A DNA stretch of 64,000 bases from Utricularia gibba (taxonomy: Eukaryota > Plantae > Magnoliophyta). A program made the position numbers and the translations under genes. The notes under the pieces are model-generated. The model saw only the letters and a list, made by a program, of their open reading frames with translations. It searched no databases and was not told the DNA's origin. Below are positions 1-64,000 of this stretch, piece by piece (positions within the stretch are counted from its first letter, which is position 1; each line of letters begins with the position of its first letter). The stretch is from the NCBI GenBank assembly GCA_002189035.1, contig NEEC01000013.1:1426001-1490000 (forward strand). The letters are read 5' to 3'.

Positions 1-1540
1 TATTTAGCCTAAAAATAAAGTGAATGTAAAATAGATTATTTATTGAAAATTTTTCTATATCATCTAATTTTTGGGTATATTAGAAAATGATTATTCATCA
101 AGAATTATATAAGAAAATAACAATCATACGTATAATATTTTGCCTTGCTGTATATGAAAGAAAGTTACCGTGCCAACTTTTCTAAATGAGGCACTAATTT
201 TTAGCTAATTAATCGTACTTGTCATGTTTAAGATACAAAATATGGCTATTTTTATTGTAAAAATTATGAATTATATTTACATAATGCATTTATTAGCCAC
301 TATTTTTTAACATTTCTACTTACAAAGTTGATCTCTCATGTTTCATTCAACCTAATTCACATGTCATATGATGGAAACTAATCAGATGTTTCAAAAACTA
401 CACCTCATCCTACAAGGGTCTATAACTATTACATGGAGAAAGACACGTGGGGCAATAACCGCATCCAACTACTGACCTGGTGTAATGCACCAATGTGAAT
501 AATTGAGTCAGTGTGTGATGACACTGAGTCATGGGGAAAACAGTAATTGTTTAGATTATTTTTTTGGAAAAAAAATAAAATATGACAGAGAAGAAGTGGT
601 CGCTGTAATAAATAAAAAGCCGCAATATTAGTTGTGCGTCCATCTCATACTCAATTATCATTTTTCAATTTTAACTAAAAGAGAAAATTACTAAAATAAT
701 CTCTACTATTTATCTAAATATCATAATTGATTCATATAAATATTTTTTTAACAATTATTGTTTCAGAAGCATTCATAATTGGTTCATATTATTTAAAAAT
801 CGGACAAAAATACTCCTATTTTTTTTATACAAATGATATGATTGATCCTCAACGCCAACGGTAAATGTGACTCGTCCTTGCAATCGCCACCCGGTTGCTC
901 ATCGTCCATTGCCCATGCTCGTTCAATCGAAAAAAAATGAGAACTAATTTTATCAAATTATAAAATAATATGGATTAAATATATCCAGTATTTAAATTTT
1001 TAGGGATCAATTATAATTGGTATTTAAAATATAAGGACAAAATATTATTGAATACAAATAAATTAGAGATTAAATATGATCGATATGTCAAAATGTTGAA
1101 ACTAAATATATTTAGTACGTCAAAATGTGAAGACTAAATACAGTAATAAAGATAAATTATATTATTTTCATTAAATATTAGAGACTAATTGTTATAATTT
1201 TCATTAAATTATTATTAGAATAAATAATCTTACATTAGAAAATAAAAATATAATAATCAAGTATATAAAAAATTATGAATTACTAATAATTGATTTAGTC
1301 TAATATTTTTTAATGTGATTTATATTTTTGTATACTTGGATTTCACTTGATCTCACCCTATAAATCAGATCTTGAATTTCAAAAAATATAAATATTGGGT
1401 ATGAACGCGAGTATTACCTTTAATTAAAATAAAAATATATCTGCTTGAGGTGAGAGGCAAATTCCCGGGAGCCGGTTGGCCCAAGAGGTAAAACATGGAA
1501 TCGGACGCCCGGTTGGAAAACGAAGAAAAAAGGGGGAAAA

Positions 1541-2476
1541 ATGGAGTCTTTATCGGCTTCAAGATACTGTGTGAACCCCCTGCCGGTTTCTTTACCTGGT
1601 TCTGTCGATTCATTTTCCGTTTCCTTTCCATTCAGTCGTGGTAAACTAGTATTTCAATCGCTCCGTCGAGTTGCGAATTCAATGGCGGCTGAGCAGATCC
1701 CAGCAAGGACTGTTGCTTCTGTGCCGGATTCTTCGATGAAGCTTTTGTTTGTTGAGATGGGCGTCGGTTATGATCAACATGGGTACCCTCTATTTTTTAT
1801 GTTTTTTTTGGTAGATGATTACGGGGCTTAGGAATGGGTTAAACAGACAGGATATAACTTCGGCAGCAATGAGGGCTTGTAGAGACGCCATTTCTTCCAA
1901 CTCCATCCCTGCTTTCAGGAGAGGTATTTTCTTAGTATTCTTATTGTGTTTGTATTGTTGCTCATTCGCGATGCTTGAATTTGTCCCATGAGCGCGCTTT
2001 CCCTGCTGAATACAAAGAGTTTGTATCGATTTTCAGTGGCAAGTTGTGACCTTGTTGTGTAATCGTATCGGGTTTAGTTACTTCATTGCTCTTTTTCGAA
2101 TTTCGTTTTGAGGAAAGTTTGTATCTTGTACTCATTTTCTCTGTTTCAGGATCCATACCTGGTGTTTCCTTCGGGGAGATGAAACTGCAGATCAAACTGG
2201 GAGTTCCTCGATCAGTACAGCATCTCTTGGATATTGAGAAAGTCAAGTCGATTTTCCCCTAGTAAGATTCCATCCTTAGGGTTCGCTCCGGCATAGAAAA
2301 ATCCTGCCTGATCACATGAACTTGATCTACTCTTTTGTCGAAACAGCGGAGAAATATTGAATGTTGAGGTTGTAGATGGAGGGCTTGTATGCTCGAGTGG
2401 CGTCCTTGTAGAAGAAATGGGAGATAAGAATGAGGATTGCTACATTGTTAATGCAGCTGTCTACGTAGGTTACTGA
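1541..2476 (+). CDS. Lin0512-family (CHP02058-like) conserved protein with N-terminal extension, about 186 aa. Exons 1541-1782, 1847-1923, 2150-2261, 2347-2476
   Basis: GT-AG introns join an open frame: ...MKLLFVEMGVGYDQHG|QDITSAAMRACRDAISSNSIPAFRRG|SIPGVSFGEMKLQIKLGVP...VKSIFPY|GEILNVEVVDGGL...IVNAAVYVGY*. The total of 561 nt is divisible by 3. Family recognised from memory of the motifs. Confidence 0.85.
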
Positions 2477-2784
2477 AAACTGGAAAAGACTTTTTTTGTA
2501 ATGGAATTGATACCTTGGAGGAATCCCACATCTTAAATGGAATAAAAATGTCTTTTTTTTTATCGAAATCCTATGGGATTTAATTGTTTCAGTTGTAAGA
2601 ATGGTTCTTGTCGCTTAACCTGCTGCTTGAATCACGCTCAAGCAAGCTTATGTTCCTCTCTTTTACAGAGCACTAGCAATGTCTTTAAACTTGTTCAAAC
2701 CCCTTCCTAGAACTGCGCTCCTTGGGACATCTCGGTGACTGAGCTCCATAAAATCCAGCTAATGCTATTCCATCGTCACTTACA

Positions 2785-3850
2785 ATGGCGATGAATTTTG
2801 TTTTAGCTGTAGTTTTTTTTCAGCTGCTAGCATTAGTCACAGCCCAGGAACACCCTGATGCATCGATCGCCCAGAGATATGAGACATGGATCCGTCGGCA
2901 CGGCCGTGTCTACATAGATGTTGCTGAAAAGGCTGAGAGATTTGAGATCTTCAAGCGTAATGTGAAGTACATTGATTCTGTAAACAGAGCGGGTGATCGG
3001 CCTTACAAGCTTGCCGTTAATGAGTTTGCTGATCTTTCAAGTGATGAGTTTCGGACATCTCGATTAGGATACATAGCCAGGGCACCCAGGAAAGGTTCGA
3101 CTTCCGGCTCCAGAAATGTGACCGTGGCTCGAGTTCCAGGGAGCGTCGATTGGAGACGAAAGGGAGCAGTCACCGGGGTCAAGGATCAGGGCGGTTGCGG
3201 TAAGAAAATTGGTATAGACGTTATTGAGAGAGGAATCATTGTGTTCCGTTTGATGTTCAGGTTGTTGTTGGGCCTTCTCGGCGGTGGCTGCAGTGGAAGG
3301 GATCCATAGGATCAGAACCGGGAAACTCGTTTCACTGTCGGTGCAAGAGCTTGTGGATTGCGACACAGCCGAGAACGACGGCTGTGACGGCGGCGTAATG
3401 GAGAATGCATTCCGATTCATCATCCGCAACCACGGCCTAACAACAGAATCAAACTACCCTTATCGAGGAAGACAGAAAACCTGCATAAAACAGAGAAAAT
3501 CTTCCCTCGTCGCCCACATCTCCGGCTACCAGGATGTTGCAGCAAACAGCGAATCCTCATTGCTCAAAGCCGTGGCAAACCAGCCAGTCTCCGTTGCAAT
3601 TGATGCCGGTAGCCTGGATTTTCAATTCTACTCGAGCGGAGTTTACACCGGTGAGTGTGGAATGGAGTTGAATCACGGTGTTACGGCAGTCGGCTACGGA
3701 GAAACGGGCAACGGGATCAAGTACTGGATCGTAAAGAACTCATGGGGAACTGGTTGGGGAGACGGTGGATACATCAAGATGGCGAGAAACGTTCGTAACC
3801 CTTACGGCCAATGTGGGATAGCTATGCAAGCCTCTTATCCCACTGTATGA
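2785..3850 (+). CDS. P1: papain-like cysteine protease (C1A, SAG12-like), 334 aa. Exons 2785-3199, 3261-3850
   Basis: Signal peptide, ERFNIN-type I29 prodomain, QGGCG|CCWAFS (61-bp GT-AG intron), LNHGV and KNSWG. Catalytic Gln/Cys/His/Asn all present. Confidence 0.95.
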
Positions 3851-3915
3851 ACTCACTAATGAAAGAAAAACCACTGGTTTATTACAAAAACAAAAGAACT
3901 AGGAAACAGGCGGTA

Positions 3916-5012
3916 CTAGGAAGCTGGAGGCGGTCGTGAGCTATCTTTTGTTGGGTAAGAAGCATCCATGGCTAGTCCACAGAGCCCTTCATCACCAGCC
4001 CCCATCTGCATGTAAATGTAACCATCAGATCCCCAATCAGCTCCCCATGAATTTTTCACTATCCAATACTTCATCCGCGAATGATATCCAACGACCGCCA
4101 CCCCATGGTTCAGATTGGTTTCACATGGTCCGGTGAAGACTCCACTTGAATAGAACCGAAAATCAGTCCCATTGGCGTCGATACCTATAGAAACTGGTTG
4201 ATGTGCCACCGCCGCGGATAATGCGGATTCGTTGTTAGGTGGTACGGTCTCGTAGCCGGAGATGGTGACGGCGGAGTGCGCGGGACGCCTGAGTTCGCAG
4301 GTTCCACTGGCCGCCTGATATGGGTAGTCGGATTCCGCCTGGATGCCACCGTTTTCCACGATGGAGTTGAATGCGCCCGCCATTAGGCCACCTTTGCAGC
4401 TATAGTGATACGAATTACAGTCGATCAGCTGTTGCTCCGACAACAGGACGAGGTTCCCTGTTTTTATCTGGTTGATTCCTTCCACCGCTGCGATAGCTGA
4501 AAATGCCCAACAACTACCTGCATTACAACACAGAGTTCAAGACAGATGCGTTTCCAAAGGATATAGATTTAGAAAACTGATGCGTTACCGCAAGGGCCTT
4601 GGCTTTTGACACCAGTGACAGCTCCACGATCCCTCCAATCTACATGTTCCGGAATGGCCGACTTACCGAGACGCCCACGTCGAAACGGGGTCGCCGCAAC
4701 ACCAGACAGTCGACTCTTCACAAACCCGGTTTTATAAGCACGAAACTCGTCGTCGCTTAGATCAGCGAATCGGTTCACGGCAAGCTTATAAGGGCGATCG
4801 GCTGCATTAACGGCGTCAATGTACTCCACGTTACGCTTGAAGATTTCAAACCTCTCCTTGGCTTCCAAGTCATGTTGGTGCACGCGGCCGTATCGCGCCA
4901 TCCATCGCCGGTAACGTGCCTGCATCTCCGCGTCGGAGTGTGCTCTCGCAACCACGCCGTAAGCCAATGCCCCGATCAGCAGCACCGCAGCGAAGCATAC
5001 CTTTGAAGCCAT
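3916..5012 (-). CDS. P2: papain-like cysteine protease, 341 aa, with short C-terminal extension ([10 protein letters not shown]). Exons 5012-4589, 4517-3916
   Basis: SQGPCG|SCWAFS, LNHGV, KNSWG; 71-bp intron; spliced frame is open. Confidence 0.95.
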
Positions 5013-5856
5013 TTTCTTTGTGAGAATTAGAGAAGGAGCCAGTTTATGTACAAGGTGATTTAGCTCCTAGAAAGGTATGTGGTTTAGTGCATGGCGAAGA
5101 ACCCGTTTAGTCAACGATGGAAAAGTGTTCATTTCCTTTTATTTCTTCCAAATTCTCTTAATTACGTGTTTCAATCAATAGCTTAGTTAAAATGGGTACA
5201 ATATTCTTCTAGTGTGTCCAATTTATTACAATGGTCAAACACCATAAGCAGCTAATATGTAAAAAGTCTAGTGGAGTATTTATTAGAGGAGGACTTTCAA
5301 ATAATCATCTTTTTTTCGAAATGGAATTTTTTTATAAATTAAATATATTTTATGAAAAAATATGGCATAAATTTCAATCCATATTAAATTGATTGATATA
5401 ATTTGTCGAGAGTATTATAATCTACACTCAGTATATAAGATTTGACTACAAGTTTCAAAATTATATCATAAGCTATTTAACTTACTTTTTTATAAATAGT
5501 TTATTTTCAAATTTATGAAATTATATATTTAATTTCTCATATTATTAAAATTAACTGATTTTATTCTAATACTATTATATCGATTCGAATGTAATATAAT
5601 CATCACCCCTTTGAATTATACAAGATGCAAATACGATATAACCCTTACATGGATATTCCTTGATTGATTGAACTTCAAATACAAATACAAAAAGGTAGAG
5701 TATGAAATTTTGTTAGATTTGAAATCAGAGCCGATTCATTTTTTTAATAATTTTAAAAATTATTTAAATGTTTGTTACACAGTTTTGATAACTTAAAATA
5801 TTTTTTATAAAATTTTGAAAATAGATGATTAAACTATTTATACTGATCCAAACATG

Positions 5857-5887
<31 letters not shown>

Positions 5888-6674
5888 AATTTTCTCTTAA
5901 ATTTAATACCCTTCCGCGTTGATGCCACAGCAGTGAGCCATGATATCTTCAATGGAGAGCACCCACATTTGAATGAAAACCTTGCTCGCTAATGCATAAA
6001 TGAAGGGAAAAAAAGTGACCAAGGGGTTCCCAATGGAATGGCATGTTGGAGGATTATATTGACATGGCCGAAGACTCGTCAAATCATCCTACTCACTTCG
6101 TTGCGGTGAAGGTTCGTGGAAGGATTATTGGCAGGCATCTCTTGAAGGGATGATATGAAACCTGAAACGCGAAGCATAGGACGTGTTGGAAGAAACTTAC
6201 ACCGATGATCATGATAAACACTTACTACTCATTTGATAGGATATGAAAAAATGATATGTTTGAGTGATTCTCTTTGATGCGTTGATATTTCTATTCTGTT
6301 TCTATTTCTTTAAAAAAAAAAATTTACTTCTATTTTTTACTTTTTTAAAAATAAAAAATAACATTTAAAACTTTTCCAAAACAATTCTTTAGTATCGACT
6401 TCTTCCCAAGTAATGAAATATTAATCTGTTTTGATCTGTTCAAACTTGCTGTCTACTTTTTTCTAGCTCTCTTTGATGCGTGCATTGACACTTTGATATT
6501 ATCTTCGGTGTTGCGCAGATGCTGGGCAAAGACATACTCAAACAAAGACCAACAGAGATTAAGAAGAGGAAAATGATTTCCTTGAAAACAAAGGAAGAGC
6601 TGTGAACGTTCTCCCATGTCGCATTTCCTACTTTTGCGTTCTACCGCTTATTCAGACACACGCAGCTACGTGGT

Positions 6675-7929
6675 TTACATGGTTGGATAGGAAGCCTCCA
6701 TGGCGATTCCACACAATCCCTTTGCGCCGACACCCATCTTCATTCGAATGTAGCCGGATTCTCCCCAGGATGTTCCCCATGAGTTCTTCACGATCCAATA
6801 CGGCGTCGTACCAGTGGTCGAGTATCCTACAGCAGTCACGACATGGTCCAAACTGGTACCACATGATCCGGTGAAGATTCCACTTGAGTACAACTGAAAA
6901 GCGGAGCCACTGGCGTCGATGGTCACAGCAACTGGCTGACTCGCCACCGCGGTCTTCAATGCGAACTCGCTATTGGCCGCAACCATCTTGTAGCCGGTGG
7001 TTTTGACGGACACTTGGCTTTCCTTCTGGGTATTGCATGTGCCGTCAGCTGCTTTGTAGATGTAGTTCGACTCCGTCGTGAGACCGTACTTGGCGACGAA
7101 CTGCAATCCATCCTCAGCCCAACCGCCGTCGCAACCGTAACAGTCGGAATCACAATCAACCAGCTCTTGCTCCGACAAGGACACCAGGGTGCCTTTCTTT
7201 ATCTTGTTGATACCTTCTACTGCCGCAACTGTTCCGAATGCCCAGCAGCTACCTGCATCATCCAAAACATGTAACTAGTGTTGAAATAATACATATGAAG
7301 TTGAAGCACACAAAAAACATAAATCACATTATAAAAAATTGACCTAATCAGTCACTAATGATTCATAATATGTTATATATTTAATTATTTCAATTTCATT
7401 TTTTGATATGAGATTGATTTTATTTTTATCATCTTAACCTTAATCCATTATCTTATTTTTTTATTAGTTTATCAAACACTTCTTCTTTTTTTTAACGCAA
7501 ATAGGTTTACTTACCGCATTGTCCTTGGTCCTTGATAGGGGTGACAGCTCCCAAACTCCTCCAATCAATGGATGTTGGAATATTCACCGCACTTGAATTG
7601 AAAAGGTGCTCCGGCGCAGCACTGCGTGGGTGGGGTATGTACTTGTTCCTGGAGCGAAACTCCTCGTTGGTGAGATCAGCGAAGGAATTTTCAGCGAGTT
7701 TGTACGAGAGGCCGGCTGCGTTCACGGAATCAATGAACTCCGCATTGGCCTTGAAGATTTGAAATCTCTTAGCCTTCTCAGCTTCGTCTTTGTAGACACG
7801 CCCATGTCGCGCCATCCATCTCTCGTGTCTAGCCACCATCGCCGCGTCAGGGTTGGCTCGGCCCTCCGCATGGTAAATCGATGCGCTGAATAGCAAGATG
7901 AGCGCCATGCAAAAAATCTTACACTCCAT
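6675..7929 (-). CDS. P3: papain-like cysteine protease, 330 aa. Exons 7929-7515, 7252-6675
   Basis: DQGQCG|SCWAFG, LDHVV, KNSWG; 262-bp intron; TATA-like CTATTTATAA just upstream near 8003. Confidence 0.95.
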
Positions 7930-8907
7930 TGCTCAGGAGGGTAGAGAGATAGATAGATAGATACTTGGGAGGAGTAGTGAGAAATGGAATCGAATTGGAG
8001 TCACTATTTATAAGTAGGAGGTCATGTGAGGGGAGTGTTTTGGTCCAAGTGCCTACAAGATTATAGCTGCATGAATTCCTTCACTTTGACCCCATTTTTT
8101 CAAATCACATAAATTGGTTAGAGTCACATGCATTTTTTAATAATGAATTCTAATTTTTCATCACATTCAGCTCATGCGCTTTTTATCATATTGCTCCCAA
8201 TAAAGAAGTGAAAGAATATGAAAATAAAAAAAAATATTTAGGCATCAAAATGCATCGGAAAAAGTGAGTCAAGGCAAATAAGTTCTTGGATAGGTGAGGG
8301 TAATTAAGAAGAATGGAGAATAAAGCTCCATAATTAGTAAAGGTAGGAAAGTTTAAATCGACTTGTCCATTGTAACATTCCATATCAGGTTTAAGTTAAT
8401 TAAATACATTATAAATTGGTAAATCATTTCCATGAGAGCGTTCTCATTTAGCGGTGTGGATTTCTCTAAACCCGTGTTTGGTATATGAGTTTTCGTGGAT
8501 TTTCCGGTGGATTTAATAGTAAACTCACATTTGGTACGTAAGTTGCATGTGGTTAACCCTAAACCCAACTATTGCTCATAAATTCAGCTGAAACCTCGGT
8601 TTACATAAAGTTGATTACATACCATGGGTGATATTTTAAAAAATAAAACAAAAGAATACAAAAAGTTGTTCTTAAAATAAACTCTTGAATTGACAAAAAC
8701 TGTATGTGAACGTAAAATGACTAAATTCAAACAAAAACTCTCTTTTATATCATTATTATCTTTTAAACGAAGTCAATTCATTGGAATATATCGCGTAAGT
8801 ATATGGCTACTCCCTAAACCAATAATGAAAAATATCTTTTGCAAACTGTTTTCTCACAATAAATATAGTAAATTAAAGTCGTTTTTCAAATATCTTGAAT
8901 ACGTGGT

Positions 8908-9109
8908 CAGTGACGGATCTTCAACTTGAATCTAGAGGGGACAAAATCCTTTTTTTAGTAATCCATGCTTATTAATGTAAAATTAAGGGGGCTAAAATTT
9001 AATTATTATAATTTTAAATTTTATAACCCATGCTAATTTTATCAACTTATTCATTATTTTTTTATATAGTCTTACAGCCCATGCTTATTATGCTTATGAT
9101 CCGCCCCTG
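8908..9109. mobile_element. hAT-type MITE, 202 bp
   Basis: TIRs CAGTGACGGATC / GATCCGCCCCTG; 8-bp TSD TACGTGGT/TACGTGAT; empty site in the P4 unit near 14428-14436. Confidence 0.8.
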
Positions 9110-11078
9110 TACGTGATGTTTTTTGTTTTTGTAATAGTTTCTTTTATGTAGTAAGCCAGCAAAGACATCTCGTAATTAGTATCTAGAAAACTTATAGTGT
9201 CAAATGGGATATATGTGCATGCACGCATCCATATCCAGGGTAGGCTTGTTCTTTTCTGCTCTTTCCTACTTTGGAGGGGCGCTCCTGTTCTGTGTTGGTG
9301 GGTCCGTCATTATTTTGTGTGAGAAATCTATATAAGATAATAAATTTGATTGTAAAAATTAACAAAACTAAATATTGAAATTTAACGTGATTCACCCCAA
9401 AATAAGGGTTATATACTCATTCAATTTTGAGAAAAATTCATTATTTACCATAGTGAATACAAATAGAATTATCTTAGTAAACTATTGAATTTTACCTTTT
9501 ATTTCTATCATCTCCCTAAAATCTATATGGGACGAGAAACACACCAACCCTAAATATTGTTCTGTGTTTATATAGTTGAACCACCAACCCTACACCACCA
9601 ATCCTGGTTGACCACCAATCACATGTTTTTTTAATATTTATGTGATCCCCACATGGAGGGACCCATCATGTTGTTCCCTCCCTATTTCTTAGCTTCGACT
9701 GAGGTGTCGAGCTGCCCCGTCCTCCCGATGCACCATGTGCCGGTAGTTTGCCCCTGAAGGGCTTTAGTGTACTCAACCAATCTATATATTCATAAAACGC
9801 ACTATTTTGATTTATATGCTTGATTTTGAATTGAGGTTCATAAGAAAAGAAGCACCTATTTTTTCCCATCTTGGTTTTAGAAGTCGCAATTACTTTTCAA
9901 GAGTTTAATCATGAGGGCACTAGAATCATCCAAAATGATGAAATCAAGAAACTACTGACAATAGGAACCTGCAATGATACTATTCTATTAGGATTGATGT
10001 GGGTTTGCAGTCGAAAGTTGTGATCGAAAAACATGGAATGATAATGACACAAACTTTGGTAATCCAAAAACCCAATGGAAAAACCGGTGGCATTAAAATT
10101 GGTTTCATTTAAATATGAAACCAAGACAATTAACACAAAATGTATCATCAAATATGATGTTATAGATTCAGATCATGTAGAAATGGAGAGATGAAGTTCC
10201 CTCCAAACTTGAAATGGCGTGTTTGGTAAAGGTGTGTTTAGCGTGATTTTATTGAGTTTGGTTTAATATTGTTTGTGTTTGATAGAGAAATTTAATTTAA
10301 ATACGAATTTAAATATATATCATTTTTTTAGATTTTTTAGGTTTAAACTCAACCCACCCTCTATATATTTAAAATAAATTGAATGTTTTCTATTTTTTAA
10401 TGATTTTTCTATACTTTATATTTTGTAACTTCTTGAATTCAAACCTTCAATTTTAATTCATTCCACATACTTTCTCCATCAATTCAGTGGTATTTTATCT
10501 ACATATACTTTCTTTTAGTTCATTCCTACATCTCCCTTAGATTGGATTTTCAAAATCCTTTTTCTAGCAGCATTATGAATTCAACACTACAAGATTCGAG
10601 GATTTCCTCGATATAAATTTCATAGCCTTTCATTGGAAGTTTTCTCCATTTCCCTGATTTTCTTTCATTGGGTCTCCGTTTGATGGTATCGAAAGTTGGT
10701 ATACAGCGTAGAGAAGGGAAAAATACAAAATAGGAACCCAAATTATAGAACTCTAGAGTAAAATATGAAGAACTGGTATTAGTCATAAATTGGCATCTGT
10801 GCGGATTGAAAGTAGTTTCTAGGAAAATTGGCTATCGAACATAAATCTACAATAAAACCCAAATCACCTAAAAGGAACAGAAGCACATACCAATCTATGA
10901 ATCCTATATCGACGTCAGAAATCACTGAAGAATCGGCTATGCATGGGGGAAGAGTACAATAAAAATCGATGGGACCATGAACATTAGCAAGACAAATGCT
11001 AACTAGTGCGGAAAGCAGTTGATGACCCTAGAATCGGTGGGCCCAAGCCTCATAAATAGGGATTCGTTTCACAAAAAA

Positions 11079-12056
11079 GGGGTACTTTATTTTTATACCC
11101 ATTGCATTTTACTGTTATTTGAAAAGTACCCATCACGTAATTCTATGTTAAAAAAGTACCCATTTTCTAAAAATTATTTTTATTTTATTCTATTTTATTC
11201 AATTTCTATTAAATAAAAATCTATATATCCATTTTATCTACTAGGATGCCGACATGAGTTTCAATTTTATTTTCTATTTATTTTATTATGTAAATTTGAT
11301 AAATTATGTGAAAATTATTAATTTATACTAAATATATGATAATTAAATGTAAAAAGAATTATAAAACATTAAAAATATAACTAATTTTTCACTTTGGTTT
11401 TTAAGAAGAAAAATATTTTAAAAAAATCGAAAAACATATATTATTATTCATTTCCAAAACTTTTTAGTAAAATAACTCTTTTTAAAAAATCTATTAGTTA
11501 AATAATACAATTGTGGAATTGTGATCAAACTAGGTCTTTTTTATTTATTTATTTGTTGAATTCATACTTTTTATTCATATTATATGATATTATGTTTTGT
11601 ATAATAAAAATAGATATTATATTCATAAAAAAATATAAATACAAATATAAATGTATATATATGAATATATAATTTTGATTTCATTATAAATCATATCAAT
11701 AAACACATTGTGTAATTTATTTAATAGTATTTTAAACTAAATTGAATTTTATAAAAAAATAATTTGTAATGAAAATAAATTGAACCCATGCCACCCCTCT
11801 CGGCGCCCTTGCCTCCGCCGCGTGCCACTCTGCCACGCCCGAGTACTCCTTGCCATGGCAGGCATCTGCGTGGGTGCGTCGTGGGCGTGGTCGTGGTCGG
11901 GCCGTGCTGGCATCGTGTGACTAGCGCACGCTTTCTAAAAAATAGAACAAAATAAAAATTAATTTTTGGAAGATGGATACTTTTTTAACATAGTACCACA
12001 TAGTGGTTACTTTTCAAATATCATTACAATACAGTGGGTAGAAAAGTAAAAAACTC
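11079..12056. mobile_element. Non-autonomous Mutator-like element (MULE), about 980 bp
   Basis: Imperfect TIRs of about 100 bp; 9-bp TSD CACAAAAAA (11070-11078 and 12057-12065); AT-rich body with a GC-rich island near 11780-11930. Confidence 0.75.
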
Positions 12057-12280
12057 CACAAAAAAGGATGGAACTCTTTGAGATCTACTTTGTATTCCTT
12101 TGATATTATCTTCGGTGTTGCTCACATGTTGGGTAGCGACATACTCAAATAAAGACCATAGAGATCTAGAAGAGGAAAACGAGTTCCTTGAAAACGAAGA
12201 ATGAGCTGGGAAGGTTCTCCCATGTCTCATTTGCTACTTTTGCGTTCTACCGCTTATTCAGACACACGCAGCTACATGGT

Positions 12281-13473
12281 TTACATGGTTGGATAAGAAG
12301 CCTCCATGGCGATTCCACATATTCCCTTTGCGCCGACACCCATCTTCATTCGAATGTAGCCGGATTCTCCCCAGGATGTTCCCCATGAATTCTTCACGAT
12401 CCAATACGGTGTCGTACCAGTGGTTGAGTATCCCACAGCAGTCACGACATGGTCCAAATCGGTATCGCATGATCCAGCAAAGATTCCACTTGAGTAGAAC
12501 TGAAAAGCGGAGCCACTGGCGTCGATGGTCACAGCAACTGGCTGACTCGCCACCGCGGTCTTCAATGCGGACTCGCTATTGGTCGCAACCATCTTGTAGC
12601 CGGTGGTTTTGACGGACACTTGGCTTTCCTTCTGGGTATTGCATGTGCCGTCAGCTGCTTTGTAGATGTAGTTCGACTCCGTCGTGAGACCGTACTTGGC
12701 GACGAACTGCAATCCATCCTCAGCCCAACCGCCGTCGCAACCGTAACAGTCGGAATCACAATCAACCAGCTCTTGCTCCGACAAGGACACCAGGGTGCCT
12801 TTCTTTATCTTGTTGATGCCTTCTACAGCCGCAACTGTTCCGAATGCCCAGCAACTACCTGTAATTAGTATTGAAATTTTGGATAGGTTATATGAGTACA
12901 ATTGAAACTTAATTACACAAAAAAACACGGATTATATTAGAAAAAATTAGTATTACCTAATTTCATAATCTCTTATATACTTAAATGTTGGATGTATCTT
13001 ATTTTTATCGGTTAAGCCTTATTCTTTTTTTTTTTTCAATGTAAATAGGTGTACTTACCGCATTGCCCTTGGTCCTTGATAGGGGTGACAGCTCCCAAAC
13101 TCCTCCAATCGATGGATGCTGGAATGTTCACCGCACTTGAATTGAAAAGGTGCTCCGGTGCAGCACTGCGTGGGTGGGGTATGTACTTGTTCCTGGAACG
13201 AAACTCCTCGTTGGTGAGATCAGCGAAGGCATTTTCACCGAGTTTGTACGAGAGGCCGGCTGCGTTCACGGAATCAATGTACTCCGCATTGGCCTTGAAG
13301 ATTTGAAATCTCTTAGCCTTCTCGGCTTCGTCTTTGTACATACGCCCATGTCGCGCCATCCATCTCTCGTGCCTAGCCACCATCGCCGCGTCAGGGTTGG
13401 CTCGGCCCTCGGCATGGTAGATGGATGCGCTGAATAGCAAGATGAGCGCCATGCAAAAAATCTTACACTCCAT
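12281..13473 (-). CDS. P4: papain-like cysteine protease, 330 aa, recent duplicate of P3. Exons 13473-13059, 12858-12281
   Basis: DQGQCG|SCWAFG, LDHVV, KNSWG; 200-bp intron; near-identical to P3. Confidence 0.95.
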
Positions 13474-14609
13474 TGCTCAGGAGGGTGGGTAGATAGATAC
13501 TTGGGGAGGAGTAGTGTGCAATGAAATGAAATTGGAGTCACTATTTATAAGAAGAAGCTCATGATGTTTGGTCCAAGTGCCTACAAGATTATAGCTGCAT
13601 GAGTTCCTTCATTTTGACCCCATTTTTTTCAAATCACATATATTGGTAAGAGTCGCATGCATTTTTGTATAATGAATTCTTGTTTTCCATCTTATTTAGC
13701 GCATGCAGTTTTTACCATAATGCTCCCAATCAAGAAAAAAATGTTTAGGCATCAAAATGTATAGGAAAAAGTGTGAGTATAGGCAAATAATTTCTTGGAT
13801 AGCTGTGGGTAATTAAGAAGAATGGAGAATAAAGCTCCATAATTAGACAAGGTAGGAAAGTTTAAATCGATTTGTGCATTGTAACATTGCATATCAGGTT
13901 TAAGTTAATTAATTACATTAGAAATTAGTCAATGATTTGCATGTGAGTGTTGTCGTTTAGTGGGTTGTATTTTTCTCAGTCCTCATTTTGTACGGGGGTT
14001 TGGATAGATTTCATAGTAAACCCGTATCAAAGTCCACATTTGGTATGCGTGTTTGGATGGATTTCATAGTAAACCCATATTGATACGTGAGTTGCAGACG
14101 GATAATCATAAACACGACTATTGTTCATGAAACTGATTGAAATCTGCTGGTGCTGATTTATATAAATTGATTGTACAAAAAAAAGAAAAAAATGAATACA
14201 AAAAGTTGTTTTTAAAATAAACTCATAAATTGAAAAAAAACTGTATGTGAACGTAAAATGACTAAAGTCAAACAAAAACTCTCTTTTATATCATTATTAT
14301 CTTTTAAACAAAGTCAATTCATTGTAATATATCTCATAATTACATGGCTGCTCCCTAGCCAATAATGAAAAATATCTTTTGCAAACTTTTTCCTTGTAAT
14401 AAATAAGTCCTCTTTCGAATATCTTGGATACGTGGTTTTGCTTTTGTAACAGTTTCATTTATGCGGTATGTCAGCAAAGACATCTAGCAATTAGTATCTA
14501 GAAAACTTGTAGTGTCAGATGGCATATCTGTGAGCGCACGCATCCATATCCAGGTAGGCTTGTGCTTTTGTGCGCTTTCCTACTTTCGAGGGGCGCTCCT
14601 TGTTTGTGT

Positions 14610-15282
14610 TGTTGAAATTCGGGGACCTCAAGTATAACTGGTTTTCCATCGGGTTAACACTTTTTTTTTTGTATGTAATTGTAGGTAGTGCTCATATCAA
14701 TACGAAACTCATCTTGGCCACCCAAACCGTGCCATGAGGCAAACACTTCAATACCATGTTAAAATTCAGGATCTTGATGGGTTGGACAAGCACACACGTG
14801 AAACCCAAATACACAAGAAACATAGATTACAATATAGAAACATAGTTCTCTCAAGCGCCTTAGTATAGGCTACATGGAAGTTTCAACCTTGTTGACTATG
14901 ACAAGATTCGCGAATAGTTAGAGACTCATCTTTGATCCAGTTAAGACTTGTCTTTTTTTATGTGATTGTAGGTAGTGCTTGGGTCATAGGTCTTTTGTCG
15001 TTTAAACCCAATGCATCTCCTTGTTTTTTTATTAACTGGACCTTAGACCAATACGAAACCCATCTTGACCACTCAAGCCATGTTGTGAGGCAAGCACTCT
15101 GATACCATATTGAAATTCAGGATCCGATGGGTCAGAAGAGCGTACGTGTGAAGCCCAAGTACATAAGAAACGTGGATTACAATAGAAAATATTAGCTCCT
15201 ATCAATTAATAATGATATGTAGTTTTTTATATACTTGACTATTTCACTTTTATTTCCCGATGTGGGATTGTATATTCTAACA
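14610..15282 (-). mobile_element. TRIM-like non-autonomous LTR element with three degenerate terminal-repeat copies, 673 bp
   Basis: TGTT...AACA ends; 5-bp TSD TGTGT (14605-14609 and 15283-15287); reverse-complement tRNA-iMet PBS CTCTGATACCA at 15097-15107 and a degenerate copy ending 14756; repeat starts at 14610, 14757 and 15108. Confidence 0.6.
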
Positions 15283-18153
15283 TGTGTCCATTGTCATTGC
15301 TGTTCCTTCCCTATTTCTTGGATTCAATTGAGGTGTCAAGCTGCCCCAATGTTCTCTATGTGCATCATGTGCTGGTGGTTGGCTCCTGGAAGGCTTTAGT
15401 CTTTGTTTGGTTGTTCTATTTAGATGTTGATTGCTTCTTGAAGGCTTTAGTTTTTGTTTGGTTGTTGTATTTAGATGTTGATGAGTTTAAATTATTTGAG
15501 TTTTGATGGGATACAGAATCGGCTCATTTAAAGGGGATCGCAGGAGAAAGACATGAATTGGACGAAATTATTTGGGTTTTGATGGATTTAAATTATTTGG
15601 GTTAGATGTTGCATGTTTTGACAATCTGTAACATGAAGGCGATTTGATAGGAATTAGGGCAGGATAGCGACGGTTGTTTTGCCAGAACTTGAAAATAGTT
15701 GAATTACGGAAATGTAAGAGCAGTCGACAGTTAACTGCTACCAGGATCATAAATAGGATTAAGGAAGATCCTGCCAAGAGTGAAAAGCAACTTATGACTC
15801 CAAAATAGGTCGGTCGAGGCCTCCTTATAAATAGGAGGTCATTCCATGAAAAAAGGGGATCGGAACTCTCCTCTTTCTTACTTGTATCCCTCTTTTCACC
15901 TCCATTAGTAAAATCCATTTCTCTGATGAACTCCGACAACTTCATAATTTTTCTTTCTCCTGGCGGTCAAAATCCTTATCTATTTTTATTTCCGCAATCT
16001 CATTGCAATCCAAAAACCCTAAGAACATGCAAACCGGATTCGAGAAAATCGGTTCTGTTACTCTAAGATCAGTCATTTCCCACAAGCCGATTTTTGACCA
16101 CAACAGGTATAAAAATACTCATACCCCTCTTGGGTATACATATACCCATATATAAGGGTATTATATGAGTATAATCATCATTATACTCATATAATTTATA
16201 TAATTATACTTATATACCAAACAACACAATTTTTTTAAACCCATCTTATACTTTCATATCAAACAAGTACTTAGTGTGCTCAAATGATATATATTCACAA
16301 AACACACTATTTTCATTTATTGGTTTTTTTCGAATTGAGAGTTTAAACTTGGGAGCACTCGAATCATAGAAAATGATGAAATCGAAAAATCACCTCACCG
16401 ACAATAGGAACCCACTCTGTTAGGGTTGATGTGCATGTGTAAATGATGGTTGTGATCGAAGGACACTGAAAGATAAAAACACAAACTTTGGATACCCGAA
16501 AACCCAAGGAAAAACCGATGGCATTCAACACGTTGGTTTCACTTGAATAAGATGAACCAATGTAACAAGACAATCAATACAACAATGTATAGTCAAACAA
16601 GATTTTATAGATACAGATCACATAGAAATAGAGAGATGAAGTTCCCTCCACAATTTCAAAGTCTTTCCACAAACCATGTGTTGACGTATGAAGCCCTCAA
16701 GTATGTACTTTCGACTCTCTATGAAATACTACTTCTCTTAGTCTGGAATATCTCCTATAAATAAGTATTGTTATGATAAGATCCATATATAGTGCAGATA
16801 TATTTGGATGTTATGATATGTAAAAGATAGATATATATACCAGAAATGTATTTTCAAATATCTAAACTTATATCATAGCTGGAGCAATATCCTCTCTTAT
16901 ATGCTTATCAAATATAGTTAGTTTGGATAGGACAAACTTGCCCACCTATAATATTATTATTTTACACTCATCATTTTGTTTTGTTGTTTATTTACTTTCT
17001 TCTGGTTTAATGCAATTCAATATACTGAATTTTCTATCTTTATTTATTATTTTCATAGTTATTATTTGAAAGCACCTAATCAGCAGGGGGCTTCGTTTTC
17101 TTCATGGCATGTAGTTGACGAAGTTTGACGAATCGACGACCATATGAAGTGGAATAAATGGGTCTAAATGTATCTCAAATTTGTCAACATGCAAGTTGCA
17201 AAGTTTGTTTAAACTTTAAAGCTAATTACATGCATTCAACTCCATGATTAAGAGGAATGTGACTACAACAACCACCTTCACTACGTCTACTAACCAATGT
17301 CACCCTTTTACGCTTTTGAACATGTGATTCACATTATATATAAAAAATTAATTTTTAGATTATATGAATAAAATCAGTTAAAAATTATAAATTGTTTTAT
17401 AGGATATTTTAAAATTATATTAAAATTTTTCATAAAATAAATTATATATTACAAATTTTAATATATTAAAATGTTATATAATTAATTTTATAATATAAAT
17501 GTATTTTTAAAGTAGATAAAAAGTAAATCATATAATTTTTATAACTAATCTTTTATTTAATTACTAAAATACATATTTAATCAATTTAATAATTTCTAAA
17601 ATTAATAAAAATGTAAATTTTTGATTTTATTATAGATTATTTAAAGATTAACATATTTAAAAATTAAACAGAATTAACTTAATAAATTGTATTTACAGAA
17701 CAGGTTCATTATTTTATTTGATGAACTGAAATCCCATAATCAAAAGTCTAATCAAATCTAAACCCCAAACGTGAATCTCAACGTGGGTTTTATTTGACTT
17801 TTATTCTGGAATCATCTCGGAATGTTTTCGAGCACCATTCTTCATAATGTTTTTCAAACAAATTATTATAAATTTTTCTTAGTATTTTTTTGAGCTATTT
17901 TCGTTCATTTTTCTTGATCTTTTGTGTGTGCGGGGGGAAGCAACATTTTCCGTAGTGCAGCCTCGCGAGATAAATCAGTTAATTATCTTTGGTGTCATGT
18001 ATCCCTAAATTCCTCTTGAAAAGTATAATTGAAAATAAGGTTACACAAAGTAAAATAAAATTTATTGAAATTCAGAATAAGAACATTCTCTCCCATGCAT
18101 GCTGTCAGTTATTTAGTTGTGGTGCGGCACACGACAGCATTATACATGGTGAT

Positions 18154-19212
18154 CTAAGAGATCGGATAGGAAGCGTCGGTGGCGATTCCACACAGTCCGG
18201 TGGGGCTTGACCCAAGAATCTGCATCCGAATGTATCCGCTCTCTCCCCAGCTGGTTCCCCATGAATTCTTCACTATCCAGTAGTTCTCGCCGTTCTCGGA
18301 GCCGTACCCCACAACCGTCACACCGTGATCCAGATTTGTAGTGCAGTCTCCAGTGAAAATCCCACCGGAATATGACTGAAAATCGCTCCCACTCGCATCG
18401 ATAGCCACTGCAATTGGCTGATTCGCCACCGCGGCTTGCAGTGCGTCCTCACCGGCAGCAACATTAGCGAAGTTGGAGATGGTGGCGACGCTGCTGGTGG
18501 AGCTCGCAGCACATGTTCCGTCACTGGCGGTGTATGGGTAGCTATCTTCGGATCCGATCCCCCCATTTGAAATGATCCATTGGAATGCAGATTGTGAAGT
18601 GCCGCCGTTGCAACCGCTGGAATCTGTGTCACAGTCAACCAGCTCTTGCTCTGACAGGGATAACAGGTTACCGGTGTTGATCTCAGTGATGCCCTCCACC
18701 GCAGCTACGGCGGCGAACGCCCAACAGCTCCCTGCATCATTGATAACCCATTATGATCATGTCAATGAATTTAACATGAAACCCTAAATCCTCTCACCGC
18801 ATTGGCCTTGATCCTTCACAGGAGTGACGGCTCCCAAAGTCCTCCAATCAATGCTATCTGGCAGAGCTACATCGCTTACTTTGGAATGGTGGACCGGTGC
18901 AGCCTTATGAAGGCGGGGCTTATACGTGTTCCTTGCAGCAAATTCCTTGTTGGTGAGGTCAGTGTACTTATTCTCTCCAAGCTTGTAAGAGAGGCCTTTT
19001 GCGTTCACAGCATCGATGTGCTCCGCATTGCTCTTGAAGATCTTGAATCTCTCCGCCTTCTCAGCTTCATTTTTGTACACACGGCCGTATTTAGCCATCC
19101 ATTTCTCGTGCCTGGCTTTCATGTGCGCATCGGGATCTACTCTCGCTTCTGCCTGGTAAATTGCGGCCCCGAGCAGCACCAGGAGCGCAATGAAAAGAAC
19201 CTTAGACGCCAT
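18154..19212 (-). CDS. P5: papain-like cysteine protease, 330 aa, very acidic mature domain. Exons 19212-18798, 18731-18154
   Basis: DQGQCG|SCWAFA, LDHGV, KNSWG; 66-bp intron. Confidence 0.95.
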
Positions 19213-22156
19213 CGCTCAGTAAGATGGAAGATATCAAGGAGAAGTGATGCAAATTGAAGTGCAATGCGGAAGCTATTTATAGGAAAAAAATGTCTATTAT
19301 TCTGAATAGATGGTTGATCCAAGTGTCTGTAAGTAGTTTATAGACACAAGAAGTCCTTGTGCGACATCTTTGACATGAATTAAATAGGTCAGTGGCCGTG
19401 TGCTTTCTCCTCATAATTATATTGCCGATTAGGTAACCTTGCAGTTGTTTTTCAAGAACATGCTATGTTTAAAAGCCCATTCCAATACTGAACTAGTCCC
19501 CTAATCTGGAATCTGATTTGAAATCAATGGATTTGGCCATCCGTACATGTTGTCCAGAGATAAAATTTAAATGGGATACTAGGATATGATTAGATGGGAA
19601 TATATTTTGATGTATTTGGTTTGTATTATAATAATTGAGAATATTATAATGGTTTAGGGTGGCTAATATGACAAAAATGCCCATATATTCTTGGAATAAT
19701 TACGTGTGTTGGTGGTGACGAAGTGGAATCCTTGACAATTGGGTTTTATGCACAAATCCAAAGGGAGTATAATTGAGTGGGATTAAAAAATCGCATCCAA
19801 TAGCCCAGTATTATTTTATCCTACTTTCACAAGATAAAAAATCCATACACTAATGGCTAATTAATCTCTTATTCATAATCAAAGGCGGGATAACACTATA
19901 TTATTTAATTATCCCCCTTATCCCATCAACCAAGCACCTCTAAAAGAAAATTTGATTGTACTCAATGGGTGATATTTGAAAAAACAAAACAAAAGAATTC
20001 AAGAAATTGTTCTCGAAATACACTCATGAATTGACGAAAATTGTATATTAATGTAAAATAAATAAATTCCAAACAAAAATCTTCTCTTTTATATCAATTC
20101 ATTGGAATATATCTCATAGTTATATGGCTACTCCCTAGCCAGTAATGAAAAATATCTTTTGCAAATTTTTTCCTCGTAATAAATATAGTAGACTACAGTC
20201 TTCTTTCGAATATCTTGGATATGTGGCATTTGTATCAGTTTCTTTTATGCAGTAAACCAGCAAAGGCATCTAGCAATTAGTATCTAGAAAACTTGGAATC
20301 ATTTATAAATCTGGTCATCCTAATGCTTTGATGAGATGATGAATATCAAAGATGAACAAAATGAAGATGATGTAAATAAGGTCACTATACACCAGAGATT
20401 TTAATGGATTAATTACTAGATCAAGAATTTGAAAGATTCAAGAGGTTATGAAGGGATTATGGGTCAATCAACAAATAAATTAAGAGTATTGCATTGACTT
20501 CAATTTACTAAAAGTGGATTACGTGTAGTAAAGTTGGGTTATTATTTTCTAGTTCACTTTTATTAATTTTATTTTGAATATACACCTTTCTCTATGTATA
20601 TAATAAGTATCCCACTCTTGGTTATGGACAATTTTGGTGGTTATGTATTTTGAGAAGAACGGTCATATCTCAAGTTTTTGTAGAATTTTAAATTTATAAA
20701 GCTTTGATTGTGATATTTATTGTGGTTTATCACTCCCATTTACTTCTTTGTTTTATGAATGTGACACTATTTTAATAATTTGGATTGTAAAGATATTTAT
20801 TCCTTAAGAACTAATTATTCTTTTATTGAATGATTGTTTCATTTGAAAATCAATATCTGATTTGTCAAACATATGTTGTTTAGAGAGTCATATCACACAC
20901 GTTCACATACACTATATTAAAAAATTGTAATAGGGGTGACCATTTTTATCACGCAGTAATTAAAGGATGGCTTATCTGTGAGCGCACGCATCCATATCCA
21001 GGGTAGGCTTGTGCTTTTCTGCGTTTTCCTACTTCTGGGGGGTCCTGGTCTGCATTGGCGTTGAGTGCCATCATTGTTGTTCCTTCCCTACTTCTTGGCG
21101 TCGACTGAGGTGTATATACTCGCAAAACACAGTATTTTTGATTTATTTGCTTGTTTTCTTATTAAGGTTCATGAGAAAAGGAGCACCCATTTTTTGCTCA
21201 TCTTGGTTTTTGAAGTCCCATGATTACTTTTCGAGATTTAATCATGAGAGCACTGGAATCATCTAAAATGATCAAATCGAAAAACCACGGACAATATGAA
21301 CCTACTCTGATATTACTCTGTTAGGGTTGACGTGCGTGTGTAGGGATGGTTGTGGTCGAAAGACACTGAAAGACAAAAATACAAACTTTGGTTACCAGAA
21401 AACCTAAAGGAAAAACCGGTGGCATTGAACACTCCAGTAAAATTGGTTTCACTTGAATAACATGAACCAATGTAACAAGACAATCAACTTAAGAATGTAT
21501 AATCAAATAGATGCTATAGATACATATCACGTAGAAATAGAGAGATGAACTTCCCTCCACAACTTCAAAGGAATCTTTCCCAAAGAGTCTTTCCAAAAAC
21601 CATGTGTGCACGTATGATGTTCTCAAGCATGTACTATCGACTCTATTTGAAGTACTGCTCCCCTAAGTCTGGAATGTCTCCTATGAATAAATATTCTTTA
21701 GAATCTTGATGATAGATTGATTATTATATAAGATCCAAATATAGTGCAAATATATTTGGATGTCATGATATGTAAAAGATAGATATATATATCAGAAATA
21801 TACACTCTAGTATCTAAGCTTGTATCATGGCTGGAGAAATCTACTCTCTTATAAACTTACCGGATCTGGATTGGATGCTTGCCCACCTATAATACTATTA
21901 TTTGTTATTATTTTACACTTGTCATTTTGTAAAATATAGATTTAAGAAATTTAATAACTTTTAAAATTAATCGCATAATTTGAATTTATAATTTTTATTA
22001 TTAGAATCTTTAAAATTAAATAAAATCACTTTAATGAATTCTATTTGCAAAATAGCCTGATTATTTTATTTGATGAAGTGAAATCCCGTAATCAAAACCC
22101 TAATCAAATCTAAACCCCAAACATGAATCTCAACGTGAGTTTCATTCTAAGGGAAT

Positions 22157-22588
22157 TGAAAGGAGGAGACGTTTTGTAGCTTCCGAACTTTAAGCCTAGT
22201 TTGGTTTTTGAGCTTCCGAACTTGAAGCTAGTCACCAAAAGACTTGGAGAGCCACGGTAGAGAGAGATATTGTAATATTCTTTTATCGCACAAAAAATGT
22301 AGTTTACACGTCTGTTTTCAGTTCATATTTATTCTTCAGTGCTGGTACGTACCTCAGGTCTAACGGTTATATTTGTAGCCGTTGGAAGTCCCTATCTTGG
22401 GCCGCTCACACAAGTGTGATTGGGTCTGTCGAGTCCAGCCCGGTAGGTCGTTGGTACAACCTGCATGGTTGTCACTCAATTTTCAGGCCCATAGTTGTTT
22501 TCGTCTTCTCAATCCTCTCGCTGCGCGATTTACTCTCTCTCGGAGGGTTTGATCAAATTCATCAGGATCAGTTCATCACCATCCAACA
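22157..22588. mobile_element. Solo LTR, 432 bp
   Basis: TG...CA ends; 5-bp TSD GGAAT (22152-22156 and 22589-22593); empty site at the homologous position in the P8 unit near 33195-33210. Confidence 0.65.
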
Positions 22589-22926
22589 GGAATCATCTCC
22601 GATAGTTTTTGAGCACAGATTCTTCATAATGTTTTACGAACAAGTTAATACAAATTTTCATAGTAATTTCTCAAGCTATTTTAGTTCATTTTGCTCGATC
22701 TTTTTTTTTATTGTCCTGTAGGGGATTGTAATATTTTCGTAGCGCAGTCTAAATCAGTTAATTATCTTTCGCGTCATGTGTCAGTAAATACCTCTTGAAA
22801 AGGATAATGGAAAATAAGGTTAAAAAAAAGTAAAATATTGGAATTCAGAATGTGAACATTCTCTCCCATGCATGCTGTCAGTTATTTAGTTGTGGTGCGG
22901 CACACGACAGCATTATACATGGTGAT

Positions 22927-23984
22927 CTAAGAGATCGGATAGGAAGCGTCGGTGGCGATTCCACACAGTCCGGTGGGGCTTGACCCAAGAATCTGCATCC
23001 GAATGTATCCGCTCTCTCCCCAGCTGGTTCCCATGAATTCTTCACTATCCAGTAGTTCACGCCGTTCTCGGAGCCGTACCCCACAACCGTCACGCCGTGA
23101 TCCAAATTAGTTGTGCAGTCTCCCGTGAAAATCCCACCGGAATATGACTGAAAGGCACTCCCACTCGCGTCGATAGCCACTGCAACGGGCTGAACCGCCA
23201 CCGCGGCTTGCAGTGCATCCTCACCGGTAGCAACATTAGCGAAGTTGGAAATGGTGGCGACATTGCTGTTAGAGCTCGCAGCACATGTTCCGCCAGTAGC
23301 GGTGTACGGGTAACTAGATTCAGACGTGATTCCGCCATTTGAAATGATCCATTGGAATGCAGATTGTGAAGTGCCGCCGTTGCAGCCGTTGGAAGCTGTG
23401 ACACAGTCAACCAGCTCTTGCTCTGACAGGGATATCAGGTTACCGGTGTTGATCTCAGTGATGCCCTCCACCGCGGCTACGGCGGCGAACGCCCAACAGC
23501 TCCCTGCATCATTGATAACGCATTATGATCATGTAAATGGATTTAACATGAAACCCTAAATCCTCTCACCGCATTGGCCTTGATCCTTCACAGGAGTGAC
23601 GGCTCCCAAAGTCCTCCAATCAATGCTATCTGGCAGAGCTACATCGCTTACTTTGGAATGGTGGACCGGTGCAGCCTTATGAAGGCGGGGCTTATACGTG
23701 TTCCTTGCAGCAAATTCCTTGTTGGTGAGGTCAGTGTACTTATTCTCTCCAAGCTTGTAAGAGAGGCCTTTTGCGTTCACAGCATCGATGTGCTCCGCAT
23801 TGCTCTTGAAGATCTTGAATCTCTCCGCCTTCTCAGCTTCATTTTTGTACACTCGGCCGTATTTAACCATCCATTTCTCGTGCCTGGCTTTCATGTGCGC
23901 ATCGGGATCTACTCTCGCTTCTGCCTGGTAAATTGCGGCCCCGAGCAGCACCAGGAGCGCAATGAAAAGAACCTTAGACGCCAT
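22927..23984 (-). pseudogene. P6: duplicate of P5 with a 1-bp deletion just after KNSW (true pseudogene or homopolymer assembly error). Exons 23984-23570, 23503-22927
   Basis: C3 run at 23030-23032 versus C4 in P5. Spliced length to the homologous stop is 992 nt, not a multiple of 3. The shifted frame runs on to 22878. All catalytic residues are retained. Confidence 0.75.
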
Positions 23985-25862
23985 CGCTCAGTAAGATGGA
24001 AGATATCAAGGAGAAGTGATGCAAATTGAAGTGCAATGCGGGAGCTATTTATAGGAAAAAAATGTCTATTATTCTGAATAGATGGTTGATCCAAGTGTCT
24101 GTAAGTAGTTTATAGACACAAGAAGTCCTTGTGCGACATCTTTGACATGAATTAAATAGGTCAGTGGCCGTGTGCTTTCTCTTCATAATTATATTGCCCA
24201 TAAGGTAACCTTGCAGTTGTTTTTCAAGAACACGATATGCTTAAAAACCTGTTCCAATACGGAACTAGTCCCCTAATCTGGAATCTGATTTGAAACTGAT
24301 TAGGTCACCCGTATAATCTCTCATATGGTAAGTTAAAATTTCCACTTTTCTAACAGTGATGATAAGTTGGTCAAATTTCTAATAAATCATTTGAGACTTT
24401 GTAGGTGATATACCAATTTCATAAAAATTAGTTTGTAAAATATCTTACTTTTGATATAGTTTGTGAAATATCTCATGTCAATTTATTATAATTATGTTAT
24501 TCGATTCTAAATTGTTATTTAATTCGAGTGAAAACTTGTGATAAAATGATAAATAATAAATATATAAATAAATAATAGTTAAAATATACAAACATGTTCA
24601 AATAAATAATAAATTAAATTCTACCACATTAATAATTAACGTATAATATATGTTCGAAATAAATCATAAATAATCAATTGATCCAAATAATTCCAAAACA
24701 ATAATATGATGTGTGACATAAGTTTAAAGTTAAAAACAAATAAACACTAGATCCAAATAATGCAAGCTATCTAATGATGTGTAATATAATAAATAAAATA
24801 TAGAACAAATAAACACATGATCCAAAATATTCCAAGTGATCAAATGATGCATAATATAAATTTCAAATAAAAAATATGCACTTGATCTAAATAATATATA
24901 AGTATTGAATGACATGTAATATATATTTAAATTAAAAAATTATGTGATTGATCAAAGTAACATCTAATGATCCAATAACAAAATTTTGATAGAATGATAA
25001 GGAATATTTCACAAACTTCACCAAAAGTGGGGTTTTCACAAACTAATGTTTGTAAAAATTGTATATCACCAATTAATTCAATCCTTCGGGATTTGGCCTG
25101 TCTTATTTTTAAAATACTGGACAACTTGAATGTGAAAATAAAAAAATAAAAAAAGCGACTTGCATGGCCGGTTGACCGAAACAGTATCGACAATGGTTAA
25201 CAAAATTGACTCGCGTTTACTTACCGAATTTAAACAATAAACAACACGTAACTTTGTCACTGTTTTTTATATATTTATGTTTAATGTAATTTGTGTATAA
25301 ATTATACTTTCGATTTGAGTACCTGGTAAGATTAAGTGTAAAGAATATAAATAAAAAGATAAAAAATTTTAAAATTATTAATTATAAATTTAATTATCTA
25401 ATAAATTCTCCATCTTCATCCCTATTATTTATTAGCATTCATGGGGAATCTTTGAAAAAGTTTTTTCATGCATTTGATGCTAATAAAACATATTAATTCT
25501 ATTAAAGTTTTAGCTTCATATAAAATTTGATTTTTAGGGTGTTGGTTTTGTATCATGTAGTCCATGAAATAGGGGTCATTTAGAAAAATTCTCACACGCT
25601 TAAACAAAAAAAAAAAAAAAAAAACAAATAGAGCAATCATTTTTTCATATAATACGTGACATGGCCAAATTTCTAATTCATATCATATAGACGTAAGTTT
25701 TGGAATTTTTGACCATGGTCAATAAGGTAGTAATTAATTAAAGTTCACTATATCGTTCCATGATTAAAGCATCATGTAGCGCATTAAACAATAATTATTT
25801 TGTAGGTCGTGACGTATTTCGCATGGCATGCATACGACATATGCTAGTGATGAAGTATCATG

Positions 25863-25975
25863 TTATACTAATGGAAATGAAGCCCATGTGGCTATTCCAC
25901 ACATTCCAGCCCTCCAATGCTTCTCTGCATCAAGATGTATCCATTTAGTCCCCATCCTGTTTCCCAAGAATTTTC
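25863..25975 (-). pseudogene. 3' remnant A of a P9/P11-type protease gene (last ~37 codons plus 3' flank)
   Basis: Translates as KNSWETGWGLNGYILMQRS...GMCGIATWASFPLV*; its downstream flank matches the P9 and P11 3' flanks. Confidence 0.85.
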
Positions 25976-26130
25976 CTGAACATATAAAAGGCATACATTT
26001 TGTAGCGGAAATCATCGTTTCGTAGTAACAAGATTTGTGTTTGCATCGGAAATCATCGTTTCGTAGTAACAAGATTTGTGCTTGCATTCCGCACTGCGTT
26101 TTGAAGTGTCAGCACTTTCACTAATCTAAT

Positions 26131-26638
26131 CAGTGTTTTAAAAACCAGTTGTATCCATTGAACTGTTTAACTATGGTTTTGGGTTGAACCCTTTTTAAAA
26201 TGGGTTAAACCGAGTTCATTAATTTTAAATTATACTTATTAAAACATTAGAATATAATTATAAAATCATAATTTAGTACATCAAAATATTAAAAAAAATA
26301 AAATTATATCTCTCAATAATTGATACAATTACATTAAAAAGTTTTATCAAAATCATATTTATTGTTTCATATCTCATTCAAATAATATGTAATTTAAATA
26401 CAAATGATTATTTTCTACTATCAATACAAATACATATATAAAAATATAATTATTAAGATATATTTGAAATATATATCAAATATTTATAACAAATTTTATA
26501 TTAGTTTATAATCATTCTCATAAAGTAAATAATAAAAAATTAAAAAATTAAAAGTAAATTTGGATCCAATCCATTAAAACATGGTTTTGGATCTAACCCA
26601 ATTGAACCATGGGCCCAACCCAAGTTTTTAAAACACTG
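26131..26638. mobile_element. hAT-type MITE, 508 bp
   Basis: TIRs CAGTGTTTTAAAAAC / GTTTTTAAAACACTG; perfect 8-bp TSD AATCTAAT; empty site near 31683-31691. Confidence 0.85.
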
Positions 26639-27822
26639 AATCTAATAACCCAAACTTAATTGCAAACGAATGGGATTGAATTTTCAGTGGAAGTACTTCA
26701 AACAGACGCTAATACCACTCCGTGTAGTGTTTGAAATAAGGTCATTAGATATTGGGCATGTACTGTGTTTTGAATATGTGATTCACATTATATTGAATAG
26801 AATTAATTTTGAGATTATATGAATGGAATCAGTTTTAGATTATAGGATTATTTAATAGGACAATATAAAATTATCTTATAAAATTTTATAAAATAAAGTA
26901 TATATTTTCAAAGTAGATAAAAACAAATTATATAATTTTTATAATTAATATTTTCTTTAAAACCAAAAAAAGATTTAATAAATTTAATAATTTCTAAAAT
27001 TAATCAGAATGTAAATTTTTTATTTCATCATAGAACGGTTAAATATTAAATTATTTAAAAATCAAATAGAATAACTTTAATAAATTATGTTTACATAATA
27101 TGCCAATTATTTTATTTGTGAAGTAAAATATGACAATCAAAACCTTAATCAAATCTAATCCTCAAACATGAATCTCAAGCTGAGTTTCATTCTATGGTAA
27201 TCATCTCCCATAGTTTTCGAGCACCGGTTCTTCATAATGTTTTACGAACAAACTATTACAAATTTTTTAGTAATTTTTCGAGTTATTTTTGTTCATTTTG
27301 CTTGATCTTTTTTTTTTCGTGTAGGGGATTGTAATATTTTTCGTAGTGTAGTCTATGCATCGAGAGGTAAATCAGTTAATTATCTTTTGTGTCATGTATC
27401 CCTAAAATTCCTCTTGAAAAGGATAATTGAAAATAAGTTTTAAAAAAAATGTAAAATAAAATTTATTGAAATTCAGAATGCAAAGATTCTCTCCCATCCC
27501 ATGTCACATATTTGGTCGATTTCAAATGCTGTCACTTATTTAGTTATGTTGCGGCACACGACAGCACTATACTGAAGGAGTATTTCCAGCTCATTATCTT
27601 GGAGACTAAGTAGCAGTGTTTGTAAAACAAATTCTTGTTTCTTTTCAATAGCATCTGATGAGTTCACATATTATATCTTTATAGTTATATTCCTGACGGT
27701 AATAAGTAAAACCGTTGCCTTATTGAAATCTGAACGAATTGGGATATTGGGCTGATTCATTGGTCCTTTTTCCTCTCAGTTTTGATCTTTCAAATCCCAA
27801 TCTATCCAATATACATGGCAAT

Positions 27823-28901
27823 CTAATAGATCGGATAGGAAGCATCGGTGGCGATTCCACACAGTCCGGTAGGGCTTGACCCAAGAATCTTCATCCGAAT
27901 GTATCCACTCTCTCCCCAGTCAGTTCCCCATGAATTCTTCACTATCCAATAGTGCAAGCCGTTCTCGGAGCCGTACCCCACAACCGTCATACTGTGGTCC
28001 AAATTTGTTCCGCATCGTCCAGTGAAAATCCCACCAGAATAAAACTGAAAAGCACTCCCACTCGCATCGACGGCCACTGCGACTGGCTGATTCGCCACCG
28101 CGGCTTGCAGTGCATGCTCACCGGTAGCAACATTAGCGAAGTTGGAGATGGTGGCGACGTTGCTCATAGACTTCGCAGAACATGTTCCGTCACTCGCGGT
28201 GCACGGGTACTCATCTTCTGATGCGATGCCTCCATTTGAAACGATCCACTGGAATGCAGATTGTACAGTGCCCCCGCTGCAACCGTTGGAATCTGGAACA
28301 CAGTAACTCAGCTCTGGCGCTGACAGGGATATCAGGTTACCGGTGTTGATCTCAGTGATGCCTTCGACTGCATCTGCGGCGGCGATTGCCCAACTACATT
28401 CTGCATCATTGATAATGCATTATGAACTTCATACTAGACAATATATAATGTCAATGGATTTAACATGAAACCCTTAATCCTCTCACCGCATGGGCCTTCG
28501 TCCTTCACAGGAGTGACGGCTCCCAAAGTCCTCCAATCAACGCTATCTGGCAGAGCTACATCGCTTACTTTGGAATGGTGGACCGGTGCAGCCTTATGAA
28601 GGCGGGGCTTATACGTGTTCCTTGCAGCAAATTCGTTGTTGGTGAGGTCAGTATACTTATTCTCACCAAGCTTGTAAGAGAGGCCTTTTGCGTTCACAGC
28701 ATCGATGTGCTCCGCATTGCTCTTGAAGATCTTGAATCTCTCCGCCTTCTCAGCTTCATTTTTGTACACTCGGCCGTATTTAGCCATCCATTTCTCGTGC
28801 CTGGCTTTCATGTGCGCATCGGGATCTACTCTCGCTTCTGCCTGGTAAATTGTGGCCCCGAGCAGCACCAGGAGCGCGATGAAAAGAACCTTAGACGCCA
28901 T
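27823..28901 (-). CDS. P7: papain-fold protein with catalytic Cys->Ser and oxyanion Gln->Glu (putative pseudoprotease), 330 aa. Exons 28901-28487, 28400-27823
   Basis: Spliced frame read through by hand with no stops: VKDEGPCE|CSWAIAAADAVEG...SLSAPELSYC...NLDHSM...KNSWG...SYPIY*. Canonical GT-AG 86-bp intron. Confidence 0.85.
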
Positions 28902-28962
28902 CGCTCAGTAAGATGGAAGATATCAGGGAGAAGAGGTGCAAATTGAAGTGCAATGCGAGAGG

Positions 28963-28971
28963 TATTTATAG
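28963..28971 (-). promoter_or_regulatory. TATA box of P7
   Basis: CTATAAATA on the - strand about 60 bp upstream of the ATG, at the same position as in P5, P6 and P8. Confidence 0.6.
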
Positions 28972-29967
28972 GGAAAAAATGTCTATTATTCTGAATAAAT
29001 AGTTTATAGACACAAGAAGTCCTTGTCCCGCATCTTTGACATGAATTAAATAGGTCAGTGCCCGTGTGCTTTGTCTTCATAATTAGATTGCCGATTAAGT
29101 AACCATGCAGTTGTTTTTCAATAGCAGATATATTACAAAAGTAATCATTGTATTTTGAATGTGTGATAAAAGTGATCATCGTATATGTAAAAAATTAATC
29201 ATATATAAGAAAAAAAAAGCCCAATATCCACTTTTCTAAATGACCATTTTCAATAGAATTTAGCATAACGGAAAGTAGATCATTCAAATTTAGCCACCCG
29301 TACCATCTCTCTCTCTCAAACACTAACTAATGATAAATTGGTCAAATTTTTAATATACCTTTCGGATTTGGCCCGTCTTATTTTTAAAATACCGGACAAC
29401 TTGAATGTGAAAATAAAAAATGCAACTTGCATGACAGCTTTACCAATAGAGTATCAACCATGGTTAACAAATTTTGACTCGCCGGTTTTACTGACCGAAT
29501 CTACACAATAAATAACTTGTAACTCTGTCACTTTTTTTCTATATTTATTTAATGTAATTTGTGTATGAATTATACTTTCGATTTGAGTACCCAGTAAGAT
29601 TAAGTGTAAAGATTATTAATGAAAAGATAGAAATTTTTTGAAAATTAATAATTATAAATTTAATTATCTGATAAATTCTCCATCTTTATCCCTATTATTT
29701 ACTAGGATTCATGGGAAATATTTGAAAAGATTTTTCACACATTCGATGCTGATAAACATATTAACTATTAAAATTTTAGCTTCATATAAAGTTTGATTTT
29801 TAGGGTGCTGTTTTATGTCATGTAGTCCATGAAATAGGGGTTATATAGAATAATTATTTTTTTTAATATAATATGTGACATATGATCAAATTTTTAATTC
29901 ATGCCATGTTTTGAATTGTTGACCATGGTCAATGGGGTAGTAATTACTAAAGTTCACTATATCGTTC

Positions 29968-31360
29968 TGATAAACGGAAATTTCCTAATATCGTTGCAAT
30001 AAAAATAGAAAATCCGTATCAAATAAATTTATAATCCCTAATCCTCACAAAATACAAATTAAACTGAAAATGCATAGTGGAATTCGGGGTCGATCACAAG
30101 GAGCTTGCGCTTGTCTTGTATTTCAGCAAATGTAGAATTCAAAGTAGGTAAGTCTTAGTTTAAGCTCGAAACAACAGTTGTAAACAAGATCAATAAACGG
30201 TATCAGGTCTAAACGCTAAAGTAACAAGTACTGGTTCTAACTCAGAATAATACTAACGTGCCTTAAAGATCTACAGGTGGTGTGTGCCAAAATTCCTAAT
30301 TTAATCTATCATGTTTCTATACTCACAACTTCAAATAACCTAAGTTTACCCAGGTGATTCATCATATTTTCGGCTAAGTTAATCCTCCATATCATCACCA
30401 ACCTTACAATTAGGTCTACTCGCAACCAAAGCATATAGAACTAGGTCTACCCGGTTCTACTGGTTCTACACCAGACTAACATCTACTGCTCCCGTCTTGA
30501 CCTATTGGTTTACCTCTAAATAAAGCATCTAAGTTGTGAAGGTACTGGTTCCCCTCCTTAGGTCTAACTATGGTTTGATAGATGCAAGAGCTAAGAAACA
30601 AAGGTCAATTTTATTAAGACTCCTAGACCCACATCACCATGCTTCACCTTAAGTCACTCCTAGAGTTTAGCTACTCATGCTTTGAAGGTAAAATGTAATG
30701 GCATTAACATAAAATAACGAAAATGTTGAGGACATAGTGTAAAAGCTAAAAACATAAGCAAACGAAAAGTAAAGTAGTAAAGTTTCTGGATTCCGTTTGC
30801 CATTGTTCACTGGCCGAAACAGTGGTGCTGAACTGAGTCTTTATCTTCTTCCTTCAAGCTGGAGGTTCTTCTCCAGAACAAATTGCCTTTCTTCCTCCTT
30901 CTTTTTGTGTTCTTCGTGTTCGAGTTGAGTTTTTTTGGGGGAGAAACCCCCCCTCGTGTTTGACTTCTCAAAATTCTAGGGTGAACTCCCTTTTTTTGCG
31001 ATTCTCTCTCCTCAGCTTTCTCTTTCCTCCCACTTCCCAAGTCAATTACATTCTCTGACAGATCTGCTGCTCCAGGCCCTGACTTGCAGACTGTCGTCGT
31101 GACAGTGTACTCATTGCCCCCTGCACCTTGGTGACTTGCACGAAATCCAGATTTTTCCTTGATTCTTGGGCTGCTGCTAGACTCCAAAATCGGGTTAGAC
31201 ATGGGGTGGGCTAAATCAAAGGATTTAGCCCACTAATCACACCAAAAATCATATTTTCCCTAATCAAATAAGAATACTTAAAACTATAAAATTAACACTT
31301 AAACATAATTAAAATCTATGATTTTTCTTATCCTAAAACATGAAAATTTGTGTGTTATCA
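29968..31360. mobile_element. Solo LTR, 1393 bp (probably Ty3/gypsy, Athila/Tat-like)
   Basis: TGATAA...TTATCA inverted ends; 5-bp TSD CGTTC/CATTC; empty sites near 25755, 36085 and 42220. Lineage guessed from length and sequence style. Confidence 0.75.
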
Positions 31361-31468
31361 CATTCCATGATTAAAGCATCATGTAGCGCATTAACAACAA
31401 TTATTTTGTAGGTCATGACGTATTTCGCATGGCATGCATACGAAATATGCTAGTGATGAAGTATCATG

Positions 31469-31582
31469 TTGTGCTAATGGATATGAAGCCCATGTGGCTA
31501 TTCCACACATCCCAACGCCTCCAATGCTTCTCTGCATCACGATGTATCCATTTAGTCCCCATCCTGTTTCCCACGAATTTTC
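31469..31582 (-). pseudogene. 3' remnant B of a P9/P11-type protease gene
   Basis: Homologous to remnant A, with the same truncation junction (CCTGAACATATAAAAGGCATAC); frameshifted, stop codon lost. Confidence 0.8.
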
Positions 31583-31793
31583 CTGAACATATAAAAGGCA
31601 TACATTTCGTGGCAGAAATCATCGTTTCGTAGTAACAAGATTTGTGTTTGTTGCACTTTGAGGTGTTACGATGCGCTTTCACTAATCTAATAACTCAAAC
31701 TTAATTGCAAACGAATGGAATTGAATTTCTCAGTGGAAGTACTTCAAATAGACGCTGATACCACTCCCTGTAGTAGTTGACATAAGGCCATTA

Positions 31794-32749
31794 GGATGCG
31801 TTTGATTGCTGGATTTAGGTGGATTGCGACATGGGTTTAAAAATAAACCGACGTTTGGTACGTGTGTTTCAGACGAGTAAAAATAAACCCACCTGCTGCC
31901 GATAAACCCAGCGGGAACTTGCCCAGCTAGGTTTAGCTAAACCCATGGGGGGAGGTCAGTTTAGTTAAACAAGCCTCGTTACTTCCAATTTTATCCTCAC
32001 GTCATCCAATTTTGAACGCAGATCTACCAGAAATCCGATGCATAGGTCTGAAGTAGATTTATTCAGATCTGTAACAGATTTATTCAGATCTGTAACACAT
32101 TTGTTCAGATCTATAACACATTTGTTTAGATCTGTTTGAATTTATTAAAGAAGAAGAAGAAGAAAAGGAAGAAGAAGAAGAAGAAGAAAAGTAAGAAGAA
32201 GAAGAAGAAAAAGAAGAAGATGAAAATAAAGAAGAAAAAGATGAAGACAAAGATAAAGAAAAAAAAATGAAAGTATTAACAACATGTCTAATATTGTGGG
32301 TTTTCATTTTTTATGCTGAATGTGAGTTTTCGTTTTGAAGACGAGCACCGTGTCTATTAATATCCGATGTTTGCAGTAAAATATGAATTTTTGTTTTGAA
32401 AACAAGTACAGTGTCTATTATTACTCAGTGCTTGTTATAAAATAAAGTTTCAATTAAACACTATGATTTATACTATGTGGTGTTCGATTGAACTTATAAA
32501 ATGATATAGAAAAATAAAATATGAGATAATTTATTTTAATTAACTAAAGTCTATATTGGTAATTTTATATAAAAATCATCACAAACCCAATTTTATACCC
32601 GCGTACCAAACGTGTATTAGTCTTAAATCCAAATAATCTAAATTCATTAACCAAGCACGAATTACACCCTTTAAATTCATAAAACTGAGTTATTTAAACC
32701 CAAATAAACTAAACCTTGATTTAGACTAAACCCAACAACCAACTTACCC
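31794..32749. mobile_element. PIF/Harbinger (Tourist-like) non-autonomous element, 956 bp
   Basis: TTA TSD on both sides; imperfect TIRs GGATGCGTTTGATTG / CAACCAACTTACCC; empty site in the P7 unit near 26745-26755. Confidence 0.65.
32148..32250. repeat. Imperfect (GAA)n microsatellite inside the Tourist-like element
   Basis: Directly visible GAA/AAG runs. Confidence 0.9.
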
Positions 32750-33949
32750 TTAGATATTGGGCATGTCCTGTGTTTTGAATATGTGATTCACATTATATTG
32801 AATAGAATTAATTTTAAGATTATATGAATAGAATCAGTTTTAGATTATAAGATTGTTTTATAGGACAATATAAAATTATATTATAAGTTTAATAAAATAG
32901 TTTATATATTTTTAAAGTAGATATGAAGCAAATTATATAATTTTTATAATTAATATTTTCTATAATAACCAAAAAAAGATTTAATAAATTTAATAATTTC
33001 TAAAATTAATCAGAATTTAAAATTTTAATTTCATCATAGAGCGGTTATATATTAAATTATTTAAAAATTAAATAGAATAAATTTAATAAATTATGTTTAC
33101 ATAATCTGCCAATTATTTTATTTGTGAAGTAAAATATGACAATCAAAACCCTAATCAAATCTAATCCTCAAACATGAATCTCAACCCGAGTTTCATTCTA
33201 AGGGAATCATCTCCCATAGTTTTTGAGCACCGATTCTTCATAATGTTTTATGAACAACTTTTTTTAGTAATTTTTTGAGTTACGTTCACTTTGCTAGATC
33301 TTTTTTTTTTTCGTGTAGGGGATTGTAATATTTTTCGTAGTGTAGTCTATGTATCGAGAGGTAAATCAGTTAATTATCTTTTGTGTCATGAATCCCTAAA
33401 TTCCTCCTGAAAAGGATAATTGAAAATAAGTTTTAAAAAAATGTAAAATAAAATTTATTGAAATTCAGAATGTGAAGATTCTCTCCCATGTCAGATATTT
33501 TGTCAATTTCGCAGGCAGTCAGTTATTTAGTTATGATGCGTCACAAGACAGCATTATAATGAAGGATGATTTCTAGCACTATCTTGAAGCCTAAGTAGCA
33601 AGGTTTGTAAAACAAATTTATGTTTCTTTTTAATAGTATCTGATGAGTTCACAAATTACATCTTTATAGTTGTGTTACTAATGATAATAAGTTTAGTCCT
33701 TGTCTTTTTGAAATTTGAACCAATTGGGATGTTAGGCTGATTCTTTGGTTCTTCTTTCTCTCAGTTTTGATCTCTCAAATCCAGACCCATACAGCTTGAC
33801 CCAACTCTTTATCCAGCTATCTATCCAATATGTATTCGTATTTGTCTTCTTCGTGATCTAGCGATTCTGAGGCAGTGTTCCTCTTCATCCCATGGTTTCA
33901 CCAAGTAGAGGTGACCTATCTCTTCATGCTGTAACATATACATGGCAAT

Positions 33950-35025
33950 CTAATAGATCGGATAGGAAGCATCGGTGGCGATTCCACACAGTCCGATAGG
34001 GCTTGACCCAAGAATCTGCATCTGAATGTATCCGTTCTCTCCCCAGCCAGTTCCCCATGAATTCTCCACTATCCAATAGTTCACGCCGTTCTCGGAGACG
34101 TACCCCACAATCGTTACCCAGTGGTTCAAATTTGTTGTGCATGATCCGGTGAAAATCCCACCGGAATATAACTGAAAATCAATCCCACTCGCATCGATAG
34201 CCGCTGCAACTGGCTGATTTGCCACCACGGCTTTTATTGCATCCTCACCGGTAACATTAGCGAAGTTGGAGATGGTGGCGACGTTGCTGGTGGAGCTCGC
34301 AGCACATGTTCCGTCACTGGCGGTGTCTGGGTAGCTATCTTCAGATCCGATGCCCCCATTTGAAATGATCCACTGGAATGCAGATTGTGGAGTGCCGCCG
34401 TTGCAACCGCTGGAATCTGTGTCACAGTCAACCAGCTCTTGCTCTGACAGGGATATCAGGATACCGGTTTTAATCTCAACGATGCCTTCCACTGCAGCTA
34501 CGGCGGCGATTGCCCAGCTACATCCTGCATCATAGATAATGCACAATGAACTTCATACTAGACAAAATATCATCTCAATGGATTTAACATGAAACCCTTA
34601 ATCCTCTCACCGCATTCGCCTTCGTCCTTTACAGGAGTCACGGCTCCCAAAGTCCTCCAATCAATGCTATCTGGCAGAGCTACATCGCTTACTTTGGAAT
34701 GGTGGACCGGTGCAGCCTTATGAAGGCGGGGCTTGTACGTGTTCCTTGCAGCAAATTCCTTGTTGGTGAGATCAGTATACTTATTCTCACCAAGCTTGTA
34801 AGAGAGGCCTTTTGCGTTGACAGCATCGATGTGCTCCGCATTGGTCTTGAAGATCTTGAATCTCTCCGCCTTCTCAGCTTCATTTTTGTACACACGGCCG
34901 TATTTAGCCATCCATTTCTCGTGCCTGGCTTTCATGTGCGCATCGGGATCTACTCTCGCTTCTGCCTGGTGAATTGTGGCCCCGAGCAGCACCAGGAGCG
35001 CCATGAAAAGAACCTTAGACGCCAT
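33950..35025 (-). CDS. P8: papain-fold protein with catalytic Cys->Ser and oxyanion Gln->Glu (putative pseudoprotease), 329 aa. Exons 35025-34611, 34524-33950
   Basis: VKDEGECG|[13 protein letters not shown]...NLNHWV...ENSWG...SYPIY*; 86-bp GT-AG intron; one in-frame 3-bp deletion; frame open. Confidence 0.88.
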
Positions 35026-35086
35026 CGCTCAGTAAGATGGAAGATATCAGGGAGAAGAGGTGCAAATTGAAGTGCAATGCGAGAGG

Positions 35087-35095
35087 TATTTATAG
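35087..35095 (-). promoter_or_regulatory. TATA box of P8
   Basis: CTATAAATA on the - strand about 60 bp upstream of the ATG. Confidence 0.6.
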
Positions 35096-36192
35096 ATGTA
35101 AAAAATGTCTTTTATTCTAAATAAATAGTTTATAGACACAGGAAGTCCTTGTGCCGCATCTTTGACATGAATTAAATAGGTCAGTGGCCGTGTGCTTTCT
35201 CTTCATGATTAGATTGCCGATTAAGTAACCTGGCAGTTGTTTTTCAATAAGGGATATATTACAACAGTAACCATTGTATTTTGAGTGTGTGATAAAGTGA
35301 TCACCATATATGTAAAACTTAATAATAATGTATGAGAAATAAAGGCTCCATATCCATTTTTCTAAATAACCCTTTTCAATAGAATTTAGCATAACGGAAA
35401 GACGATCATTCGAATTTAGCCACCCGTACCATCTCTCTCTCAAACACTAACTAATGATAAATTGGTCGAATTTCTAATACCTTTCGGATTTGGCCCGTCT
35501 TATTTTTAAAATACCGGACAACTTGAATGTGAAAATAAAAAAATGCAACTTGCATGGCAGCTTTACCGATAGAGTATCAACCATGGTTAACAAATTTTGA
35601 CTCGCCGGTTAACTGACCGAATCTACACAATAAATAATATGTAACTTTGTCACTTTTTTTCTATATTTATTTAATGTAATTTGTGTATGAAATATACTTT
35701 CGATTTGAGTACCTAGTAAGACTAAGTGTAAAGATTATTAATGAAAAGATAGAAAATTTTTGAAAATTAATAATTATAAATTTAATTATCTGATAAATTC
35801 TCCATCTTTATCCCTATTATTTACTAGGATTCATGGGAAATTTTTGAAAAAGATTTTTCACACATTCGATGCTAATAAACATATTAATTCGATTAAAATT
35901 TTAGCTTCATATAAAATTTGATTATGAGGGTGTTGGTTTATGTCATGTAGTCCATGGAATAGGGGTTATATAGAATAATTATTTTTTTTATATAATATGT
36001 GACATATGATCAAATTTTTAATTCATACCATGTTTTGAATTGTTGACCATGGTCAATGGGGTAGTAATTACTAAAGTTCATATCGTTCCATGATTAATGC
36101 ATCATGTAGCGCATTAAACAGCAGTTATTTTGTAGGCTACGACTTATTCAGCATGGCATGCATGCGACATATGATAGTGATGAAGTATCATG

Positions 36193-37258
36193 TTATGCTA
36201 ATGGATATGAAGCGCATGTGGCTATTCCACACATTCCAGGACCTAAAGTGCCTCTCTGGATCAAGATGTATCCATATAGTCCCCATCTTGTTCCCCATGA
36301 ATTCTTCACTAACCAAAACGGATTGGATCCGAGAGTCCCGTACCCTACGACGGTAACCCCGTGGTTGATGCTCGTCCCGCACTTTGGTGAATTGAATACT
36401 CCGCTGGTATAGAGTTGAAAATCCAATGAATCGGCTTCGATCGCGACGGAAACGGGCTGATTCGCCACTGCGCATTGCAGCGCGGTCTCGTTGTTTTGGG
36501 GAACACACTGGTAGCCCACAAGGGTGGCCGCAACCGGTCTCATGCTACTGGAGATGCATGTTGCTTGAGTCCCTTTGTAGGGGTAGGTTGCTTCGGATGC
36601 GACGCCGTTTTTCATTATGAAGGAAAAGCCAGCATTCATTGTCCCACCGTTGCACCCATAGCGATACGGATTGCAGCTTACAAGCTCTTGCTCAGATAAA
36701 GAAATTAGGGTACGGGTTTTGATCTGGCGGATGCCTTCTGTGGCTGCGATGGCGGAGAAAGCCCAGCAACTACCTGCATCACAGACTTATCTTTTATATC
36801 CATAAACAACACCCGTGAAGACTTCGTTTTTTCTTACCACACTGGCCTTGATCCTTGACGGGAGTGACGGCACCCAACGCCGTCCAGTTGATGCTCGAGG
36901 GAAGCGCTTGTTGGTTAACGTTCGCGTAACGGAAAGGGGTGGCAGTATGCTGCTCCGGTCGTACGAACCTGTTCCTGGATTCACGAAACTCCTCGTTGGT
37001 GAGATCAGCGAAGGCGTTCTCGCCGAGCTTGTAGGAAAGGCCGGCGGCATTAACAGAATCGATGTACTCCGCGTTGCTCTTGAAGATTTGATATCTCTTA
37101 GTCTTCTCCGCTTCGTCCTTGTATACACGGCCGTGTCGCTGCATCCAGCTATCGTGCCTCGCCATCATCTCCGCTTCTGGGGTTGATCTCGACTCCGCCT
37201 CGCAAGCCAAAGCTCCCAGTACAGCGACCAACGCAAGGAAAACAAACTTAGATCCCAT
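36193..37258 (-). CDS. P9: papain-like cysteine protease, 333 aa. Exons 37258-36838, 36773-36193
   Basis: Start at MGSKFVF (signal peptide); DQGQCG|SCWAFS, INHGV, KNSWG; 64-bp intron. Confidence 0.93.
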
Positions 37259-39297
37259 TTTTTCAGCTATCTTTGGAAATGCTAACAACACAAGTAGTGG
37301 GAACACAAGTATGGGAATTGAAGCGAAGTAGGCGAAGGTATTTATAGAGGGTGATCCACGCATCAGTCTCGTACAACCAACATGGGTCAAAAACCCTACC
37401 CAATAGACACAAGGAATATAATCCTCTAAACACCATTCGTACTCAATTTCGAAAAAAAAGCCCTGCTGTATTTTAAACGTACGGTTACACTTTAACACAA
37501 TTAAAAATTTTGATATAATGAAAATTGATATATATTTGAAGTTTTTTTTAAAAAAAATAATTATTTTTTTATAATTTAATAAAGTTTAGAGTATAGAATC
37601 AATTTTTATAAATAAAATTAATTTTGGTAAAATAGAATTGGTTTCCAAACGCTATCTTGCATTCCTTCATTCCCTTATTCTAAAATTTTTATTCATTAAG
37701 TAAACAATATACACAACATATTCCTTATGCTCATCTAAACCTAATTACTTTAAACACTTCGTATTTTAATTTCGTAAACCAAAAACTCCCTAAGTATTTA
37801 TGATTGATAATATACGAAAAAAGAAAAGAATAAATTACGGTGAGATACAAAATTAAAATCAATCAGGCAAATGCAAAATCCGATTCTGGGATTAACATTT
37901 ATGACCTACTTTGAAAAATTCGCCTACCCTAGTTGTTATTATTAAATAGAATTTTTTGAAATTCATGCACGTGACAAAACTATCATTCCTGATTCACATT
38001 TTCGAATTCGTATCTGATCTCTAACTCTGGAACTTGGTAATTCCTTGGGAACCCAATCTGCAGATAAGAATTTGTGAATTTCAATTGGATTAATTATAAA
38101 AAAAATTCATTATTGTTACATCACAATTCATTTAATTATGAGAAAATTGTAATAACAACACTTCAAATTTCGATAAATATAAAAATTTTAATCATCAAGT
38201 TTCAAAATTACAAAAAGAAAACACCTGTATTTGTCAACACTTTACAATAGAAATATAAATACTTTTCAATTTTTTTTAAAAAAGAACTGATTTATGTTGA
38301 CATGAACCTGCTCTAGTTTCAAGCCCGACAAAATTTCATGCTAGAGTTTTTTACATTTGAGTCTTAAGTTTGGCAAATCGAATGATACCTCTGTTAGAGT
38401 TATATCACATTTGTATCTCGTATGATTTAAATTGATGATAATTATATCGTATTATAGTAGAATTAGAGTTAAATCAGTTAATTTTGATAACATAAGGTGT
38501 TAAATATACAATTTTATAAATTTAAAGACAAAATATTTATAAAAAAATTAGTTGAAGGGTTTATAACATAAATTTTAAAATTTTGGAATTAAATTTTTTA
38601 TATTAATTGTAACTTGGAATATCACCAACAAACTACACCCATTTAATTGTTACACAAATTAAAAAAAACTTTATTTATTACAAAATATCATTTTAGAGAT
38701 AAATGTGATCAAGTTTCTTTATTACGGTCTTTGTGTAGGTTAATTTAGTCCACTTTAGGGTTATTCACCAAACGAATCTCTAGTTGCCGGCTTGGAATGG
38801 GTCAACACGTGTCGCCCAGGTGTAGGCTTTGAAAGTTCAAATTCCGCGACTATCTTCTTTTGATTGCATGGAATATTCCCTCATAAAAGGTGAGATTAAC
38901 GTGTTGGTTTAAACTGCTGCAAGTAAGCAGTATATGCATTCAATTCAATGTTTTCCGAAATTGGTTATTCAGTTTTTTTATTATTAAAAATAAAACGTAT
39001 TTGTTTATAAATATGTTAATAATTGAGTTATGAATGTTTTAAAATAGTAATTGCATCATAATTATATGGAAAAAAAACATTACAATAGTAATTCTGTTCA
39101 AATCGAAATCATGCTTTCGATTCCGGTTCGGTTCAGGAATATGAATGTCCATATATTTACGTTCGGATAGCAACTCTAACTCTGTGTCAAAGGCATTGTT
39201 TTATTTGGTAGGAAAAACAAAGATTGAAAACAAGCACTTGTCGCATTATGCCTCATCATTTATTTTGTGCCGTAGTTTTTGGGGGGTTTTCTGGGTT

Positions 39298-40390
39298 CTA
39301 GTTTTTTATGGGATAAGAAGAATCCATGGCGATTCCGCAGAGTCCTTTGGAATTGCGGGTGCTCCTTTTCATCAGAATGTATCCTCCATCTCCCCATCCA
39401 GTGCCCCATGAATTCTTCACTATCCAATATTTAGTCGAACCAGATGTCCCATACCCGACTGCGGTCACGCCATGATCCAACTGCGTGCCGCATGGTCCAG
39501 TGAAGATTCCGCTTTGATAGAACTGGAATGCGGATCCGGCAGCATCTATGGACACGGAAACGGGTTGGTTCGCCACTGCAGCTAGTAACGCGGACGCGTT
39601 GTCGGCAGGGACGCTCTCGTAGCCGGAGATGGTGGAAACTACCTGTTGGCTTTCGCCGGCATTGCAGGTTCCATCGGCGGCTGTGTATGGATAGTTGGAT
39701 TCGGATGTTATGCCTCCGTTGTTTATGATGTATTGGAATCCGTTTTGCATTTCCCCGCCTTCACAGCCGTAGTCTGTTTTGTCACAATCCACGAGCTGCT
39801 GCTCGGACAAGGAGATGAGGTTTCCTGTTTTGATTTGGACGATCCCTTCTACCGCAGCTACTGTCGAGAATGCCCAACAACTGCCTGCATCATCCGATTC
39901 ACATTTATTCACTATTCAAGATTAAGGGACTTAACCGAAAAGGGTTTAGAATCTAAGGGTTAATTTTCGTACCACACTGGCCTTGATCCTTGACGGGAGT
40001 TACGGCGCCCAACGCCGTCCAGTTGACGCTCGCCGGAAGTTGCAGGGGATCCACATTCGCATAGCGGAACGGGGTGGCTGTCCGTGGCCTTTGCTCATAC
40101 TTGTTTCTAGAAGCACGAAATTCCTCATTAGTTAGATCAGCAAAAGCGTTCTCCCCAAGCGTGTAAGAGAGCCCGGCGGCGTTCACAGAATCGATGAACT
40201 CGACATTGCTCTTGAAGATCTGAAACCTCTCAGCCTTCACTGCTTCGTTCTTGTATACACGGCCATGTCGCTGCATCCATCTCTCGTGTCGAGCGATCAT
40301 CTCGGCCTCGGAGTTTGGTCTGGCCTCAACATGGAAGGCCACTGCAACCAGCAGCCCCAGCACCGCGATGCAAGCAACCTTGAATCCCAT
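39298..40390 (-). CDS. P10: papain-like cysteine protease, 334 aa. Exons 40390-39973, 39884-39298
   Basis: DQGQCG|SCWAFS, LDHGV, KNSWG, ends SYPIKN*; 88-bp intron. Confidence 0.95.
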
Positions 40391-42487
40391 TGCTGGAGAT
40401 GCTTCAAATTGTTATACAAGAGAATTGATGTGTATCAAGGTGGAATAGAAAAGGGTATTTATAGATTCTGATCGAAGATCAATCAAAAACCCTAGGAAGT
40501 AGCCATGGTATTTTCTTTCCAAATTACTTAAACTGGTCAGTGTCTATGTACAATACAAAACCGTCGACTTCAATGGCACCCAAATTTCAATATATTGGGG
40601 CTGTTGTGTGTTATTAATTTCTTTAATTGATTTTATTTAATTTCTTTAATATTTTGATCTTTAATTATTTTTTAATAAAGTTAGAAATTTCGATTCTATG
40701 AATAAACTTAAAAATTATTGAATTTATTAACTCTCTGTTTAAAAGATTAAATAAAAATTAATTCAAAAAATATATTATTTACTTTTCATCTATTTTAAAA
40801 TACATTATATCGTAATATTAAATTATATAATACTTTAATATATTAAAGTATACAAATATGTATTTCAATTTATTAATTTTATAATATAATTTTATGTTAT
40901 TCCATAAAACAGTTTTACAATTTTAAATTCCTTATATTCATATAATCTTAAATCTGATTAAATTTTACATAATCTGAAGTTTAAATTAAAAAGCAGAGCA
41001 GTTTCATGATGTGATAAAAAATTTGATTTTTGATGGATAAGTTTTTTTTTTCTTTTCAAAAACTGCTGAAAATAGAAAACCTTCCCCGACTCGAAAATCA
41101 ATCAACATTTATTGTAAAAATGAGAGCTTTGAAGATCCTGTTTCTTGGATTCTTCGTCTTTGTTTGCCATATCTTTGTTTTGAGGGGCTTCAAAAGCAAA
41201 ATTGGGTGGAGTCTTCATCTTGGTCCACTGTTTGAATCTTGGCACAAAGCATTTAAGACAGAATTCGAGAATCATTTAAAAGCCCACAGGACCCTGATCT
41301 TTGAACGGGATTTTTCATCTTTATGCTCAATAACCATCATGCTTTGAGGGTTTCGAATCACATTGTCTGAAAAAGGTGTTCTCCATATTCGGCCAAAACA
41401 ACGCATCTTAGTATGCACGCAAGAGGTTCTCATTCCATTCTTTGACCAAATGTTGGAATGTACTATATCACTTGCAGTCGATGAACGTATTTTTCTAGTT
41501 GTTTGGGAATATTTGCTATTTGAACGTTGATGTGGGCAGAGGAATCAAACCCTTCCATTAATGTAATCACTCTTGAGTTATGCTCGTCAAGTTGGTGAAT
41601 GGTTTTTAATCGAATCGCTGAAATTAATTCTTTAGTTTACAATATGATGCTCGGAATTAAACACACGCTGTTCATTTTGTCTGCCCCAACCCAGAATTTA
41701 AAAATGGTCCAACCAACATATTTAAATGGCCCAGCCCATATTTTAACAATGGCTCAATTCACACAATGCATGATCTACCCCATAGAAGAAAGTCGGCCAA
41801 GCCCAAACATTTAACGAAGGCTCAAATTAGAGATAAATATATCCCGACCCATATAATGACATGGCCCCGCCCGTAATTTTACCATGGTTAAACCCGCATA
41901 TTCAAAAAAAAATGTTTTTCTTCATGTCAACAAATAATTATATGCCTCAACAGTCAAGAGGCATGCAATCGAAGGTCTCAACAGTAAAGCCCTCCCTTTT
42001 GAATATGTCATTCATTAGAATATATTTTGGTCTTCAATACTCATTAATAGGCAATGAAATCCAAAAATTGTGGTAATGGAACATGCCCTAATGCTTGAAT
42101 ATAAAGTGATCATTTTTTAACATAATATCTGATATTTGATCAAATTTATAATTCATTCCAAGTTTTGAATTTTTTACCATGGTCAATGGGTAGTAATTAA
42201 TAAAGTTCACCATATCGTTCCATGATTAAAGCATCATGTAGCTAAAGACGCCCGACCGTTAGGACGCCAAGATTCATGCACTACTCGTGCAAGGCACGCA
42301 TGGTGCTGCCACGCCTGTTTCTGTTATTTTACCGTTAGTTACGTATTGCTTTTGGTTTTCCCAGTGAGTATAAATGTGCGACTCACTGCTGTGTTTTTTG
42401 AGTGCGACTTGTGAACTCTTTCTTGCTTATTTGATTTCTGCTATTATCATCAAGGCTAGAAGCCCCGATCAGAATCACATTTGTTTA

Positions 42488-42505
42488 TGGTGCGGTGAGC
42501 GTGGA
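42488..42505 (+). promoter_or_regulatory. Primer-binding site complementary to the 3' end of tRNA-Phe(GAA)
   Basis: TGGTGCGGTGAGCGTGGA is the reverse complement of ...UCCACGCUCACCGCACCA, the 3' end of plant cytosolic tRNA-Phe as I recall it. Confidence 0.8.
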
Positions 42506-42543
42506 GGAGCCGCAACCTTCACCTCCTTCGTCAACGTGTTGTA

Positions 42544-45500
42544 ATGGAAGAGATCACTCCAGGTGCTTCCGTGATTCGATCAGCCTTTACCGGTGTAGAG
42601 TTGGACAGAGCCGATCCTCTTCATCTTAGCGGTTCTGATCATCCGAATGCTTCGCTGGTAAGTGAGCTTCTCACTACCCGCAATTACTTCAATTGGAGAC
42701 GCGGCGTTCGCTTAGCACTTGGAGCCAAAAACAAGCTCAGACTTATATCCGGTGATGTTAAGAAACCATCGGCGACAGATCCTAGTTATGGCCTTTGGTT
42801 ACGCAACGATTTCATGGTCATGTCATGGCTTTTGAACTCCATCTCCAAAGAGTTAGTGTCCAGTTTTACCAGTTGCGATAGCTCCTACGATCTCTGGAAA
42901 ACGTTAGAGGCACATTATGGTCAAATGAATAGCAACATGATTTATCAAGTGCAATTTGATCTCTATAACCTAAAGCAAGGCGAGATGAGCATTGCGGAGT
43001 ATTATACCAAGCTCAATGCGCTATGGAAGGATCTAGACTCTCTATTCCCAGATATCAAGTGTGATCGTTGCAATGCATCTGTTGGAGGAGACAAATTTTT
43101 TGGGAGCATGAAGCTCACACAATTTTTGATTGGTTTAGACGCCAAATATGATGGAACTCGAAATCAAATACTGGCCATGGATGATTCTATGAGTGTGTCT
43201 TGAGCTTATGCAGCCCTACTCAATGTGGAGCAGCAGCTCAGCAAGCGGCACTCTGAAGGAGTCAATATCCACACAGATTCTGCCATGCTTGCGAAGCCCA
43301 CTCAGTTTCAGGGCACATCACACTTAGGTCCAGGTCAGAAACGAGATAACCGTTATTGCGTGATATGTAAAAAATCTGGGCACATGCAGGACACCTGTTT
43401 CACAGTCAAGGAGCCGCCCCCTTGGTGGCGGAAGAAAGGAGGAAAACAACAGGGCTCATTTCAGAAAAACTTGCAGACTTATGCTCCTCAGCAGTCATTC
43501 CCACCGTGGGGTTCTTACCAACCATCAGCACATTGTGTGGAAAGCCCTCTTGATGAACATTTGACCCCTAGTAACACTGCTGATAATACCTCTGGTTACA
43601 CGGAATCTTTGCAGCTCATTCAACATGAGTTGGGGAAATTACTCAGTGCTAGTACTCTGCCACCCACCTCATCATCAGGCCAACAGAGTATCAATCTTTC
43701 CAAAATGGAATTTGCAGGTATGTCCACTGTAGAATTGTGTCTAACAAGTGATGTTCATGCCAATTTCGTGTGCAATTCCTGGGAATGGATAGTGGATTCG
43801 GGGGCTACCACACATATTGGGTACTCTGATATGTGCTTCAACTCTTTGAGGCCAGTTGGTACGGTGCGGGTCAATCTCCCGAATGGTCAATCAGTTGCTG
43901 TCGCCAGCATCGGTGATGTCACTCTGGCAGGCACTTTGACCTTAAAGGACACCCTATTCGTCCCTCATTTCCGATACAATCTGCTCTCTGTGCAGAAATT
44001 AGCTGCAGATACTCGTATTCTTGTTGTTTTCTCCAGCCACTACTGTCTACTGCATGACCAGGATACCAGTGAGATACTTGCTGTTGGAAGGGTAAAGGAT
44101 GGCCTATATGTGCTCGATAAGAGATCTTTTTCACCAGCTTTGCTTGCTGCGTTCTCAACGAAGACAGGAGGAATAGAGGTGCTGAAAGATAAATTGGTGA
44201 ATGTTCTATTGCCCAAATTGTGTTTCTTTGCTGATTCAAATAATGTCACGCACGACAACCTGTTATGGCACTGTCGGCTTGGCCACATTTCTGAGTCCAA
44301 GGCTAAACATGTGACTGTTGCTTGTGACTTGAAGGGTGCACCCTGTGACATCTGCCAATTTTCGAAATTTCACAGACTCCCTTTTCAATTGAATCAGTCA
44401 CGTGCACCTCATGCCCTCTACCTACTCCATTGCGATTTGTGGGGTCCCTACAAGCATGCCACTCTCACTGGTAATCGATACTTTCTTACCATCATTGACG
44501 ATCACACGCGTGCCACATGGACCTTCTTGCTCAAGTCTAAGACAGGGGTCGATCAGTATTTGCATGCCTTTCTCACTTATGGCCAGAATCATTTTGGCCA
44601 CACCTGCAAGCACCTTCGATCAGATAAAGGTGGTGAGTTTTTGAACATGCAGCTGCAGCGTTTATGTGCTGAAAAAGGGATTCAGCATCAATTTTCGTGC
44701 ACCAAACGCCCGCAGCAAAATGCACGTGTGGAGCGCAAGCATAAGCACCTCTTGGAAGTCACTAGGGCATTAATGTTTCAGGCGGGTCTTCCTCCTATGT
44801 TCTGGGGGGAGGCTGTCCTCACAGCAACCCATATTATAAACCGTCTGCCCTCCTCTGTCTTAGGCTGGAAAACGCCCTTTGAGGTTCTGATGCACTCTGT
44901 GCCTTGCTTAGATCACCTGAAAGTTTTTGGCTGCCTTGCATATGCTCTTGTTTCCAATGCTCATTCTGATAAATTGGGACCTCGGGCTCGCAAGTGCATA
45001 TTTCTCGGTTATCCCATGGATCACAAGGGATATAAGCTCTATGATTTAAATACCAAAGAGCTCTTTGTGTCACGGGATGTTAAATTATATGAGCTAGTCT
45101 ATCCCCTCAAACATGGGTCCACTGACATTGATTCACTTGATGTTCTGTTGCCTTTATACCAACCGGTTGATAATTCTGATGATCCTGGATTCATGGCTGA
45201 TCTTGGGGACAGCACTGCTTCTTCCCTCAATCAGCATCCTGAAGCTGAGATAGATGATGATCTGCAAGCACGCAATGGGGTGATCTGCCTTCCTTTCATT
45301 CTGATATACCTGATCCTTTAGACAGTGCAAGGTCTGCCTCGGCAGAGCATCCTACTGAGGATCTTGGGAAAGCTACTGATTTGTCTCCTGCCCATTCTCC
45401 TCTCCGAAATCATGGAAACAACACCATATTGCGTCTTAGTGGGAGGGCTGCACACCCACCTGCATGGTTGGATGCCTATTACACTTATCAGGTGAATCTC

Positions 45501-47060
45501 AGTTGTCCTGAAGAGCCTTACTTCATACAGGAACCCCGCAACTATAAGGAGGCATCCCAAGATCAGCGTTGGTGTGATGCCATGCGTGAAGAGATTGGGG
45601 CCTTGGAGACTAATCAAACCTGGAAAATCGTCCCTCTACCTGATGGTAAACATGTTGTTGGCTGTAAATGGGTTTACAAGATTAAGAGACTGTCTAATGG
45701 GGGGATTGAACGGTACAAAGCTCGCCTAGTTGCTAAGGGATACACCTAAGTTGAAGGAATAGACTTTCATGAGAGCTTTGCCCCTGTGGCTAAAGCTACT
45801 ACTATCCGTCTTCTATTAGCCTTGGCAGCAACGCATCAGTGGCATATCCACCAAGTGGATGTGAACAATGCCTTTTTACATGGTCACTTGGATGAAGAAA
45901 TTTTTATGGCTGTTCCAGAGGGTGTTTCATGTCAACCTGGGGATGTTTGCCTATTGCAGAAATCACTCTATGGCCTTAAGCAGGCCTCCAGGCAGTGGAA
46001 TGTGGAGTTGACGCGTTATTTGCTCACTCTTCAATTTATTCAAGCAGCTTCTGATGCTTGCCTCTTTGTACGTCGAGGCTCTGATTTTTTGGCGCTCTTA
46101 GTCTATGTCGACGACATCTTAATTGTTGGATCCTCGCTGAATGCAGTTAATGCCTTAAAATCAGCACTACATTCTCGCTTTAAGATCAAGGACCTTGGCT
46201 CTGCACATTATTTTTTGGGTATTGAATTACTTGCGCGACCTGATGGTTTATTTCTCTCGCAGAAGAGATACCTCGCTGATATTCTATCCAGCTTTGATTC
46301 CTCTATGTTGCGGGCAGCGCCTACCCCTATGTCTCGCAGCTACAAATTCTCTATTGATCCTTCAGAACCCTATTTCCCTGAGGAATATTGATCACTTGTT
46401 GGGAAGTTGCTGTATCTCGGCTTCACTCGTCCTGATATCTCGTTCGTTGTGCAGCAGTTGTCTCAGTTTGTGCATTCTCCCAGTGTTGAGCATTGGGTTG
46501 CACTCAAGCTGTTAATTCATTATCTCCACTCCACTGCTGCGTACGGACTTTTATATCCTTACAGTAGTGATGGCCACCTCGAGGTATATTGCGATGCGGA
46601 TTGGGGTGCCTGCCCCCTTACGCGTCGTTCTGTTACTGGTTACTGTGTGTTCCTAGGTGGCTGCTTGATCTCTTGGAAAACTAAGAAACAACACACTGTC
46701 TCTCGCTCCTCTGCAGAGGCAGAGTACCGCTCTCTGGCCACCACCACGGTGGAACTGCTCTGGATATCCTATGTCTTCCGTGACCTCGCTCAACCTCTGC
46801 ACCTTCCAATCCCGTTGTGGTGTGACAGTCAGTCGGCCATTCACATCGCTGCCAACCCTGTATTCCACGAACGGACTAAACACATCGATATTGACTGTCA
46901 CTTGGTTAGAGACCAATATAAGTCTGGGTTTCTTGTGCCGTCCTTCGTGCCGTCTCGCTTGCAGTGGCTGACATTTTCACCAAGGCCCTGGACGCCTTGC
47001 CTTTCAGGTGTATCGTTGGCAAGCTCGGTCTCTGCTCTCCTGAGCCTTCGCTTGAGGAGG
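42544..47060 (+). pseudogene. Copia gag-pol polyprotein, disrupted
   Basis: Copia gag N-terminus (DPLHLSGSDHP), CCHC knuckle, protease WIVDSGAT, GAG-pre-integrase WHCRLGH, integrase, RT YVDD and RNaseH (CDADW, ADIFTKAL). In-frame stops at 43201, 45747 and 46389, plus frameshifts near 45300 and 46965. Confidence 0.92.
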
Positions 47061-47395
47061 GGGAAAGACGCCGGACCGTTAGGACGCCAAGATTCACGCA
47101 CTACTCGTGCAAGGCACGCATGGTGCTGCCACGCCTGTTTCTTTTATTTTCCCGTTAGTTACGTATTGCTTTTGGTTTTCCCAATGAGTATAAATGTGCG
47201 ACTCACTGCTGTGTTTTTTGAGTGCGACTTGTGAACTCTTTCTTGCTTATTTGATTTCTGCTATTATCATCGAGGCTAGAAGCCCCGATCAGAATCACAT
47301 TTGTTTAGTAGCGCATTAAACAACAATTATTTTTGTAGGTTACGACTTATTCGGCATGGCCTGCATGCGACATATGACAGTGATGAAGTATCACG

Positions 47396-48476
47396 TTATG
47401 CTACTGGATATGAAGCCCATGTGGCTATTCCACACATTCCAGGACCTCCAGCGCCTCTCTGGATCAAGATGTATCCATTTAGTCCCCACCATGTTCCCCA
47501 CGAATTCTTCACTAGCCAATACTGTTTGGATCCGAGAGTCCCGTATCCTACGACGGTAACCCCGTGGTCGACGTTTGTCCCGCAATTTGGTGAACTGAAT
47601 ACTCCGCTGGAGTAGAATTGAAAATCCGATGAATCGGCTTCGATCGCGACGGAAACGGGCTGATGCGCCACCGCGCATTGCAGCGCGGTCTCGTTGTTTT
47701 GGGGAACATACTGGTAGCCCACGAGGGTGGCCGCAACCGGTGTCATTCTACTGGGGATGCATGACGCTAGATTCACATTGTAGGGGTAGGTTGCTTCGGA
47801 TACGACGCCGTTTTGCATTATGAAGTAAAAACCATCATCCATTGACCCACCGTTGCATCCTTCGCCATCCTGATTGCAGCTTACAAGCTCTTGCTCAGAT
47901 AACGAAATTAGGGCACCGGTTCTGATCTTGTGGATGCCTTCTGTGGCTGCGATGGCGGAGAAAGCCCAGCAACTACCTGCATTACAGACTTATCTTTTAT
48001 ATCCATAAACAGCACCTTTACTAGCAACACGCGTGAAGACTTCATTTTTTCTTACCACACTGGCCTTGATCCTTGACGGGAGTGACGGCACCCAACGCCG
48101 TCCAGTTGATGCTCGAGGGAATCGCTTGTTGGTTGACGTTCGCGTAACGGAAAGGGGTGGCAGTATGCTGCTCCGGTCGTACGAACCTGTTCCTGGATGC
48201 ACGAAACTCCTCGTTGGTGAGATCAGCAAAGGCGTTCTCGCCGAGCTTGTAGGAAAGGCCGGCGGCATTAACAGAATCGATGTACTCCGCGTTGCTCTTG
48301 AAGATTTGGTATCTCTTAGTCTTCTCCGCTTCGTCCTTGTATACACGGCCGTGTCGCTGCATCCAGCTCTCGTGCCTCGCCATCATCTCCGCTTCTGGGG
48401 TTGATCTCGACTCCGCCTCGTAAGTGAAAGCTCCCAGCAAAACGATCAACGCAACAAAAACAAACTTAGATCCCAT
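47396..48476 (-). CDS. P11: papain-like cysteine protease, 333 aa, sister of P9. Exons 48476-48056, 47976-47396
   Basis: DQGQCG|SCWAFS, VDHGV, KNSWG; 79-bp intron. The copia is inserted about 85 bp beyond the stop codon. Confidence 0.93.
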
Positions 48477-50431
48477 TTTTTCAGCTATCTTTGGAAATGC
48501 TAACAACACAAGTAGCGGGAACACAAGTATGGGAATTGAAGCGAAGTAGGCTAAGGTATTTATAGAGGGTGATCCACGCATCAATCTCGTACAAACAACG
48601 TGGGTCAAAAACCCTACCAAAATAGACATAAGGAATATAATCCCCTAAATATCATTCGTAGTTGTGTACTTAATTTTGAAAAAAAAAAAAAAGCCATGTT
48701 GTATTTTAAACGTCCGGTTATATTTTAATATAATTAAAAATTCTAATAAAATAAGAAATTATATATATCTGATATTGTTATTTAAAAATAATTATTTTTC
48801 ATAATTGATTAATATTTGGAATGTAGAATCAATTTACTAGAATATATTTGATTTTAGTAGGATGAAATTGTTTTTCAAACGATACCTTACATTGCTTCAT
48901 TCCCTTAATTAATCTAAGATGTTTACTCATTAACTAAATCATATATACAAACAGATCCCTTATACTCATCTAAACCTAAATAATTTAAACATTTCGTTTT
49001 TTAATTTCGTAAACCAAATACTCCCCAAGTATTTATGCTTGATAATATACGAAAAAAAGAAAAGAATAAAGTGCGGCGAGATACAAACTTAAAATCAATC
49101 AGGCCAGTGCACAATCTGATTATGGGATTAACATTTATGGCCTACTTTGAAAAATTCGCCTACCCTAGTTGTTATTATTAAATAGAGTTTTTTAAAATTC
49201 ATGCACGTGACAAAACTATCATTCCTGATTCACATTTTCGAGTTCGTATCTGATCTCTAACTCTAGAATTTGGTAATTCCTTGGGAACACATTCTGCAGG
49301 TAGAATTTGTGTATCTCAATTGGATTTATTATAAAAAAAATTCAATTATTTTTACATCACAATTCACCTAATTATGAGAAAATTGTAAAAACAATATTTC
49401 AAGTTTCAGTCAATATAAAGAATTTAACTGCAAAGTTGTGAAAGCTGTACAATAAAGGTATAAACAGTTTTCCAAACTTATAAAAAATGAATTAATTCAT
49501 GATATCATGAACCAGTTTTGATTTCAAATCTGATAAAATTTCGTGTTAGAGATTTTTGAATTCATATCTTAAGTTCGAAAAATCAAATGATATTTTTATT
49601 AAGGTTATATTGCATTTGTGTCTTGTAAGATTCAAAATGGTGATTGTTATATTGTGTTCATGTTTCATATAATTCAAAGTGATGATATTTATATCGCATT
49701 TAATTTGATCACAATTGTAATGGTATTAGGATCAAAACCACTTAATTTTGATAATATTATAAGTTAAATATATAATTTTATAAGTTTAAAGAAAAAATAG
49801 TTATAAAAAATAACTTGTAGGATATATAATCTAAATTTTAAAATTTGGGTATTAAACTTTCTTTATTATGGTCTTTGTGTAGGTTAATTTAGTCCACTTT
49901 AGGGTTATTCACCAAACGAATCCTCTAGTTGCCGGCTTGGAATGGGTCAACACGTGTCGCCCAGGTATAGGCTTTGAAAGTTCAAATTCCGCGACTATCT
50001 TCTTTTGATTGCATGAAATATTCCCTCATAAAAGGTGAGATTAACGTGTTGGTTTAAACTGCTGCAAGTAAGCAGTATATGCTTTCAATTCAATGTTTTC
50101 CGGAATTGGTTTTTAAGTTTTTTTACTATTAAAAATAAAAAGTATTCGTTGATAAATATGTTAATAATTGAGTTATAAATAGTTTAAAATAGTAATTCCA
50201 TCACAATTATATAGAAAAAAAACATTACAACAGTAAAATAGAAATCATTGTTCGGATTCCGGTTCGGCTGAGGAATATGAATGTCCATAGAGTTACCTTC
50301 GGATCGCAACTCTAATTCAGTGTCAAAAGCATTGTATTATTAAGTGGAAAAAAAAGATTGAAAACAAGTCCTTGTCGCATTATGCCCCATCATTTGTTTT
50401 GTGCCGTAGTTTTTGAGGGTTTTTCTCTGTT

Positions 50432-50449
50432 CTAGTTTTTGATGGGATA
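50432..50449 (-). pseudogene. Displaced original 3' end of P12 (Y-P-I-K-N-stop)
   Basis: Matches the P10 end; separated from the rest of P12 by the gypsy insertion. Confidence 0.9.
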
Positions 50450-53400
50450 TGATGAGCCCCAGGAAGATAATGAAGTGTATTTGAAGAATGATGAGGAGTT
50501 TGTTCAAGTGAACAAATTAGAAAGAAAGATGATTCCACCAGGACCAATGACTAGGAGCAAGACAAAGATAGTTGAAGATACAGTTAAGGGTCTACTCAAT
50601 ACCATTGGAATCAAACATGGGCTTGAAGACATCCCATCAAAAGAGCTCAACTACTTGAAGATGGACTTAACTTAGAGCATTGAGCTTGTTAGACTTTTCT
50701 ATTTCATTTAGTTTGGACTATGTAATGTTAGAGCCCAATTCTAGAGTATAAATACTCTAGAGATGTACTAATTCATGATCTTTGGTCATTTTATGTATCT
50801 TGTGAGGATTCCCCTCTCCTTTGAGTGCTTGAACACTCTTAACTTATCAAGCTTTGAGCTTGTGGCGTTCTAGGATTATCACTTCCAATCAATCTCTCTT
50901 TTCTGAAGTGTGGCTCCTAATTTTCTTTGTTTCGAAGTCTGGTTGCAAGAGATTTATTCTCTTGAGGGTAGACTTGGGTGGGTTCTCTTCTAAGCTTCAA
51001 AATCACCTCTTTTTTGTGGGTTGCTAATCTCTATAGATTAGAGGGTCACATCATTTTGATATCAGAGCTTTGGGTTCCTTATCCTTATTATTATCCAGTT
51101 CTTGTTTGAGTTCTTCCATTCCTGCCTATTCAAAAAAAAAAAAAAAAATCGTTCAAGCCAAGTCCTTATTACTTTTGGCTTTAGTACAAAAAAAAAAAGG
51201 GAGGTTCACAGGAAGTTGATTGAAGAAGAGCTCAAAATTGAGTGTCAATTGAATAGCAAGAACACATTGAATATCATTTTCAAGTGTGCAAGAGGATAAG
51301 GAGTGTGAAGTTGAACATCCATTACCCATCACTATCATCCATTATTATGTATGTTTAAATTGTGGCCCACCTCTCTACTTTTCCCATTCCACCAACCAAC
51401 CACTTTATTGTTGTTTTTCTTATCTTCAATTCCCATCCCTTGTCATTCACGTGTCCCCACCTTTCCATTTGACTATTCTCTTTGTTGATTGCCCATTCCT
51501 GTATTTCTATAGTTTAGCAAGCAACACATTTCGTGTGTAGTGCTCTATTCTCTGATTTCATCTGTTCTTACCTTGTTGTCCATCCTTCCTATTTATCTAT
51601 TCCAACAAGCAACCAATTTAATTTAAACACTTCACTTTGTCTCCATCTTGAGACTATTAATACTGCCACCCTCACCTAACTCCATCATTACACTATAATC
51701 AATACCAATCTGGAAGTGATTAATTCGTTAGATGCCATGAGAACAAGCATGATGACATTAAAGAGTGCATCAAGGACTTGAAGCTTGAGTATTGAGTGGT
51801 AAATCTTGTGTGTGTTTCTTTGTTCTTTTTAGTTTAGTCTCTTTTCTTCCTTGCTGCTCGTTTTCTTTTGTCCAGTATTTAGGATGTCAAATTCCAGAAG
51901 TGAGCATGAAAAGGATGACTCACCGGATGGGAGGTTCACTTTGAAAGCTATGCAACAGGAGTTCACTAGATTGCATCGCATTCTGGAAAACATAAATGTC
52001 AGGCTTGATGAACACGAAAATTCTTTGCAAAATGTTGCAAGAGCACGAAGACAAGATAATTATGCTGCTGGAAGGGGTCGAGGTAGTCAATTGCATCAAC
52101 GCATCAACACTGAACATGACTTAAGTGATCAACGAAGTGCAAGGACTGTTGGAAGAAGAGATCGAACCCTGAATACTGATGAAGAAGATGACTACATTGA
52201 ACATAGTGAAAATGATTTTGTGCATGGGGATACAAGAAGATTTCGAGATCAGGGAGGTAGAAGAGACGGAGGAAGAATTGGAAAGGATGTTAACAACATC
52301 AAGATGAAGATACCTCAATTTCAAGGAAAGAATGATCCAGATGCATATCTCCAATGGGAAACAAGAGTAGAACATGTCTTTGATTGCAACACCTTTTCTG
52401 ACGAAAAGAAAATCAGATTGGCCTCCATGGAATTTAGTGAGTATGCTATCATTTGGTGGGATCAATTGGTGGCTAAAAGAAGGATTGACTCTGAAGAACC
52501 AATTCACACTTGGGTTGAGATGAAAAGAGTTATGAGGAGGCGGTTTGTTCCAAACCATTACCAAAGAGATGTTTATCAACGTTTGCAAAATCTCAAGCAG
52601 GGCTCAAGGCCAGTGGAGGAATATTGGCAGGAAATGGAGATTTTAATGATTAGAGCTCATGTTCAGGAAGATAGAGAAGCAACTATGGCTAGGTTTCTTC
52701 ATGGGATGAATAATGAGATTGCAAATATTGTGGAGCTTCATCACTACATTGAGATGGAGGACATGATTCATATGGCCACAAAGGTTGAGAAACAACTATC
52801 TAGCAAGAGTTTCGCAAGAGATTTCAACAAGAGGACTTCTGGTTCGAAATTTGGGGGCACCAATGAGATGATGGAGAGAAATAAAGGGAAGTCATCCATG
52901 GAACACTTCAAATTCGACATCCAATCAAGTTCCAAGCAAGGGGAGCGAACAACACCTCCAAAGGGAACTACCAGAAACATAAAATGTTTCAAATGCTTGG
53001 GACTTGGACATATTGCTTCTGAATGCCCAAATAAACGAGCAATGGTGATTAGGGGCAATGGCGAAGTTGTTAGTGAAGATGATGATGATCTAGTGGAGAC
53101 AGAAGCTGAAGTGAGTGATGAGGATGAATTGCTTGTTTCTGGAGAAGTATTAGTCACTCGAAGGACGCTTAACATTGGGGTGAAGGATAATGATGAGCAA
53201 AGGGAGAACTTGTTTCAAACCCGATGCTTTGTTAATAGGAAAGTTTGCAGCCTGATTATTGATGGAGGTAGTTGCACCAATGTTGCTAGCAACATCTTGG
53301 TGGAGAAATTGGGACTACCCACCGTGAGGCATCCTAAGCCTTACAATCTGCAGTGGTTCAATGAAGGAAGTGAGGTAAAAGTTACCAAACAAGTGCTTGT

Positions 53401-56400
53401 GACGTTTTCCATAGAGAGATATGAAGATGAAGTCCTATGTGATGTTGTTCCTATGCATGCAAGCCATATTCTTCTTGGGAGACCTTGGGAATATGATAGA
53501 AGAGCATTTCATGATGGTTTCAAGAACAAATATTCCTTCAATTATAATGGATGCTCCATCACACTTGCTCCATTATCTCCAAAGAAGGCACATGAAGATC
53601 AAGTCAGAATTCTGAGTGATGCTAGAGGCCTTCATACTGATAATGGAAAGCACAAGGTGGTCGTTCGTAAGGGAAAAGAGATGAGTGAAGTGAAAATGAG
53701 TGAAAAAAAGATGCGAAAAAGTGGAGAAAAAAGAAGAGATGGCAAGGAATTGAGTGGAAAAAAGGATGAAAATGAGCACAAAACAGAGAGTGAAAACATG
53801 AGAGTTTTAGAAATTGAGAGAAAGAATGAGAGTCTATTAGCAAGGCCAAGTGAGATTAGACACTTACTTCATGCTAGGCAACCATTCATTCTACTCATGT
53901 ATAAGGATGAAGTTCCTACTTCACCTAACCATGCTTCATCCATTCCATCTTGTGTTGTGTCTCTCTTACAGGTATATGAAGATGTTTTTCCAGAAGAACT
54001 TCAAGGCTTACCTCCCCTTAGAGGGATTGAGCATCAAATTGACCTTGTCCCTGGAGCACAACTCCCAAACCGACCAGCATACCGAGCCAATCCAGAGGAG
54101 ACGAAGGAAATACAAAAACAAGTTGAGGAATTGGTGTCTAAAGGATTTGTGCGTGAGAGCATGAGTCCTTGCTCGGTGCCGGTGTTATTGGTTCCAAAGT
54201 CTGATGGAACTTGGCGGATGTGCACTGATTGTCGCGCCATCAACAACATCACAATCAAGTATAGACATCCTATCCCTAGACTTGAAGATATGCTTGATGA
54301 ATTGCATGGTGCTTGTGTTTTTAGTAAGATTGATTTGAGAAGTGGATATCATCAGATTAGAATGAAGGAAGGTGATGAGTGGAAAACTGCTTTTAAAACT
54401 AAGTTTGGTTTGTATGAGTGGGTTGTTATGCCTTTTGGGTTAACCAATGCTCCTAGCACCTTTATGAGATTGATGAATCACGTTCTTAGGCCTTTTATAG
54501 GTAGATTTGTTGTTGTTTATTTTGATGATATTCTGATCTATAGTAAAAGTATTGAGGAACATGTAGGGCATTTGAAAGATGTGTTAGATACTCTTAGAAA
54601 AGAGAAGTTGTTTGCTAATATCAAAAAGTGTGTCTTTTGCACAAATAGTCTCTTTTCTTGGATATGTTGTAAGTAATGCAGGAGTAGCTGTGGATGAAGA
54701 GAAAGTAAGAGCAATCAAAGAATGGCCAACACCTACATCAGTGGGTGAAGTTAGGAGTTTTCATGGTTTAGCAAGTTTCTATAGACGGTTTGTTAGGGAC
54801 TTCAGTTCTATAGCAGCACCCCTCACCCAGTTGATCAAGAAAAATCATGCATTTCATTGGGGAGATGAGCAGGAACATGCTTTCAAACAACTCAAGAATA
54901 AGCTTTGCTCAACACCTCTCCTAGCACTTCCAAATTTTTCTGATACTTTTGAAATTGAATGTGATGCATCAGGTTTAGGGATTGGTGCTGTGTTGATGCA
55001 AAAGGGACGTCCACTTGCTTATTTTAGTGAGAAGCTTCATGGTGCCACCCTCAACTATCCAACATATGACAAAGAGTTGTATGCGTTGGTTAGAGCTTTG
55101 GAGACATGGCAGCACTACTTATGGCCTAAGGAGTTCGTGATACACACTGATCATGAGTCTCTCAAACATTTGAAGGCTCAAGTAAAGCTGAATAGAAGAC
55201 ATGCTAAGTGGGTGGAATTCATTGACACATTCCCATATGTGATCAAATACAAGAAAGGTAAGGAGAATGTGGTTGCTGATGCTTTATCTCGAAGGTACAC
55301 TCTCTTAGCCAATCTTGATGCAAGAATTCTTGGATTTACTTCCATCATTGACTTATATGTTCATGATCACGATTTTGGGGATATTTATAAGGCATGTGAA
55401 CTTGCTACATCTGGACTATTCTTCAGGAAAGATGGTTTTCTTTATAGGAAAGATAGGCTGTGCATTCCTTCTTGCTCCATACGTGATTTGATTGTTAGAG
55501 AAGCTCATGGTGGGGGACTAATGGGACATTTTGGTGTTAAAAAGACTTTTGATACTCTCACCCAACATTTCTTTTGGCCACACATGAGAAGGGATGTTGA
55601 AAGAATTTGTTCTAGATGTATCTCTTGTAGGAAGGCTAAATCAACCACTGCCCCTAATGGTTTGTATACTCCACTCCCTACTCCTTCCCAACCATGGGTG
55701 GACATTTCTATGGACTTTGTTTTAGGCTTATCTCGTACCCAAAGGGGTAGAGATTCAATTTTCGTTGTTGTGGACAGGTTTTCAAAGATGGCACACTTTA
55801 TTCCCTGCCATAAAACTGATGATGCATCTCATGTGGCTGATCTCTTCTTTAGGGAAGTTGTTAGACTTCATGGTATGCCCCTAACTATTGTCTCTGATCG
55901 AGATGCAAGGTTTCTTAGTCACTTTTGGAGAGTTCTTTGGAGTAAACTTGGCACTAAGCTGTTATACTCAACAACATGTCACCCTCAAACCGATGGGCAA
56001 ACTGAGGTAACTAATCGCACACTTTCTACCTTACTTAGGATTATGATTAAATCAAATCTTAAGACTTGGGAGGAATGTTTGCCACTTGTTGAGTTTGCTT
56101 ACAATAGAACCATGCATCTGACTACTAAATTATCTCCATTTGAAGTCGTTTATGGTTTTAATCCTCTTACACCTTTGGATATGTTACCTTTGCCTTGTGA
56201 TGAGAAAGTTAGTTTAGATGGCAAGAAGAGAGCTGATGCAATCAGAAGATTGCATGAAAAGGTGAAACAACAGATTGAATGCAACAATGCAAAGTATGCA
56301 TCAGCAGCAAACAAGGGGAGACGCAAAGTTGTATTTGAACCTGGAGATTGGGTTTGGCTTCATCTTAGGAAGGAGAGATTTCCCACAAAGAGAAAGTCCA

Positions 56401-57210
56401 AACTTCTACCTCGTGGAGATGGCCCTTTCCAAGTTGTTGAGCGCGTTAATGATAATGCGTACAAGCTAGATTTACCAGGTGAGTATTCTGTTCATTCAAC
56501 TTTCAATGTTGCTGATTTGTCTCTTTTCGACATGGATACAGATTCAGGGACGAATCTTCCTAAAGAAAGGGGGATGATGAGCCCCAGGAAGATAATGAAG
56601 TGTATTTGAAGAATGATGAGGAGTTTGTTCAAGTGAACAAATTAGAAAGAAAGATGATTCCACCAGGACCAATGACTAGGAGCAAGACAAAGATGGTTGA
56701 AGATACACTTAAGGGTCTACTCAATATCATTGGAATCAAACATGGGCTTGAAGACATCCCATCAAAAGAGCTCAACTACTTGAACACATCCCATCAAAAG
56801 AGCTCAACTACTTGAAGATGGACTTAACTTAGAGCATTGAGCTTGTTAGACTTTTCTATTTCATTTAGTTTGGACTATGTAATGTTAGAGCCCAATTCTA
56901 GAGTATAAATACTCTAGAGATGTACTAATTCATGATCTTTGGTCATTTTATGTATCTTGTGAGGATTCCCCTCTCCTTTGAGTGCTTGAACACTCTTAAC
57001 TTATCAAGCTTTGAGCTTGTGGCGTTCTAGGATTATCACTTCCAATCAATCTCTCTTTTCTGAAGTGTGGCTCCTAATTTTCTTTGTTTCGAAGTCTGGT
57101 TGCAAGAGATTTATTCTCTTGAGGGTAGACTTGGGTGGGTTCTCTTCTAAGCTTCAAAATCACCTCTTTTTTGTGGGTTGCTAATCTCTATAGATTAGAG
57201 GGTCACATCA
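50450..57210 (+). mobile_element. Full-length Ty3/gypsy retrotransposon, CRM (centromeric chromovirus) type, young
   Basis: TG...CA LTRs 50450-51053 (604 bp) and 56575-57210 (636 bp; 3 SNPs plus a 32-bp tandem duplication); TSD GGATA; iMet-type PBS TGATATCAGAGC near 51057; PPT AAAGAAAGGGGGA; CR-motif-like PPGPMTRSKTK encoded inside the LTR. Confidence 0.95.
51884..56609 (+). pseudogene. Gypsy gag-pol (gag, CCHC, protease, RT, RNaseH, integrase) with a frameshift in RT
   Basis: ORFs 51851-54676 and 54612-56609; IIDGGS protease, YFDD RT, CDASG RNaseH, HHCC/DDE integrase, GPF/Y module; frame change near 54645 ([13 protein letters not shown]). Confidence 0.9.
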
Positions 57211-58290
57211 GGATAAGAAGAATCCATAGCGATTCCACAGAGTCCTTTGGAATTGCGGGTGCTCCTTTTCATCAAAATGTATCCTCCATCTCCCCATCCA
57301 GTGCCCCATGAATTCTTAACTATCCAGTATTTAGTCGAACCAGATGTCCCATACCCGACTGCCGTCACGCCATGATCCAACTGCTTGCCGCATGGTCCAG
57401 TGAAGATTCCTCTTTGATAGAACTGGAAAGCGGATCCGGCAGCATCTATGGACACAGAAACGGGTTGGTTCGCCACTGCAGCTAGCAACGCGGACGCGTT
57501 GTCGGCAGGGACGCTCTCGTAGCCGGAGATGGTGGAAACCACCTGTTGGCTTTCGCCGGCATTGCAGGTTCCATCGGCGCCCGTGTATGGATAGTTGGAT
57601 TCGGATGTTATGCCTCCGTTGTTTATGATGTACTGGAATCCGTTTTGCATTTCCCCGCCTTCGCAGCCGTAGTCTGTTTTGTCACAATCCATGAGCTGCT
57701 GCTCAGACAAGGAGATGAGGTTTCCTGTTTTGATTTGGACGATCCCTTCTACTGCAGCTACTGTCGAGAATGCCCAACAACTGCCTGCATCATCCGATAC
57801 ACATTTGTTCGCTATTCAAGATGAAGAGGCTCACAGGAAAAGGGTTAAGAATCTAAGGGTTGATTATCGTACCACACTGGCCTTGATCCTTGACGGGAGT
57901 GACGGCGCCCAATGCCGTCCAGTTGACGCTCGCCGGAAGTTGCAGGGGATCCACATTCGCATAGCGGAACGGGGTGGCGGTGCGGGGCCTAGGCTCATAC
58001 TTGCTTCTAGAAGCACGAAATTCCTCATTGGTTAGATCAGCAAAAGCGTTCTCCCCAAGCATGTAAGAGAGTCCGGCGGCGTTCACAGAATCGATGAACT
58101 CGACATTGCTCTTGAAGATCTGAAACCTCTCAGCCTTCTCTGCTTCGTTCTTGTATACACGGCCATGTCGCTGCATCCATCTCTCGTGTCGAGCTATCAT
58201 CTCGGCCTCGGAGTTTGGTCTGGCCTCAACATGGAAGGCCGATGCAACCAGCAGCGCCAGAACCGCGATGCAAGCAACCTTGAATCCCAT
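57195..58290 (-). CDS. P12: papain-like cysteine protease, 335 aa, sister of P10, with an LTR-derived C-terminus. Exons 58290-57873, 57784-57195
   Basis: DQGQCG|SCWAFS, LDHGV, KNSWG. It ends SYP-DVTL*, with codons at 57210-57195 supplied by the antisense 3' LTR. Confidence 0.9.
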
Positions 58291-59419
58291 TGCTGGAGAT
58301 GCTTCAAATTGTTATACAAGAGAACTTATGTGTGTCAATGTGGAATAGGAAAAGGGTATTTATAGAGTCTAATCCATGGATCAATCAAAAACCCTAGGAA
58401 GTAGGCATGGTATTTTTTTTCCAAATTACTTAAACTGGTCAGTGTCTATGTACAATACAAAACTGTCGACTTCAATGGCACCCAAATTTCAATACAATAT
58501 GCGGAAAATTTGCCTTTTCATCGACAAGTTTTTTTTTTTCTTTTCAAAAACTGCTGAAAAGAGAAAACCTTCCCCTACTCGAAGATCAATCAACATTCAT
58601 TTCGATATGATGTGGTAAAAATTACAGGTTTGAAGATCCTTTTTCTTGAATCCTTCGTCTTTGTTTCCCATGTAGATTTACATATTATATCTTTGTTTCG
58701 AGGGGCATCAAAAGGATAACTTGGTGGAGTTTTCATGTTGGTCCACTGTTTGAATCTTGGCACAAAGCATTTAAGACAAAATTCTAGAATCATTTAAAAG
58801 CCCACAGGACCCTAATCTTTGAGGGTTTCGAATCACATTGCCTAAAAAAGGTGTTCTCAATGTTTGGCCAAAACAACGAATCTTAATATGCACGCCAAAA
58901 GGTTTGGCTCCGAGCTCATTCCATTCTTTGACCAAGTGTTCGGATGTATATGTCACTTGCAGTCGATGAACGTATTTTCCTTTTCCTTAATATAATCAAG
59001 CCATTAATAAGACTAATTCTTTGACGTGGGCCAATGAATCAAACCATTCGTTGACATGGGCCAATGAATCAAACCATCCATTAATATAATCACCCTTGAA
59101 TGAAGCATTTGGCGAATGGTTTTTAATCATATCACTGAGACTAATTCTTTAGTTCACAATAAGATGCTTGGAGTTAAGCAGAGAGTGACCTAATTCGAAG
59201 TTTTAGAGTAGCATCATTGTACTCTACACCAAAGATACTTCTCACACGCATCCTGAATCAAATCGAGTATTCCATCGAGTCCAATGATGTTCGGAAGTGA
59301 TGGAGAAAGATGTGATTAAGAAGGCGATAAAATTATATTATGGAACGTGAAGGATACTCTACTTGTGCCAAATGGAATCAAATATATATGCTCAAACTTC
59401 TTGGCTCTTCAATATAGTG

Positions 59420-61090
59420 ATATGGCCAAGCCCCTAAATTAATTTTGCCCCAACCGAGAATAAAAATGGTCCAGCCCATATATTTAAATGGCCCAGCCCA
59501 GAATTTAACCATGGCCCAACCCATATATTTACATCGCCAAATTCATATAGTGAAATGGCTCTATCAATTAATAAACGGTGCCCAGAATTAACAACGACCC
59601 AGCCCAGATATTAAAATGGACCAGCTCAGACAATATGTTCGCCCAGCCCAGAATTTAAAAATCGTCCAGTCCATCCCAGACCAAAAAATAATGTTGTCCC
59701 AGCCTTAAATTTAAAAATGGTGAAACCCATACAATAATGTTGGCCCACAACAATTTTAACAAAGGCCCACCCAAAGCTTCAATCATGGCCCATACATCTA
59801 GCTAATATGGCCAAGCCCATAAATTAATTGTGGCCACACTAAAATTTAACAATGCTCCAGTCCATATATTCAAACGCCTCAGAGCAGACTTCAACCATGT
59901 TGCCCCAGCCTTGAATTAACAATGGTCCAACCTAAGAAAATAATTGTCGTACAGTCAGTCGCAGCCCGTAAATATGGTCCAGGTCTTATATTGACATGGC
60001 CCATCCGATATTTAAATGTGGCCGATCATATTTGTTCACATGGCACAGACCATTTATTTACAATGAGCTCGCCCAAAAGATAACAATTCTCCAGCTGAGG
60101 ATGAAAGTTAAAGACCAAGAACATGGGCCGGCCCGGCCGGCCCTAAAAACATTGGCCATGGGCCAATATTGATGACCCGAAAGGTTATCCGGCTTTCTGG
60201 CCCGAATCCTGAAGCACTTAGGGTCGATTGGGCTTCTGGCCTTAAAGCCCGACGGGCCTAGGCCCAATTTAAAAATAATTTTTTTATGGATAATAATTAT
60301 AATTATTTTTAATTTTGAATAATTTAAATTCATTTTAGATACATTATTTTATTTTTAGGATAGATAATATAAATTAATAATTTATCTAATAATTTTAATT
60401 TTTTCCATAAATTATTTAAATATAAATAAAATGTATATTAGTATTTAATAATTTTTTAACATTTTTTATTTATTATATGGTTGGCCCGTGGGCCGGGTAG
60501 GGCCAGCCCGGCCTAATTAATAATCGGGCTAGGGCCATGTTAATCAGTTTTATGTAATCGGGCTTTAGACCGGCCCTAGCCCGAAACTTGGCAAGGCCCT
60601 CTGAAATAGGGTCGGGCTGGCCCGGCCCAACTTTCATCTCTATCTCCAGCTAATATATTTAAATGGTGCTGTGCTGACTGTAGCCCAATCCGTATATTAA
60701 TGGTGGCCCAGCCTAAGAATTTACCCATGGCCCAGAATATAACAATGCGTAATTGAATGCTCAACCAGGCTGGAATTTAGCAATGGTTTAGCTCATTTAT
60801 TTAAGTGGCCCAGTCCCGACTTTAACAGACCATATAGGGAAATGGCCAAGCCAATGCTCATATATTAACAATGGTTAAGCCTAGAATTTCAAATGACCAA
60901 GTCCAGATTTTTACCATGATCCAGCCCATATATTGCATGGCCCGATTTAATTTAAATGTAGTTCAAATTTAATCATGGTTCAACCCATGTGTTTTAATGG
61001 CCCAGTCCAAAATTAAAACCATGGCCCAGATCATAAGGTTATGTCGGCCCAGTGCGTAAGATTAATATGACCCAGCCCATAAGTGAATCA
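59420..61090. repeat. Degenerate tandem-like repeat rich in ATGGCCCAGCCC motifs
   Basis: Dozens of loosely spaced TTAA(C)ATGGCCCAGCCCA-like units; a shorter related block at about 41690-41890. Confidence 0.6.
60096..60642. mobile_element. hAT-type MITE, 547 bp
   Basis: TIRs TGAGGATGAAAGTT / AACTTTCATCTCTA; perfect 8-bp TSD TCTCCAGC; GGCCC-rich subterminal repeats. Confidence 0.8.
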
Positions 61091-62298
61091 ACGCCCATAA
61101 ATAACAATAACTTTCTTTACTTCATGTCAACGGATTACTATTTTAATGTGTAAAATAGCAAAGCCCCTACTTTGAAATCTATTTTGATCGCTGATACCCA
61201 TTTATAGGTAATGAAATTAAAAAAATTGTGGTAATGAAACATGTCTTAATAAATAATCATGGTTTGTTAGATATTGTAATATTTATGTTACACTCGCCAC
61301 GTGGATGTCTCCTACAGTTCAACATAAGACCATCCTTTGAAACTCCACCTTCATTGAAAGAGGAGACTTTCATGGATCATCGCGACTCTTTCAAAACAAA
61401 TTTCAAAATAATCACAATTTATAATATATCATAACATTTCTATTGTCCTTGTTTTTGCCATGGAGGACCATAAGACTTTCATGTACCAATGCGATCGGCT
61501 TTGAACGACATTCGTGCTTGATTATTATTATGATTTATTTTAAATTTATTGCTGGTAAAAAAAAATGGAATTCAGGATGCTTATCTGTAGTTTTTTTATC
61601 AATTTACAATATGTCTCTCTAAAAAAAGATAAGCTTTAGAAACGCAACCCTAATAGTTCAAACAAACAAGTTTACTTTTATGAAATATTTTTTTAATGGA
61701 TGAGTTTCATCCCTTCAATAATTTTGAGGGATTCAAACAATCTCTCATAAATCCCCTAATGCACGCAACAACGCTTCAACCCTCTCGGGAGTTTGTTGAT
61801 TGGAATGGAATAAAATAGATTTAATTTACTTGCATTTAAATAAGATGATCTATAATGATTAATTTTTTTAGATAGTGTTTAGTTATTTGAATTAAAAATA
61901 TGATTAAGTGGTATTAAATAAAGTAAAAAAATGATGTAATTTGAAATAAACCAATATATAGGAGATTAAAAAAAAAAGCATATAATTTCAAATTTATTTA
62001 AACTTACTAACTTAAAGTCCTATAATTTATAATCTTATTTCTAAATTCATGTATTGCATCATCCAAATAATACCTCAAATAAAAGAACTCATGAGATTTG
62101 TCTTGAAGACTTCCTCCGCCAACAAGCGTTGGGTAATGAACCAGAAAAGGACAAGTTGTGCCTAACCCGTACGGACGATGAGTGTTGTTGCAAGTTGTAA
62201 GCTGACTTTTTTTTAAAATGAGATGCTCTACAAGTATCCTCTTTCGTGCTCTCTGGATCCCAAACCATCTTCTCCTATTTGATCATTCTAAGAAGCTA

Positions 62299-63764
62299 AT
62301 GGCGTTTAAACTTGTTCTAGTTGCGCTGCTCCTGCTCCTGGCATACCGGGCCGCCGCCGAAGTGGAGCTAGAGGCGGTGATGATCCGTAGACACGAGAAC
62401 TGGATGAAGCAACACGGCCGTGTGTACAAAGATGAAGCGCAAAAGGCCAGGAGATTCCAAATCTACAGAAAAAACATCCAGTACATCAATTCTGTCAATG
62501 CAGCCAATCTCTCTTACGAGCTTGGGGAAAACGCTTTCACTGATCTCACCAATGAGGAATTCACTGCATCCAGGAACGGGTTGATAGTCAATCGCCTCCG
62601 CGATGACTCCCTGTCCAGTTCTGTCAACTTGACTTCCCTAGGGGCTGTTCCGGCCAGTGTCGACTGGAGGGATAAAGGAGCAGCCACTCCTGTCAAGGAT
62701 CAAGGCAACTGTGGTAAGAAACCAAACCAGCTGACACATTTTGCTTAAAGGCATTATGACACTAAGAAGTAAATATATGGTGCAGAGATGCGACCCGTTC
62801 CTTAGGTTAGGAACTGAACGGTTTTTTTATGTTTCTGTGAAATGGTTAGTTTTTTCAGGGTTTTTTCGAACTACTTTAACAATTATTAAAAATATTTAAA
62901 AACAGTTATGAAAATAGAACATGCTTTTCAGATATCCAGAATATATGGAAAATTCATCCCTTTAGTACTTTTTTTAAGGGTGTTTGGAATCATTAAAAAA
63001 TAAAGTCACAGTTCAAATGGTTTCATATTGATTGGAACTGTGGTTTCCCAATTTTAAATATCTGGAATCGGCTCAAAACCATTTCTGATTCGGAAACTGA
63101 AACCGTACGGACACTTATATCTCCAAACTGAACCGGAACCGGTTTGAACCCATTATACCTCTAATATTGTGATCATTGAATTGCAGGAAGTTGCTGGGCT
63201 TTCTCAGCTATAGCAGCGGTGGAAGGGATAACCCAAATTCGAAAAGGCACGCTATTATCATTATCAGAGCAGGAGCTCGTCGATTGTGACAGATCAAATT
63301 CCGGTTGCAAAGGTGGATGGATGGAAGATGCATTCTTATTCATCAAGAAAAATGGAATTGCAAGCGAATCCAACTACCCGTATAGGGGCAATAGAGGCCC
63401 ATGCCGGATCGCCAGAACGAAACCAATTGCAGCCACTGTCACCGGATACGTGAATGTTCCATCCAACAAAGAGGCATTACTGAAAGTGGCAGTGGTGAAT
63501 CAACCTGTTTCCGTCGCCATTGAGGGGAGTGGACGAGCTTTTCAGTTTTATAAACGTGGAATTTTCAGCGGACCATGTGGCAAGAAACTGGATCATGCTG
63601 TGACAATTGTGGGATACGGTGTTAATGGAACCACACAGTTTTGGATAGCGAAGAACTCATGGGGCACCAGTTGGGGTGAGGCTGGATACATTCGCCTCAA
63701 GATTGGTGTTGGTGCCTCAGGAGTTTGTGGGGTTGCCTCGCTTCCTTCTTACCCAACGGCTTAA
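62299..63764 (+). CDS. P13: papain-like cysteine protease, 330 aa, basic mature domain. Exons 62299-62713, 63187-63764
   Basis: Start MAFKLVLV; DQGNCG|SCWAFS, LDHAV, KNSWG; 473-bp intron containing AACCG-rich MITE-like sequence. Confidence 0.95.
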
Positions 63765-64000
63765 TGATCCGAACCAGCGACAAAGCATGATCGGAGGTAA
63801 CGAATTAATCAAGTTTAAGGAATGTAATAACATGCAAGGCAGTCTGCTTTTGTCTCTCGCCACCCAACCTTGCTTTAGCACGATATTTTTCAAATATCTA
63901 ATTTTTATGGTTTTACGTTATTTGACAAAAAAATCTTGTGTAAGATTAGAAGAGTATTTTTATTTAAATGCATCTTCTTCCCTATCTTTAATTAATATGG

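Follow-up and report, generated by a model that had tools for sequence, protein, structure and literature searches.

The window analysed here, a stretch of 64 kb from Utricularia gibba, contains a tandem array of 13 plant cysteine-protease genes, in which P7 and P8 are two adjoining members. Direct reading and spliced gene models showed that both are intact two-exon papain-family genes on the minus strand, P7 (27823-28901) encoding 330 amino acids and P8 (33950-35025) encoding 329, and bore out their preliminary description as intact in splice sites, TATA box, open frame and signal peptide. In P7, a TATA box (TATAAATA, 28963-28970, minus strand) is followed by the ATG about 62-69 nt downstream. 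Exon 1 (28487-28901) encodes the signal peptide, the I29 prodomain and the start of the mature domain, with KDEGPC plus G as its last residues, and exon 2 with the stop codon (27823-28400) encodes the catalytic domain, also recognized by Pfam, with His and Asn retained. The 86-nt phase 1 intron (28401-28486, GT..AG) lies within the CG|SCW active-site motif, a position common to all 13 paralogs. RNA contigs define a 3′ UTR at 27723-27822, with a poly(A) addition site at about 27723. P8 has a TATA box at 35087-35094, exon 1 at 34611-35025 (ending in KDEGEC plus G, and covered in part by a DNA contig), an 86-nt GT..AG intron at 34525-34610, and exon 2 with the stop codon at 33950-34524 (covered by DNA contigs and in part by an RNA contig), all likewise on the minus strand. 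The P7 promoter (-240 to -1) is 91-95% identical to those of P5 and P6 apart from a 23-bp deletion.

According to gene models and the tree, P5 (g5; 18154-19212, minus strand) is the closest of the paralogs whose catalytic residues are canonical (KDQGQCGSCW). P5 and P6 (g6; 22933-23984, minus strand) had been taken as active sisters, and both do read KDQGQCG|SCW (codons AGC TGT), but in P6 a 1-bp deletion near 23031, seen in the assembly sequence only, shifts the frame after Asn-Ser-Trp. The spacer between P8 and P7 holds a relic of a g9/g11-like protease gene, corresponding to its 3′ end (31472-31582, minus strand; tblastn with g11, 76% identity to amino acids 297-333), and this relic delimits the duplicated unit. 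A twin of this relic lies at 25869-25975.

The active-site motif is KDEGPC-E-CSW in P7 and KDEGEC-G-CSW in P8, and KDQG.CGSCW in the 11 other paralogs, one of which has GCCW. The nucleophile Cys25 is replaced by Ser in P7 (AGT) and P8 (AGC), and the oxyanion-hole Gln19 by Glu (GAA) in both, versus Cys25 in 94 of 94 canonical reference sequences, a set selected for its presence, and Gln19 in 94 of 94. The codons lie at 28499-28497 (Glu19) and 28398-28393 (TGT AGT, Cys24-Ser25) in P7, where the codon split by the intron (G|AA) encodes Glu23, and at 34623-34621 (Glu19) and 34522-34517 (TGT AGC, Cys24-Ser25) in P8. His159 and Asn175 are retained in both proteins (NLDH and NLNH, KNSW and ENSW) and match the invariant residues in the alignment, Trp directly following His in P8 (NHW). 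The reported combination of Cys25→Ser and Gln19→Glu with His and Asn kept was thereby confirmed by direct reading of the spliced models. All six cysteines of the three disulfides are kept, and on sequence reading the Trp177/Trp181 rim and Gly65-Gly66 of the cleft rim are retained. These rim residues are the one sequence feature that bears on a possible role as a guarded decoy of the Rcr3 type or an inhibitor sponge, which would bind cystatin-like inhibitors from pathogens or prey and, in the case of Rcr3, is also under surveillance by a receptor. Of the alignment columns with at least 85% conservation among active plant enzymes (81 in all), P7 and P8 each depart from the consensus at 12, versus 3-4 for P5 and P6. 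The replaced residues include two that are fully invariant, Gly23 (in P7) and the Tyr of YPY (in both), as well as the highly conserved E50, Q51 and D55 (P7) and the Gly of GYG (P8).

Pfam searches detected Peptidase_C1 (PF00112, 2.5e-67, residues 117-329) and Inhibitor_I29 (PF08246, 2.9e-16), and the hydrophobic N-terminus (MASKVLF..AEA) is a putative signal peptide. An AF2 model of P7 (pLDDT 89) gave dionain-1 as its best PDB match (5a24; TM 0.95, 52% identity). By domains and fold, P7 and P8 are members of peptidase family C1A (papain family); this homology together with the replaced Cys25 and Gln19 would place them among non-peptidase homologues (pseudopeptidases) in the MEROPS-style definition quoted in PMC13520124. 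The best named sequence matches were SAG12, SAG39 and vignain (53-58%). The layout is pre-pro-mature, with neither a granulin domain nor KDEL, and the protein ends in ...SYPIY. In these respects the two proteins resemble dionain-1 and the secreted SAG12/SAG39-type papain-like cysteine proteases (PLCPs), but enzymes of that group are active and carry Cys25 and Gln19. Of the 13 genes, g1 alone was placed by the tree with SAG12 sequences from elsewhere among plants (a supported grouping with Perilla SAG12); the remaining 12 are specific to this lineage, and the P5-P8 clade joins at a node that the tree does not resolve. A search for orthologs of P7 and P8 in other species found none.

P7 and P8 were recovered as sisters (support 91/95) within a P5-P8 clade supported at 100/100, and they have four derived states in common, Q19E, S24C, C25S and F28I. 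The site pattern 56|78 prevails in every segment outside the P5-like tract described below, from the promoter through exon 1, the intron and the two ends of exon 2 to the flank downstream, and the flanks of P7 and P8 are about 93% identical. Because the four changes are shared and the genes are sisters, a single inactivation preceded the P7/P8 duplication, as the preliminary description had proposed. Its derivation of the Ser codon, by one T→A change from a CCW ancestor, fared less well: codons 24-25 read AGY TGY in 11 of 13 paralogs, so the most parsimonious ancestor is SCW and two changes are needed, although CCW is a possible intermediate. Aligned with each other, P7 and P8 now show 6 residue differences in exon 1 and 46 in exon 2, together with one 1-aa gap in the latter; an earlier hand count for exon 2 was about 45.

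Within exon 2 of P8, about 310 bp (34173-34480, minus strand) group by their site patterns with P5, not P7, and represent a gene-conversion or recombination tract. In this tract, the 58|67 pattern occurs at 6 sites and 56|78 at 1, versus 0 and 17 (8 + 9) in the remainder of exon 2, and P5-P8 identity reaches 96% in the tract core (columns 560-760). Between the P5/P6 and P7/P8 pairs, dS is 0.05-0.11 in exon 1, far below the 0.19-0.29 of exon 2, implying that exon 1 was homogenised by gene conversion. The prodomain, described as nearly invariant, is indeed highly similar, but this similarity is thus due in part to conversion and not simply to protein-level constraint. At 0.070, prodomain dS between P7 and P8 is the same as the divergence of their flanks, which speaks against a recent conversion between these two copies in exon 1. 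Conversion from intact paralogs, as in P8, can repair copies without selection acting on them.

Transcription of both genes was observed in RNA contigs covering their 3′ ends, short of the active-site codons. A contig from RNA set X1 spans 27723-28155 of P7 and terminates in a run of 19 T, the poly(A) tail of a minus-strand transcript; contigs from X2 and X3 cover the same 3′ end. A P8-specific contig from X6 spans 33935-34282 and is exact across 34037-34282, and no RNA was seen over the 3-kb spacer. The transcripts anticipated for the two genes were therefore found, with a poly(A) tail in the case of P7. The P7/P8-specific contigs are shallow, with word depths of 13-80 versus thousands for sister-shared words in two libraries. 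Contigs of a 2013 DNA run (X11) tile P8 over 33706-34669 (33706-34615 and 34586-34669), each with 0 differences and both changed codons included. This independent confirmation, which applies to P8 only, makes it extremely unlikely that the CSW and DEG codons are sequencing or assembly errors. The P7 active-site codons lie outside independent read coverage and the assembly may hold a homopolymer error in P6, which would favour such errors; however, P8 agrees at every base with a separate short-read data set, and the four altered codons reflect substitutions, common to two loci with different Ser codons (AGT and AGC), not homopolymer indels.

A dN/dS comparison with P5 and P6, proposed earlier as a check, gave different results for the two parts of the protein. 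In the mature domain, foreground omega was 1.32 (1.64 outside the tract) versus a background of 0.29 (0.19) (LRT p = 1e-4 and 4e-4), showing a shift in rate; the foreground value did not differ significantly from 1 (p = 0.28-0.33). In the prodomain, branch omega was 0.32, although omega = 1 was only marginally rejected (p = 0.056). The noncoding flanks of P7 and P8 diverge by 7.3%; for 160 substitutions they carry 24 indels, of which 22 would shift a reading frame. These rates predict about 10 frameshifts in the two coding sequences, versus 0 observed (Poisson 5e-5), so that the frames have been maintained; the flanks are AT-rich and probably more indel-prone than coding DNA, and the Poisson value rises to 0.08 if indels in coding DNA are four times fewer.

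The main rival explanation is that P7 and P8 are young functionless duplicates in neutral decay, in which one inactivated gene was copied by unequal crossing-over, no stop or frameshift has yet arisen, and the 5′ half was homogenised by conversion from working neighbours. The mature-domain omega indistinguishable from 1, the pairwise P7-P8 exon 2 omega of 0.97, the replacement of invariant residues, the demonstrable activity of gene conversion in the array and the low depth of specific RNA in most libraries are all consistent with decay. In addition, neighbouring P6, with canonical residues, may already be frameshifted, implying that gene death occurs in this array. Against this stand the lack of frameshifts, a chance of only about 0.08 that both copies would remain stop-free, and the survival of the disulfide cysteines, His, Asn and Trp177/181 through 46 replacements. 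Prodomain dN (0.022) is also far below the flank divergence (0.073, p = 2e-4) while its dS is not, and a polyadenylated transcript is present. Neutral decay is therefore possible but doubtful.

A second alternative is that P7 and P8 are enzymes of altered chemistry, in which Ser25-His159-Asn175 and Glu19, with Glu23 in P7 or Glu21 in P8, act on non-peptide bonds or activated esters in a silicatein-like manner. The triad residues are present, His and Asn having been kept, although there is no phylogenetic link to silicateins. A second Glu near Glu19 was gained independently in each copy, 7 sites were replaced independently in both versus 3.3 expected (p = 0.026), some of which would line the cleft judging from papain subsites, and in the 3′ portion of exon 2 dN reaches 0.130, above the flank divergence (0.073, p = 0.03-0.04). 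Furthermore, papain Gln19Glu acquires nitrile-hydratase activity. This line of work is cited as ref. 7 in PMC3643963. However, C25S mutants of the papain family are essentially inactive and serve as dead controls (PMC13520124), P7 and P8 differ at many cleft positions with no sign of a single conserved new active site, and Gly23→Glu in P7 places a bulky side chain where the substrate backbone binds, so that altered chemistry is unlikely. It is very unlikely that the two proteins are still cysteine proteases whose nucleophile moved one position upstream to Cys24. The Ser-Cys to Cys-Ser swap is exact and leaves the number of free cysteines unchanged in P8, and active CCW enzymes with Cys24 exist (g1 and SAG12-type matches); but in those enzymes residue 25 is still the nucleophile, and here oxyanion-hole Gln19 and Phe28 were lost together. 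Relaxed or accelerated evolution, as found for this domain, is in keeping with lost catalysis, and we know of no precedent for a residue-24 nucleophile.

Papain-fold proteins with Cys25→Ser and His/Asn kept include silicateins, rodent testins, Plasmodium SERA5/6-type proteins and scabies SMIPP-C, whose proposed roles are non-proteolytic or involve altered chemistry, the binding of inhibitors or complement among them. Unlike P7 and P8, they arose independently in other kingdoms, and to our knowledge none combines C25S and Q19E with the S24C swap. Soybean P34 and Pachyrhizus SPE31 (PDB 2b1m, which the P7 model also matched in structure, TM 0.90) are, like P7 and P8, plant papain folds without the nucleophile, and are stable, abundant seed non-enzymes. 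They differ in having Gly at position 25, in being 44% identical to P7, and in belonging to an old conserved legume lineage of vacuolar/seed proteins instead of being recent tandem paralogs of active enzymes.

The preliminary description knew of no plant clade with C25S plus Q19E, but novelty of the class is not supported. The databases contain full-length PLCP homologs with C25S and His/Asn kept from Protea cynaroides (KAJ4952040.1, DEGQCGSSW, also Q19E), Curcuma longa (XP_074557118.1, CESSW) and Gypsophila vaccaria (KAL9232159.1, CGSSW); unlike P7 and P8, they keep Ser24 (SSW, not CSW), and in the tree they are long-branch singletons not related to P7/P8. Moreover, a C25S expansion of expressed C1A pseudopeptidases has been published for wild Hordeum (Mahelka et al., 2026; PMC13520124). 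The class is thus not new, and plant pseudoproteases of this kind have already been reported. As here, a plant papain-like gene was multiplied, most copies having Cys→Ser at the nucleophile (CGSS) with His/Asn kept, and the dead copies lie beside canonical ones, are transcribed and have a confident fold in AlphaFold. They show episodic positive selection, and the authors suggest the same decoy or binding ideas (PMC13520124). The Hordeum genes differ in belonging to another subfamily and in deriving from a horizontally transferred Panicoideae gene, and their CGSS motif contrasts with the C-x-CSW of P7/P8, with its Ser/Cys swap. P7 and P8 are just 2 of 13 copies, from one event that also brought Q19E and F28I, in the array of a carnivorous plant.

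Given that the catalytic Cys and the oxyanion residue are lost, yet the genes are intact and transcribed, P7 and P8 are probably non-enzymatic pseudoproteases. The fuller and preferred reading, that they are catalytically dead, secreted pseudopeptidases with maintained reading frames, appears to have about an even chance of being correct. The mature omega of about 1, as neutral decay predicts, the replaced invariant residues and the shallow specific RNA count against it. According to the pseudopeptidase reading, one ancestral gene of the lineage-specific array, whose products would be secreted and SAG12-type, lost Cys25 (to Ser), Ser24 (to Cys), Gln19 (to Glu) and Phe28 (to Ile), and was then copied within a unit of some 5-6 kb. 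The two copies are still transcribed, spliceable and open, and amino-acid change in their mature domains runs four to five times faster than in the sisters. Loss of proteolysis is suggested by established C25S and Gln19 mutants; C25S/A mutants are standard dead forms for crystallography (PMC13520124), an example being cathepsin V C25S with an uncleaved peptide (PDB 7q8g). P7 and P8 may be secreted as pro-forms incapable of self-activation, and their processing would therefore depend on active sisters or other proteases. They would then act through binding: cystatin-like inhibitors might be absorbed, or the cleft might retain peptides or partners.

Thirteen two-exon papain-like cysteine protease genes (PLCP, family C1A) were identified within the window by tblastn and gene modelling, and in all 13 a phase-1 intron interrupts the active-site motif between the Cys22-Gly and Ser-Cys-Trp codons. 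P7 and P8 are neighbouring genes on the minus strand. P7 consists of exon 1 (28901-28487), an 86-nt GT..AG intron and exon 2 (28400-27823) and encodes 330 amino acids; P8 consists of exon 1 (35025-34611), an 86-nt intron and exon 2 (34524-33950) and encodes 329. The active-site motif reads KDEGPC-E-CSW in P7 and KDEGEC-G-CSW in P8; the eleven paralogs carry KDQG.CGSCW or KSQG.CGSCW, with GCCW in g1. In both P7 and P8, position 19 is changed from Gln to Glu (codon GAA), position 24 from Ser to Cys (TGT) and position 25 from Cys to Ser (AGT in P7, AGC in P8). Phe28 is replaced by Ile in both, a change absent from the preliminary description. Both proteins retain His159, Asn175, Trp177/181, the GCxGG loop and each of the six disulfide cysteines. 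Pfam recognised Peptidase_C1 (2.5e-67) and Inhibitor_I29 (2.9e-16), and each gene has its splice sites and TATA box and encodes a hydrophobic signal peptide. Between the two proteins there are six residue differences in exon 1 and 46 in exon 2, where there is also a gap of one amino acid. The models and the alignment agreed in all checkable details with the preliminary description, which had reported intact genes with Glu19 and Ser25, retained His and Asn, and about 45 exon-2 differences. Use of the AG in TGTAG as the 3′ splice site, at the cost of the Cys24 codon plus one base of Ser25 (the first), was rejected as it shifts the frame by 7 nt. Modelling of the P7 exon-2 domain alone gave a papain fold (mean pLDDT 89, pTM 0.89), whose closest structural match was dionain-1, a digestive enzyme of the Venus flytrap (TM 0.95).

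Because both the thiol nucleophile and the oxyanion-hole Gln are lost, ordinary cysteine-protease activity of P7 and P8 is very unlikely. The swap leaves both a Ser and a Cys at the site; that Ser25 and Glu19 support a new chemistry, or that Cys24 acts as the nucleophile, appears unlikely in either case. Since self-activation would be impossible, P7 and P8 would remain in the pro-form, save where they are processed by active sisters or other proteases.

Assembly error is very unlikely to lie behind the active-site changes, because these are substitutions common to two loci with different Ser codons. Independent contigs from the 2013 DNA run (X11) tile 33706-34669 with no differences and include the Glu19 and Cys24-Ser25 codons of P8, so that the CSW and DEG codons were confirmed base for base in P8, the gene whose active-site codons these contigs cover. 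A 2019 DNA run showed three single-base variants elsewhere in P8.

Transcripts of both genes were found. For P7, a 452-nt contig of RNA data set X1 (27723-28155) runs to a poly(A) tail roughly 100 nt past the stop codon. X2 holds the same allele, with six differences from the window in 27907-28081 (four synonymous, R267P and G261S), and a 200-nt contig of X3 is exact. For P8, a contig of X6 (33935-34282) is exact across the 246 nt that bear P8-specific states; over 33965-34036 the P8 RNA shows 10 differences, clustered within the final 25 codons, which match no paralog in the window. These mismatches suggest other alleles, or near-identical copies elsewhere, e.g. in a sister array. No RNA was seen across the 3-kb spacer by P8, and none of the RNA contigs crosses the intron or the mutated codons of either gene. 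The P7/P8-specific RNA contigs are shallow (word depth 13-80); words shared with P5/P6, the closest paralogs with canonical catalytic residues, reach thousands in two libraries, but the P7 contig of X1 matches the P5/6-type exon 1 contig in depth.

In the protein tree, P5-P8 formed a clade (100/100) with P7 and P8 as sisters (91/95), and the terminal branches of P7/P8 were 4-5 times longer than those of P5/P6. Sites separating P5 and P6 from P7 and P8 numbered 35 in the promoter, five in exon 1, two in the intron, eight in the first 44 nt of exon 2, nine in its last 223 nt and 27 in the downstream flank. The sister relationship and these site patterns lend good support to a single inactivation event that preceded the P7/P8 duplication, as the preliminary description had proposed. 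The exception was alignment columns 545-855 (P8 34173-34480), where six sites unite P5 with P8 and one unites P7 with P8; this marks a gene-conversion or recombination tract with P5. The tract is about 310 bp long, has its P5 counterpart around 18360-18670 with 96% identity in the core, and stops some 40 nt before it would reach the active-site codons; read as gene conversion, it took place between a dead and a live paralog.

Synonymous divergence between the P5/P6 and P7/P8 pairs was 0.05-0.11 in exon 1, far below the 0.19-0.29 of exon 2, implying that the nearly invariant prodomain noted earlier mostly reflects a homogenised 5′ half of the gene and not protein constraint alone. The first 14 codons of exon 2 showed very high synonymous divergence, but an older segment there was rejected: the synonymous states of P7/P8 match other paralogs, indicating small-sample noise. 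Two remnants of the last exon of a g9/g11-like gene (about 37 aa, 73-85% identical to g11) are present on the minus strand at 25869-25975 and 31472-31582, upstream of P6 and P7, in the same arrangement as intact g9 upstream of P8, which places the start of the repeated unit inside g9. Codons 24-25 are AGY TGY (Ser-Cys) in 11 of 13 paralogs, which makes SCW the parsimonious ancestor. The swap to TGT AGT would thus take two first-position changes, not the single T→A step from a CCW ancestor suggested previously, with CCW as a possible active intermediate.

Substitution rates were estimated with purpose-written NG86 and GY94 branch-model code. Pairwise NG86 omega in exon 2 was 0.97 for P7-P8, compared with 0.24 for P5-P6, 0.21 for g3-g4 and 0.15 for g10-g12; in the 3′ 77 codons outside the tract, P7-P8 gave dS 0.071, dN 0.130 and omega 1.83. 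The GY94-F3x4 branch model, run on the four genes P5-P8, gave an exon-2 omega of 1.32 on the P7/P8 terminal branches against a background of 0.29 (LRT p=1.1e-4), and 1.64 against 0.19 without the tract (p=3.8e-4). The exon-2 rate is raised relative to P5/P6, one of the comparisons called for at the outset, but is not separable from omega=1 (p=0.33 for the whole exon). For exon 1 the foreground estimate was 0.32, a marginal rejection of omega=1 (p=0.056). On the branch to the P7/P8 ancestor omega was about 0.25-0.29, and the replacements cluster at residues 19, 24, 25 and 28.

Pure decay was weighed against retention using the noncoding flanks, which are 7.3% diverged between P7 and P8 and carry 24 indel events per 160 substitutions; 22 of these indels have a length that is not divisible by three. 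Scaled from the flanks, about 10 frameshifts would be expected in the two 990-nt CDSs and none was observed (Poisson 5e-5, or 0.08 with fourfold fewer indels in coding DNA), the sole CDS indel being an in-frame 3-nt deletion in P8. In a neutral substitution simulation both ORFs stayed stop-free in about 8% of trials. Prodomain dN (7 changes/320 sites) was under the flank rate (p=2e-4), and dN of the 3′ part of exon 2 was over it (p=0.03-0.04). Both copies carry replacements, to different residues, at seven shared sites where 3.3 would be expected (p=0.026), and each copy gained a second Glu next to Glu19 (Gly23Glu in P7, Gln21Glu in P8). Pointing instead toward decay, of 81 columns with ≥85% conservation across 94 canonical plant enzymes, 12 are altered in P7 and 12 in P8, compared with 3-4 for P5/P6 and 8-9 for g3/g4. 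Fully invariant residues are among those lost, including Gly23 in P7 and, in both proteins, the second Tyr of YPY (now Cys in P7 and Asp in P8); so are the highly conserved E50/Q51/D55 in P7 and, in P8, the Gly of GYG. On balance, we modestly favour retained non-catalytic proteins over pure decay, because the frames are open despite the indel load of the flanks, the prodomain and signal peptide are constrained, the disulfides and cleft rim are preserved, and the transcripts are polyadenylated.

Fast mature-domain change is a property of several array pairs, not of P7/P8 alone. On the minus strand, g9 (36193-37258) and g11 (47396-48476) have canonical Cys25 and Gln19, yet their exon-2 omega is 1.12 (44 nonsynonymous versus 12 synonymous differences; exon 1 omega 0.55). 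P6 (22933-23984, minus) has fully canonical catalytic residues but lacks one base of a G run (TGGGGA→TGGGA) near 23031, just past the Asn175-Ser-Trp codons; the frame shift would cost the last ~33 residues. Either the gene is a genuine young pseudogene or the missing base is a homopolymer error of long-read sequencing. The sole CCW-type gene, g1 (2785-3850, plus), is the one member of the array to cluster with SAG12-type sequences from other plants (93/95) and is probably the conserved founder, the remaining 12 genes being a probable lineage-specific expansion. At 31141-31281, with an ORF at 30807-31202 (minus), DNA word depth rises to hundreds or thousands (3349 in DNA data set X14), which marks a dispersed repeat in the P8-P7 spacer that probably accounts for the ~1.2 kb extra length of this spacer relative to neighbouring ones.

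The best full-length matches were Lamiales SAG12 proteins. A word-indexed protein search with P7 exon 2 and an exhaustive search of 1.84 billion representatives, both in collections that lack even this genome's own proteins, gave no match above 59% identity and no ortholog. Exact-product look-ups of the P7 and P8 exon-1 ORFs gave no match, and metagenome contigs, searched with Utricularia trap metagenomes and metatranscriptomes in view, yielded only relatives at ≤56% identity. Among the fetched plant homologs, Ser25 occurs in Protea cynaroides, Curcuma longa and Gypsophila vaccaria, and other homologs have Gly, Asp or Val there. The Protea protein shares both C25S and Q19E with P7/P8, although its motif is DEGQCGSSW where P7/P8 have CSW. 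Plants are already known to have papain-fold proteins that lack the nucleophile, such as soybean P34 and SPE31 (PDB 2b1m). In this family C25S/A mutants serve as the standard inactive forms (PMC13520124), and PDB 7q8g is cathepsin V C25S with uncleaved peptide. An August 2026 paper on wild Hordeum described an amplified C1A gene, most copies of which are expressed Cys-to-Ser pseudopeptidases beside active ones, reported episodic positive selection and raised the same decoy and binding hypotheses (PMC13520124); P7/P8 are likewise transcribed C25S copies beside canonical paralogs. The supposed novelty of the class was thus not borne out, and P7/P8 belong to an already described kind. In U. gibba, trap-expressed tandem arrays of cysteine proteases have been reported, some of whose proteins are without one InterPro active-site signature, the signature and cause not being given there (10.1101/2025.04.05.646448). 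What is particular to P7/P8 is the Ser/Cys swap, with Gln19 and Phe28 lost together in one step, as well as a history that traces cleanly to a single event from which two copies survive, and their place in an array that is probably digestive.

Catalytically inactive relatives of proteases are widespread, yet few have an assigned function. A putative role as inhibitor sponge, proposed in the preliminary description, is compatible with the data. A more specific possibility, which we consider rather unlikely, is that P7/P8 are selected secreted binding proteins of trap digestion with an acidified, remodelled site (Glu19 with Glu23 or Glu21, Cys24, Ser25 and His159) and a cleft under diversifying selection, which would soak up inhibitors from prey or trap microbes or perform a new non-peptidase reaction. 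It is allowed by a dN that, over part of exon 2, exceeds the neutral rate of the flanks, by repeated replacement of the same seven sites, and by ORF maintenance with a constrained prodomain. P7/P8 offer a clean natural experiment, with one datable inactivation, two surviving copies, and active sisters with a near-identical prodomain just kilobases away. Should the proteins be produced and bind inhibitors or substrates, they would reveal self-protection or regulation of a digestive or defensive protease battery. If they are merely decaying, they would calibrate how long a dead duplicate looks intact under active gene conversion, which bears on counts of 'digestive enzyme genes' in carnivorous-plant genomes.
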